A stretch of DNA of 64,000 nucleotides, from contig OZ024757.1 of the NCBI GenBank assembly GCA_964016885.1, forward strand, positions 20,708,001 through 20,772,000, written 5' to 3'. The position numbers and the translations under genes were made by a program. Positions 1 through 64,000 of this stretch are shown piece by piece (position 1 is the stretch's first letter; each line of letters begins with the position of its first letter). Source of the DNA: Eledone cirrhosa. Taxonomy: Eukaryota. The notes under the pieces were generated by a model. It was not told where the DNA came from. It saw nothing but the letters and a program-made list of their open reading frames with translations, and made no database searches.

Positions 1-80
1 ATGAAGCAGGAAGTCTGAAATGAAATGTAGAAAACAAAAATGTGATGGTTAGATATTGGTAAAACTGAATTACTGAACAT

Positions 81-376
81 AGTAGTAGTAAGGGTGGTGG
101 TAGTGGTGGTCGTTGTGGTGGCTGTGGTAGTGGTAGTGGTGGTGGTGGTAATAGTAGTAGTGGTGGTAGTAGTAGTAGTAGTAGAGGTAGTAGGACTGTT
201 GGTAGTAGTGGTGGTGGTGGTGTTAGTAGTAGTAGTGGTGGTAGTAGTAGTAGTAGTGGTGGTGGTGTTAGTAGTAGTAGTAGTGGTGGTAATAGTAGTA
301 GTAGTCATAGTTGGAAGTAGGAGTAGTAGTGGTAGTGTTGGTAGTAGTAGTAGTAGTGGTGGTGGTGGTAATAGTA
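81..376. repeat. (GTA/GTG)n trinucleotide microsatellite
   Basis: Mixed gtagta/gtggtg run; explains the poly-Val ORF 94..459. Confidence 0.95.
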
Positions 377-1180
377 GAAACCACATTAACAAGACATTCT
401 TGAAAAGTACAAAATATCACTACAATACATCTCATTACAAATTAATGTCTTTATTGTAATACTGCAAGTTTTCACAACAATCTGTCTACCAGTAAAGATA
501 CTATAAACATTTGAATTAACAGACAGGTTTTTCAACATTTTCCTCTAAAATCATTACAGGATGTTAAGAATTAATAAAGTATTTACTACAGGAAATTTCC
601 TAAAGATTAAAAACATTTAGTTTTAAATATATTCTCCAAACAATGACATCAGCAACACTATAAACATCAAAACAAACTGACATCAGCAAATAAAAATAAC
701 AACGGTGATGGCTTTTACAACATACATTATTCTGATGAATTGAGCCAGTTTGTTTTGGAGGAATCGATTAGACAAACTAAAGCAGTTTATACAAAGAGAG
801 TCCATTAAATTTATTATGTAAATTACAGAGAATGACTAATACAGTTTCTATAGAATGGAGAATGCTGTTTAACCAAGGCTCTATTTACAATATATAGCTC
901 TATAAAATGGAATGATGTGGTTTTATCAAGGAACTATTTACAGTATTTAGTTACTATACATTAGAGAATGTTGAGGTTTAACTAAGGCACTATTTACAAC
1001 ATATCTCTCTATACAATGGAATGTTGGGGGTCACACTAAGGCACTACTGACAACATGCAGGTTCTATACATTAGAGGCTGCTGTGGTTTTACTAAGGCAC
1101 TATTTACAATATATAGTTCCTATACAGTGGAATGTTGGGGGTTTTTTACAAAGGCATTATTCACCATATAGTTTCTATAA

Positions 1181-1332
1181 TAGTCTTTGACAAACTGCAG
1201 CCTGCGGGCCATATGCAGCCTATTTGACCTTTTGGACGACATGTCTAACAAAAAAGTATCTTGAATTATTAATAGTGTGGCCTGCTCTATGACAAACTAT
1301 ATCGCATGCTCAAAAAGTGTTACCCATGCCTG
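1181..1332. mobile_element. Decayed hAT (Charlie-like) MITE inside a degenerate ~55-bp tandem repeat (about 840-1370)
   Basis: Subterminal caaactgcagcctgcgggccatatgcagcc, end aaaagtgttacccatgcctg, imperfect 8-bp TSD ttctataa/tactatac. Confidence 0.5.
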
Positions 1333-2567
1333 TACTATACAATGTGGTATTACCAAGGGACTATTTACAGTGTACGAGAGCTCTGAATACCGGTGACGGA
1401 CATAGAACTTTGAAGAGCATGTCTAAAAGCAGGACTGGACTTTCCCCTGCTGAGGCCCTAAGCTATATGAAATTTAAAGCCCTTCTCTAAAACAATTTTA
1501 AATAAGTATACATGATTATTATTTATTAATGATTATAAAATAAAATTATATATATAATAGGTATAAACCTGCACATTATGACAGTAAGTCCAACATCCTA
1601 ACCACACGCCTCCACAGAGCATAAAGATCGATCGAATCCATCAACAAGATCCCAGGCACCTAATTCGCTTACCAGGTGGGGTGGAACTCGTCAAATCGGA
1701 CCATGGAAACTATGTTTCCATTGCTGATAAAGATACAGAACAAATACTGCAATAATTCTGATTTAGGCACAAGGCCAGCAATTTTACCAACCTCTAAAGG
1801 GTGAAAGGCAAAGTTGACCTCAGAGCTTAAAGAGCCAGAACAAATACAGCAAGGCATTTTGTCGAACCTTCTAAGGATTCTACAAAATCCCTGTTCTGCT
1901 GACAATCACATTCTTATCAATATCTCTGATAAAATTGTTTGTCTTTGTTTTTCTTTCCCATCTATTCAGCACAAAATATCAGCCATATTGTTTCCAATCA
2001 CTACAAGCCAATACAGAAACCAGATTGATGGTTAGTTTATGGATCCTTAATTGCAGATAATATCCCTTTAATATCCCGAGGGATTCCCAGTACAGACCTT
2101 ACCCATATCCTTAATGTAATTAACCTTTAACATCCAATTTCCTCAAACCCTCTTGCTCAGTTAAAACAGTGATGATGTCTTCATAATTAGGAGTTCACAA
2201 AAAAATGGTTATTAAAAGGATAGAATAATTAGGGAGCAAATAAAAAAAAAGAAATTGCTCTAAAAATCACCACGACACCACTACGATCACCACCACTGGC
2301 ACCACCACCACTACTATGGTTGCTTTATTTGCTAGAAATAGCAGCCAATAAAACATGGGATGGTCATACTCTTTACTATAATAGATCTGTTCAATCAGGG
2401 CAAGCCTAGGGCTAAAAAACAAAAATGTCATGAATAAACAAAGGATCTTCTATGTGGTTAATAAACGTACTAGAAATAGGAGACAGAACCTCATATCACT
2501 CGCTACTGCATAAACAAAAAAGGAACACACTGAAACAATTTAGTCCTAAATACATGTGATGTAATGA

Positions 2568-2960
2568 AGTAGTGTTGGTGCCACGACAAAGAACACCTAG
2601 TCCACTCTGTAAAGTGGTAGTGTTAGTGTCACGACAAAGAACACCCAGTGCACTCTGTAAAGTGGTAATGTTAGTTAGTGCCACGACAAAGAACACCTAG
2701 TTGACTCTGTAAAGTGGTAGTGTTGGTGCCATGACAAAGAACACCTAGTCCACTCGGTAAAGTGTTGGTGCCACGTTAAAATAAACTCAAATGGTGCTAT
2801 AATAAAGTACATTTAGTCAACTGTGTAGGCTAGCAGAGCTGGTGTTACCACAAAAAGCACCCAGTCCACTCTGTAAGGTGCTAGTGCCAGATTCACAATA
2901 AAATGAATCCAGTCCATCCTGTAAGGTGGAAGTGCTGCTGCTATTAAAAACAACCACAAT
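2568..2960 (+). repeat. ~49-bp minisatellite derived from an internal module of SINE family B
   Basis: Unit gtagtgttggtgccacgacaaagaacacctagtccactctgtaaagtg resembles SINE B gtggaggtgccacggcaaaaaagcacccagcactcactgtaaa. Confidence 0.7.
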
Positions 2961-3489
2961 AGCACTTACTAAAGTTTGATAACTAGAAAACATCAAGACG
3001 TCTGAAAGATTTAAACCCATTCGTGACTATATCTAATGAAATACATTCTCTTTTGCTACCCAGAATGTTATAATATAAAACTAAACTTTTCCTTTAAACA
3101 ACAACACAAGCGATAAAGCTGTCAGCTTTGTTTTTTTAAATGTGCTTCATCAATTAATATTCAGAAATTTTAGTCACATTTATTTTTTGTCTAAGTCGTT
3201 ATTGAATGTCAGTGCTAAGAATTAATTAGTTCCAATGTAATTAACCAGAAAGATTAGCTGTTCTATAGTAATATTTCTGTGTGAATGGTTGGAAAAACAG
3301 TTATGGTCACTTTGAAAATGGCAGTGTTCAGTGTTGTCTTCAAACATTGGAACTGAATGGAGGAAATAATTATATACAATAACCTGTAAAGGATAAATAA
3401 CAGCAATTCAGCTAACAAATATTGTCTCTAATTGTTATATTAAAAGTTTAAAGTCTGTCTTGAGTTTCGGGGCTCATCGGGCTGATACT

Positions 3490-3710
3490 TATCTTTGTTT
3501 TTTGTGGTGTTAAGCTATTGATAGTACAAGACTCCCTGCTAGACATACGGTTAAATCCCCAGCTATTGCTGGTACGCATTTTCAGCTAAGTATACTGGAG
3601 CAACTTGAAATGAAGTGTTTTGTTTAAGAAAACAACACACAACTCAGTCCAGGAATCAAACCCACAATATTATGATTGTACTCCCTTACCACTAGGCCAT
3701 GCCCCTCCAC
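3490..3710 (-). mobile_element. Old tRNA/CORE-type SINE
   Basis: Minus-strand head gtggaggggcatggcctagtggtaaggg and CORE-like segment gagcaacttgaaatgaagtgttttgtttaag. Confidence 0.6.
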
Positions 3711-3724
3711 TTATATATATATAT

Positions 3725-3977
3725 GTGATGCACATGGAGGATGACCGCTGGGTGAAGAAGTGCCAAAAGGCCCAGTGGAGGGAAGACGCAGCAGAGGTAG
3801 ACCACGGAAAACATGGGCGGAGGTGGTGAGAGCAGACCTCAGATCGCTGAATCTCAAGGTGGAGTTGACGAAGGACGGTGACAAGTGGAGAGATGCTGTG
3901 CTAAATAGGACCCGTCCAGCCCTTGCAAGCAGAGAAAAGCAGACGTAAAATGATTATGATGATGATGATGATGATGA
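3725..3977 (+). mobile_element. 5'-truncated RTE-clade LINE 3' end
   Basis: Translates to MEDDRWVKKCQ..PVEGRRSRGRPRKTW.EVVRADL...KWRDAV, typical RTE ORF2 C-terminus; (GAT)n tail. Confidence 0.85.
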
Positions 3978-4525
3978 TATATATATTGGTAAATATGTGA
4001 AATTCTTGGTACAGAACAGTTAGGTATATTTGAAAAAGGAAAAGAATGACTTCACTTGTAGTTCAAGACAAGTTAATTTTATAATATACTTGAAGTGAAC
4101 GTGACCTCTTGGGTCATGTGACCTGTTGGGTCATGTTCACTTTAAAATATTTTTAAAAAATCATGTTCACTTAAAAATAATTTTTAAATAATTAAAATAT
4201 ACACACACACATGTATATAAATAAATGCGTGTGTGTATATGGAAGGTACCAGAAAAAACCCATATCTCGGGAACCCGTGCTACGATTTATGTGAAACTTA
4301 TTTTATTCCATTTGTATTCCCATTTCAGGGTCAACTTCCTTTCAAAGTATTTTCCCATTATGCCCCCTTTTGGCTGTATTACATTACAGACAAGCAAGCA
4401 GGCAATCAGAAAGTTTTAGTAATATATCTAACCCATGCTAGCATGGAAGAACGGACGTAAAACGGTGATGATGAGATAGATAATTTTATAATTTAGTTCT
4501 GTAGATCTAGTAAGTTCTTAGTTAA

Positions 4526-5102
4526 CCCTTTAATGTTCAAACTGGCCAAAACCGGACAGAATTCTTTACCTTTTTCTGTTGAAACTGGCTGTAACTGGTT
4601 GCTCAAACTGATGTTAAGGTATTGTTCTCAAAATAAATACTTTCAAAATCTCATAGATTCGATATTATGCGAGATAATTATGTGAGATAAAGCCTTTACT
4701 ATGAAATATATAATAGTATATATAGAGTAATGTGAATGTTATGTGAGATAATATGTGAGGTAAAAGCTTTACCATGAAAATATAATAGTATATATAGACT
4801 AATGTAAATGTTATGTGAGATATTATGTGAGGTAAAGTCTTTACCATGAAAATATAATAGTATATATAGAGTAATGTGAATGTTATGTGAGATATTATGT
4901 GAGGTAAAGCCTTTACCATGAAAATATAATAGTATATATAGTCATGTGAATGTTATGTGAAATATCATGAGGTAAAGCTTTTACCATGAAAATATAATAG
5001 TATATATAGAGTAATGTAAATGTTATGTGAGATATTATGTGAGGTAAAGTCTTTACCATGAAAATATAATAGTAAATATAGAGTAATGTGAATGCTAAAG
5101 GG
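4526..5102 (-). mobile_element. piggyBac-type non-autonomous MITE with ~6 internal 72-bp repeats
   Basis: TTAA|CCCTTTA ... TAAAGGG|TTAA termini; homologous to 5586-7079 and 62976-63194. Confidence 0.85.
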
Positions 5103-5323
5103 TTAACTTTGGTGGGGAGATTTTTTTAAGATTCCTGGTTAACTTTCCTGGAGATTATCAAACTGATTTCAGGTTGTGTTGTGATGTGTGGGTGGCTCTC
5201 TATATATAAGAGATTTGGGTGTGTCTGGGGGTGGGGTTAATTAGTGTGGGAGTGAAGGAGTGTTGAAGATTTAAAGGAATTAAAGCATATATATATATAT
5301 ATACACATAAGAGGTGAAAGAAA

Positions 5324-5516
5324 ATAGTTGTTTCTACTTTTGGCACAAGGCCAGCAATTATCCCAGTGTATTACTGGTACTTTATTTTATCGACCCCGTA
5401 AGGATGAAAGGCAAAGTTAACCTCGGCGGGATTTGAACTCAGACCATAAAGGGTCGTAACTCTTTGCTGCAAAGCATGCCATCCGGCCCTGTACCGATAC
5501 TGCCAATCCACTGCCA
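5324..5516 (-). mobile_element. SINE family A (tRNA head, Nin/Deu-like core)
   Basis: A box tggcagtatcgg, B box gagttcaaatcc, core aactttgcctttcatccttacggggtcgataaaataaagtacc. Confidence 0.9.
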
Positions 5517-5585
5517 CCGGTGAAATAAAATAGTGAATGGTAAAAGCAAGATAATTGATTGAGAGTGGATTTGGGAGGTGTTTAA

Positions 5586-7079
5586 CCCTTTAGCATTCAC
5601 ATTACTCTATATATACTATTATATTTTCATGGTAAAGGCTTTACCTCACATAATATCTCACATAACATTCACATTACTCTATATATACTATTATATTTTC
5701 ATGGTAAATGCTTTACCTCACATAATATCTCACATAACATTCACATTACTCTATATATACTATTATATTTTCATGGTAAATGCTTTACCTCACATAATAT
5801 CTCACATAACATTCACATTACTCTATATATACTATTATATTTTCATGGTAAAGGCTTTACCTCACATAATATCTCACATAACATTCACATTACTCTCTAT
5901 ATATTATTATATTTTCATGGTAAAGGCTTTACCTCACATAATATCTCACATAACATTCACATTACTCTATATATACTATTATATTTTCATGGTAAAGGCT
6001 TTACCTCACATAATATCTCACATAACATTTACATTACTCTATATATACTATTATATTTTCATGGTAAAGGCTTTACCTCACATAATTATCTCACATAACA
6101 TTCACATTACTCTATATATACTATTATATTTTCATGGTAAAGGCTTTACCTCACATAATATCTCACATAACATTCACATTACTCTATATATACTATTATA
6201 TTTTCATGGTAAATGCTTTACCTCACATAATATCTCACATAACATTCACATTACTCTATATATACTATTATATTTTCATGGTAAATGCTTTACCTCACAT
6301 AATATCTTACATAACATTCACATTACTCTATATATACTATTATATTTTCATGGTAAAGGCTTTACCTCACATAATATCTCACATAACATTCACATTACTC
6401 TCTATATACTATTATATTTTCATGGTAAAGGCTTTACCTCACATAATATCTCACATAACATTCACATTACTCTATATATACTATTATATTTTCATGGTAA
6501 AGGCTTTACCTCACATAATATCTCACATAACATTCACATTACTCTATATATACTATTGTATTTTCATGGTAAATGCTTTACCTCACATAATATCTCACAT
6601 AACATTCACATTACTCTATATATACTATTATATTTTCATGGTAAAGGCTTTACCTCACATAATACCTCACATAACATTCACATTACTCTATATATACTAT
6701 TATATTTTCATGGTAAAGGCTTTACCTCACATAACATTCACATTACTCTATATATACTATTGTATTTTCATGGTAAATGCTTTACCTCACATAATATCTC
6801 ACATAACATTCACATTACTCTATATATACTATTATATTTTCATGGTAAAGGCTTTACCTCACATAATACCTCACATAACATTCACATTACTCTATATATA
6901 CTATTATATTTTCATGGTAAAGGCTTTACCTCACATAATATCTCTCGTAATATTGAATCTATGAGATTTTGAAAGTATTTATTTTGAGAACAATACCTCA
7001 ACATCAGTTTGAGTGACCAGTTACAGCCAGTTTCAACAGAAAGAGGTAGAGAATTCTGGCCGGTTTGTACACTAAAGGG
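5586..7079 (+). mobile_element. piggyBac-type MITE expanded by a ~19-copy 72-bp tandem array (5594-6950)
   Basis: TTAA|CCCTTTAG ... CTAAAGGG|TGAA; unit cattcacattactctatatatactattatattttcatggtaaaggctttacctcacataatatctcacataa. Confidence 0.9.
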
Positions 7080-7772
7080 TGAAGGAGTGTTTTAGAAAGG
7101 GTTTGTGAAAGTGCTCTTCTATTGGTTCCATTTCTAAAACACGTCTTAAACAGATTCAGACAAGATTAAGTTTTACCTTTCATCCTTACAGGGTCACTAA
7201 AATAATGTACCAGTAATGCAAAATGAATAAAAAATGTGGGCGATGACAATGGACAAAACACAGACCCCCCCCCCCCCCCTCTCATCAGTTGACTGCTCGA
7301 GATACATTGTTTCAGTGCTCTGTTTCAACTTGTATTATATATATAAATATTTTATTCTACTATTAACTCTGTCTGTCTCTGATCATCTAATCATTTCTTC
7401 GTTATTGAGAAAACAAAACCAGGAAATACTTAAATAGCTTAATTTAAGCATGAGATTGTTATTAGTTGGCCAAAGTAGATATTGGAGCGGATAGAATTAT
7501 AGAGTATTTTCTATTTTCTAAGCAATTTCCAGATGATTTCAATGTTTGATGTATGTAAAAACAGAAAAATCCCAGGAACTGATATGGTTTCTGATTCAGT
7601 CAGAAGGCCAGTAATTTTGTTGGGGAGAGGAAAGTTGATTACATCTACTCCAGTGCATTACTGGTACTTTACTTTATTGACCCCTGTAATATATTTCTAG
7701 TATAGCGAATCGAATTGATCTACACGATCCAACCTCATTCTTTTACCTCGTGGGGAGGAACATGTCAAATTG

Positions 7773-10700
7773 GACCAAGGAAACCAATGTTTCCATTGGT
7801 CTTTCCATTGCTGATACTATCTGCTGGTCACAACATCAGACCAAGGAAACAATGTTTCCATTGGTCTTTCCATTGCTGATACTATCTGCTGGTCACATCA
7901 TCAGACCAAAGAAACAATGTTTCCATTGGTCTTTCCATTGCTGGTACTATCTGCTGGTCACAACATCAGACCAAGGAAACAATGTTTCCATTGGTCTTTC
8001 CATTGCTGGTACTATCTGCTGGTCACAACATCAGACCAAGGAAACAATGTTTCCATTGGTCTTTCCATTGCTGGTACTATCTGCTGGTCACAACATCAGA
8101 CCAAGGAAACAATGTTTCCATTGGTCTTTCCATTGCTGGTACTATCTGCTGGTCACATCATCAGACCAAAGAAACAATGTTTCCATTGGTCTTTCCATTG
8201 CTGGTACTATCTGCTGGTCACAACATCAGACCAAGGAAACAATGTTTCCATTGGTCTTTCCATTGCTGGTACTATCTGCTGGTCACAACATCAGACCAAG
8301 GAAACAATGTTTCCATTGGTCTTTCCATTGCTGGTACTATCTGCTGGTCACAACATCAGACCAAGGAAACAATGTTTCCATTGGTCTTTCCATTGCTGGT
8401 ACTATCTGCTGGTCACAACATCAGACTAAAGAAACAATGTTTCCATTGGTCTTTCCATTGCTGGTACTATCTGCTGGTCACAACATCAGACCAAGGAAAC
8501 AATGTTTCCATTGGTCTTTCCATTGCTGGTACTATCTGCTGGTCACAACATCAGACTAAAGAAACAATGTTTCCATTGGTCTTTCCATAGCTGGTACTAT
8601 CTGCTGGTCACATCATCAGACCAAAGAAACAATGTTTCCATTGGTCTTTCCATTGCTGGTACTATCTGCTGGTCACAACATCAGACCAAGGAAACAATGT
8701 TTCCATTGGTCTTTCCATTGCTGGTATTATCTGCTGGTCACAACATCAGACCAAGGAAATAATGTTTCCATTGGTCTTTCCATTGCTGGTATTATCTGCT
8801 GGTCACAACATCAGACCAAGGAAACAATGTTTCCATTGGTCTTTCCATAGCTGGTACTATCTGCTGGTCACAACATCAGACCAAGGAAACAATGTTTCCA
8901 TTGGTCTTTCCATTGCTGGTACTATCTGCTGGTCACATCATCAGACCAAGGAAACAATGTTTCCATTGGTCTTTCCATTGCTGATACTATCTGCTGGTCA
9001 CAACATCAGACCAAGGAAACAATGTTTCCATTGGTCTTTCCATTGCTGGTACTATCTGCTGGTCACATCATCAGACCAAGGAAACAATGTTTCCATTGGT
9101 CTTTCCATTGCTGGTACTATCTGCTGGTCACAACATTAGACCAAGGAAACAATGTTTCCATTGGTCTTTCCATTGCTGGTACTATCTGCTGGTCACAACA
9201 TTAGACCAAGGAAACAATGTTTCCATTGGTCTTTCCATTGCTGATACTATCTGCTGGTCACAACATTAGACCAAGGAAACAATGTTTCCATTGGTCTTTC
9301 CATTGCTGGTACTATCTGCTGGTCACAACATCAGACCAAGGAAACAATGTTTCCATTGGTCTTTCCATTGCTGATACTATCTGCTGGTCACAACATCAGA
9401 CCAAGGAAACAATGTTTCCATTGGTCTTTCCATTGCTGATACTATCTGCTGGTCACAACATCAGACCAAGGAAACAATGTTTCCATTGGTCTTTCCATTG
9501 CTGGTACTATCTGCTGGTCACATCATCAGACCAAGGAAACAATGTTTCCATTGGTCTTTCCATTGCTGATACTATCTGCTGGTCACAACATCAGACCAAG
9601 GAAACAATGTTTCCATTGGTCTTTCCATTGCTGGTACTATCTGCTGGTCACATCATCAGACCAAGGAAACAATGTTTCCATTGGTCTTTCCATTGCTGGT
9701 ACTATCTGCTGGTCACAACATTAGACCAAGGAAACAATGTTTCCATTGGTCTTTCCATTGCTGGTACTATCTGCTGGTCACAACATTAGACCAAGGAAAC
9801 AATGTTTCCATTGGTCTTTCCATTGCTGATACTATCTGCTGGTCACAACATCAGACCAAGGAAACAATGTTTCCATTGGTCTTTCCATTGCTGGTACTAT
9901 CTGCTGGTCACATCATCAGACCAAGGAAACAATGTTTCCATTGGTCTTTCCATTGCTGATACTATCTGCTGGTCACAACATCAGACCAAGGAAACAATGT
10001 TTCCATTGGTCTTTCCATTGCTGGTACTATCTGCTGGTCACAACATCAGACCAAGGAAACAATGTTTCCATTGGTCTTTCCATTGCTGGTATTATCTGCT
10101 GGTCACAACATCAGACCAAGGAAACAATGTTTACATTGGTCTTTCCATAGCCGGTATTATCTGCTGGTCACAACATCAGACCAAGGAAACAATGTTTCCA
10201 TTGGTCTTTCCATTGCTGGTACTATCTGCTGGTCACAACATCAGACCAAGGAAATAATGTTTCCATTGGTCTTTCCATTGCTGGTACTATCTGCTGGTCA
10301 CAACATCAGACCAAGGAAACAATGTTTACATTGGTCTTTCCATAGCTGGTATTATCTGCTGGTCACAACATCAGACCAAGGAAACAATGTTTCCATTGGT
10401 CTTTCCATTGCTGGTACTATCTGCTGGTCACAACATCAGACCAAGGAAACAATGTTTACATTGGTCTTTCCATTGCTGGTACTATCTGCTGGTCACAACA
10501 TCAGACCAAGGAAATAATGTTTCCATTGGTCTTTCCATTGCTGGTACTATCTGCTGGTCACAACATCAGACCAAGGAAATAATGTTTCCATTGGTCTTTC
10601 CATTGCTGGTACTATCTGCTGGTCACAACATTAGACCAAGGAAACAATGTTTCCATTGGTCTTTCCATTGCTGATACTATCTGCTGGTCACAACATCAGA

Positions 10701-13700
10701 CCAAAGAAACAATGTTTCCATTGGTCTTTCCATTGCTGGTATTATCTGCTGGTCACAACATCAGACTAAAGAAACAATGTTTCCATTGGTCTTTCCATTG
10801 CTGGTACTATCTGCTGGTCACAACATCAGACCAAGGAAATAATGTTTCCATTGGTCTTTCCATTGCTGGTATTATCTGCTGGTCACAACATCAGACCAAG
10901 GAAACAATGTTTCCATTGGTCTTTCCATTGCTGGTACTATCTGCTGGTCACAACATTAGACCAAGGAAACAATGTTTCCATTGGTCTTTCCATTGCTGGT
11001 ATTATCTGCTGGTCACAACATCAGACCAAAGAAACAATGTTTCCATTGGTCTTTCCATTGCTGGTATTATCTGCTGGTCACAACATCAGACTAAAGAAAC
11101 AATGTTTCCATTGGTCTTTCCATTGCTGGTACTATCTGCTGGTCACAACATCAGACCAAGGAAATAATGTTTCCATTGGTCTTTCCATTGCTGGTATTAT
11201 CTGCTGGTCACAACATCAGACCAAGGAAACAATGTTTCCATTGGTCTTTCCATTGCTGGTACTATCTGCTGGTCACAACATTAGACCAAGGAAACAATGT
11301 TTCCATTGGTCTTTCCATTGCTGGTATTATCTGCTGGTCACAACATCAGACTAAAGAAACAATGTTTCCATTGGTCTTTCCATTGCTGGTACTATCTGCT
11401 GGTCACAACATCAGACCAAGGAAACAATGTTTCCATTGGTCTTTCCATTGCTGGTACTATCTGCTGGTCACAACATTAGACCAAGGAAACAATGTTTCCA
11501 TTGGTCTTTCCATTGCTGGTATTATCTGCTGGTCACATCATCAGACTAAAGAAACAATGTTTCCATTGGTCTTTCCATAGCTGATACTATCTGCTGGTCA
11601 CAACATTAGACCAAAAAAACAATGTTTCCATTGGTCTTTCCATTGCTGGTACTATCTGCTGGTCACAACATCAGACCAAGGAAATAATGTTTCCATTGGT
11701 CTTTCCATTGCTGGTACTATCTGCTGGTCACAACATCAGACCAAGGAAACAATGTTTCCATTGGTCTTTCCATTGCTGGTACTATCTGCTGGTCACAACA
11801 TCAGACCAAGGAAACAATGTTTCCATTGGTCTTTCCATAGCTGGTACTATCTGCTGGTCACAACATCAGACCAAGGAAACAATGTTTCCATTGGTCTTTC
11901 CATTGCTGGTACTATCTGCTGGTCACAACATTAGACCAAGGAAACAATGTTTCCATTGGTCTTTCCATTGCTGGTACTATCTGCTGGTCACAACATCAGA
12001 CCAAGGAAACAATGTTTCCATTGGTCTTTCCATTGCTGGTATTATCTGCTGGTCACATCATCAGACCAAGGAAACAATGTTTCCATTGGTCTTTCCATTG
12101 CTGGTACTATCTGCTGGTCACAACATCAGACCAAGGAAACAATGTTTCCATTGGTCTTTCCATTGCTGGTACTATCTGCTGGTCACATCATCAGACCAAG
12201 GAAACAATGTTTCCATTGGTCTTTCCATTGCTGGTACTATCTGCTGGTCACATCATCAGACCAAGGAAACAATGTTTCCATTGGTCTTTCCATTGCTGGT
12301 ACTATCTGCTGGTCACAACATCAGACCAAGGAAACAATGTTTCCATTGGTCTTTCCATTGCTGATACTATCTGCTGGTCACATCATCAGACCAAGGAAAC
12401 AATGTTTCCATTGGTCTTTCCATTGCTGGTACTATCTGCTGGTCACAACATTAGACCAAGGAAACAATGTTTCCATTGGTCTTTCCATTGCTGGTACTAT
12501 CTGCTGGTCACAACATTAGACCAAGGAAACAATGTTTCCATTGGTCTTTCCATTGCTGATACTATCTGCTGGTCACATCATCAGACCAAGGAAACAATGT
12601 TTCCATTGGTCTTTCCATGGCTGGTATTATCTGCTGGTCACAACATTAGACCAAGGAAACAATGTTTCCATTGGTCTTTCCATTGCTGGTATTATCTGCT
12701 GATCACAACATCAGACCAAGGAAACAATGTTTCCATTGGTCTTTCCATTGCTGGTACTATCTGCTGATCACAACATCAGACCAAGGAAACAATGTTTCCA
12801 TTGGTCTTTCCATTGCTGGTACTATCTGCTGATCACAACATCAGACCAAGGAAACAATGTTTCCATTGGTCTTTCCATTGCTGGTACTATCTGCTGGTCA
12901 CAACATCAGACCAAGGAAACAATGTTTCCATTGGTCTTTCCATTGCTGGTATTATCTGCTGGTCACAACATTAGACCAAAAAAACAATGTTTCCATTGGT
13001 CTTTCCATTGCTGGTATTATCTGCTGGTCACAACATCAGACTAAAGAAACAATGTTTCCACTGGTCTTTCCATTGCTGGTACTATCTGCTGGTCACAACA
13101 TCAGACCAAGGAAACAATGTTTCCATTGGTCTTTCCATTGCTGGTATTATCTGCTGGTCACAACATTAGACCAAAAAAACAATGTTTCCATTGGTCTTTC
13201 CATTGCTGGTACTATCTGCTGGTCACATCATCAGACCAAGGAAACAATGTTTCCATTGGTCTTTCCATTGCTGATACTATCTGCTGGTCACAACATCAGA
13301 CTAAAGAAACAATGTTTCCATTGGTCTTTCCATTGCTGGTACTATCTGCTGGTCACAACATCAGACCAAGGAAACAATGTTTCCATTGGTCTTTCCATTG
13401 CTGGTACTATCTGCTGGTCACAACATTAGACCAAGGAAACAATGTTTCCATTGGTCTTTCCATTGCTGGTACTATCTGCTGGTCACAACATCAGACCAAG
13501 GAAACAATGTTTCCATTGGTCTTTCCATTGCTGGTACTATCTGCTGGTCACAACATCAGACCAAGGAAACAATGTTTCCATTGGTCTTTCCATAGCTGGT
13601 ACTATCTGCTGATCACATCATCAGACCAAGGAAACAATGTTTCCATTGGTCTTTCCATTGCTGGTACTATCTGCTGATCACATCATCAGACCAAGGAAAC

Positions 13701-16208
13701 AATGTTTCCATTGGTCTTTCCATTGCTGATACTATCTGCTGGTCACAACATCAGACCAAGGAAACAATGTTTCCATTCGTCTTTCCATTGCTGATACTAT
13801 CTGCTGGTCACAACATTAGACTAAAGAAACAATGTTTCCATTGGTCTTTCCATTGCTGGTACTATCTGCTGGTCACAACATCAGACCAAGGAAACAATGT
13901 TTCCATTGGTCTTTCCATTGCTGGTACTATCTGCTGGTCACAACATCAGACCAAGGAAACAATGTTTCCATTGGTCTTTCCATTGCTGGTACTATCTGCT
14001 GATCACATCATCAGACCAAGGAAACAATGTTTCCATTGGTCTTTCCATTGCTGGTACTATCTGCTGGTCACAACATCAGACCAAGGAAACAATGTTTCCA
14101 TTGGTCTTTCCATTGCTGGTACTATCTGCTGATCACATCATCAGACCAAGGAAACAATGTTTCCATTGGTCTTTCCATTGCTGGTACTATCTGCTGGTCA
14201 CAACATCAGACCAAGGAAACAATGTTTCCATTGGTCTTTCCATTGCTGGTACTATCTGCTGGTCACAACATCAGACCAAGGAAACAATGTTTCCATTGGT
14301 CTTTCCATAGCTGGTACTATCTGCTGATCACATCATCAGACCAAGGAAACAATGTTTCCATTGGTCTTTCCATTGCTGGTACTATCTGCTGATCACATCA
14401 TCAGACCAAGGAAACAATGTTTCCATTGGTCTTTCCATTGCTGATACTATCTGCTGGTCACAACATCAGACCAAGGAAACAATGTTTCCATTCGTCTTTC
14501 CATTGCTGATACTATCTGCTGGTCACAACATTAGACTAAAGAAACAATGTTTCCATTGGTCTTTCCATTGCTGGTACTATCTGCTGGTCACAACATCAGA
14601 CCAAGGAAACAATGTTTCCATTGGTCTTTCCATTGCTGGTACTATCTGCTGGTCACAACATTAGACCAAGGAAACAATGTTTCCATTGGTCTTTCCATTG
14701 CTGGTACTATCTGCTGGTCACAACATCAGACCAAGGAAACAATGTTTCCATTGGTCTTTCCATTGCTGGTACTATCTGCTGGTCACAACATTAGACCAAG
14801 GAAACAATGTTTCCATTGGTCTTTCCATTGCTGGTACTATCTGCTGGTCACAACATCAGACCAAGGAAACAATGTTTCCATTGGTCTTTCCATTGCTGGT
14901 ACTATCTGCTGGTCACAACATTAGACCAAGGAAACAATGTTTCCATTGGTCTTTCCATTGCTGGTACTATCTGCTGGTCACAACATCAGACCAAGGAAAC
15001 AATGTTTACATTGGTCTTTCCATTGCTGATACTATCTGCTGGTCACAACATCAGACTAAAGAAACAATGTTTCCATTGGTCTTTCCATTGCTGGTATTAT
15101 CTGCTGGTCACAACATCAGACCAAGGAAACAATGTTTCCATTGGTCTTTCCATTGCTGGTATTATCTGCTGGTCACAACATTAGACCAAGGAAACAATGT
15201 TTCCATTGGTCTTTCCATTGCTGGTACTATCTGCTGGTCACAACATCAGACCATGGAAACAATGTTTCCATTGGTCTTTCCATTGCTGGTACTATCTGCT
15301 GGTCACAACATCAGACCATGGAAACAATGTTTCCATTGGTCTTTCCATTGCTGGTATTATCTGCTGGTCACAACATTAGACCAAGGAAACAATGTTTCCA
15401 TTGGTCTTTCCATTGCTGGTACTATCTGCTGGTCACAACATCAGACCATGGAAACAATGTTTCCATTGGTCTTTCCATTGCTGGTACTATCTGCTGGTCA
15501 CAACATCAGACCATGGAAACAATGTTTCCATTGGTCTTTCCATTGCTGGTATTATCTGCTGGTCACAACATTAGACCAAGGAAACAATGTTTCCATTGGT
15601 CTTTCCATTGCTGGTACTATCTGCTGGTCACAACATCAGACCAAGGAAACAATGTTTCCATTGGTCTTTCCATTGCTGATACTATCTGCTGGTCACAACA
15701 TCAAACCAAGGAAACAATGTTTCCATTGGTCTTTCCATAGCTGGTACTATCTGCTGGTCACAACATCAGACCAAGGAAACAATGTTTCCATTGGTCTTTC
15801 CATTGCTGATACTATCTGCTGGTCACAACATCAAACCAAGGAAACAATGTTTCCATTGGTCTTTCCATAGCTGGTACTATCTGCTGGTCACAACATCAGA
15901 CCAAGGAAACAATGTTTCCACTGGTCTTTCCATTGCTGGTACTATCTGCTGGTCACAACATCAGACCAAGGAAACAATGTTTCCATTGGTCTTTCCATTG
16001 CTGGTACTATCTGCTGGTCACAACATCAGACCAAGGAAACAATGTTTCCACTGGTCTTTCCATTGCTGATACTATCTGCTGGTCACAACATCAGACCAAG
16101 GAAACAATGTTTCCATTGGTCTTTCCATTGCTGGTACTATCTGCTGGTCACAACATTAGACCAAAGAAACAATGTTTCCACTGGTCTTTCCATTGCTGGT
16201 ATTATCTA
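7773..16208. repeat. 65-bp satellite, ~130 highly homogeneous copies
   Basis: Unit gaccaaggaaacaatgtttccattggtctttccattgctggtactatctgctggtcacaacatca; no unique spacers. Confidence 0.98.
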
Positions 16209-16214
16209 CCGGTT

Positions 16215-16350
16215 GAAACTCCTGGCAGAAGATTAACATGAAATAAAGTCTCTTGCTCAAGGACATAACACATTACTCATTCCAGGAATCAAATACATAA
16301 CCTCATGTTTGTGAATCCAATTCTTTACCCACTAAGCCATGCAGCTTCAC
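16215..16350 (-). mobile_element. Old tRNA/CORE SINE head abutting the 65-bp array
   Basis: Minus strand gaagctgcatggcttagtgggtaaag...tgtccttgagcaagagactttatttca. Confidence 0.7.
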
Positions 16351-16528
16351 ATTTCTAGAATATATTTCCCATAAATGTTCAGCAAGGAAGGAACGGAATA
16401 TATTTAGTCCAAAAGAAACCAATGTAGTATTACTGACTTCTAGAGGGTTTGATATAAATATGAGTGTGTGTGTATATATGTATGTATAAATGTGTGCGTG
16501 TGTATATGTGTATGTATAAATGTGTGCA

Positions 16529-16560
<32 letters not shown>

Positions 16561-16608
16561 CATGTATAAATATATGTGTATATATGTGATGTATAAATGT
16601 GTGTATAT

Positions 16609-16950
16609 TCATTTCATTTCATTTCATTTTACGTCCGCTTTTTCCCTGCTTGCAAGGGTGGGACGGGAACTGATGCTGGCTTGATTTCTACAGCTGGATG
16701 CCCTTCCTAACACCAACCTCATTTACAGTGAGTGCTGGGTGCTTTTTTGCTGTGGCACCTCCACAACCACTTTACAGTGGAATGATAAGGACCTCAGTCC
16801 CTATCATCTCATTTCTACAGCTGAGTAAACTGGAGCAATGTGAAATAAAGTGTCTTGCTCAAGGAAACAACACATCACCCGGTCTGAGAATTGAACTCAC
16901 AACCTTTCGATTGCAAGGCCAATGCTCTAACCACTAAGCCATGTGCCTCC
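16609..16950 (-). mobile_element. SINE family B, full length (tRNA head + CORE + RTE-derived tail)
   Basis: ggaggcacatggcttagtggttag A box, gagttcaattc B box, CORE-like ttgagcaagacactttatttcac, tail shared with the RTE at 3725. Confidence 0.92.
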
Positions 16951-17742
16951 ATATATGTATGTATAAATGTGTGTGTGTGTGTATATATGTGAATGTATAA
17001 ATATATGTGAGTATATGTGATGTATAAATGTGTGTATATGTATGTATAAATGTGTGTGTGAGTATATGATGTATAAATGTGTGTGTATGTATAAATGTGT
17101 ATATATGTGTGTATATGTGCATGTATAAATGTGAGTATATGATGTATAAATGTGTGTACAAGTGTATGTATAAATGTGTGTGTGTATATATGTATGTATA
17201 AATGTGTGAGTATATGATGTATAAATGTGTGTGTGTATGTGTATGTATAAATGTGTGTGTGTATATATATTTGCATGTATAAATATATGTGTATATGTGC
17301 ATGTATAAATGTGTGTGTGAGTATATGTGTATGAATAAATGTATATGTATATGTATAAATATGTGTGTATATGTATATATGTATGAATGTGTATATATGA
17401 ATGCATAAATATATGTGTATATGAGCATATATGTATGTGTGTGTATATATATAAGTGTATGTGTATGTATATATAAGAGTGTATGTGCGTGTATATAGAG
17501 ATGTGTGTATGTGTGTGTGTATATATATATATATGTGTATGTGTGTGTATATATATATAAGAGTATGTGTGCATATATGTATGTATGTGCGTGTATATAT
17601 AAGTGTGTATGTGCGTTTATATATAAGTGTGTATATATATATATAGATATGTATGTGTGTGTATATATATATATATAGAGATATGTATGTGCGTGTATAT
17701 ATATCTAGATATGTATGTGTGTATATATATATAGATATATAT

Positions 17743-18308
17743 ATGGTCTCATGGTCGGGTCGTTGGCGACTAAACTGGCAACCCCACCAAGGTTCCTTGG
17801 TGAGGAGGGTGACTTTGGACATCCTGCAGGACTAAAAACAAAACCTGTCAAAGGGCAAAGGAGCTCTTAAGAGTCAATGGCCATCCAAAATCACTGGGAG
17901 AGATGACCCCTTAGCCTTTGTCAAGGCAGAATTCTAGGAGAAGGAAAACTCTGATATAACACCTGCAACCCTGATGGTATCCAATGATGTTGACTTGTTC
18001 TTCTTTTTGGTAAATATCATCTTGGTCAAGAGAGTGGGACTGGCTTTGTGCAGTGCCTTTGCTCACTATAAAAGCTTCATGGCACAGGCATTGCTTTATA
18101 TCTGGAGATCTCTCTGCACTTGTCGTCACATGGTACCATGGGCCCAGCACTATGTGTCAATAATTGTCACAAGTGTAGTGTTTATACCAGAGTTTTCAAG
18201 TCACTGGCTGGACTAAAAAGTCACACTCGTACAGCGCATCGGTAGGGGTTCTCCTACATGGATATATAAAGTAGTGGCCGTACTCGAAAACGAGTTGGCA
18301 GCCACCAT
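17743..18308 (+). mobile_element. Internally deleted RTE-type element (putative 5' UTR + C-terminal zinc-finger remnant + 3' stem-loop)
   Basis: ctaggagaaggaaaactctg motif; HKCSVYTRVFKSLAGLKSHTRTAHR* near 18168-18245; ctcgaaaacgag hairpin; relative at 60204-60591. Confidence 0.6.
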
Positions 18309-18789
18309 ATATGTATATATGTATGTGTGTATATATATATATAGATATGTATGCATGTATATATATAGATATGTATGTTTATATATATATAGATATGTAT
18401 GTGTGTGTATATATATATAAGAGTGTGTGTATATAGATATGTGTGTATAGATATGTACATGTGTGTATATATGTTTCCTAAACAAGTTTGAAGTAATCTT
18501 GATCCATTTGTTTTATTATTTAATATTTCCCTGTAGTAGAGAGGGTGTATATGTGATGTCTTTAAGGGGTGGGGTAGGGCCACTTTGTATTTACAAGGAA
18601 ATATATTTGTAACAATAAAAATAAGTGGACCCCCCGCCCTCCCAACCACCACCACCTCTTTCTCTCTTCCTCATTTTCTTTGTCTTGGAAACCGAAACTG
18701 TATTAAACTTTTAAAAATATATTTTAATTTACTTAGTGCATATGTATGTGCATAATATAACTTACTAACAACAGAATATATAAACACAC

Positions 18790-18834
18790 ACTCATATGTA
18801 TGTATATATGTACATATATATATATGTATATATG

Positions 18835-18869
<35 letters not shown>

Positions 18870-18970
18870 GTATATATATATATATGTATATATGTATATA
18901 TATACATATATATATATATATGTATATATATACATATATATATGTGTGTATATGTATATATAAATATATT

Positions 18971-19021
<51 letters not shown>

Positions 19022-19055
19022 ATACATATATATATATATACATATATATATATAC

Positions 19056-19128
<73 letters not shown>

Positions 19129-19139
19129 CATATATATAC

Positions 19140-19186
<47 letters not shown>

Positions 19187-19299
19187 CATATAAATATATA
19201 CATATATATATATACAAACATATATATATACATACATACATACATATACATACATACACATATATATATATACATACATATACATATGTGTATGTATGT

Positions 19300-19390
<91 letters not shown>

Positions 19391-19649
19391 TATACATATG
19401 TATATGTGCACATATATAAGGACAAACATACACATATATCTATGTATATACACATGTGTGTGTATATATTCACACACTATATATTTGCCATTCATATCAT
19501 ATATCAAGGTTAAGAGTGTATTTGTTCTTTTGTTCTATCTTGAAGAGAAAAACAACAGAGAAAGACAAACACCCAACAGATTCTGTGTAGCTATTATACT
19601 TTTGATATATATTATATATCCACTGTATATATATATATTCTATGCAGTG

Positions 19650-19688
<39 letters not shown>

Positions 19689-20670
19689 TGCACTTAAATG
19701 AATTTTCCATTTTTCCATGAGTAAGCTATTTTATGCTATTGTAATTCTTTACTTAATCAGTAAACTGTTTTTAAACACACACAGACACACATATATATAT
19801 ATACACAGATACATACATACGTACGTACATACATATATATATTTATACACATACACATACATATATATATTTATACACATACATATATATATATATATAC
19901 ACAGATACATACATACGTACATACATATATATATATATACATACATATATATATACATAGACATACATATACACATACATCATATACATACATACGTTCA
20001 TATATATATACATATACATATATATACATACATATACATACATACATACATATATATATATACATACATACATATATATATATACATACATATACATATA
20101 TACATATACACATACATACATATATACATACATACATATACATATATACATACATACATATATACATATATATATACATACATACATATACATACATATA
20201 TACATATACATACATACATATACATACATACATAATCATCATCATCACCGTTTTACGTCCGTTCTTCCACGCTAGCATGGGTTAGACAGGTTGTCCTGTT
20301 GTGGGCAGTGTCTGGTCGGCTGACCATGCCTTGCTCATAGATATATACATACATACATACATATATATATATATATACATACATATATATATAAACATAC
20401 ATATATATATATATATATACATACATATACATATACATACATATACATATATATACATACATACATATATATACACATATATATACACACATACATACAT
20501 ACATATATATATACACATATATATATACATACATATATATATATACATACACATATACATACATACATATATATATACACATATATATATATATACATAC
20601 GTACATACATATATATACATACATACATATATATATATACACATATATATATATACATATATATATATAC

Positions 20671-20704
<34 letters not shown>

Positions 20705-20720
20705 ACATACATACATAAAC
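18790..20720. repeat. Compound (TA)n/(TACA)n microsatellite block
   Basis: Long AT/ACAT runs; source of the YI/YV ORFs. Confidence 0.95.
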
Positions 20721-21044
20721 ATCTTACTGGAACAATATCCAAAAGATAGCAAAAAAAAAAAAGAAAAATGTTTCAGTTTCCAAAGCAAAGGGAAAACAAC
20801 CCCCTCTAACTAATGCTCCAACCCTGCCCCCTACTGAAAGACTGGGAGATCAGATTTGTACATTGTTGCATGCTATAGTATCTAGGAACGCGGCTGTGTG
20901 GATTTTTTCTTTTCTTGCAGAAGAGGAGTAGAGGAATTTGAGCAAATATTTGCTTGATCGTGTTTTTATTTTGTTATATTATATTTTATATTATTATCAT
21001 TATATATATATACATATATACATAATAATAAAAGGACGATTTGT

Positions 21045-21086
<42 letters not shown>

Positions 21087-21173
21087 GGAAAAAATGAAAC
21101 AAAATTTCATTTCTCACTCTTAGTACGGCTGTTACTTAAATATAAGTATGTATACATATATGTATGTACGTAT

Positions 21174-21211
<38 letters not shown>

Positions 21212-21650
21212 TACATAATACTATTATATATATATATATAATGTAAATTTATGTTATATTATATATATAAATGTTAGTTCAGTCATAATAATAGTTGAAT
21301 ACCACAAGCAAAAAATAATAAGTACCATTTGCTTGCATAGTCAATTACGCAGCCTTGGCGATAATACAATTTAATACATCTTAAACATACAGAATCTATT
21401 TGTAGAAATAATATAAACAAGATAGAAGCATGTGTAATTGAATTAAATTATAAATCAATATAAAAAAAATAGAAAAAGAATACAGAAAATAGTAAAAGAG
21501 GTAAGATGGGAATTTTGTTTCAACAGATCGAATAATGATGTATTGAAGAAAACTATGACAATGAATGACATTAGAGGCCTGCTAGAAACAGTACCCAAAT
21601 GCCCTTAAATCCTAATATGCCATCTTGGAAGACGCCATTGGACAATATAG

Positions 21651-21683
<33 letters not shown>

Positions 21684-21698
21684 CTATATATATATATA

Positions 21699-21867
21699 GG
21701 AACAAGTAAGACCCCGACGGCTGAGCTCTCTGTACAGAATTAGCCGTCGAAACGGCTTGAGCTCAGCCGTCGGGGTCTTACTTGTTCCTATTACCCACTC
21801 TACTACCCTAAGTATTGAGTACTTTGGTGCGTTATGGTCCACCTGGTTCCTTACCACATTTCCTTCG

Positions 21868-21870
<3 letters not shown>
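21699..21870. mobile_element. Fold-back TA-inserted element, family P (copy 1)
   Basis: Palindromic head ggaacaagtaagaccccgacggctgagctc...gagctcagccgtcggggtcttacttgttcc plus conserved tail; (TA)n on both sides. Confidence 0.85.
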
Positions 21871-21912
<42 letters not shown>

Positions 21913-22120
21913 GATAAATCTACCAAAATATTATTTCTGAAGACAGCATATATATATGTGTAGGTGTGTATATTCCCTCTGATAGTTTGTAAAAATTTTA
22001 CATAGATCTATATGATATACATACCAACACACACACATATATATCCTAGAAACGATCGTAAAATGATGAATTATTTAATATAAGGAACTGTTTCTTTGTT
22101 TTTATTCATTATTTTAATTA

Positions 22121-22186
<66 letters not shown>

Positions 22187-22434
22187 AGTTAACACGGTAA
22201 AAACCTCCCAGTCCACACTGTAAACGTGCTTGGTGTTAGGAAGGGCATCCAGCCATAGAAAACCTGCCAGACAGTCCTATACGAGCAAGACAACCAATCT
22301 TGCCTCAAGTGGGACAATTCCCATCTAAACCCATGCTAGTGTGGAAGATGGACGTTAAACAATGATGATGGTGTGTGTGTATTTATATATGTGTGTATAT
22401 ATATACATGTATATATATATATATGTGTGTATAT

Positions 22435-22465
<31 letters not shown>

Positions 22466-22607
22466 CATATATATATATATGTATGTATATATATATGTAT
22501 GTATATATATATATATGTATGTAAAAGGTAAACTGAAATAACAACACAATCGGTACAGTATATGGAAGGTATATATTAGGTTAATGCTTGATATAGCAGG
22601 AAGAGGG

Positions 22608-22643
22608 TCTTAACGTTTCGGAAGCTGGTCCTTCATCAGAAGA
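22608..22643 (-). ncRNA. Minimal type I hammerhead ribozyme, family A
   Basis: UCUU-CUGAUGA-A-GGA ccagcu UCC-GAAA-CG-UU-AAGA. Confidence 0.8.
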
Positions 22644-22763
22644 AAGAATGAGAAATAAGATAGATCGAAGGGATGGGCGGGATGGAATTGGAAAAAATGT
22701 CTTTAGATAAAAATAACAGGTCCATTCATGTTGACATCTCATATATATATATATATATTTTGA

Positions 22764-22821
22764 ATACCTGATGATGTCACCGGATTCATACTGAACCCAG
22801 TCATTGAAATGATCATAGTAT
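22764..22821 (+). ncRNA. Type I hammerhead motif, family C
   Basis: AUAC-CUGAUGA-imperfect stem II (ggauuca uac ugaaccc)-GAAA-UGAUCA-UA-GUAU; palindromic stem III. Confidence 0.65.
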
Positions 22822-23415
22822 AATAAACCTTTTAAGGAATTATACCAGTCCAGCCTCCTGGACACACAGAGACCAGAAATAGCCGTCGAAATGGCTTCAG
22901 CTCTGCCGTCGGGGTCTTGAACATTTCCCTAGATATATATATCAATATATCATCATAATCATTGCTTAACATCCATTTTCCATGCTCGCATGGGTTAGAT
23001 GGTTTGGTATGTTATGAAAAAAGTCAGTTTAGGAGATCACGTCTTGCTCATATAGATCTGTTTTTTGCCTTGGTCTCTACATCCCTTCCTAACATTGACC
23101 CTGTTACTGTGTGGATTGGCACCTATATATATATATAAACCCAAGAAGCTAGATTTAATATCTTCCTAGCGGGTCCGGGTATGCATTTTACATTCATTTA
23201 ATTTATTGAATTATTGATATTTTTTATCTGAGTGTCCCCGAATCTTCCGTAATCGTAAATTTTCGATCGTGCGGTTGATTATAGACTTGTTCTATGTGTG
23301 ACGGTATTTTAACGATAGTTATAGCTCTGATTTATCTAAATCAGCGAGCACTCTGCCGCTCATATCGAATTTTGTTTATCGTGAACTCGTACGCCGATTT
23401 TTCGATACTCGATCA

Positions 23416-23453
<38 letters not shown>

Positions 23454-23568
23454 CAAAGGGATATTTAATTTGTTGGTAATTCAACAAATATATTTATAAC
23501 AGATTCGAAGCACTCGACAGGTTTTCTGGAGTATAATATCAATGGTATTAATAAATGGAAACTATATT

Positions 23569-23629
23569 TATTCTATTATATATATTTCAAGGGTAGCAAA
23601 ACTTTGGTACGCTCTCATCAGATAAAATA
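23569..23629 (-). ncRNA. Type I hammerhead ribozyme, family B
   Basis: UAUUUUAU-CUGAUGA-gagcguaccaaaguuuugcuacccuu-GAAA-UAUAUA-UA-AUAGAAUA. Confidence 0.75.
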
Positions 23630-23761
23630 CAAAGTTTGTTTTATAAATAGTGACATATCCAGGAATGAGATCTTAACTGTTCAAGTTTTACCTGGATAGT
23701 TGAATTGTTGATAGTTGAATTTCTTGAATTAAATATCCCTTTCTTATAAATATATATATAT

Positions 23762-24110
23762 GGAGGTGCATGGCTTAGTGGTTAGAGCATTGGCCTTGCA
23801 ATCGAAAGGTTGTGAGTTCAATTCTCAGACCGGGTGATGTGTTGTTTCCTTGAGCAAGACACTTTATTTCACATTGCTCCAGTTTACTCAGCTGTAGAAA
23901 TGAGATGATAGGGACTGGGGTCCATATCATTCCACTGCAAAGTGGTCGTGGAGGTGACACGGCAAAAAAAGCACCCAGCACTCACTGTAAATGAGGTTGG
24001 TGTTAGGAAGGGCATCCAGCTGTAGAAATCAAGCCAGAATCAGTTCCCGTCCCACCCTTGCTAGCAGGGAAAAGCGGACGTAAAATGAAATGATGAAATG
24101 ATGATGATGA
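23762..24110 (+). mobile_element. SINE family B, full length
   Basis: Near-identical to 16609-16950; (GAT)n tail. Confidence 0.92.
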
Positions 24111-24882
24111 TATATATGATAAAGGTGGCACATTTATCATAAATCTTCTCAAATCCGGGTTGAGCTAGGGTTAAACAACAAGCTGACAGTGAGAGGGGAT
24201 CATAGGTCTGTTGGATCACGGTTAAACAATAACTGGTATATTTGTCAAGAGATTCTGTATCAAGTTCACATACATACAGACACACACATGTTCACATGCT
24301 CACATACAGATACACACATGCTCATACATACATACAGACAGGCACACATATGTTCACATATACACACATGCTCACATATACATAGACACACACGTGCTCA
24401 CATATACATAGATACACACACACATGTTCACACATATGCACACATACACACATGAAAACATACTCACACACATATATATATGACTTGACACAGTTTTCAT
24501 GTGAACCAGTTATTTTAATCTTTAGATAATTGATCAGAAATGAAAAAGCTCAGAGTAGCTAATCATTTTTGAAGTGAGGGTACTGATGCCACAATAAAAC
24601 ACCCAGTACACTCTGCAATACGATATTGCTAGTGCCACAATAAAACACTCTGCAATGCGGTAGTACTGATGCCATATTAAAACGCCCAGTACACTCTGTA
24701 ATGTGGTAGTGCTGATGCTACAATAAAACACACACAATACACTTGATTTTAAAAAAAAATTATTTATAAATCATAGGCAGTATCTTTCATTAGAAACATG
24801 GTCAGGAAAAGGTTAACGTGTTTATATTTATCTAAAAAACCTTCCATCATAATTTTCTATAAGAAACTTTGTTATGTTCGTA

Positions 24883-25062
24883 ATAGTTGTTTCTACTTTT
24901 GGCACAAGGCCAGCAATTACCCCAGTGCATTACTGGTACTTTATTTTATCAACACCGTAAGGATGAAAGGCAAAGTTAACCTCGGTGGGATTTGAACTCA
25001 GAATGTAAAGGGCTGTAAAGGACTGTAACTATGCTGAAAACCATGGTGTCTGACCCTCTATC
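24883..25062 (-). mobile_element. SINE family A
   Basis: Same core and tail as 5324-5516. Confidence 0.85.
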
Positions 25063-25769
25063 CTTCAAATTCTTAGTTATTTTAGCCCAAACAGGCCAAA
25101 AGTGGCTTTGGTTCTATGAAATAAAGTTACCCATTTTAAAAGTTTCCAATTTAAAATAAAATCTTTCAACATAATTTTATATAAGAATCATATGTTAAGT
25201 TACTATCTTAGTAATGAAATAATTAATAAATTTAGTGAATCCTTCAAAATTCTTCATTATTTACTGAGTGTATTTAATTAGAAATGCAGTGATGAAAGGG
25301 TTAAAAAATATTTGCAAATCATAGGCAATATCTTTCATTAGAATTTTGGTAACAAAAAAAGTTGAGGAAGACGTAGTTTACTTACTTCCACATGTAGACG
25401 TGCGTCTTGTAAAGAAGTTTTCTTAAATGACAAAAAGCATTCACACAGAAACAGAAAGGAAATAAAGCCACCAGATACATACAGTGCACTAAAACCTACT
25501 AAAAACATAATAAGTGTGTACTTATCAACTAAGTTCTGTGAACTGAGTTTGATAGTCTAACCCCCTGCTAGAAGTGAAAGTGGATGTTTAAATGGCAGTG
25601 TTGATGATGGTGATGATGGTGATGACGGTGATGATGACGACGACAATGGTGATAACAATGGCGATGAAGATTAACTTCTTCAATGTTGTAAGAGGCAGGA
25701 ATACTGAAAAGAACCTTTCATCAAGTGTATGTTGTTCTAAAGTAAGGTAAAATCAGCAATGAGGTTTCA

Positions 25770-26280
25770 ATTTCTACTGAATGTCACTTCATTATTTTAA
25801 AGTACCAGTAATGCACTGGGTAATTGCCAGCCTTGTGCCAAAAGTAGAAATAATTATTTTACTTATGCCATATGGGATTATAGGTAAACCATTTCTACTG
25901 AATGTCACTTCATTATTTTAAAGTACCAGTAATGCACTGGGGTAATTTGCCGGCCTCGTGCCAAAAGTAGAAACAATTATTTTACTTATGCCATATGGGA
26001 TTATAGATAAACCATTTCTACTGAATGTCACTTCATTATTTTAAAGTACCAGTAATGCACTGGGGTAATTGCCGGCCTTGTGCCAAAAGTAGAAACAATT
26101 ATTTTACTTATGCCATATGGGATTATAGGTAAACCATTTCTACTGAATGTCACTTCATTATTTTAAAGTACCAGTAATGCACTGGGGTAATTGCTGGCCT
26201 TGTGCCAACATTAGAAATAATTATTTTACTTATGCCATATGGGATTATAGATAAACCATTTCTACTGAATGTCACTTCAT
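25770..26280 (+). repeat. ~122-bp tandem repeat (4 copies) built from a SINE A 3' end plus flanks
   Basis: tttctactgaatgtcacttcatt + aagtaccagtaatgcactggg...gtagaaacaattatt + ttacttatgccatatgggattata. Confidence 0.9.
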
Positions 26281-26462
26281 TGGCAGTGTCGGTAGAGTGT
26301 CGGCTGCCATGCTTTGACATATAGAGTTACGGCCCTTGCCATTCTGAGTTCAAATCCCGCCGAGGTTAACTTTGCCTTTCATCCTTACGGGGTCGATAAA
26401 ATAATGTACCAGTAACACACTGGGATAATTGCTGGCCTTGTGCCAAAAGCAGAAACAATTAT
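26281..26462 (+). mobile_element. SINE family A, full length
   Basis: tggcagtgtcggtagag...gagttcaaatcccgccgagg... Confidence 0.9.
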
Positions 26463-26732
26463 TTTACTTATGCCATATGGGATTATAGATAAACCATTTG
26501 CTTACCACATTTCCAATGAAAGACACTGAAACAGTCAAGAATTTGGAGAGATTTAGTAATATAACTAAATTTCTCATTTTTAAGCTGGTGTTTGGAGCAT
26601 AACATAAAGGTTTTTAGATAAATATAAAGACGGTAAAACAAACAGATTTTTATTGTGAAACTAGGGGAGGCTCCAGGCAGTTGGATATCAAAAGGGTTAG
26701 AATTAGTAAATGTCTGTAGATTGTTACATAAA

Positions 26733-26920
26733 ATTATTGTTTCTATTGTTGCCACAAGGCCAGCAATTACCCAGTACATTACCGGTATTTTATTTTATCG
26801 ACCCCGTAAGGATGAAAGGCAAAGTTAACCTCGGCGGGATTTGAACTCAGATCATAAAGGGACGTAACTCTATGCTTCAAAGCATGGTGTCCGACTCTCT
26901 ACCGATACTGCCAATCCACC
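26733..26920 (-). mobile_element. SINE family A
   Basis: Inverted relative to the 26281 copy. Confidence 0.9.
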
Positions 26921-27092
26921 ATAAAATTGTTTTACCAGACAATGGATTATATGGATGGTAGGGTGTGGTTTGAGAGAGATTTGGCTGTTGTTTTCTTGCA
27001 GAGGACTCATAGCTTCTCATAGTTTAATCTGGGCCATCCTTTCATAGAAATATGTCACGCCTTACACTTCTTTACACCTTCATCTCCAGCAT

Positions 27093-27473
27093 TGTGAGTG
27101 AGGCTGTGAGTGAGGCTGTGAGTGAGGGTGTGAGCGAGGGTGTGAGCGAGGGTGTGAGCGAGGGTGTGAGCGAGGCTGTGAGCGAGGGTGTGAGTGAGGC
27201 TGTGAGTAAGAGTGTGAGCGAGGGTGTGAGCGAGGCTGTGAGGCTGTGAGCGAGGGTGTGAGCGAGGGTGTGAGCGAGGGTGTGAGCGAGGGTGTGAGCG
27301 AGGGTGTGAGCGAGGCTGTGAGCGAGGGTGTGAGCGAGGCTGTGAGCGAGGGTGTGAGCGAGGGTGTGAGCGAGGCTGTGAGCTAGGGTGTGAGCGAGGC
27401 TGTGAGCTAGGGTGTGAGCGAGGCTGTGAGCTAGGGTGTGAGCGAGGGTGTGAGCGAGGCTGTGAGTGAGGGT
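27093..27473. repeat. 12-bp minisatellite gtgagcgagg(g/c)t
   Basis: About 30 direct copies. Confidence 0.95.
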
Positions 27474-27794
27474 GCCTGAAGATAAATGTATATACACTTA
27501 ATGTCATTACTGTATAGAATCACATAAACACACACATATATACAGTACAGCAGTAAAACACACACACACACAAAGAAGACAATACACATACATAGGAGCA
27601 TTAAAAGATACAAATACCAGAAATAAAACACAGACAAACAACAGTAGTAAAATGTACACACACACACACACACGCATACACAAAAGTAAAACTAAAACCC
27701 ACATACACACACAGAGAAGTGAAACACATACACACACAACAACCACTAAACAAACAAATACAGTATCTATCCTATCACCTTGGAGACAATAGCT

Positions 27795-28245
27795 GCCATC
27801 TCCAGCCCCACCAACTGTCACTGGTCACCTCACCTCCACAACCATCTCCAGCCCCACCACCTCTCACTGGTCACCTCACCTTCACAACCATCTCCAGCCC
27901 CACCACCTCTCACTGGTCACCTCACAGCCACCTCCATCCAGCCCCACCACCTCTCACTGGTCACCTCACCTCCACAGCCACCTCCATCCATCCCCACCAC
28001 CTCTCACTGGTCACCTCACCTTCACTGCCATCTCCAGCCCCACCACCTCTCACTGGTCACCTCACCTCCACACCCACCTCCATCCAGCCCCACCACCTCT
28101 TACTGGTCACCTCATCTCCACAGCCACAGCCATCTCCATCCAGCCCACCATCTCTTACTCCCTCACTTCAGCCCACCATCTCTTACTCCCTCACTTCAGC
28201 CCACCATCTCTCACTCCCTCACTGGCCACCCCACCTCCACTGGTC
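27795..28245. repeat. C-rich ~50-bp minisatellite
   Basis: ccatctccagccccaccacctctcactggtcacctcacc repeated with variation. Confidence 0.9.
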
Positions 28246-28576
28246 AGTGGCTAAAGAACTAATTTCCACATCATGACCAGCTGAAATGAAACAACTTCCT
28301 ACAATAATGACTTGCTTTAATGATTCTACTTGGGGAAATAAAACAGAACTACAGACCCTTGAGTGTTGCCAATAAAATGTGTCAATTCTTCTTAGACAGG
28401 TCAGGCTATTATTGAAGAAATCTCTGATAAACAGCTTCTTTTATGACACTCAAAGCTCTAAGAATCTTGTTAGAGAATGCATAAAATTAAGGACACATTT
28501 TTGTAACAGGTATGTTTTTATGTTAGGCTGCAAATTGCCAAATAGAATGCTTTGTGGTATTAGTTTCTGCTCTCTG

Positions 28577-28924
28577 CGACTAACCCAGGTTCTGCTGCAC
28601 GTTGGGCTGAGGAGGCCAAGCTCCTCAAATACCGGTCGCTCTCCGACAGGTTTGCGGTTGTACCCCTGGCAGTGGAGACTTCTGGTGTCCTCGGGGGCCC
28701 CAGGGCTACCTCCCTACTAACCCCCGACAGGCGCTGGGGCTGGCCAGCCGCAGGTGTGATACCCCGCGAGCTGGAGTGGCTTTTCCAGCGCGTCTCCCTT
28801 GCCGTCCTCCGGGACAACGCCTTCTCCATCCTGTCTGCCGGGGCTGTGGGGGGACCCCAATCGCGTAACATTCCATATTTAAGTATGTGCGCTATCATAT
28901 ACTATTATCAGTGAATAGATTAAC
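28577..28924 (+). mobile_element. 5'-truncated CRE-like non-LTR retrotransposon (restriction-like endonuclease C-terminus) with 15-bp TSD
   Basis: AEEAKLLKY...FAVVPLAVETSGVLG and RELEWLFQRVSLAVLRDNA; TSD agtttctgctctctg at 28562-28576 and 28925-28939; GC-rich island. Confidence 0.8.
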
Positions 28925-29542
28925 AGTTTCTGCTCTCTGAATTCAGGTTTGCTTTTCATCGAGTCCAGGTCGGTAAACAAAGTACCAGTCTAGTACTGGG
29001 GTTGGTTCTTCCTTTATATCTTTCTCACTCAATTCTCTCATTTTTTATCCTTCTCTGGAAGAAACCTATGGTATTCAGACATGGAGATGGGCTCAGCCTG
29101 GTTTAAAACTGCCCTCGAAACACCACAGTGTTCCTATGACACCCTCAGGAGTTCATACATACATTCCATTTGTTGTTGAACCCCAGGTCATCTCTGTTCA
29201 AGCAGATCTATGACCAAACATTTATCATCTGTGAATATCCTATCTTAATTCTTATCTTCACACACTGACTATGATGGTGATGATGATGATGATCATCATC
29301 ATCAACAACATCATTATTATTTTTACATACCAATTTTCCATGCTAGTATAGATTGGACTGGATGTTTTGAGACAATGTTTTACAGCCAGATACCCCTTTT
29401 CACACCAAAACTTTTAGTTACCTCTAATGACACACAGGTATATGAAAGGAACCAAATAAATATATTTAAAACAAAAAAAAAGACTCTAGTTGCATTTTCG
29501 ATTTCATCTTTTTTCCTTACACACACAGACATATACATATAT

Positions 29543-29750
29543 ACTCAGCTGTAGAAATGAGATGATAGGGACTGGGGTCCCTATCATTCCACTGCAAAGT
29601 GGTCGTGGAGGTGTCACGGCAAAAAAGCCCCCAGCACTCACTGTAAATGAGGTTGGTGTTAGGAAGGGCATGTAGAAATCAAGCCAGAATCAGTTCCCGT
29701 CCCACCCTTGCAAGCAGGGAAAAGTGGACGTAAAATGAAATGATGATGAT
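29543..29750 (+). mobile_element. SINE family B, 5'-truncated
   Basis: Core and tail match family B. Confidence 0.9.
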
Positions 29751-29904
29751 ATATATATATATATAAAACAAATCATACGCAAAACGCCAGCACCAACAGT
29801 TTTGCAAGAGATGTCAACATGAATGGACCTGTTATTTTTATCTAAAGACATTTTTTCCAATTCCATCCCGCCCGTCCCCTCAATCTATCTTATTTCTCAT
29901 TCTT

Positions 29905-29940
29905 TCTTCTGATGAAGGACTAGCGTCTGAAACGTCAAGA
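29905..29940 (+). ncRNA. Minimal type I hammerhead ribozyme, family A, canonical GUC site
   Basis: UCUU-CUGAUGA-A-GGAC uagc GUCU-GAAA-C-GUC-AAGA. Confidence 0.85.
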
Positions 29941-30047
29941 CCCTCTTCCTGCTATATCAAGCATTAACCTAATATATACCTTCCATATACTGTACCGATT
30001 GTGTTGTTATTTCTGTTTACCTTTTACATACATATATACGTATATGT

Positions 30048-30099
<52 letters not shown>

Positions 30100-30367
30100 T
30101 TATTGTTATATTTGGGGAGGGTCATATTTGCGTAATATTGCCAGAATTAATAACAGAACACACTCACTGTTTGGTTGGTTTTCGCTTCTCGCTGTCTTTT
30201 ATATATATATATCTGCGATCTAACTTACTCGGTCCTCAATGTTGCCATTGACTGACCGGCGGTCAAAAATAATACAGATACAATATAGACAAACACATAT
30301 ATATATAGTTTACATAAATCTTACATATATTTATTTAGTTATGTAATAAACAACATAAGATAATTAT

Positions 30368-30427
30368 TTCATTTACCAGTGGTTTCTTGAAAGCAGATGC
30401 TAATCTGTTTTCAGTCGTCAGAATGAA
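30368..30427 (-). ncRNA. Type I hammerhead ribozyme, family D
   Basis: UUCAUU-CUGACGA-c UGAAAaCAGAU uagc AUCUGcUUUCA a-GAAA-CCA c UGG-UA-AAUGAA. Confidence 0.8.
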
Positions 30428-30463
30428 TAAAAAATATGGTGTTTTTATTAAATATGGATATAC

Positions 30464-30520
<57 letters not shown>

Positions 30521-30646
30521 TTGCCTATTAGTCAGTTAGTACACCTCCGTCTAATATTTTAGCAAAACTACAACAGGTTATTAGCAGGCAGACAGTCTGA
30601 TAGGGTGGCTGAACAGCTTATCACTTATTTGGTTATTTATGTATGT

Positions 30647-30681
<35 letters not shown>

Positions 30682-31223
30682 ATCATCTCATATATATATA
30701 TATATATATGCATATACATTTGCATATATATGCATATGTTTATGCACACACACACACATATATATATATATACACACATATATACATATATACACACACA
30801 CATATATACACACATATATATATATACACACACATATACATGTGCACACACACACATATATATATACGTACACACACACACATATACATGTGCACACACA
30901 TTCATATATTTTGAATATTGATAAGGATACTATTGCTACAGATTTAAGAGTAATCTGATTTGTAATTGTGTGTATGAGAGGGAGAAGCAGATAGAGAAAG
31001 AGTGAGAGAGTGTGGGGGGGAGGGGGGGGGGGGTATAGGCAATATCTATAATTATATACGGTAGCTAATATATCTAATATATCTATATATAATGTAATAT
31101 GTTTGTTATCTGGAATATTCTAATAAATCTAATTAATAAGCTATAGCTAATAGCTCTAGCTTACTAATTCTCACATTTAAAGTCAGATTAATAATATATA
31201 AAATATCTATCTAGCAGTCAGCA

Positions 31224-31918
<695 letters not shown>

Positions 31919-32028
31919 ATGAATATAAGTAAAAGGGATGTTTAATATCAATGAAATATTATCCAAGAAAAACTTGAACCGTTAAGATCTCCTTCCTGGA
32001 TATGTCACTATTTATAAAACAAACTTTG

Positions 32029-32089
32029 TATTTTATCTGATGAGAGCGTATCAAAGTTTTGCTACCCTTGAAATATATATAATAGAATA
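32029..32089 (+). ncRNA. Type I hammerhead ribozyme, family B
   Basis: Same fold as 23569-23629. Confidence 0.72.
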
Positions 32090-32132
32090 AATATGGTTTT
32101 ATATATATAGTTTCCATTTATTAATATCATTG

Positions 32133-32180
<48 letters not shown>

Positions 32181-32444
32181 TAAAATAACAGATTAAAGTT
32201 TAACAAAGAAGATCCCGTTAAGGGTGAAAGCAGCGATTCTTTGCTTAAACTTTAATCTGTTATTTTAATAAATATTTGCTCTACGGTTCATATATATTTG
32301 ATATATATTTATCCTTATCGAGCCCTCTTTGGATTTTAGTCTTCAAATTTATTATTATTACTATTAATATATATATATATATATAAATGTGTGTGAATGA
32401 CCAAGTATAGACGAGTTGAGAAAGAAACCGGGTATAAGAAGGAT

Positions 32445-32845
32445 AAGTTGTGGTGTGCAGGAGAGAGGGCTGAGATGGTATGGACATGTGATGACCGGTG
32501 GGTAGAGAAGTGCCAAGAAATCCCAGTAGAAGGAAGACGCAGTAGAAGTAGACCACGAAAAACATGGGCGGAGGTGGTGAGAGCATGTGTGCAGGAGAGA
32601 GGGCTGAGATGGTATGGACATGAGGATGACCGGTGGGTAGAGAAGTGCCAAGAAATCCCAGTAGAAGGAAGACGCAGTAGAGGTAGACCACGAAAAACAT
32701 GGGCGGAGGTGGTGAGAACAGACCTCAGATCGCTGAAACTCACCGAGGAGATGACGAAGGACGGTGACAAGTGGAGAGATGCTGTGCTGAATAGGACCCA
32801 TCCAACATTGCAAGCAGGGAAAAGTGGACGTAAAATGATGATATA
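32445..32845 (+). mobile_element. RTE LINE 3' end with an internal ~134-bp duplication
   Basis: LRWYGH.DDRWVEKCQEIPVEGRRSRGRPRKTW present twice; tail shared with SINE B. Confidence 0.88.
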
Positions 32846-33019
32846 TATATCATCATCATCATCATCATCATCATCGTTTAACGTCCATTTTCCACGGTAG
32901 CATGGGTCTGGATATATATATATCCGATATTTGCATTGCTTTCTTGTGCTACAATAAAACTCACCTCCTACATAGATATATATAAAGAGAGAGAGAGAGA
33001 GAGAGAGAAACCCCCTTCA

Positions 33020-33305
33020 GTCTGATTGACCATGGGATTTCCAGCTGGAGGCTCAAATCCAGGCAAGGCTGTTTGCAGAAGACTACCAGTCACCCATGCA
33101 TACCAGTCTCCCCTCTCCACGCCACCGATGTTGTCCAAGGGAAAGGCAATGGTCGATACAGCTTGGCATGAGTGATGTCGCAACTCATTTCTACAGCTGA
33201 GTATACTGGAGCAACGTGTCTTGCTCAAGGACACAATGCATCACTGGGTCCGGGAATCAAACTCACAACTGCAATCACAATGCTCTTACTACTAAACCAT
33301 ACACC
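33020..33305 (-). mobile_element. tRNA/CORE SINE, a different subfamily from B
   Basis: gtcttgctcaaggacacaa CORE-like segment and tRNA-like head; different 3' body. Confidence 0.7.
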
Positions 33306-33661
33306 ATCTTTATATAGAGAGAGACTGGGTGTTACCAGTTTAGACTAGTAAGACCATGTTCAGCTAAGTACCTGATACTTGGGAAAGTAGAGTGTATGTA
33401 TTGTAAATGGTTACAGCACTATTTATATATATATATAAATACAAATAAATAACAAATAAATTATCGAGAATCGGAACTTCGGCCCACGAAATAACGAAAA
33501 ACAATCTTCGAAATGTGCGGCAAAGTGCTCAATGGTTCGGATAAACCAGAGCTATAACTAACGTTTAATACCAAACATACTGAAACGATGCTTAAACAAT
33601 CATTCGCACAGCCAAAAATACGACCAAGAGAATTCGAGTCAAACAAATAAAAATATATATG

Positions 33662-33826
33662 AATGAAAAATGAAAAATGAAAAATGAAAAATAAAAAATG
33701 AAAAATGAAAAATGAAAAATGAAAAATGAAAAATGAAAAATGAAAAATGAAAAATGAAAAATGAAAAATGAAAAATGAAAAATGAAAAATGAAAAATGAA
33801 AAATGAAAAATGAAAAATGAAAAATA
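33662..33826. repeat. (TGAAAAA)n heptamer array
   Basis: About 23 direct copies. Confidence 0.95.
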
Positions 33827-34276
33827 AAAAAATATATATATAAATAGTATTATATATATATATCGACAAAATAAACTCTACTCTCAAAGATGGCATGTTA
33901 CAATTAACATACCGGGAGTACGAATTTGTTCCCTTGTTTTGGAGGACTGAGTTGTGGGAGGGAGGGTTTAACATACAGTCTTCTCTTTCCTCCTCCATTG
34001 TAAAGATCTCCCCAGGGGTTCCATTATTGATTTTTATTGAAATCCAATTAGCCAGTCCTGTTTCTGAATATTAGCTTAATATGTGTGTAAAGCTTCATCA
34101 GGATTGGATCACTGGTGTAGGCATCAACTGGTTACACACAGACAAAAAGAAACTTCCATTTATATAGTATATATAGTATATATATACTATATAAATGTGT
34201 GTAATCAGTTGGTGCCTACACCAGTGATCCAATCCTGATGAAACTTTACACACATATTAAGCTAATATTCAGAAAC

Positions 34277-34970
34277 ATACAGGAAGTCCTCAACCAATTC
34301 TAGCGGCTTCCCGCCTACATTAGTGATCCCCTCTGGCTTCTCAACATTCTCTACCAGATATTTTGTTTTAGTCTCATTCATTCTCAGCCCCACACTCATC
34401 GACACAGTCTCAACCTCCTGCATCAAAATCCTCTTTGGGAGCAAAGATTTGGAATACGGAAGATGATGTGGTTGAGAGGAAGAGCAAAGCCTGGGCGGCG
34501 TGCCACAGCTTGAGATCGGTGTGGAAGTCGGACCTTCGTAAAGACCTGAAAATCCACCTCTTCATTGCTGTAGTGGAGTCTGTGCTGCTGTACGGGTCTG
34601 AGACTTGGACACTGACCAAGAAACTCACTCAGATGGTGGATGGGTGCTACACGAGAATGCTGAGGATGGCTCTGAACATTAATCAGTATACACTGAGGAA
34701 GAAAAACTCAGAGCTGTATGGGAGCCTCTCGAACGTCAGCTCAAAAGTGACACAGAGGAGACTGAGGTTAGCTGGACATGCTCACCGACACCCAGAGTTG
34801 ACATTGCACTCAGTGCTCCACTGGAAGAGGAAGACCAAGGTTAACCTATGTTGATGCCTTAAGGACAGACACTGGTCTGTTGGAGACGCAGGACATGGCA
34901 GCGATAATGAGGGACAGAGACCGCTGGAGAGAACTCGTCCATGGATCTCGGGAATTTTACCCGCCCTAGA
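34277..34970 (+). mobile_element. RTE-clade LINE fragment with 5' inversion
   Basis: Minus strand 34277-34430 GLRMNETKTKY..VEDFLY continues on the plus strand as LGAKI..RKSKAW..LLYGSETWTLT..RRLRLAGH. Confidence 0.85.
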
Positions 34971-35565
34971 TAGATATATATATATATATATATAGGCGCT
35001 GTGTGGTTACTAATGAATATTGTTTAGAAACGTAAGAGAAACCCAAATATAAGGACAATTTTCACTCTTCGGCTGTCTGCTGTGGGTCGCTGATGTTTCA
35101 CGCTAGCATGGGTTAGATGGGAATTGTCCCACTTGAAGCAAGATTGATTGGGTGACCGTGTCCCGCTCGTACACGACTGTATCTGGCAGGTTTTCTACGG
35201 CTGGATGCCCTTTCTAACACCAACCATATTTGCAGTATGGACTGAGAGCCTTTTTACCGTGTCTCCTACACGACCACTTTACAGCGTGGACTGGGTGCTT
35301 TTTGCCGTGACACCTACACAACCTCTTTTGTGTGGACTGGATGTTTTGTGGTACCAATATAACTTTACAGAGAAAGGGTGGTGTTGGCGGGAGTGGTGGG
35401 ATGGAGTAGGGGTAGTGGGTTGGGGTGTATATTTGGTCAAGAGGTGCCTAGTGACTGTAGGTTAACTTTGTATGCAAGGGAAGGCGGGTCTTCTGTATTA
35501 CTGCATAGCGCCAAAGGTCTCGATCCATGTATATATGTATATGTATATATGTATGTATGTATGTA

Positions 35566-36457
35566 CAGAGTGTGAACGATATTTGTTCGCAATTTTCAAC
35601 TGCTAATTTTATGCCAATTTTTTTTACTTCCGTTGTCACTCTTGTCTTCATAAAAACAGTGACTATATTTCCATTATTTATTTTCAGAATAATTGATTAT
35701 GAATAATTTTGAAAACTCCAAATGTGTGGAAGAGACACAGAGTTCTTCTTGGAATCCGCGCCGGGAGGACAAATAAGGACCAGAAGATCAACTCCCAGAA
35801 CAACAGGTGGCTCGCTGTCTAATCCAAAGACGTGCACAGAGTCAAGCAGACAAAGTTTCCAGCGACAACATTGGTCTTAGGTGTCGTCAGCAGTCAAGGT
35901 GACGTCATGCCACCTCACTTCTTCCCCGAGGGCCTCAAGCTGAACACTGATGGCTACATCCGCGTTCTGAGCGAGGTAGTAAAGCCCTGGATCGACCAGG
36001 TAGCTGCAGGTAGGCCGTACGTGTGGCAGCAAGACTCAGCGCCCTGCCATACCAGCCAAAAGACCCAAGCCTGGCTGTCAGAACTTCGTCGACCACATTT
36101 TACATGACATCTGGCCTCCCAGCTCGCCTGACTGCAACCCCCTCAACTTCTTTGTGTGGGGTGCAGTGGAACGAGACACCAACAGATCTAGCTGTAATAC
36201 GAAAGACGATCTGAAGGCCAGGATCACAAGTGCCTTTAGGGGCCTAAGTCGGGAGACAGTGACGAAGGCCTGTAGCCGGTTCCGAGGCCGCCTTGAGGCC
36301 GTCATCAAAGCCAATAGCAGGTTTATCGAGTGAGATCGAAAGAACAAGTCATGAAGACAAACTGACCCAAGTTTGATAAATATATCTTAAAAAATAAAAC
36401 TACTGTGTTATTTTTTCCTAGACAGTAATCTTGCGAACAAATATCGTCCGCACCCTG
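35566..36457 (+). mobile_element. Internally deleted Tc1/mariner element, DD37D (maT) type, pseudo-transposase
   Basis: TA|cagagtgtgaacgatatttgttcgcaa ... ttgcgaacaaatatcgtccgcaccctg|TA; QQDSAPCH...WPPSSPDCNPLN, 37-residue spacing after correcting one frameshift. Confidence 0.9.
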
Positions 36458-37262
36458 TATAAATGTATAGCCAACAACGATTGTTTAATGATTTGCTGAC
36501 ATAGAAATGGGTGATGTTTGCTTGTTATGAAAATTACTTGTGATAGGCCAACATCTAGAACTGTCTTCAGTCAATATATTTCTCTGACATTCTCACCTCT
36601 CATAATTATTATCAATATTTTCATATTTTCCTCAGTATTTTAAATTCGATTCTTTTCAGTTTTTTTACCCTATAGACATTTTGTTATATTCTGAGATGAA
36701 GGATTGATAGTTTTGAATTCATCAACATCAACACCACCGCCGCTGTCACCGCCATCATCATCATCATCATCATCCTCACCACCACCTGATATGACTTGTC
36801 TCACAACGGGACGACTTGTCTAAACCATGCTAGTGTGAAATACATGCAGTTGAGTTTATGAAGAGCAGACAGTAGAATGGTTGTGTTTCTTTGGCTAATG
36901 ATATACAGTTGACCACAAAAGGGTTCTCCACATGTACAAAAGTATGACTATATGATGTCTGTGTGCAAAGTACGATGCTGCATGGTAGTGAAACATGAGC
37001 TGTGATTGCAGAGAACTTACGTAGGCTGGAGAGAAAGGAAGCAGCCATGCTTTGTTGGGTGTGCAATGTAAATGTGAGAGAAAGGCAGAGCTTGAATGAA
37101 CTGAGGGAGAAACTGGGTTTAAGTGGAATCTGATGTGGTGAGCAGGACAGGAGATTGAATTGGTAAGGACATGTGACGCACATGGATGGTGATTGATGGG
37201 TGAAAAAGTGTCAGGAAATCCCAATGGAAGGAAGCTGTAGTAAAGGTAGGCCAAGTAAGACC

Positions 37263-38136
37263 TGTAGGTGACACTAGGGGGTCACTACCGTCCCAAAGGG
37301 ACATCGGGGTCACCACTTTAGATGAATGGTATTATCATCATTTCATTTTACGTCCGCTTTTTTTCCCTGCTTGCAAGGGTGGGACGGGAACTGGTTCTGG
37401 CTTGATTTCTACAGCTGGATGCCCTTCCTAACACCAACCTCATTTACAGTGAGTGCTGGGTGCTTTTTGCCGTGGCACCTCCACGACCACTTTGCAGTGG
37501 AATGATATGGACCCCAGTCCCTATCATCTCATTTCTACAGCTGAGTAAACTGGAGCAATGTGAAATAAAGTGTCTTGCTCAAGGAAACAACACATCACCC
37601 GGTCTGAGAATTGAACGCACAATCTTTCGATTGCAAGGCCAATGCTCTAACCACTTAGCCATATGCCTCCATATATATATATATATTTTATTACTACTGT
37701 TTTAGAAATAACATGAAAGGTTGATTTAATTTGTTTGTAGATAGGTTTACTTCACGGAAGTTAAGAGAGAACAATATATAAGTTACCGGAGAATACAGAG
37801 TTTGTTGATGTTTCAGGTAGCGGAATGATTGAGACCAAAGTTTGTACTGGAGTTTGTGCTTGGTGAGAGAGGGGCTCTTACATGTTCACTGGTGTAGTTA
37901 GGTCTTCGCCTCCACACTTGTCGTGGGAGAAATCAGCTCCGTTCTCCAGGGCTGCTACATCGCTAATCAGAGTGAGGTAGCGAAAGAGAGAGAGAATGTT
38001 CTGGGGGTCTCAATATATAGTCCCAAAGGGGGGACATAACTCCGATTACTTCTTGTAGGTGACACTAGGGGTCACTACCGTCCCAAAGGGACGTAACTCT
38101 AATGAGTTCTGGGTTCCACCACTAAGGGTTACTGCA
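37263..38136 (-). mobile_element. Probable solo LTR (TG...CA, 4-bp TSD)
   Basis: gacc|TGTAG ... CTGCA|gacc; internal direct repeat tgtaggtgacactaggggtcactaccgtcccaaaggga; strand inferred from TATA-like and ATTAAA positions. Confidence 0.75.
37333..37670 (-). mobile_element. SINE family B nested in the LTR
   Basis: Full-length family consensus. Confidence 0.92.
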
Positions 38137-38439
38137 GACCCGAATGGAGGTTGTGTGAGATGATTTCAAATTGCTGAAACTCACGGAGGAGATGATGAAG
38201 GAACGCAGCAAGTCGGGAGATGCAAGTGTGGGAAAATGGACATGAAAACAATGATGATTAGTCTACACCTTTTTTGCCCTCTGAAACAATCATAAAACAA
38301 TGGATTAATTAACTATTACACCTCTTGTTTTATTGTTGGACATGAATTTCTCAGTGTGTATCAGTAAGGCTTTATGGATGTGACAAATGTAAGTATTGTA
38401 AATAAGTATTACAGTGAATAAACCACAAAATCAAATATG

Positions 38440-38700
38440 TCCCAGCCCCGATCACTGGCTCTATTTCTCTCCTCCAGTCATTTTCATCCTTCCTCAACAC
38501 ATGACCCAACCATTTCAGTCCATTTCTCACCATAAAACCCATCACTAACTCCATTCCCATCAGTTCTCTACAATACAGACTAATGTCAGATATAAACCAT
38601 GCTCTCCTAATATTCTAGTGTTCTAGCTGTGATGTAAACTCACCATTAATATGAAAACTATCGATATTTCTTGCTATTCCAGTTTTGTCTGTCTGGCCTT
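38440..38700 (-). mobile_element. Decayed RTE-like LINE fragment
   Basis: RNGLKWLGHVLRKDENDW motif. Confidence 0.55.
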
Positions 38701-38837
38701 AACTATGACAACATTCTCTATTTACAACACCCGCATCAATAATATAGAAACATAGATAATTATGTCGACAACTGAGAGTGTGTGAGTATGGAGGAGTGAA
38801 ATACATGTGTATATATATATATATATATGTGTGTATG

Positions 38838-38868
<31 letters not shown>

Positions 38869-39348
38869 GGGATAACAAGTTATCGTTTTAGGTAATCCAG
38901 TTAGAAGTTGTGAGTACTCTGTATTGTGGATAGTTTTAATGTACGGCGTTGTTTGACTCAACAAGAGGTCTCCTTAGGTAGCGAGTTTGTGAGATCTCGG
39001 GAATTCCTATGCGAGTTAAATATTGTATATACATATATTGTGTGTATATATATATATATATACACAAATGAAAATAGAGAAATTAATGTAAGCAAAAAGG
39101 CGACAGTAATTCAGACATATAAGTGACTATAACATCAAGATGTAAAATTTTTAACATAAGATATGGGATAAATAATTCAATCTAATTCAAAACAAGTCAA
39201 GAAGAAAAAATTATCATCATCAGACTTTGTGTAAGCTGGGGAAATATATTGTATATATATATATATATATATATTGTATATACATATATATATATATATA
39301 TTCATCATCATCGTCATTTTACGTCCGCTTTTCCCTGCTTGCAAGGGT

Positions 39349-39389
<41 letters not shown>

Positions 39390-39529
39390 TATATATATAT
39401 ATATATATATATCAAAGACAATGACACACGACCGTGACTTCTGGCGTCACGCAGTAATACAGAGTACCCGACCTCCCATGGGTACATGCTGAAGCATATA
39501 AACAATATGCCCCCACACCCCCCACCGCA

Positions 39530-39797
39530 AGGTGGTCGTGGAGGTGCCACGGCAAAAAAGCACCCAGCCCACACTGTAAAGTGGACGTGTAGGCGCCACG
39601 AAAAAGCACCCAGCACTCACTGTAAATGAGGTTGGTGTTAGGAAGGGCATCCAGCTGTAGAAATCAAGCCAGATCAGTTCCTGTATGAGCAAGGCATGGT
39701 CAGCCGACCAGACACTGCACACAACAGGACAACCCGTCTAACCCATGCTAGCGTGGAAGAACGGGCGTAAAACGATGATGATGATGATGATGATGAT
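39530..39797 (+). mobile_element. SINE B core with an alternative 3' tail
   Basis: Core up to atcagttcc, then a tail ending aacccatgctagcgtggaagaacgggcgtaaaacgatgatg. Confidence 0.75.
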
Positions 39798-40212
39798 ATA
39801 TATCATATATATATATATATATATTGCCAGAGACGCTTCCGTGCTAGCGAGACATGGTCTCCCGACCATTCCCGCATCAAATGGAACAAAACAGTCTAAC
39901 CCATGCTAGCATGGAAGATGGACGTTAAACAATGATGATGATTGCATATATATATATATATATATATAGTCTCATTATATATCCCGCCGAGGTTAACTTT
40001 GCCTTTCATCCTTTCGGGGTCGATAAAATAAAGTACCAGTAATACACTGGGTAATTGCTGGCCTTGTGCCAAAAGTAGAAACAATTATATATATATATAT
40101 ATTATCATTAAAAAGATATATATTTTTATTTTTCTATGCATCAAATGAATAAATCAATGAATTAGTTAAAAGAAACATTTTGTAATTAATTTAATTTTGT
40201 AATCATTAATAA

Positions 40213-40400
40213 ATAATTGTTTCTACTTTTGGCACAAGGCCAGCAAATACCCAGTACATTACTGGTACTTTATTTTATCAACCCCGTAAGGATGAAAGGC
40301 AAAGTTAACCTCGGCGGGATTTGAACTCAGAATGGCAAGGGCCATAACTCTTTGCGTCAAAGCATGACATCAGACCCTCTACCGATACTGCCAATCCACC
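40213..40400 (-). mobile_element. SINE family A
   Basis: Full head and tail; flanked by an aatcattaataaat-like duplication. Confidence 0.9.
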
Positions 40401-41179
40401 AAACTAATCATTAATAAATTATAATCATTAATAAATAATAATCATATAGAATTATTTAGAATGTTTTTACCCAAATTTATTTAGAGAAGGGCATCAGATG
40501 GTGAAAGTTTGACCCTATATTTAACCTTATCTTTGATGAAATATTCTCCAGCCATGACCTTCCCTTTTTAAGTTGATAGTGTAGTATGTTGGGAGATTTA
40601 GCTGATATTTCTAGCAGGACAAATAAACACACTCAGACTCAATGTATATATAAGTATATATATATATCTGTCTGTATACATAAACTTGTGTGTGTGTGTG
40701 TGTGTGTATATAAATATATATTGTATGCAAATATATGTGTATGCATACGTGCGAGTATATATATACATATATATGTATATATGCACAAACATGTATACAC
40801 GTTTGTATGTGTGTGTATATGCACACACGTTTGCATATGTGTGTATACACAGACACACATATACATATACACACATATACATTACATACATGCAAACATA
40901 TCAAATACAACAGAAATATCTAAAATATGAACATCCCCTCCACCACACCCTCAAGAAAGAAGACAGAGAGAGAGGGGGGAGACAGAGAGAGAGAAACTGA
41001 CAAAGAAACAGAGATATAGAGATATAGAGATATAGAGAGAGATGTAGATAGAGAGAGAGAGAGACAGAGAGAAACTAACAGAGATATAGATAGAGAGAGA
41101 GAGAGAGACAGAGAGAAACTGACAAAGAAACAGATATATATATATATAGAGAGAGAGAGACTGAGAGAGAGAGAGAGAG

Positions 41180-41215
<36 letters not shown>

Positions 41216-41324
41216 AGAGAAACTGACAAAGAAACAGAGAGAGGGAGACAGTCAGACAGACAGACAGACAGACAGACAGACATACATACAGGCATGTAGT
41301 TATATCTGTTTGCTTTAGTTAATA

Positions 41325-41910
41325 GTAGCAGAATAGCCCGGCGTTGATCGGGAGTTGCTCTAGGGTTCTTATATATTTGATATATATTTTGTTACTGTGT
41401 ATGCAAAAATATCTGTACATGAATATATAATTATATATATATATATATATATATATTAAAATAGATTAAAGTTTAAGAAAAGAATCGTTGCTTTCACCCT
41501 TAACGGGATCTTCAGAAACTAAAAAAATCAATCTGTGAACGCAGAAGTAAATATTTCGAAAAACGTTACACACTATTTATATACACACACACTATATATA
41601 TATATATACATATATACACACACACACACAGTGTCATAATGTCGTAATGCAGACAGACAGACAGACATACAGACAGATATTATAAGGGCACAACGTTATA
41701 TCTATGTATCTATCTAAAAAGAAAGACTAAGAATTATAGAGAGAGATCGGTAAATCGCTTAATGCGGTCCCTAGGGCATTGAAAATTTGAAGGACCACAA
41801 GTATTACATGTGTAAAGTTTGAAAACAATCGGTTGGGTGGTTCTCGAGTTTTAGTGATTGGATAGACAGACAGACAGAGAGACGGGCATTCTCTGTTTTA
41901 GATATATAGA
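41325..41910 (-). mobile_element. Non-autonomous Helitron
   Basis: Minus strand A|TCTATATATCTAAAAC...(GTCT)n...; 3' hairpin cccgatcaacgccggg then ctgCTAC|T (degenerate CTAG). Confidence 0.7.
41470..41520 (-). ncRNA. Hammerhead motif, family K (stem III damaged)
   Basis: AGUUU-CUGAAGA-uCCC guuaa GGGu-GAAA-gcaacgauucuuuuc-UU-AAACU. Confidence 0.5.
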
Positions 41911-42057
41911 TAATGAATAACGTGAAGGTTTTAGATGAAAACATTTGAAGATAAAGTGAGATTTGTATTTATGGTAAGAGAAGTGAAAATAATAATAGAA
42001 CCTCGTTGCGTTTGTAAAACACGTCTATAGCTTGTCTTGTTGTTGACTGGTATAGGA

Positions 42058-42300
42058 TGGTGGGGGGGGGTGAAAGTGGGGGGGGGGGTGAAAGAGGATG
42101 GGAGTGAACGTGGGTGGGGGGGGGTGAAAGAGGATGGGAGTGAAACTGGGGGTGGGGGTGAAAGAGGGGTGGGAGTGAAAGTGGGATGGGAGTGAAAGTG
42201 GGGTGGGGTGAAAGAGGATGGGAGTGAAAGTGGGGTGGGGTGAAAGAGGATGGGAGTGAAAGTGGGGGTGGGGGTGAGAGAGAATGGGAGTGAAAGAGGT
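42058..42300. repeat. G-rich minisatellite (G4-prone)
   Basis: ggggtgaaagaggatgggagtgaaagt repeats. Confidence 0.85.
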
Positions 42301-42816
42301 GCGGGGATCCTATGTCATATTGTTTACTGGTTTGGGTGAGAGAGAGAGAAAAAGAAATAAGGGAGAGATGAGAGAGAGAGAGATAAATAAGAAAGAGATG
42401 AGAGAGAGAGATAAATAAGGAAGAGATGAGAGAGAGAGAGAGATGAGGGAGAGATGAGGAAGCTGTCTGGTTTGTGTCTTTTCAACTGAGACAATGGTTT
42501 ATGTATGAAAGTTGGATTGCCTGTGGTGTGTGTGTGTGTGTCAGCTGTAATTGTGTGTGGTGTGGTGCATGTGTGTGTGGTAGTGTGGTGGTGGAGTGGT
42601 GGTGATGGTCTGGTGTGGTGGTGGTGTGGTGGTGGTGTGGTGGTGGTGGTGTGGTGTGGTGGTGTGGTGTGCTGGTGGTGTGCTGGTGGTGGTGGTGTGT
42701 TGGTGTGGTGTGGTGTGGTGCATGTGTGTCTATAACGAAAAACAATTCAGATAATTAATCGATCATCAGATTTTTTGTTGTTTTCTCAAACATGTGTGAA
42801 TATATATGTGTATGTG

Positions 42817-42848
<32 letters not shown>

Positions 42849-42898
42849 TATATTAAAAAGGGGTGGGTGGGGAGATAAAAGTCAATTTTAACTTATAA

Positions 42899-43991
42899 TG
42901 CCCCAACCATGGTGTCTGACCCTCTACCAAAACTGCCAATCCACTGCCCCAACCATGGTGTCTGACCCTCTACCAAAACTGCCAATCCACTGCCCCAACC
43001 GTGGTGTCTGACCCTCAACCAATACTGCCAATCCACTGCCCCAACCATGGTGTCTGACCCTCTACCAAAACTGCCAATCCACTGCCCCAACCATGGTGTC
43101 TGACCCTCTACCAATACTGCCAATCCACTGCCCCAACCATGGTGTATGACCCTCTCCCAATACTGCCAATCCACTGCCCCAACCATGATGTATGACCCTC
43201 TACCAATACTGCCAATCCACTGCCCCAACCATGGTGTCTGACCCTCTACCAAAACTGCCAATCCACTGCCCCAACCATGGTGTCTGACCCTCTACCAATA
43301 CTGCCAATCAACTGCCCCAACCATGGTGTCTGACCCTCAACCAATACTGCCAATCCACTGCCCCAACCATGGTGTCTGATCTTCTACCAATACTGCCAAT
43401 CCACTGCCCCAACCATGGTGTCTGACCCTCTACCAATACTGCCAATCCACTGCCCCAACCATGGTGTCTGACCCTCTACCAATACTGCCAATCAACTGCC
43501 CCAACCATGGTGTCTGACCCTCTACCAATACTGCCAATCCACTGCCCCAACCATGGTGTATGAGCTTCTACAAATACTGCCAATCCACTGCCCCAACCAT
43601 GGTGTCTGACCCTCTACCAATACTGCCAATCCACTGCCCCAACCGTGGTGTCTGACCCTCAACCAATACTGCCAATCCACTGCCCCAACCATGGTGTCTG
43701 ACCCTCAACCAATACTGCCAATCCACTGCCCCAACCATGGTGTCTGATCTTCTACCAATACTGCCAAACCACTGCCCCAACCATGGTGTCTGACCCTCTA
43801 CCAATACTGCCAATCCACTGCCCCAACCATGGTGTCTGACCCTCTACCAATACTGCCAATCCACTGCCCCAACCATGGTGTCTGACCCTCTACCAATACC
43901 GCCAATCCACTGCCCCAACCATGGTGTCTGACCCTCTACCAAAACTGCCAATCCACTGCCCCAACCATGGTGTCTGACCCTCAACCAATAC
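42899..43991. repeat. 46-bp satellite, ~24 copies, derived from the SINE A tRNA head
   Basis: Unit ccactgccccaaccatggtgtctgaccctctaccaatactgccaat is the reverse complement of the SINE A 5' end. Confidence 0.93.
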
Positions 43992-44134
43992 AGTAATTCA
44001 GTGTTGTGCCACATTGCAAATATGGTGTTATATCAATAGCAGACGGGGTTGTCCCAGAATCGAATATTCTATTTTCTCTACACCCTATATTCCATTCTAT
44101 GTTTGGATTCAATGTAATCCTGTTTTATAATTCT

Positions 44135-44206
44135 GGAGTGACACCTGATGAGATCGCCTATCAGATGATAGAGCTGGGCCATCGAAATATATTATATTGT
44201 GATTTC
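44135..44206 (+). ncRNA. Hammerhead motif, family E
   Basis: CAC-CUGAUGA-GAUcGCCU...GGGCcAUC-GAAA-UAUAuUAUA-UU-GUG. Confidence 0.6.
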
Positions 44207-44420
44207 ATGGAATTAAAATTCTAAAGTAAATTTTCCAGTCCGGCCTTCTGTTGTTATTTTAATACCTTACTCTGTTCCTGCTCCAACCACTGGATACTAC
44301 ATCTATGATGGAGTATTTACATAATGTTGAGTGCTTTAATTAATTTGTTACATCACCGTTTACCAACCAGAACCACCAATTCTTCACATTGGTAAACAGC
44401 CTAACATAAATTATATATAT

Positions 44421-44680
44421 CGGGTGATGTGTTGTTTCCTTGAGCAAGACACTTTATTTCACATTGCTCCAGTTTACTCAGCTGTAGAAATGAGATGAGA
44501 GGGACTGCGGTCCATATCATTCCACTGCAAAGTGGTCGTGGAGGCGCCACGGCAAAAAAGCACCCAGCACTCACAGTAAATGAGGTTGGTGTTAGGAAGG
44601 GCATCCAGCTGTAGAAATCAAGCCAGAATCAGTTCCCGTCCCACCCTTTCAAGCAGGCAAAAACGGATGTAAAATGATGA

Positions 44681-44683
<3 letters not shown>
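44421..44683 (+). mobile_element. SINE family B, head truncated
   Basis: CORE to tail match. Confidence 0.9.
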
Positions 44684-44729
<46 letters not shown>

Positions 44730-45118
44730 CAAAGGGATATTTAATTTGTTGGTAATTCTACAAAATTTATAACAGATTCGAAGCACTCGACAAGTTTTCT
44801 GGAGTATAATATCAATGATATTAATAAATGGAAACTATATTTATAAAACCATATTTATTCTATTATCCAATAAAAAGTTGAACCCTTAAAGTCTTGTTCC
44901 TGGATATGTCAATATTTATAAAACAAACTTTGTATTTTAGCTTGTTAGACCTCTGCTGTCATTACCACAGCAAAGATCTGACGAGCTTTTGATTCCAGAG
45001 TTGGGCCAGATCAATACAGATCGAACTTTGAGCTGATCAATAGCAAAACGCACTTCACTATTGAATAAATGTAATGAATACATAACAAATCATCCTTTTT
45101 TTATTACTATATATATAT

Positions 45119-45440
45119 GGAGGCACATGGCTTAGTGGTTAGTGCATTGGCCTTGCAATCGAAAGGTTGTGAGTTCAATTCTCAGACCGGGTGATGTGTT
45201 GTTTCCTTGAGCAAGACACTTTATTTCACATTGCTCCAGTTTACTCAGCTGTAGAAATGAGATGATAGGGACTGGGGTCCCTATCATTCCACTGCAAAGT
45301 GGTCGTGGAGGTGCCACGGCAAAAAACCACCCAGCACTCACTGTAAATGAGGTTGGTGTTAGGAAGGGCATCCAGCTGTAGAGATCAAGCCAGAATCAGT
45401 TCCCGTCCCACCCTTGCAAGCAGGGAAAAGCGGACGTAAA

Positions 45441-45473
<33 letters not shown>
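45119..45473 (+). mobile_element. SINE family B, full length
   Basis: Family consensus; long (GAT)n tail. Confidence 0.92.
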
Positions 45474-45475
<2 letters not shown>

Positions 45476-45482
45476 AAGCTTC

Positions 45483-45650
45483 AGGACCCCGACGGCTGAG
45501 CTCTGGCCGTTTCAAAAGCTAGATCCGAATTCGGATCTAGCTGTTAGCTGTTGAAACATCCGGAAATCAGATGTTTTCATATAACCCACTCTACTAACCC
45601 AAGTATCGAGTACTCTGGAGGGTTATGGTCTATCTGGTATCTTACCACAC
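45483..45650. mobile_element. Diverged fold-back element, family P
   Basis: ggaccccgacggctgagctc head, central palindrome agctagatccgaattcggatctagct, family tail. Confidence 0.7.
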
Positions 45651-45739
45651 CCTCTCTGATATGAATATACATAGATATATTCTCAGTTGAAAAGAGGTAG
45701 TCACGGTTCTAGGATAACATTCTTCGCAGATTTCTGTTC

Positions 45740-46870
45740 TTGCACCACCGCAGTTTTCTGTTCTTGGCCCCCTTTTGTTTGTTGCATACATTAATGACAT
45801 AGATGCCAATTTAATGAATGCTACAATAAGCTGAACCTTGAGATAAAAAGGACAGAACCTGAACACTATAGATCTTTCCTGCAATCAGACCTGAACACAA
45901 TGCAGCAATGGATCAGACCTGAACACAATGCAGCAATGGATCAGACCTGAACACAATGCAGCAATGGATCAAACCTGAACACAATGCAGCAATGGATCAG
46001 ACCTGAACACAGTGCAGCAATGGATCAGACCTGAACACATTGCAGCAATGGATCAGACCTGAACACAATGCAGCAATGGATCAGACATGAACACAATGCA
46101 GCAATGGATCAGACTTGAACACAGTGCAGCAATGGATCAGACCTGAACACAATGCAGCAATGGATCAGACCTGAACACATTGCAGCAATGGATCAGACCT
46201 GAACACATTGCAGCAATGGATCAGACCTGAACACATTGCAGCAATGGATCAGACCTGAACACAATGCAGCAATGGATCAGACCTGAACACATTGCAGCAA
46301 TGGATCAGATCTGAACACATTGCAGCAATGGATCAGACCTGAACACAATGCAGCAATGGATCAGACCTGAACACAATGCAGCAATGGATCAGACCTGAAC
46401 ACATTGCAGCAATGGATCAGACCTGAACACAGTGCAGTAATGGATCAGACATGAACACAGTGCAGCAATGGATCAGACCTGAACACAATGCAGCAATGGA
46501 TCAGACCTAAACACATTGCAGCAATGGATCAGACCTAAACACATTGCAGCAATGGATCAGACCTGAACACATTGCAGCAATGGATCAGACCTGAACACAA
46601 TGCAGCAATGGATCACGGACTGGCATCTCAAACTGGCTGTCGACAAGTGCACCACCATGCATTTTGGGAGGAAAACTCAGCGTCCACATACTCCTTCCAC
46701 AACACTAATATCAAGAAGTCTTCTTGTGAACATGACCTGGACATTACGGTCAGCAACGATTTGCGTTGGACGAAGCACGTCTCTAAAATTGTCAAGAAGG
46801 CTAAGGGAGTCTTAGCATGACTCAGCAAGACCTTTGTCAGCCGCTCTCCAGCTATCTATTTAAAGCTATG
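45740..46870 (+). mobile_element. CR1/L2-group reverse transcriptase fragment interrupted by a 28-bp array
   Basis: PQFSVLGPLLFVAYINDI; LQSDLNTMQQWITDWHLKLAVDKCTTMHFG; EHDLDITVSNDLRWTKHV..KKA. Confidence 0.88.
45884..46614. repeat. 28-bp minisatellite, ~26 copies
   Basis: atcagacctgaacacaatgcagcaatgg. Confidence 0.97.
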
Positions 46871-46903
46871 ATGTGGCCACGTGTATATACATATATATGT
46901 ATG

Positions 46904-47017
<114 letters not shown>

Positions 47018-47025
47018 CACATATA

Positions 47026-47071
<46 letters not shown>

Positions 47072-47072
47072 C

Positions 47073-47109
<37 letters not shown>

Positions 47110-47117
47110 ATACATAC

Positions 47118-47154
<37 letters not shown>

Positions 47155-47268
47155 ATATATATACATACACATATATATACATATATATATATATATACAT
47201 ACAGACACATATATATATATATATACATATATATATACATATATATATATGTATGTATATATGTATCT

Positions 47269-47402
47269 AGCACTCAGCACTCACTGTAAATGAGGTTGGT
47301 GTTAGGAAGGGCATCCAGCTGTAGAAATCAAGCCAGAATCAGTTCCAGTCCCACCCTTGCAAGCAGAGAAAAGTGGACGTAAAATGAAATGATGATGATG
47401 AT
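47269..47402 (+). mobile_element. SINE family B, 3' fragment
   Basis: Tail match. Confidence 0.85.
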
Positions 47403-47448
47403 ACATACATATACATATATATACATACATATACATATATATATATTG

Positions 47449-47513
47449 TATTTTGTCTGATGAAGGCATACCATAATTTAATTTGGTATCCCTGAAATAT
47501 GTATAATGAAATA
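47449..47513 (+). ncRNA. Type I hammerhead ribozyme, family B variant
   Basis: UAUUUUGU-CUGAUGA-aGGcAUACCA uaauuuaauu UGGUAUcCCu-GAAA-UAUGUA-UA-AUGAAAUA. Confidence 0.7.
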
Positions 47514-48126
47514 AATATGGTTTTATAAATATAGTTTCCATTTATTAATATCGTATACATACACATACATATATATATACATATACATACATATATATAT
47601 ACATATACATACATATATACATATACATACATATATATATACATACATACATACATATATATATACATACATATATATATACATACATACATATATATAT
47701 ACATACATACATATATATATACATACATATATATATACATACATACATATATATATACATACATATATATATACATACATACATATATACATACATACAT
47801 ATATATATACATACATATATATATACATACATATATATATACATACATACATATATACATACATACATATATACATACATACATATATATATATATACAT
47901 ACATATATATATACATACATACATATATATATACATACATATATATATACATACATACATATATATATACATACATATATATATACATACATATATACAT
48001 ACATATATATATACATACATATATATATACATACATATATATATACATACATACATATATATATACATACATATATATATACATACATATATATATACAT
48101 ACATACATATATACATACATACATAT

Positions 48127-48175
<49 letters not shown>

Positions 48176-48338
48176 CATATATATATATACATACATATAT
48201 ACATATATATATTTATATATATATATATACATACACATACATATATATATATACATACACACATATATATACATACATACATACATATATTCTTTTCTCT
48301 TAGTCTTCGGCGCTTTTCGGCGAATCGAGCAGTATGTA

Positions 48339-48370
<32 letters not shown>

Positions 48371-48416
48371 TTACTGTTGGCTTCTTGCTCACATTAATTT
48401 CTCTATTTTCATTTAC

Positions 48417-48452
<36 letters not shown>

Positions 48453-48530
48453 CACACACACACGGTAGCATGCGGTATTCCGTAAGACAGTGAGACTTGA
48501 ACACATTACAAGCCTAGAATAGACACAAAC

Positions 48531-48575
<45 letters not shown>

Positions 48576-48578
<3 letters not shown>

Positions 48579-48765
48579 GAAAGTATGACCCCGACGGCAG
48601 AGCTCAAGCCGTTTCGACGGCTATTCCAGTCCAGAAATAGCCGTCGAAACGGCTTCAGATCTGCCGTCGGAGTCATACGTTCTCCTATTACCCACTCTAC
48701 TACCCTAAGTATTGAGTACTCAGGTGCCTTATGGTCCATCTGGTTTCTTACCACAATTCCTGCGT

Positions 48766-48770
<5 letters not shown>
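48576..48770. mobile_element. Fold-back TA-inserted element, family P
   Basis: Palindromic head plus family tail; (TA)n on both sides. Confidence 0.85.
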
Positions 48771-48807
<37 letters not shown>

Positions 48808-49074
48808 TATACACAAGACAAAGGTAAAACACAGACTTACTAACGCACACAACATCCACACATACATGCACATAAAGACACACATACATGCACATAAAGA
48901 CACATGCACTCTACATAATGCATTAGAGAGAAGTGGGAGGGGAACGTCATTGTTTCTCAACACTACTCTATCTCTGTCACCCACCCCCCTCTCTCTACAT
49001 TTATCTATCTATCTGTTTCATTGTTGTCGCGATATACCATTTGTTTCGCTTGCTTTGCTTTCATTCTTTGTGTG

Positions 49075-49117
<43 letters not shown>

Positions 49118-49850
49118 TCTATATTAAAACTGTTATACTCTGCAATGTATTGAGTACCTTACTTACTGTGGTTACCTCCGATTCAACCCGGAATAACGTA
49201 TATATATATATATAAATAAATACATACATACATATAAATATATAGATAGATATATATATCCATTTATATATCAATACATTAATACATACATACAAATACA
49301 TATTTATATATAAATAATACATATATATATAAAAATAATACATATAAATAAAAATACATACATACATATAAATACATATATATAAATACATATATATATA
49401 TATATAAATACATATATGTATATATAAATACATATAAACACATATGTATATATATAAATACATATATATATAAATATATATATACACACACATATATATA
49501 TGTGTGTGTATATATGTGTGTCTGTGTATTTACATATATATATATACAGACAGACACACATATATATATATATACAGACAGACACACATATATATATAAA
49601 TACAGACACAGACACACACACACATATATATATAAATACACAGACACACACACATATATATATATGTATGTGTGCGTATACAAACGTAATGTTATAAATA
49701 TATATACTACGTGATCTACACTCTATAGTAATATTATAGCAGCATGCACAACTGATATACTTATTGCATATGCATGCATGCATGCATGTGTGTAATATAT
49801 ACACACACACTCATATATATATACATACATATATATACACACATATATAT

Positions 49851-49891
<41 letters not shown>

Positions 49892-50074
49892 CCACACACA
49901 TTTGTTCAAGATTTTCTATATACCAGCCTAGATTTCTGCTCGTTTCCATAATACTATGATTCGATATATTTCGTCATCCTACATGAAATTATATTCTTCT
50001 GTGCATGAGACAGGTATCACCTTAATCACGCTACACCTGTAGAGATGACACCCCAATCTCTCTCTCATGATGAT

Positions 50075-50656
50075 AATAATTTTCTACTTTTTGGCACAAG
50101 GCCAGCAAATTAACCCAGTACATTACTGGTACTTTATTTTATCGACCCTGTAAGGATGAAAGGCAAAGTTAACCTCGACGGGATTTGAACTCTCATAATA
50201 ATAATAATTGTTTCTACTTTTGGCACAAGGCCAGCAATTACCTCAGTGTATTACTGGTACTTTATTTTATCGACCCCGTAAGGATGAAAGGCAAAGTCAA
50301 CCTCGACGGGATTTGAACTTTCATAATAATAATAATAATAATTGTTTCTACTTTTGACACAAGGCCAGCAATTACCTCAGTGTATTACTGGTACTTTATT
50401 TTATCGACCCCGTAAGGATGAAAGGCAAAGTTAACCTCGACGGGGTTTGAACTCTCATAATAATAATAATTGTTTCTACTTTTGGCACAAGGCCAGCAAA
50501 TACCCAGTACATTACTGGTACTTTATTTTATCGACCCTGTAAGGATGAAAGGCAAAGTTAACCTCGACGGGATTTGAACTCAAAATGGCAAGGGCCGTAA
50601 TTTCTATGCGTCAAAGCATGGCGTCCGACCCTCTACCGATTCTGCCAATCCACCGC
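50075..50656 (-). mobile_element. SINE A followed by three tandem copies of its 3' two-thirds
   Basis: Units of about 125 bp, each starting at the B box (gagttcaaatccc). Confidence 0.9.
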
Positions 50657-51082
50657 CCTAATAATTGTTTCTACTTTAGGCACAAACCAGCCATTTATGA
50701 GGAAGGTTGAAGTCGTGCAAATTGACCCTAGTACTTTTCTGGTACTAAATAAATAAATAAATAAATAAATAGAAATTTTAAAAAAAAACCATACACGACA
50801 TAATATATTAGATGTTTGATGCCCTGCCCTCTTCATGTATTGATGGTCATTGCCGGACTGGACTTAATCATAAACGATAAACGGAGAGAGAGGAAGAGGG
50901 TGGAAGCTAAACACCAACAAATAATCTGCTCCATTATAACAGCTTGTTTGCGGAAGAGAAAAAGGGGGAAAGATTGAAAGCCAGTCAAGTGAGTCCCCAT
51001 AGATATGTACACACCAACCAAACCCTCTTTTACACCAGCTCCGATCAACAGGAAGATAGTTGTGCTGGATGTTCTCCCCTTT

Positions 51083-52103
51083 CCACCACTATGTCACCCA
51101 CCACTACCATAACAACCACCATCACCACCACCACCACCACCACCGATATCATCACAACCACCACCACCACCAATACCATCACAACCACCACCACCACCAC
51201 CACCAATATCATCACAACAACCACCACCACCACAACCACCACCACCACAACCACCACTACCACCACCACCACTACCATCACAACCACCACCACCAATATC
51301 ACAACCACCAATACCATCACTACCACCAGTACCATCACCACAACCACCACCACCAATATCATCACATCCACCACTACCACCACCACAATCATCACAACCA
51401 CCACTACCAATACCATCATTACCACCACCACCAGTACCATCACTACTACCACAACCAATATCATCACAAACACCACCAATATCATCACAACTACCACCAA
51501 TACCACCAATATCAACACCACCACCACTGCTATCACAACCACAACAATCAACACCACCACCACCACCACAACAACAACAATCAACACCACCACTGCTACC
51601 ACCGCCACCACAACCATAACCATCACCACCAATATCACCACTGCTACCACAACCACAACAATGAGCAACACCACAACCACCACCACCACAACAATCAACA
51701 CCACCACTGCTACCACCGCCACTACAACCAACACTACCACAGCCACCACCACCACCACAACAATCAACACCACCACTGCTACCACCACCACCACAACTAT
51801 AACCACCAATATCAGCACTGCTACCACAACCACAACAATGAACACCACCACCACCACCACCACAACAACAATCAACACCGCTGCCACCGCCACCACCACA
51901 ACAACCATCACCACTGCTACCACAACCACAACAATCAACACCACCACAGCCACCACCACCACCACCACCACAACTATAACCACCAATATCACCACTGCTA
52001 CCACAACCACAACAATCAACACCACCACCACCACCACAACAATGAACACCACCACAACAACAATCAACACCACCGCCACCACCACCACCACAACAACCAT
52101 CAC
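51083..52103. repeat. (ACC/ACA)n-rich degenerate trinucleotide repeat
   Basis: All three long ORFs over it are homopolymer-like (T, H, V). Confidence 0.9.
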
Positions 52104-52179
52104 CTCTATTTATTACTACAGCCGTTACAATTACGAGACTGCTGCAGCAGAAACAAGTGCCGACAAATTGCTTGGTTTA

Positions 52180-52870
52180 ATAATAATAATAATAATAATT
52201 GTTTCTATTTTTGGCACAAGGCCAGCAATTACCCAGTGCATTACTGGTACTTTATTTTATTGACCCCATAAGGATGAAAGGCAAAGTTAACCTCGGCGGG
52301 ATTTGAACTCTGAATGGCAAGGGCCATAACTCTATGCGTCAAAGCATGACGTCAGACCTTCTACCGATACTGCCAATCCATTGCTTTCTGATTTAGGCAC
52401 AAGGCTAACAATTTGTAGGCAAAGGGAAAAGTCGATCATATCGATCCCAGTGCTTTACTGGTACTTTATTTTATCGATATCGGAACGATGAAAAGCAAAG
52501 CTGACCTCTAATAATTGTTTCTAATTAAATATTCGTCCTAATGTTGACACAAGGCCAGCTTATGAGGTAGGGGAAAGATGATAGCAACCCCAATACTTAA
52601 CTGATATTTTGTCGCCCCCAGAAGGATGAAAGACAAAGCTGACCTCAGCTTTGCCTTTTATCCTTCTAGGGTCGAAAAAAATAAGATTCTAATATTTGGT
52701 ACAATACCAGCAATTTAGGGTAGGGGGAAATTCGATTATAATCAACCCCAGTGCTTGACTGCTACCTTTTCGACCTCCAAAATGACGAAAGATAAAGTTG
52801 ACCCCCGGCGAGATTTGAATAATTAAAAATTCTTTCCAACATTGGAACAAGGTCAACAATTTGAGGCCAG
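52180..52870 (-). mobile_element. SINE A copy (52180-52381) plus a cluster of older SINE A-related fragments
   Basis: Repeated ggcacaaggcc and gatgaaaggcaaagttgacctc motifs in both orientations. Confidence 0.75.
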
Positions 52871-53365
52871 ACAAGGAAAGTTGATTTAATCGACTCCAGT
52901 ACTAGTACTTTATTTATCGACCTCGTCAGAGAATGACCAAGACGGCGGTAGAAGAATGATATTATAAAATAAAATTGCTAGTTTTAATAACAACAACAAT
53001 AATAATAATAATAATAGTTATTATTAATTAATTAACCACAAAATAATTATTTCTTTACTTAATTAACCACGTAATAACAATAATTTCTTTTATTGGCAAC
53101 GAGGACCGAATACATTGGTGACAGTAAATATAAGGACGAAAAACAACACAGAAAGGGGTGAGTTTACATTGAAAAAAGAGAAGATTTCAATAAAAAAAAA
53201 TGATTCCTTTTAATTAGTCACAAAGGCCCAATACATTGGGGACAATACACGAACAGGAATGACAATAATTTCTTTAAATGGCCACCACAACGGCTGAAGA
53301 TGTTAGAGACAGCATAAGGTGACGATATATATATATAATTTAAACTTCATACACATAACATGTAT

Positions 53366-53447
53366 GCGCGACCTTGGGTTTCGGGGTCCAGTTATGGCCA
53401 CCACTGCATAGTGGAGGGGCCGTTCTAAAACTGGCCTCATCGGGCGC
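53366..53447 (-). ncRNA. Type I hammerhead ribozyme, family F (U4C core variant, long stem II)
   Basis: GCGC-CCGAUGA-GG CCAGUU..GGCC..CCACU augc AGUGG..GGCC..AACUGG..CC-GAAA-CC caa GG-UC-GCGC. Confidence 0.7.
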
Positions 53448-53485
53448 TAGGATTAAATTATCTGGTTATACACAGACACACACAC

Positions 53486-53599
<114 letters not shown>

Positions 53600-55078
53600 T
53601 TAATAATATAGATACATATATATGTTTGTGTATGTATATATAAACCCAGAGAATGGTGAGGGTATATCGAGGAAAATGGACAATGTGAATAAGAATATTA
53701 TTTCTATTATAGGCACAAAGCCAGCAATTGGGGGGGGGGGGGGGGTGATTTAATCGACCCCCACCGCGTGACTGGTACTTTATTTTACCGACTCCGTAAA
53801 ACAATAAGTGTTTCTACTTTTGGCACAAGGCCAGCAATTATTCCAGAGCATTACTGGTACTTTATTTAATCGACCCCGTAAGGATATGAAAGGCAAAAAG
53901 AACGAAGAAGAAGAAGAAAAACGACGAAAAAGACGTGGTTAAAGCGATGATGATGATGATGACATGAAATAATAAATTCTATGAAAGGAAGAAAATAGAA
54001 GGGAGTAAGTGGTGGAAAAACCTGACAATGTGCAGAATCTGCATTAGGAAACTAAACGGCATTTACTGGCTGCGAATACACAAACTACATCTGTGTGTGT
54101 GTGTGTCTGTGTGTGTGTGTGTGTGTGTGTCTGTGTGTGTGTATACATGTGTATATATTGATAGGGTTGTAGAATTATGGACAGATGAATGACAACAAAC
54201 AATATAATACGAGTCGTATTTGTGTGTGTGTGTGTGCGTGCGTGCGCTGTAAAGTACTCGTTTTTCGCCTTGCTGGCTTGTGGTCGGCGAAACTCGAAGA
54301 CCTGTCAACTTGGATGTACAGTATAATAACAGACACACAATTGCATGTTAGTGTAAATAGGTGTAGAATGCGTATGTAGTATACATTACATATATTATAT
54401 TCCATTGCGTAAATAATAAATATTGTAGTAATGCATAACGGTTAATACATTTCAAATGAAAAACGAAAGTAAATTATTATATATACAATATATACGACAC
54501 GCTTCTTACAATTAAACCATTCGACCACCGACAACACTTTGCCGCTTTCATTGTATATTTTGGTATATTATATTTATAATGTTTCTAGCAATAGTTAATT
54601 GATTATAAGTATGTACTTCTATTTAATCATATATATTTTTTATGTGATAATAAAATCATATAAGAATCCCTAAGAAACACTGTTGCCGGCTGGAATTATA
54701 AAATGGTTAGAACCATGCATACATATAAACATGGAACATATGAAAGATAAACGAGGAAACTGCATTGGAAAATACTACGGAACATCCCTAAAATACTCCG
54801 ATACCCATCTTGTCAACACAAACACGAAACCCTTATATATATATAATATATATATATATATATAAGGGTTTTGTGTTTGTGTATATATATATATATATAT
54901 TCATTTATATTAAGGCTGAAAGGTGAGTTTTGTTACTCTGGATTTCGCCTGTGAATGTTAAAACTGCTTCGGTATTGAGTACTCCTCTCAGCTGCCAACC
55001 ACATACAGATGCATACATATATATATATATATATATCCCTTTGCTTATATATATATACCCCCTGTTAAGATACTCATC

Positions 55079-55110
<32 letters not shown>

Positions 55111-55489
55111 AATATAGTGAAACAAATTAACTTGCCTTCCATTCCATAGACTTATGGAGATTATTGGAGTGTTTTGGTTTTGTTAAAATGTTTGCCGAGG
55201 AAATGAAAATGGTAAATAAAATATCCTTCTCCAGAAAACTGCATGATTCATCGGTTTAGTGGTTACACTGCTCTGCTCATATATTATATACAAATAATTA
55301 TTATATATTTGGATATATATGTGTGCGTGTGCATGTATGTATGTATGTATGTATATATGTTGGAGTGTATATAATGTGTATTATATTATAAGAGTGAACG
55401 AAACAAAACGAGTAAACACACAGAGCAGTGTGGAAAATGAAAACCGAATAATTTGGTGAACAGCAAATATAATCAGACAGTCAGTCAGA

Positions 55490-55536
55490 CAGAGTGGCTG
55501 ACAGAGAGGGATAGGGGGAGGGGTGATTGATAGATG

Positions 55537-55568
<32 letters not shown>

Positions 55569-57220
55569 TGAGGGGTGATTGATAGGTGAGAGAAGAGAGA
55601 AGGGGTGATTGATAGATGATGGAAGAGAGGGGCGGGAGAGACAGAGAGTGAGAGAGTGAGAGAGAGACAGGATTAAGGGTGGAGGGGTGACTAGATTATG
55701 ACAGAAGGGGTCAGAGGATATGAGAGAAGAAATAGATGATAAGAGAGAGAGGGGGGGGGAGAAGGAAAATAAATGATAGAAGAGAGAGTGAGAGAGAAAA
55801 GAGAGGCATAAATAAGTATATGATGAAAGGGGCAGAGAGAGATCGGAAGGATAAATAGATGATGGAAGAGAGGGAGCAAAAGGGAGACTGAGAATTAGAG
55901 GGTGAGAAATAAGTGATGAGAGAGAGGGGGAGGGGATGAGAGAGTGAATGCGGTTTAGAAGGTGATAAGATGATGAGAGAGAGGGGAAACAAAAGAGAGG
56001 GAGAGAATGAATGATAATAGAGAGGAGGAAAAGAAAAAAGGAAATAAATAAAGAAATAAGGAGAGAGGGAAGAGAAAAAGGAGAGGAAGGGGAAAGAGAA
56101 AGGACAGGACCACAGCAGTACTGCTTGGTTAGGAAACTATTGAGGCACAATAAATAGATGGAAAGACAGATGGAAGGAGAGAGAGATGGCAGGAGAGATG
56201 GCAGGAGAGAAAGATGGAGTGAGAAAGATGGAGAAAGAGATGGAGAGAAAGATGGAGTGAGAAAGATGGAGAAAGAGATGGAGAGATGGAGAGAGATATG
56301 GCAGGATGGAGAGAGAGAGATGGGGAGAGAGAGATGGAGAGAGAGATGACAGGAGAGAGAGAGAGATGGGGAGAGATAGAGCGAGAGGGAGATGGAGAGA
56401 GAGATGACAGGAGAGTGAGATGGAGATAGAGATGAAAGGAGAGAGAGATGGAGATAGAGATGAAAGGAGAGAGAGATGGAGATAGAGATGAAAGGAGAGA
56501 GAGATGGAGAGAGAGATGACAGGAGAGAGAGATGGAGAGAGAGATGGAGAGAAAGATGGAGAGAGATGACAGGAGAGATGGAGAGAGATGACAGGAGAGA
56601 TGGAGAGAGATGACAGGAGAGATGGAGAGAGATGACAGGAGAGAGAGATGACAGGAGAGAGAGAGAGATGGGGAGAGAGATGGAGAGAGAGATGGAGAGA
56701 GAGAGAGATGGGGAGATGGATGGAGATGGAGAGAGAGATCCTATGTCTCTCTCTCTCTCTCTCTCAGTCTCCTTATCTCTCTCTCTCTCTCAGTTTCTCT
56801 CCCTCCCCCTCTCTCAGCCTCCCTATCTCTCTCTCTCTCAGTCTCCCTATCTTTCTTTCTCTCTCTCTCTCTGTCTCCCTATCTCTCTCTCTCTGCCTCA
56901 CTATGTCTTTCTCTCTCTCAGTCTCCCTATCTCTATATCTCTCTCTCTCAGTTTCCCTATCTCTCTCTCTCTCTCAGTCTCCCTATCTCTCTCTGTTTCA
57001 CTATGTCTTTCTCTCTCTCAGCCTCCCTATCTCTCTCTCTCTCTCAGTCTCCCTATCTCTCTCTGTCTCACTATCTCTCTCTCTCTCTCTCTCAGTCTCA
57101 CTATGTCTTTCTCTCTCTCAGCCTCCCTATCTCTCTCTCACAGGCTACCTATGTCTCCCTCTCTCGCCCCCTCTCTCTCTCTCAGTCTACCTATGTCTCT
57201 CACCATCTCTCTCTCTCACA
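55490..57220. repeat. Polypurine (GA-rich) block switching to a polypyrimidine (CT-rich) block
   Basis: Strand asymmetry flips at gatc 56737-56740. Confidence 0.9.
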
Positions 57221-57408
57221 CTCCATTAATTACTCCATTGTATTACAATCATTTCAGAGGGCAAAAATAGAATATATTGATCAGTAGACTAATCAATAGC
57301 AGTTATTCACCTCCAAACCATTAGCCTCGAAAAAACAACATAAAAAAAACATCCATTTTACCAACTACCTTTAGTAACATACATATCATCATATATATAT
57401 ATATATAT

Positions 57409-57610
57409 AGGAAACAGTATGACCCCGACGGCAGAGCTCAAGCCGTTTCAACGGCTATTTCTGGACTAAATTAGAATTCTAATTTAGTCCAGAAATAGCC
57501 GTCAAAACGGCTTGAGCTTTGCCGTCGGGGTCATACTTTTTCCTATTACCCACAGTATTGAGTACTCTGGTGCGTTATGGTCCATCTGGTTCCTTACCAC
57601 AATTCCTTCG

Positions 57611-57612
<2 letters not shown>
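57409..57612. mobile_element. Fold-back TA-inserted element, family P
   Basis: ~135-bp near-perfect palindrome centred on gaattc, plus family tail. Confidence 0.88.
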
Positions 57613-57667
<55 letters not shown>

Positions 57668-57953
57668 CAAATAACGAAACGAAATTAAATTTCGCTTCGT
57701 TTGTAACTCACTTTTGTATGACTGACGTTTAAACAATTAAGTTAAAAATGTACATCCACATATGTATACTGAAATATTAGTATGCATATGAATACACACA
57801 CGTGTACATATGTAGATGTACCGAGTTTTTCACTGGACACTTTACTGTGAGTGTTCAGCTATTCTGTATGTAAACACACAGTAAACCGGTTTTTAGAGTC
57901 ATACTGGTTTTCGAGGAAACACCTTTCCTCTATTCTCCAGAAAGCCAGACAGG

Positions 57954-57998
57954 AATATTGAACTAGTTTCGATGTTGTTACATCTCATCAGCAATATT
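57954..57998 (-). ncRNA. Type I hammerhead ribozyme, family G (cleanest fold)
   Basis: AAUAUUG-CUGAUGA-GAUGU aaca ACAUC-GAAA-CUAG-UU-CAAUAUU. Confidence 0.88.
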
Positions 57999-58248
57999 TA
58001 CCTATTCCGGCCTTTCTAGAGAATCGTAAAAGCACATATCGTTATATGCTTTTTCTATGAAAATTAGTAGTGGGCAGACTAATTTGCATAGAGCGTGAGT
58101 ACGTACCAGTTCAGCGGAGACGATAAAAACAAATAACGAAACGAAATTAAATTTCGCTTCGTTTGTAACTCACTTTTGTATGACTGACGCTTCATATGCA
58201 TACTAATATTTCAGTATACATATGTGGATGTACATTTTTAACTTAATT

Positions 58249-58301
<53 letters not shown>

Positions 58302-58376
58302 TATACTATCCAGAAAAAACTTGAACCGTTAAGGTATTTTTTCTTGGTTATGTCAAAATTTATAAAACAAACTTTG

Positions 58377-58437
58377 TATTTTATCTGATGAGAGCGTACC
58401 AAAGTTTTGGTACCCTTGAAATATATATAATAGAATA
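58377..58437 (+). ncRNA. Type I hammerhead ribozyme, family B (best stem II)
   Basis: UAUUUUAU-CUGAUGA-GAGcGUACCAAA gu UUUGGUACcCUU-GAAA-UAUAUA-UA-AUAGAAUA. Confidence 0.8.
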
Positions 58438-58491
58438 AATATGGTTTTATAAATATAGTTTCCATTTATTTAATATGATTGTATATATATG

Positions 58492-58888
58492 CGAGGGTAA
58501 TCCCAAAAGTAAGGTCTCCAAAGCGATGGGAACGCAGAGAAACTGTTTGTACGGCTGTTGGCAACATTGTTGTGATTGGTGCTCCCTTCACTCCCAAACA
58601 AGCATGCGTGCGCTTCGCTGGGATGCTCAATCTTGGCTTGGCAGCCGTTGAGAATGGAGCTCCCGTTGAACACTACCGCAGCCATGTGCGAATTTCGCGC
58701 AGTTATTATATAGAGGGCAATCCCAAAAGTAAGGTCTCCTTCCGAGGAAAACATGCGTAAAGATCGGCGGATCACTCTGGGTGCTCTCTGCCTTTTGGTT
58801 CCTGAGGTTTCCCGAAGCACCATCCACAGGATTTTAACGGAAAAGTTGCAATATCGGAAGGAGACCTTACTTTGGGGGATTGCCCTCG
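58492..58888 (+). mobile_element. Mariner-derived MITE with three TIR copies
   Basis: cgagggyaatcccaaaagtaaggtctcc at 58492 and ~58712, inverted at the 58888 end; transposase remnants CEFRAVI and DRRITL..VSRSTIHRILTEKLQYRK. Confidence 0.85.
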
Positions 58889-59021
58889 TATATATATATA
58901 TATATATATATAAAGATGGTCTGCGCATGTACAAAGATGCTATAGGGAAAAAGAAGTTGCCATTGGCTCATTGGCTGCTATGAGGAGCCCACCTTGTAAA
59001 ATGGTATTGCATTAAGGAATC

Positions 59022-59117
59022 CACAAGTCTGATGAGCTATTGATGAGCTATTGATTCCTGAATTAGGTCAATTGATACTGATTGAGCTGATTGATCCTGA
59101 AATGCACATCACATGTG
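59022..59117 (+). ncRNA. Hammerhead motif, family H (long, damaged stem II)
   Basis: CACAaGU-CUGAUGA-gcuauugau...-GAAA-UGcaCA-UC-ACaUGUG; relative at 44970-45063. Confidence 0.55.
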
Positions 59118-59170
59118 ATTAAACATAACGATCCTATATTGATACCTCATTCTTACTCCTTATATGTATA

Positions 59171-59506
59171 TATCATCATCATCATTTTACGTCCACTTTT
59201 CCCTGCTTGCAAGGGTGGGACAGGAACTGATTCTGGCTTGATTTCTACAGCTGGATGCCCTTCCTAACACCAACCTCATTTACAGTGAGTGCTGGGTGCT
59301 TTTTTCCGGGACACCTCCACGACCACTTTGCAGTGGAATGATAGGGACCCCAGTCCCTGTCATCTCATTTCTACAGCTGAGTAAACTGGAGCAATGTGAA
59401 ATAAAGTGTCTTGCTCAAGGACACAACACATCACCCGGTCTGAGAATTGAACTCACAACCTTTCGATTGCAAGCCCAATGCTCTAACCACTAAGCCATGT
59501 GCCTCC
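59171..59506 (-). mobile_element. SINE family B, full length
   Basis: Family consensus. Confidence 0.92.
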
Positions 59507-59770
59507 ATGTATATATATATTCACTTGCAAGTAAACAGTCTCATTACACTGTTTTTAGATGACCATTGTCTTCCTTTTGTTCTAGGGGTGACAGAGAGAA
59601 ACAATTGACAATGAATGAGAGAAACCCTTTGCCAAGATTGTGTACCTCTTTTTGATTGTTTCTCTGTCACCAACTAGAACAAAAGGATGACAATGGTCAT
59701 CTAAAAACATAGCATATTGTGGCTGTTTGCTTGCAGACGAATCAAATATTATTATTAGGCAGAGAGGTTT

Positions 59771-60146
59771 AGTGAATTGGCAGTATCGGTAGAGGGTCGG
59801 ACGCCATGCTTTGACGCATAGAGTTACGGCCCTTGCCATTCTGAGTTCAAATCCCGCCGAGGTTAACTTTGCCTTTCATCCTTACGGGGTCGATAAAATA
59901 AAGTACCAGTAATACACTGGGAAATTGCTGGCCTTGTGCCAAAAGTAGAAACAATTATTAGGCAGCATCGGTAGAGGGTCGGACGCCATGCTTTGAAGCA
60001 TAGAGTTACCTCCCTGTATGATCTGAGTTCAAATCCCGCCGAGGTTAACTTTGCCTTTCATCCTTACGGGGTCGATAAAATAAAGTACCAGTAATGCACT
60101 GGGTAATTGCTGGCCTTATGCCAAAAGTAGAAACAATTATTATTAT
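59771..60146 (+). mobile_element. Head-to-tail dimer of SINE family A
   Basis: Two full copies joined at attattaggcag (~59960). Confidence 0.92.
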
Positions 60147-60203
60147 TTGATATAGAACTCATGAATATATATACATACATATACATATATATAGTATATA
60201 TAT

Positions 60204-60591
60204 GATGGCTGCCTCCTCGTTATCGAGTATGGCCATTGCACGATATACCATTATTAATAATTATCAATTAATTCTATCGTGCAATGCCTGCGTGAAGATA
60301 TCTTTTAAAGTGAGGTAAGACTGTGCACTGAGCCAATCCCACTCTCTGAGCGACAGTAGCTGCGACTCAAAAGGAAGAAAAGATCAACATGATTGGCAAC
60401 TACTGAGTTGCGGGTTTTATGTCGGGGTTATCCCAGTTTCTAGTTTCCTGAGTTGCCTCCTCCTAGAAGAATGCCCTGACAAAGACTAGGGGTCCTTCAC
60501 TCCCAGTGGTTTAACCACGCGGTACATGTGTATATACATATTTGCACACTTTTGGATGGCCGTTGACTCTTATCAGTTCTTCCGCCCTTTG
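60204..60591 (-). mobile_element. Internally deleted RTE-type element related to 17743-18308
   Basis: Shared gagtcaayggccatccaaaa, ctaggagragg and 3' ggccrtactcga.aacgag...ggcagcc. Confidence 0.6.
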
Positions 60592-60623
<32 letters not shown>

Positions 60624-60842
60624 TAATAAATACAATATCGGAGAAAGCTTTTTAGCGATACTCCGGCCAAATTCCAACTCACTCAACAAACATTAGGAAA
60701 TAAGTGATTATATTCCCAATTATGTGCTCGGGGTGCTAACTAAAAGTATTGCGTGGAAAGTTGGCTGTATTATTTCAAATGAGATGTATCTAATATAAAT
60801 AGTAATAAATTTGAAGACTAAAATCCAAAGAGGGCTCGAGTT

Positions 60843-60893
60843 AGTTTCAGAAGATCCCGTTAAGGGTGAAAGCAGCGATTCCTTGCTTAAACT
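60843..60893 (+). ncRNA. Hammerhead motif, family K (core U4A)
   Basis: AGUUU-CAGAAGA-uCCC guuaa GGGu-GAAA-GCAG cgauucc UUGC-UU-AAACU. Confidence 0.55.
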
Positions 60894-61160
60894 TTAATCT
60901 GTTATTTTAATAAATATATATATATATATATAAATGAAAATAGAGAAATTAATGTAAGGAAAATGCCAACAATACCATCAAGATAAAAAAATGTTTAATG
61001 TAAAATGAGGGAAAAGTAATACAATCTTAATTTAAAACAAATCAAGAAGAAAAACTTTATCCTCAGACTTTGTGTAAGTTTGGGAAAAAGCAGTACAATC
61101 TTAACTCAAAATAAAATCAAGAAGAAATACTTAACCGTCAATTTGGGGAAAACTACAAAT

Positions 61161-61240
61161 GCACTATATAGTCTTAAAAGACTATTTCACGAAACTTTTC
61201 AGTGGGGTTAGTCACGGTTGGGGTCGATCTTCAGTAGTGC
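61161..61240 (-). ncRNA. Type I hammerhead motif, family I
   Basis: GCACUA-CUGAAGA-uCGA...UCGu-GAAA-UAGUCUU uu AAGACUA-UA-UAGUGC. Confidence 0.72.
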
Positions 61241-61291
61241 TCGACGCATTAACTAGATCTTAACTGCTAAAATGCCGGAGGGGAATTAAAA

Positions 61292-61339
<48 letters not shown>

Positions 61340-61424
61340 AAAAGGTAAACAGAATTATCAACACAATTGGTACAGTATTTGGAAGGGATATATTAGGTTA
61401 ACACTTGATATAGCAGGAAGAGGG

Positions 61425-61464
61425 TCTTAACGTTTTGGACGCTCGCTAGTCCTTCATCAGAAGA
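61425..61464 (-). ncRNA. Hammerhead family A, probably inactive (GAAA to AAAA)
   Basis: UCUU-CUGAUGA-A-GGAC uagcgagc GUCC-AAAA-C-GUU-AAGA. Confidence 0.7.
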
Positions 61465-61531
61465 AAGAATGAGAAATAAGATAGATTGAGGGGACAGGCG
61501 GGGTGGAATTGGAAAAAATGTCTTTAGATAA

Positions 61532-61567
<36 letters not shown>

Positions 61568-61665
61568 ACGTAGTAAGGATGTGTAGTAGAAATAATGGGA
61601 GGATGGTGATGAGGAGTTAAGTGTTCAGCATAAGGGTACTATGAAAAGATGTCATTCATTTATTA

Positions 61666-62192
61666 TGGTGGGTAGAGTGTTGGATGGGTGGGTCGGGTGT
61701 AGAGTATGGTGGGTAGAGTGTAGGGGTAGGTGGGGTGGGGTAGAGTGTAGAGGTGGGTGGGGTAGAGTATGGTGGGCAGAGTGTAGCAGTGGGTGGGGCA
61801 GAGTGTAAGGTGGGTGGGATGGGGTAGAGTGTAGAAGTGGGTGGGGTGGGGGTAGGGTAGAGTATGGTGGGCAGAGTGTAGCAGTGGGTGGGGCAGAGTG
61901 TAAGGTGGATGGGGTGGGGTAGAGTGTAGAAGTGGGGTAGAGTGTAGAGGTGGGTGGGGTGGGGTCGAGTGTAGAAGTGGGTGGGTGGGGTAGAGTGTAG
62001 AAGTGGGTGGAGTGGGGTAGAGTGTAGAAGTGGGTGGAGTGGGGTAGAGTGTAGAAGTGGGTGGGGTGGGGTAGAGTGTAGAAGTGGGTGGGGTGGGGTA
62101 GAGTGTAGAGGTGGGTGGAGTGGGGTAGAGTGGAGAGGTGGGTGGGGTGGGGTAGAGTGGAGAGGTGGTTGGGGGTAGAGTGGCTGGGGTGA
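61666..62192. repeat. G-rich minisatellite (G4-prone)
   Basis: gtggggtagagtgtagaagtgggtgg repeats. Confidence 0.9.
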
Positions 62193-62479
62193 GGTAGATT
62201 TAAGAGGTTGAACTTTTTGAAATTACTCTGGAAATACATTAAATTATATAAAATAACAAAACATAAACAAATAAAATAAAATGAAATGAAATGAAAGAAA
62301 TTATTGGTATTTGAAGTTAATTAGAATTTAAAATTTTGGACCAATAATTACTGATTAACGAACATGCAAAGTAAGACTAACGATACTTGAAGGGTGTCTA
62401 TCAGAGACTTAAAGAGATGGACAAAATAACTATAGCAAAACATTGATTCCTCTACTTGTTTCAGTCATTAGACTGTGAC

Positions 62480-62790
62480 CATACTGGGGCACTGAAAGGA
62501 TCTCCAATGAGGAATTACTAGGTAGATACCAACAGGAGAATATGTCAGTAATCCTTCTGAGAAGTTGGAAGTGGATAAGACATGATCTGAGAAGGTAACA
62601 AGATAAGATGGCAAGAAGAGCCCTTCATTGGACAGGCAGGTGGAAATGACCTGACACAGGTGAGAGAGAGAGAGAGATGAAGATCTGACAACATTAATGG
62701 GGTACTATCCAGAAGCTGCCCAGCACAAGACAGGATTGGGGGACCTTCATTACTGCCCTACATGCCAGTGGCCATAACTGGCAGTAGATA
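62480..62790 (+). mobile_element. Old RTE-like LINE 3' fragment
   Basis: WKWIRHDLR..MARRALHW and WGTI..QDWGTFITALHASGH remnants. Confidence 0.55.
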
Positions 62791-62975
62791 GATACTGAAA
62801 GGGATTTAGTCAATCATATCAGCCCTAGTAATTAATTTTTTTAAAGATTAGTATTTATTTTATCGATTAAGATTTTTGTGATAAACTTAAATCAAATGAT
62901 GCATGTGTGGTATCACAGATAATGTGTGTTTATGTTTATGTATGTGTGTTTTCTCTCATCATCATCACCATTTAA

Positions 62976-63286
62976 CTCTTTAGTATTCACATTACTCTAT
63001 ATATACCATTATATTTTCATGGTAAAGGCTTCACCTCACATAATATCTCACATAATATCGAATCTATGAGATTTTGAAAGTATTTATTTTGAGAACAATA
63101 CCTTTACATCAGTTTGAGCGACCAGTTACAGCCAGTTTCAACAGAATGAAGTAGAGAATTCTGGCCGGTTTTGGCCGGTTTGAACACTAAAGGGTTAACA
63201 TCAGTTTGAGTGCCCAGTTACAGCCAGTTTCAACAGAAAAAGGTAGAGAATTCTGGTCGGTTTTGCCCGGTTTGAACATTAAAGGG
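62976..63286 (+). mobile_element. Unexpanded piggyBac-type MITE (62976-63194) plus duplicated right end
   Basis: TTAA|CTCTTTAG...CTAAAGGG|TTAA with a single copy of the 72-bp unit; second right TIR and TTAA at 63281-63290. Confidence 0.88.
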
Positions 63287-63609
63287 TTAATGTCTATTTC
63301 CCATGCTTTTTGGAGATAAATGAGTTGTCACATTCTGAGGTAAGAACAGTTGGGTGACCTCATCTTACTTGGTCCATTCTTGGCATGGTTTCTATGGCTA
63401 GATGCCCTTCCTAATGCCAACCACTTTACAGAGTGAACTGAGAGCATGGCTTCTATGGCTGGATATTTTCTCAACACCAACCATTTTACAGCATGTACTG
63501 GGAACATGGGTTTCTAAAGCTGAATACCTTTTCTAATGCCAACCACCTTACAGAATGGACTGGGTGCTTTTTTACAATCATACATGGTGGGCTGGGAGTT
63601 TTTTTTTTT

Positions 63610-64000
63610 TTATCATAGCACCACTATTACCAACAACCTTATAAAAGGGACAGGTTGCTTTTTATCATGGCACCAATATTACCAACAACCTTACAAAAGG
63701 GACAGGTTGCTTTTTATCATGACACCAGTATTACCAACAACCTTACAAAAGGGACAGGTTGCTTTTTATCATAGCACCACTATTACCAACAACCTTATAA
63801 AAGGGACAGGTTGCTTTTTATCATGACACCAGTATTACCAACAACCTTACAAAAGGGACAGGTTGCTTTTTATCATAGCACCAGTATTACCAACAACCTT
63901 ATAAAAGGGACAGGTTGCTTTTTATCATGGCACCAGTATTACCAACAACCTTACAAAAGGGACAGGTTGCTTTTTATCATGACACCAGTATTACCAACAA
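63610..64000. repeat. 52-bp tandem repeat running off the window end
   Basis: tatcatgacaccagtattaccaacaaccttacaaaagggacaggttgctttt; preceded by SINE B-like core repeats at 63385-63575. Confidence 0.93.

What the first reader, a model, noticed from the sequence alone, without database searches (positions are those of the whole stretch)
57660..58252. Complete hammerhead unit with direct plus inverted terminal repeats (pseudo-LTR-like)
Seen: about 68 bp at 57660-57728 recurs directly at about 58123-58189. The next ~61 bp (57731-57791) recurs inverted at 58191-58252. The cleanest hammerhead (57954-57998, minus strand; 7-bp stem I, 5-bp stem II, palindromic ACUAGU stem III) lies between them, and the whole is bounded by (TA)n. 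Inference: this is a ~460-nt monomer copied slightly more than once, as expected from reverse transcription of a circular or tandem RNA, followed by an end inversion. It is the best candidate for a retrozyme-like non-autonomous element.
Basis: partly seen in the sequence, partly recalled or inferred. Interest (0 to 1): 0.75.

Follow-up and report, generated by a model that had tools for sequence, protein, structure and literature searches.

The report
Penelope-inserted two-armed hammerhead repeat copy
This is one short copy of a young, very common protein-free repeat that carries a predicted self-cutting RNA; its copies sit as two back-to-back arms ending at two fixed points about 70 bases apart, the footprint likely left by Penelope-type jumping-gene enzymes, and each unit carries a motif like the one in front of the host's U6 RNA genes that would let it switch itself on.

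Summary
Observation confirmed: 70-bp direct repeat (69/70), 63-bp inverted repeat (63/63), type I hammerhead on the minus strand, (TA)n flanks. It is a short copy of a young 461-468-bp non-LTR retrozyme family (9,276 matches to its ribozyme). The repeats are not LTRs or TIRs: the insertion is two head-to-head arms. In 42 of 49 two-armed loci one arm ends at unit position 294-301 and the other at 220-233, never the same class twice; inner ends scatter. That is the Penelope tail-plus-inversion footprint, so start points are fixed, not permuted. Arms cross the predicted cut site exactly and share haplotypes. A modest A>G excess in shared variants fits an edited circle, but 6 of 19 testable loci do not fit a pure monomer circle. 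Each unit has a U6-type upstream motif (5 of 5 host Pol III genes, 0 of 7 U1/U2), with TATA spacing about 5 nt short. This copy has one ribozyme, so it cannot release a monomer itself. No RNA data; no autonomous partner matched by sequence. The scan found the same system before on other DNA.

The parts
57661..58192 (-). Long arm: 532 nt = unit positions 231-462 then 1-300 (1 = first base after the predicted cut, window 57960); 3' end at 57661 points into the left (TA)n
58191..58253 (+). Short inverted arm: unit positions 169-231; 3' end at 58253 points into the right (TA)n; 2-nt overlap with the long arm at 58191-58192
57661..57729 (-). Tail (unit 232-300): stretch between the two fixed outer ends of the family; holds a 13-bp hairpin and a T5 run; repeated at 58123-58191
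57954..57998 (-). Type I hammerhead with 2-bp palindromic helix III; predicted cut between 57961 and 57960 (GUU here; 137 GUC and 59 GUU among 196 sites in the mapped loci)
58079..58090 (-). 12-nt motif matching the upstream element of host U6, U6atac and RNase MRP genes (PSE-like)
58042..58048 (-). TATA-like box 42-43 nt after the PSE-like motif (host genes: 47-49)
57744..57748 (-). T5 run (unit 213-217), possible Pol III stop; second T5 at 57663-57667 (unit 294-298)
   Evidence: role inferred
57612..57661 (.). Left (TA)n target microsatellite
58252..58305 (.). Right (TA)n target microsatellite

Best explanation
This is a short copy of a young, non-coding, multicopy hammerhead repeat (a non-LTR retrozyme) whose insertions are two head-to-head arms with fixed outer ends in (TA)n, likely made by a Penelope-type reverse transcriptase/GIY-YIG endonuclease priming one RNA from both sides of a DNA break. 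Steps. Shown: family, arm layout, fixed ends, shared haplotype of the arms, exact passage through the cut site, U6-type motif. Inferred: (1) the motif plus TATA-like box starts transcription 50-57 nt before the cut site, and read-through of tandem units gives multimers; (2) the hammerheads cut as dimers and some monomers are ligated to circles; (3) the Penelope enzyme cuts (TA)n and starts one cDNA at unit 294-300 and the other at 221-233; (4) both run 5'-ward, often past the cut site, stop at scattered points and are joined by 1-7-nt microhomology; (5) arrays then grow locally by block duplication. The template is most likely a ligated circle in most insertions and an uncut multimer in some (about 0.5 for this mixed reading). 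The window copy is a 532-nt plus a 63-nt cDNA.
For: Multicopy and young: 311 matches from 39 of 790 candidates, mostly 97-99% identical, in 463-465-bp arrays; 9,276 ribozyme matches, control 0. Of 67 mapped loci 49 are two-armed; 42 have one end at 294-301 and the other at 220-233, none has two of a class; 2 run off the fetched DNA, 5 have one irregular end; all 18 other loci have an arm ending at one of the two sites; 84 of 95 flanks hold (TA)4; 31 of 49 inner joints overlap. This is the tail plus inverted 5'-truncated copy of PLEs (PMC8557442), explained by two RT start sites (PMC11167929). The genome holds young RT + C-terminal GIY-YIG elements that also end in (TA)n at two points about 40-65 nt apart by eye, one family with a palindromic-helix-III hammerhead. 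Arms of one locus differ by 1.1%, loci by 3.6%. In the 23 pattern-chosen two-armed loci 14 long-end and 18 short-end arms cross the cut site; 190 of 190 junctions with both anchors have exact length. RNA-sense A>G is enriched among variants shared by units (22 vs 9 T>C; private 31 vs 48; Fisher p 0.003-0.02 over three settings), as A-to-I editing before copying would give. Rare variants fixed in all units of both arms, e.g. L145 4 of 4, L155 6 of 6, fit a one-unit bottleneck. U6-type motif: 5 of 5 Pol III promoters, 0 of 7 U1/U2; the unit scores 22.8 bits, best of 270 window tiles 10.7, of 400 shuffles 14.9; kept in sister families. Unit folds at z -9.3.
Against: No autonomous element shares sequence with the unit among 50 GIY-YIG loci, so the partner is unassigned. 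Tail of 69-74 nt is longer than the published 30-40. A pure monomer circle fails where a derived base is shared by the outer long-end unit and the second short-end unit but missing from the outer short-end unit: 7 sites in 6 of 19 loci, against 1 and 1 for the other two patterns (noticed by eye first). Long arrays show 2-, 4-, 5- and 6-unit block repeats, so unit number is not proof of rolling copying. The A>G signal was absent in a first, cruder test (4 vs 6), and related loci are not independent. TATA spacing is about 5 nt short of host genes, and two T5 and two T4 runs would hinder Pol III read-through. Transcription, cleavage and circles are untested.
Confidence: 0.85

Rival explanations
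1. Same element and enzyme, but the template is always an uncut linear read-through multimer; circles, if made, are a side product. A source arm ending at 226 offers the 300 site only in its second-last unit, which would leave the outer short-end unit as the odd one.
For: 7 sites in 6 of 19 loci show exactly that pattern, the mirror pattern 1 site in 20 loci; L044 fits both starts in one unit. In vitro the anole PLE used unprocessed RNA (PMC11167929). Weak excess of inner ends at the predicted start of transcription: 7 of 124 against 3.5 expected, p 0.06. Block duplications can rebuild array length.
Against: Rare and edit-like variants fixed in every unit of both arms; no strong pile-up of inner ends at any RNA 5' end; L042, L145 and L170 fit only in part; arm-to-arm gene conversion could mimic the pattern; 6 vs 1 loci is p 0.125 by my arithmetic.
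Confidence: 0.3
2. One reading: one pass round a circle from an arbitrary start, then a fold-back inversion at the end.
For: The window copy alone (1.15 units plus 63 nt inverted) fits.
Against: Outer ends are fixed and always of opposite class (42 of 42 classifiable pairs); the inverted arm often holds sequence missing from the other arm (L148: 72 vs 479 nt).
Confidence: 0.03
3. The unit is only the pseudo-LTR of an autonomous Penelope element, and these loci are its 5'-truncated insertions.
For: Same end anatomy; Xenopus retrozymes are homologous to pLTRs.
Against: Arrays of many units with no frame over 60 codons; no mapped arm ran from the unit into an ORF flank in the loci shown; no homology to 50 GIY-YIG loci. 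Only 150 of 10,595 GIY-YIG candidates were scored, so an ancestor may exist.
Confidence: 0.07
4. A DNA transposon (MITE) or a satellite spread at the DNA level, with an incidental hammerhead.
For: Inverted repeats, TA flanks, fixed ends; local block duplication is real.
Against: The two termini are different sequences, the inverted part varies from tens to thousands of bases, inner ends scatter; ribozyme stems covary and 170 of 180 cores are intact; strand-biased A>G.
Confidence: 0.02

Closest known systems
Metazoan non-LTR retrozymes (Cervera and de la Pena 2020, PMC7229834, parts 2-4 of 6 read; Li, Clavereau and Pollet 2026, 10.64898/2026.07.22.740005, parts 1-3 of 5 read; review PMC7761336, passages)
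   Same: Non-coding tandem units of a few hundred bases, one type I hammerhead per unit, GC under 50%, strongly self-paired, co-occurring with PLEs that are proposed to move them.
   Different: The parts read describe no two-armed insertions with paired fixed ends; the review says retrozymes do not seem to harbour promoters, while this unit has a U6-type motif; unit is longer than the 170-400 nt of the 2020 paper; circles are not shown here.
Penelope-like elements, EN+ clades (Craig et al. 2021, PMC8557442, passages; Frangieh et al. 2024, PMC11167929, parts 1-2 of 4; Cervera and de la Pena 2014, PMC4209133, part 1 of 4)
   Same: Partial tandems, inverted 5'-truncated copy, tail between two RT start sites, (TA)n or AT-rich targets, hammerhead with palindromic helix III predicted to work as a dimer.
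   Different: No ORF; tail 69-74 nt rather than 30-40; both arms can hold several whole units; no sequence link to a coding PLE found.
Newt satellite 2 and schistosome hammerhead satellite (Coats 1994; Ferbeyre 1998; seen only as cited in PMC2220036; originals not held)
   Same: Hammerhead repeat with a promoter inside the unit (snRNA type in newt, Pol III in schistosome).
   Different: Here the motif matches host U6/U6atac/MRP genes, not U1/U2; function untested; Penelope-type ends were not mentioned in the passage seen.
LINE-1 twin priming (recalled, no call)
   Same: Two target ends prime one RNA and give an inversion joined by microhomology.
   Different: Both start sites are fixed and internal, the arms overlap in sequence and can each exceed a unit.

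Membership tests
Metazoan non-LTR retrozyme | Type I hammerhead in each unit of a tandem repeat | tested here: met
   170 of 180 anchored units have an intact core; arrays; covariation
Metazoan non-LTR retrozyme | Short non-coding unit, GC under 50% | tested here: met
   461-468 bp; 169 of 462 bases G or C; longest stop-to-stop frame 60 codons
Metazoan non-LTR retrozyme | No LTR architecture | tested here: met
   The direct repeat is overlap of a tandem unit and varies among copies; PBS/PPT not searched
Metazoan non-LTR retrozyme | Highly self-paired RNA | tested here: met
   -152.9 kcal/mol, z -9.3, 0 of 100 shuffles
Metazoan non-LTR retrozyme | Two consecutive ribozyme units (active copy, Li et al.) | tested here: not met
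   This copy has one ribozyme; the family meets it at other loci. It is a monomer-class copy.
Metazoan non-LTR retrozyme | Self-cleavage and expression as linear and circular RNA | not testable with these tools
   No RNA holder listed
Penelope-like element (autonomous) | RT plus GIY-YIG ORF | tested here: not met
Penelope-like element (insertion footprint) | Inverted 5'-truncated copy at the 5' end | tested here: met
   49 of 67 loci two-armed
Penelope-like element (insertion footprint) | Tail between two fixed 3' ends | tested here: met
   42 of 49 pair 294-301 with 220-233; longer than the published 30-40 bp
Penelope-like element (insertion footprint) | Microsatellite or AT-rich target | tested here: met
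   84 of 95 flanks
Penelope-like element (derivative) | Sequence homology to the pLTR of a coding PLE | tested here: inconclusive
   None in 50 GIY-YIG loci out of 10,595 candidates
MITE / DNA transposon | Terminal inverted repeats of fixed length | tested here: not met
   Termini differ, inverted length varies
Plant LTR retrozyme | Type III hammerhead in LTRs | tested here: not met
   Type I topology, no LTR
Type 3 Pol III (U6-like) promoter | Upstream element as in host U6, U6atac, MRP | tested here: met
Type 3 Pol III (U6-like) promoter | TATA at host spacing (47-49 nt) | tested here: not met
   42-43 nt in this and the sister family

The most novel reading that the evidence does not exclude
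A self-transcribing ribozyme retroelement: each unit carries a captured U6-type promoter, the RNA is A-to-I edited, and a Penelope RT dimer copies it from both ends of a break at two fixed sites, using circles and uncut multimers alike; the genome keeps an in-register record of which RNA unit each enzyme started on, which makes the template question decidable from sequence.
Probability: 0.3. Interest if true: 0.75.

Novelty: new variant of a known kind. Interest (0 to 1): 0.5.

Why it matters
Papers propose, from shared ribozymes, co-occurrence and pLTR homology, that Penelope elements move animal retrozymes through a circular RNA, but the parts read show no insertion footprint. Thousands of young copies with paired fixed ends give that footprint, name the two priming sites for an in vitro test, and let one ask whether the template is a circle or an uncut multimer. 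The U6-type motif offers an answer to how such repeats are transcribed, which a review left to read-through. The window copy itself is ordinary within its family.

Tried and rejected
Random permutation of start points: rejected. Pile-up of inner ends at the cut site, expected of cleaved linear templates: not seen, 0 of 89 within 3 nt, 1 of 124 after refinement; three apparent cases were query-edge artefacts. Pile-up at the predicted transcription start: inconclusive. Special meaning of the 70-bp direct repeat: not supported. GUU as a private defect: rejected, it is a common allele. Autonomous partner: a 30-nt 80% match in three PLE loci fell in A-rich sequence and was dropped. A Pfam accession recalled for PLE proteins was not in the library; GIY-YIG was used. 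Rfam did not detect the ribozyme. Expression: no RNA holder listed; the four runs laid are contigs of unrecorded kind and only show presence, in a second organism too. Plain local alignment of snRNA upstream DNA to the unit was not significant; the motif emerged from comparing promoters. 13 further U6-like and 4 U6atac-like hits without the motif were left out of the profile as probable pseudogenes (judged by eye), and one more from the L218 array as redundant. First A>G test was null; the subfamily-aware test was run after reading earlier notes. Searches for prior description: searches found no paper on this family or on two-armed retrozyme insertions; subscription papers and supplements (Li et al. 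tables, closed; Cervera 2020 Fig. S9 and Craig 2021 File S1, not opened) could hold such data. Three primary papers were not held.

Full report
Observation. The direct repeat is 70 nt with one mismatch and 462-nt spacing, the inverted repeat 63 nt and perfect, both bounded by (TA)n. The minus strand holds a type I hammerhead with 7-bp stem I, 5-bp stem II and a palindromic 2-bp helix III, predicted to cut between 57961 and 57960. As a monomer the predicted fold does not form helix III; two copies pair through it (-21.2 against 2 x -8.9 kcal/mol), the dimer arrangement described for such ribozymes (PMC4209133). Across 11 hand-picked variants the core is invariant and 7 of 14 pairs change on both sides; slid controls fall to 27-52% paired (the rows are related, so this is support, not a probability).

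Family. The unit is abundant and young: 311 matches from 39 of 790 candidates, mostly 97-99% identical and in tandem; 9,276 matches to the family's ribozyme and 23,413 to the wider type, controls 0. Natural units are 461-468 bp, have no frame over 60 codons and fold far better than shuffles (z -9.3). I number the unit in ribozyme sense from the first base after the cut. The host is not given; earlier notes call it an octopus, which I did not test.

Insertion anatomy. I mapped 67 loci: the window, 24 chosen from the best DNA hits and 42 from the first 100 of 264 hits of a tail pattern; both sets are selected. 49 are two arms joined head to head with 3' ends pointing out. In 42 one arm ends at 294-301 and the other at 220-233; none pairs two ends of a class; 2 run off the fetched DNA and 5 have one irregular end. 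All 18 other loci have an arm ending at one of the two sites. Inner ends scatter over the unit, 31 of 49 joints overlap (mostly by 1-7 nt), and 84 of 95 flanks hold (TA)4. The window copy is a 532-nt arm (231 to 300 of the next round) plus a 63-nt arm (169-231). This is the PLE footprint: partial tandems, an inverted 5'-truncated copy and a tail (PMC8557442), the tail being the stretch between two RT start sites (PMC11167929). The genome has young RT plus C-terminal GIY-YIG families that end in (TA)n at two points about 40-65 nt apart (read by eye). None of 50 such loci shares sequence with the unit, so the partner is unassigned.

Template. The arms come from one source: 1.1% apart against 3.6% between loci; in 66 of 88 arms the partner is within the closest tenth. 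They pass the cut site: 14 and 18 of 23 pattern-chosen arms of each class do, with exact junction length in 190 of 190 anchored cases, and inner ends do not stop there. Cleaved linear monomers are therefore not the usual template. For a circle: rare variants fixed in all units of both arms (L145, L155, L135) and an RNA-sense A>G excess among variants shared by units (22 vs 9 T>C, private 31 vs 48; weaker at other settings, 32 vs 19 and 32 vs 20), though a cruder test was null and relatives are not independent. Against a pure monomer circle: in 6 of 19 loci (7 sites) a derived base is shared by the outer long-end unit and the second short-end unit but absent from the outer short-end unit, against 1 site for each other pattern and 1 for the mirror case. 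An uncut transcript of a source arm that ends at 226 predicts this; arm-to-arm conversion predicts symmetry. I noticed the pattern by eye and the numbers are small. Long arrays also carry 2- to 6-unit block repeats, so array length alone does not show rolling copying. I read this as circles in most insertions and uncut multimers in some.

Promoter. Five host Pol III genes (three U6 loci, U6atac, RNase MRP) share a 12-nt motif at -77 to -79 with TATA 47-49 nt on; 0 of 7 U1/U2 promoters have it. The unit carries it on the ribozyme strand (22.8 bits; best window tile 10.7; best shuffle 14.9), as do sister families; the motif followed by a ribozyme core has 19,609 matches, control 2. The predicted start lies just before stem I. 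Against: the TATA-like box is 42-43 nt on, and T5 and T4 runs would slow Pol III read-through. A review states that retrozymes seem to lack promoters; newt and schistosome hammerhead satellites are cited as having internal ones.

Comparison and verdict. It is a non-LTR retrozyme by every sequence feature tested; this copy, with one ribozyme, is not an 'active' dimer by the criterion of Li et al.. It works like a non-autonomous PLE but is not a coding PLE, an LTR retrozyme or a MITE. Six literature searches found no description of this family or of paired fixed ends in retrozymes; unseen supplements and subscription papers could. Earlier notes of this scan report the same anatomy, promoter motif and editing marks on other DNA; they are not independent support, and the in-register departures from a monomer circle were not in the lines shown. 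Class: new variant of a known kind; interest 0.5.

Noticed in passing
window 57407-57611: Second two-armed short element in the same (TA)n chain: 70-nt inverted arms, the right one extended by about 65 nt, the same tail layout; very high summed depth in runs X1-X3.
   Followed up: no
window 58306-58480: A different hammerhead family directly right of the finding (plus-strand core 58385-58429, palindromic helix III); siblings at 32037, 23621 (minus) and 47457.
   Followed up: partly
window 58490-58890: Element with inverted ends and an internal 27-nt direct repeat (58493, 58713); ends look mariner-like (recalled, untested).
   Followed up: no
window 59440-59497: tRNA-like stretch on the minus strand, probably the head of a SINE.
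   Followed up: no
L121:6970-8001: Sister retrozyme family, about 77% alike in the promoter and ribozyme blocks, with a (TA)n run inside its unit of about 510 bp and compensatory changes in stems I and II.
   Followed up: partly
L114, L115, L118, L124, L126: Young RT + GIY-YIG family with a palindromic-helix-III hammerhead shortly after a CCAAT/TATA-like region; L126 is itself a near-perfect 3.3-kb palindrome. Family of L111/L112 (938- and 844-codon frames) showed no canonical hammerhead in my scans.
   Followed up: partly
L156:1744-2843: One insertion outside (TA)n has the same 6 bases on both sides, a possible target-site duplication.
   Followed up: no
unit position 25 (window 57936): Three different substitutions at one base, each shared by most units of a locus (L032, L045, L047); could mark an RNA modification or an RT error hot spot.
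   Followed up: partly
G000:C1:21716275 and C1:22607353: Another repeat with the U6-type motif whose TATA lies at about host spacing, unlike this family.
   Followed up: no
L201-L203, L246-L256: Host U1 and U2 genes have a TATA-like box near -31 and a different upstream motif near -58.
   Followed up: no
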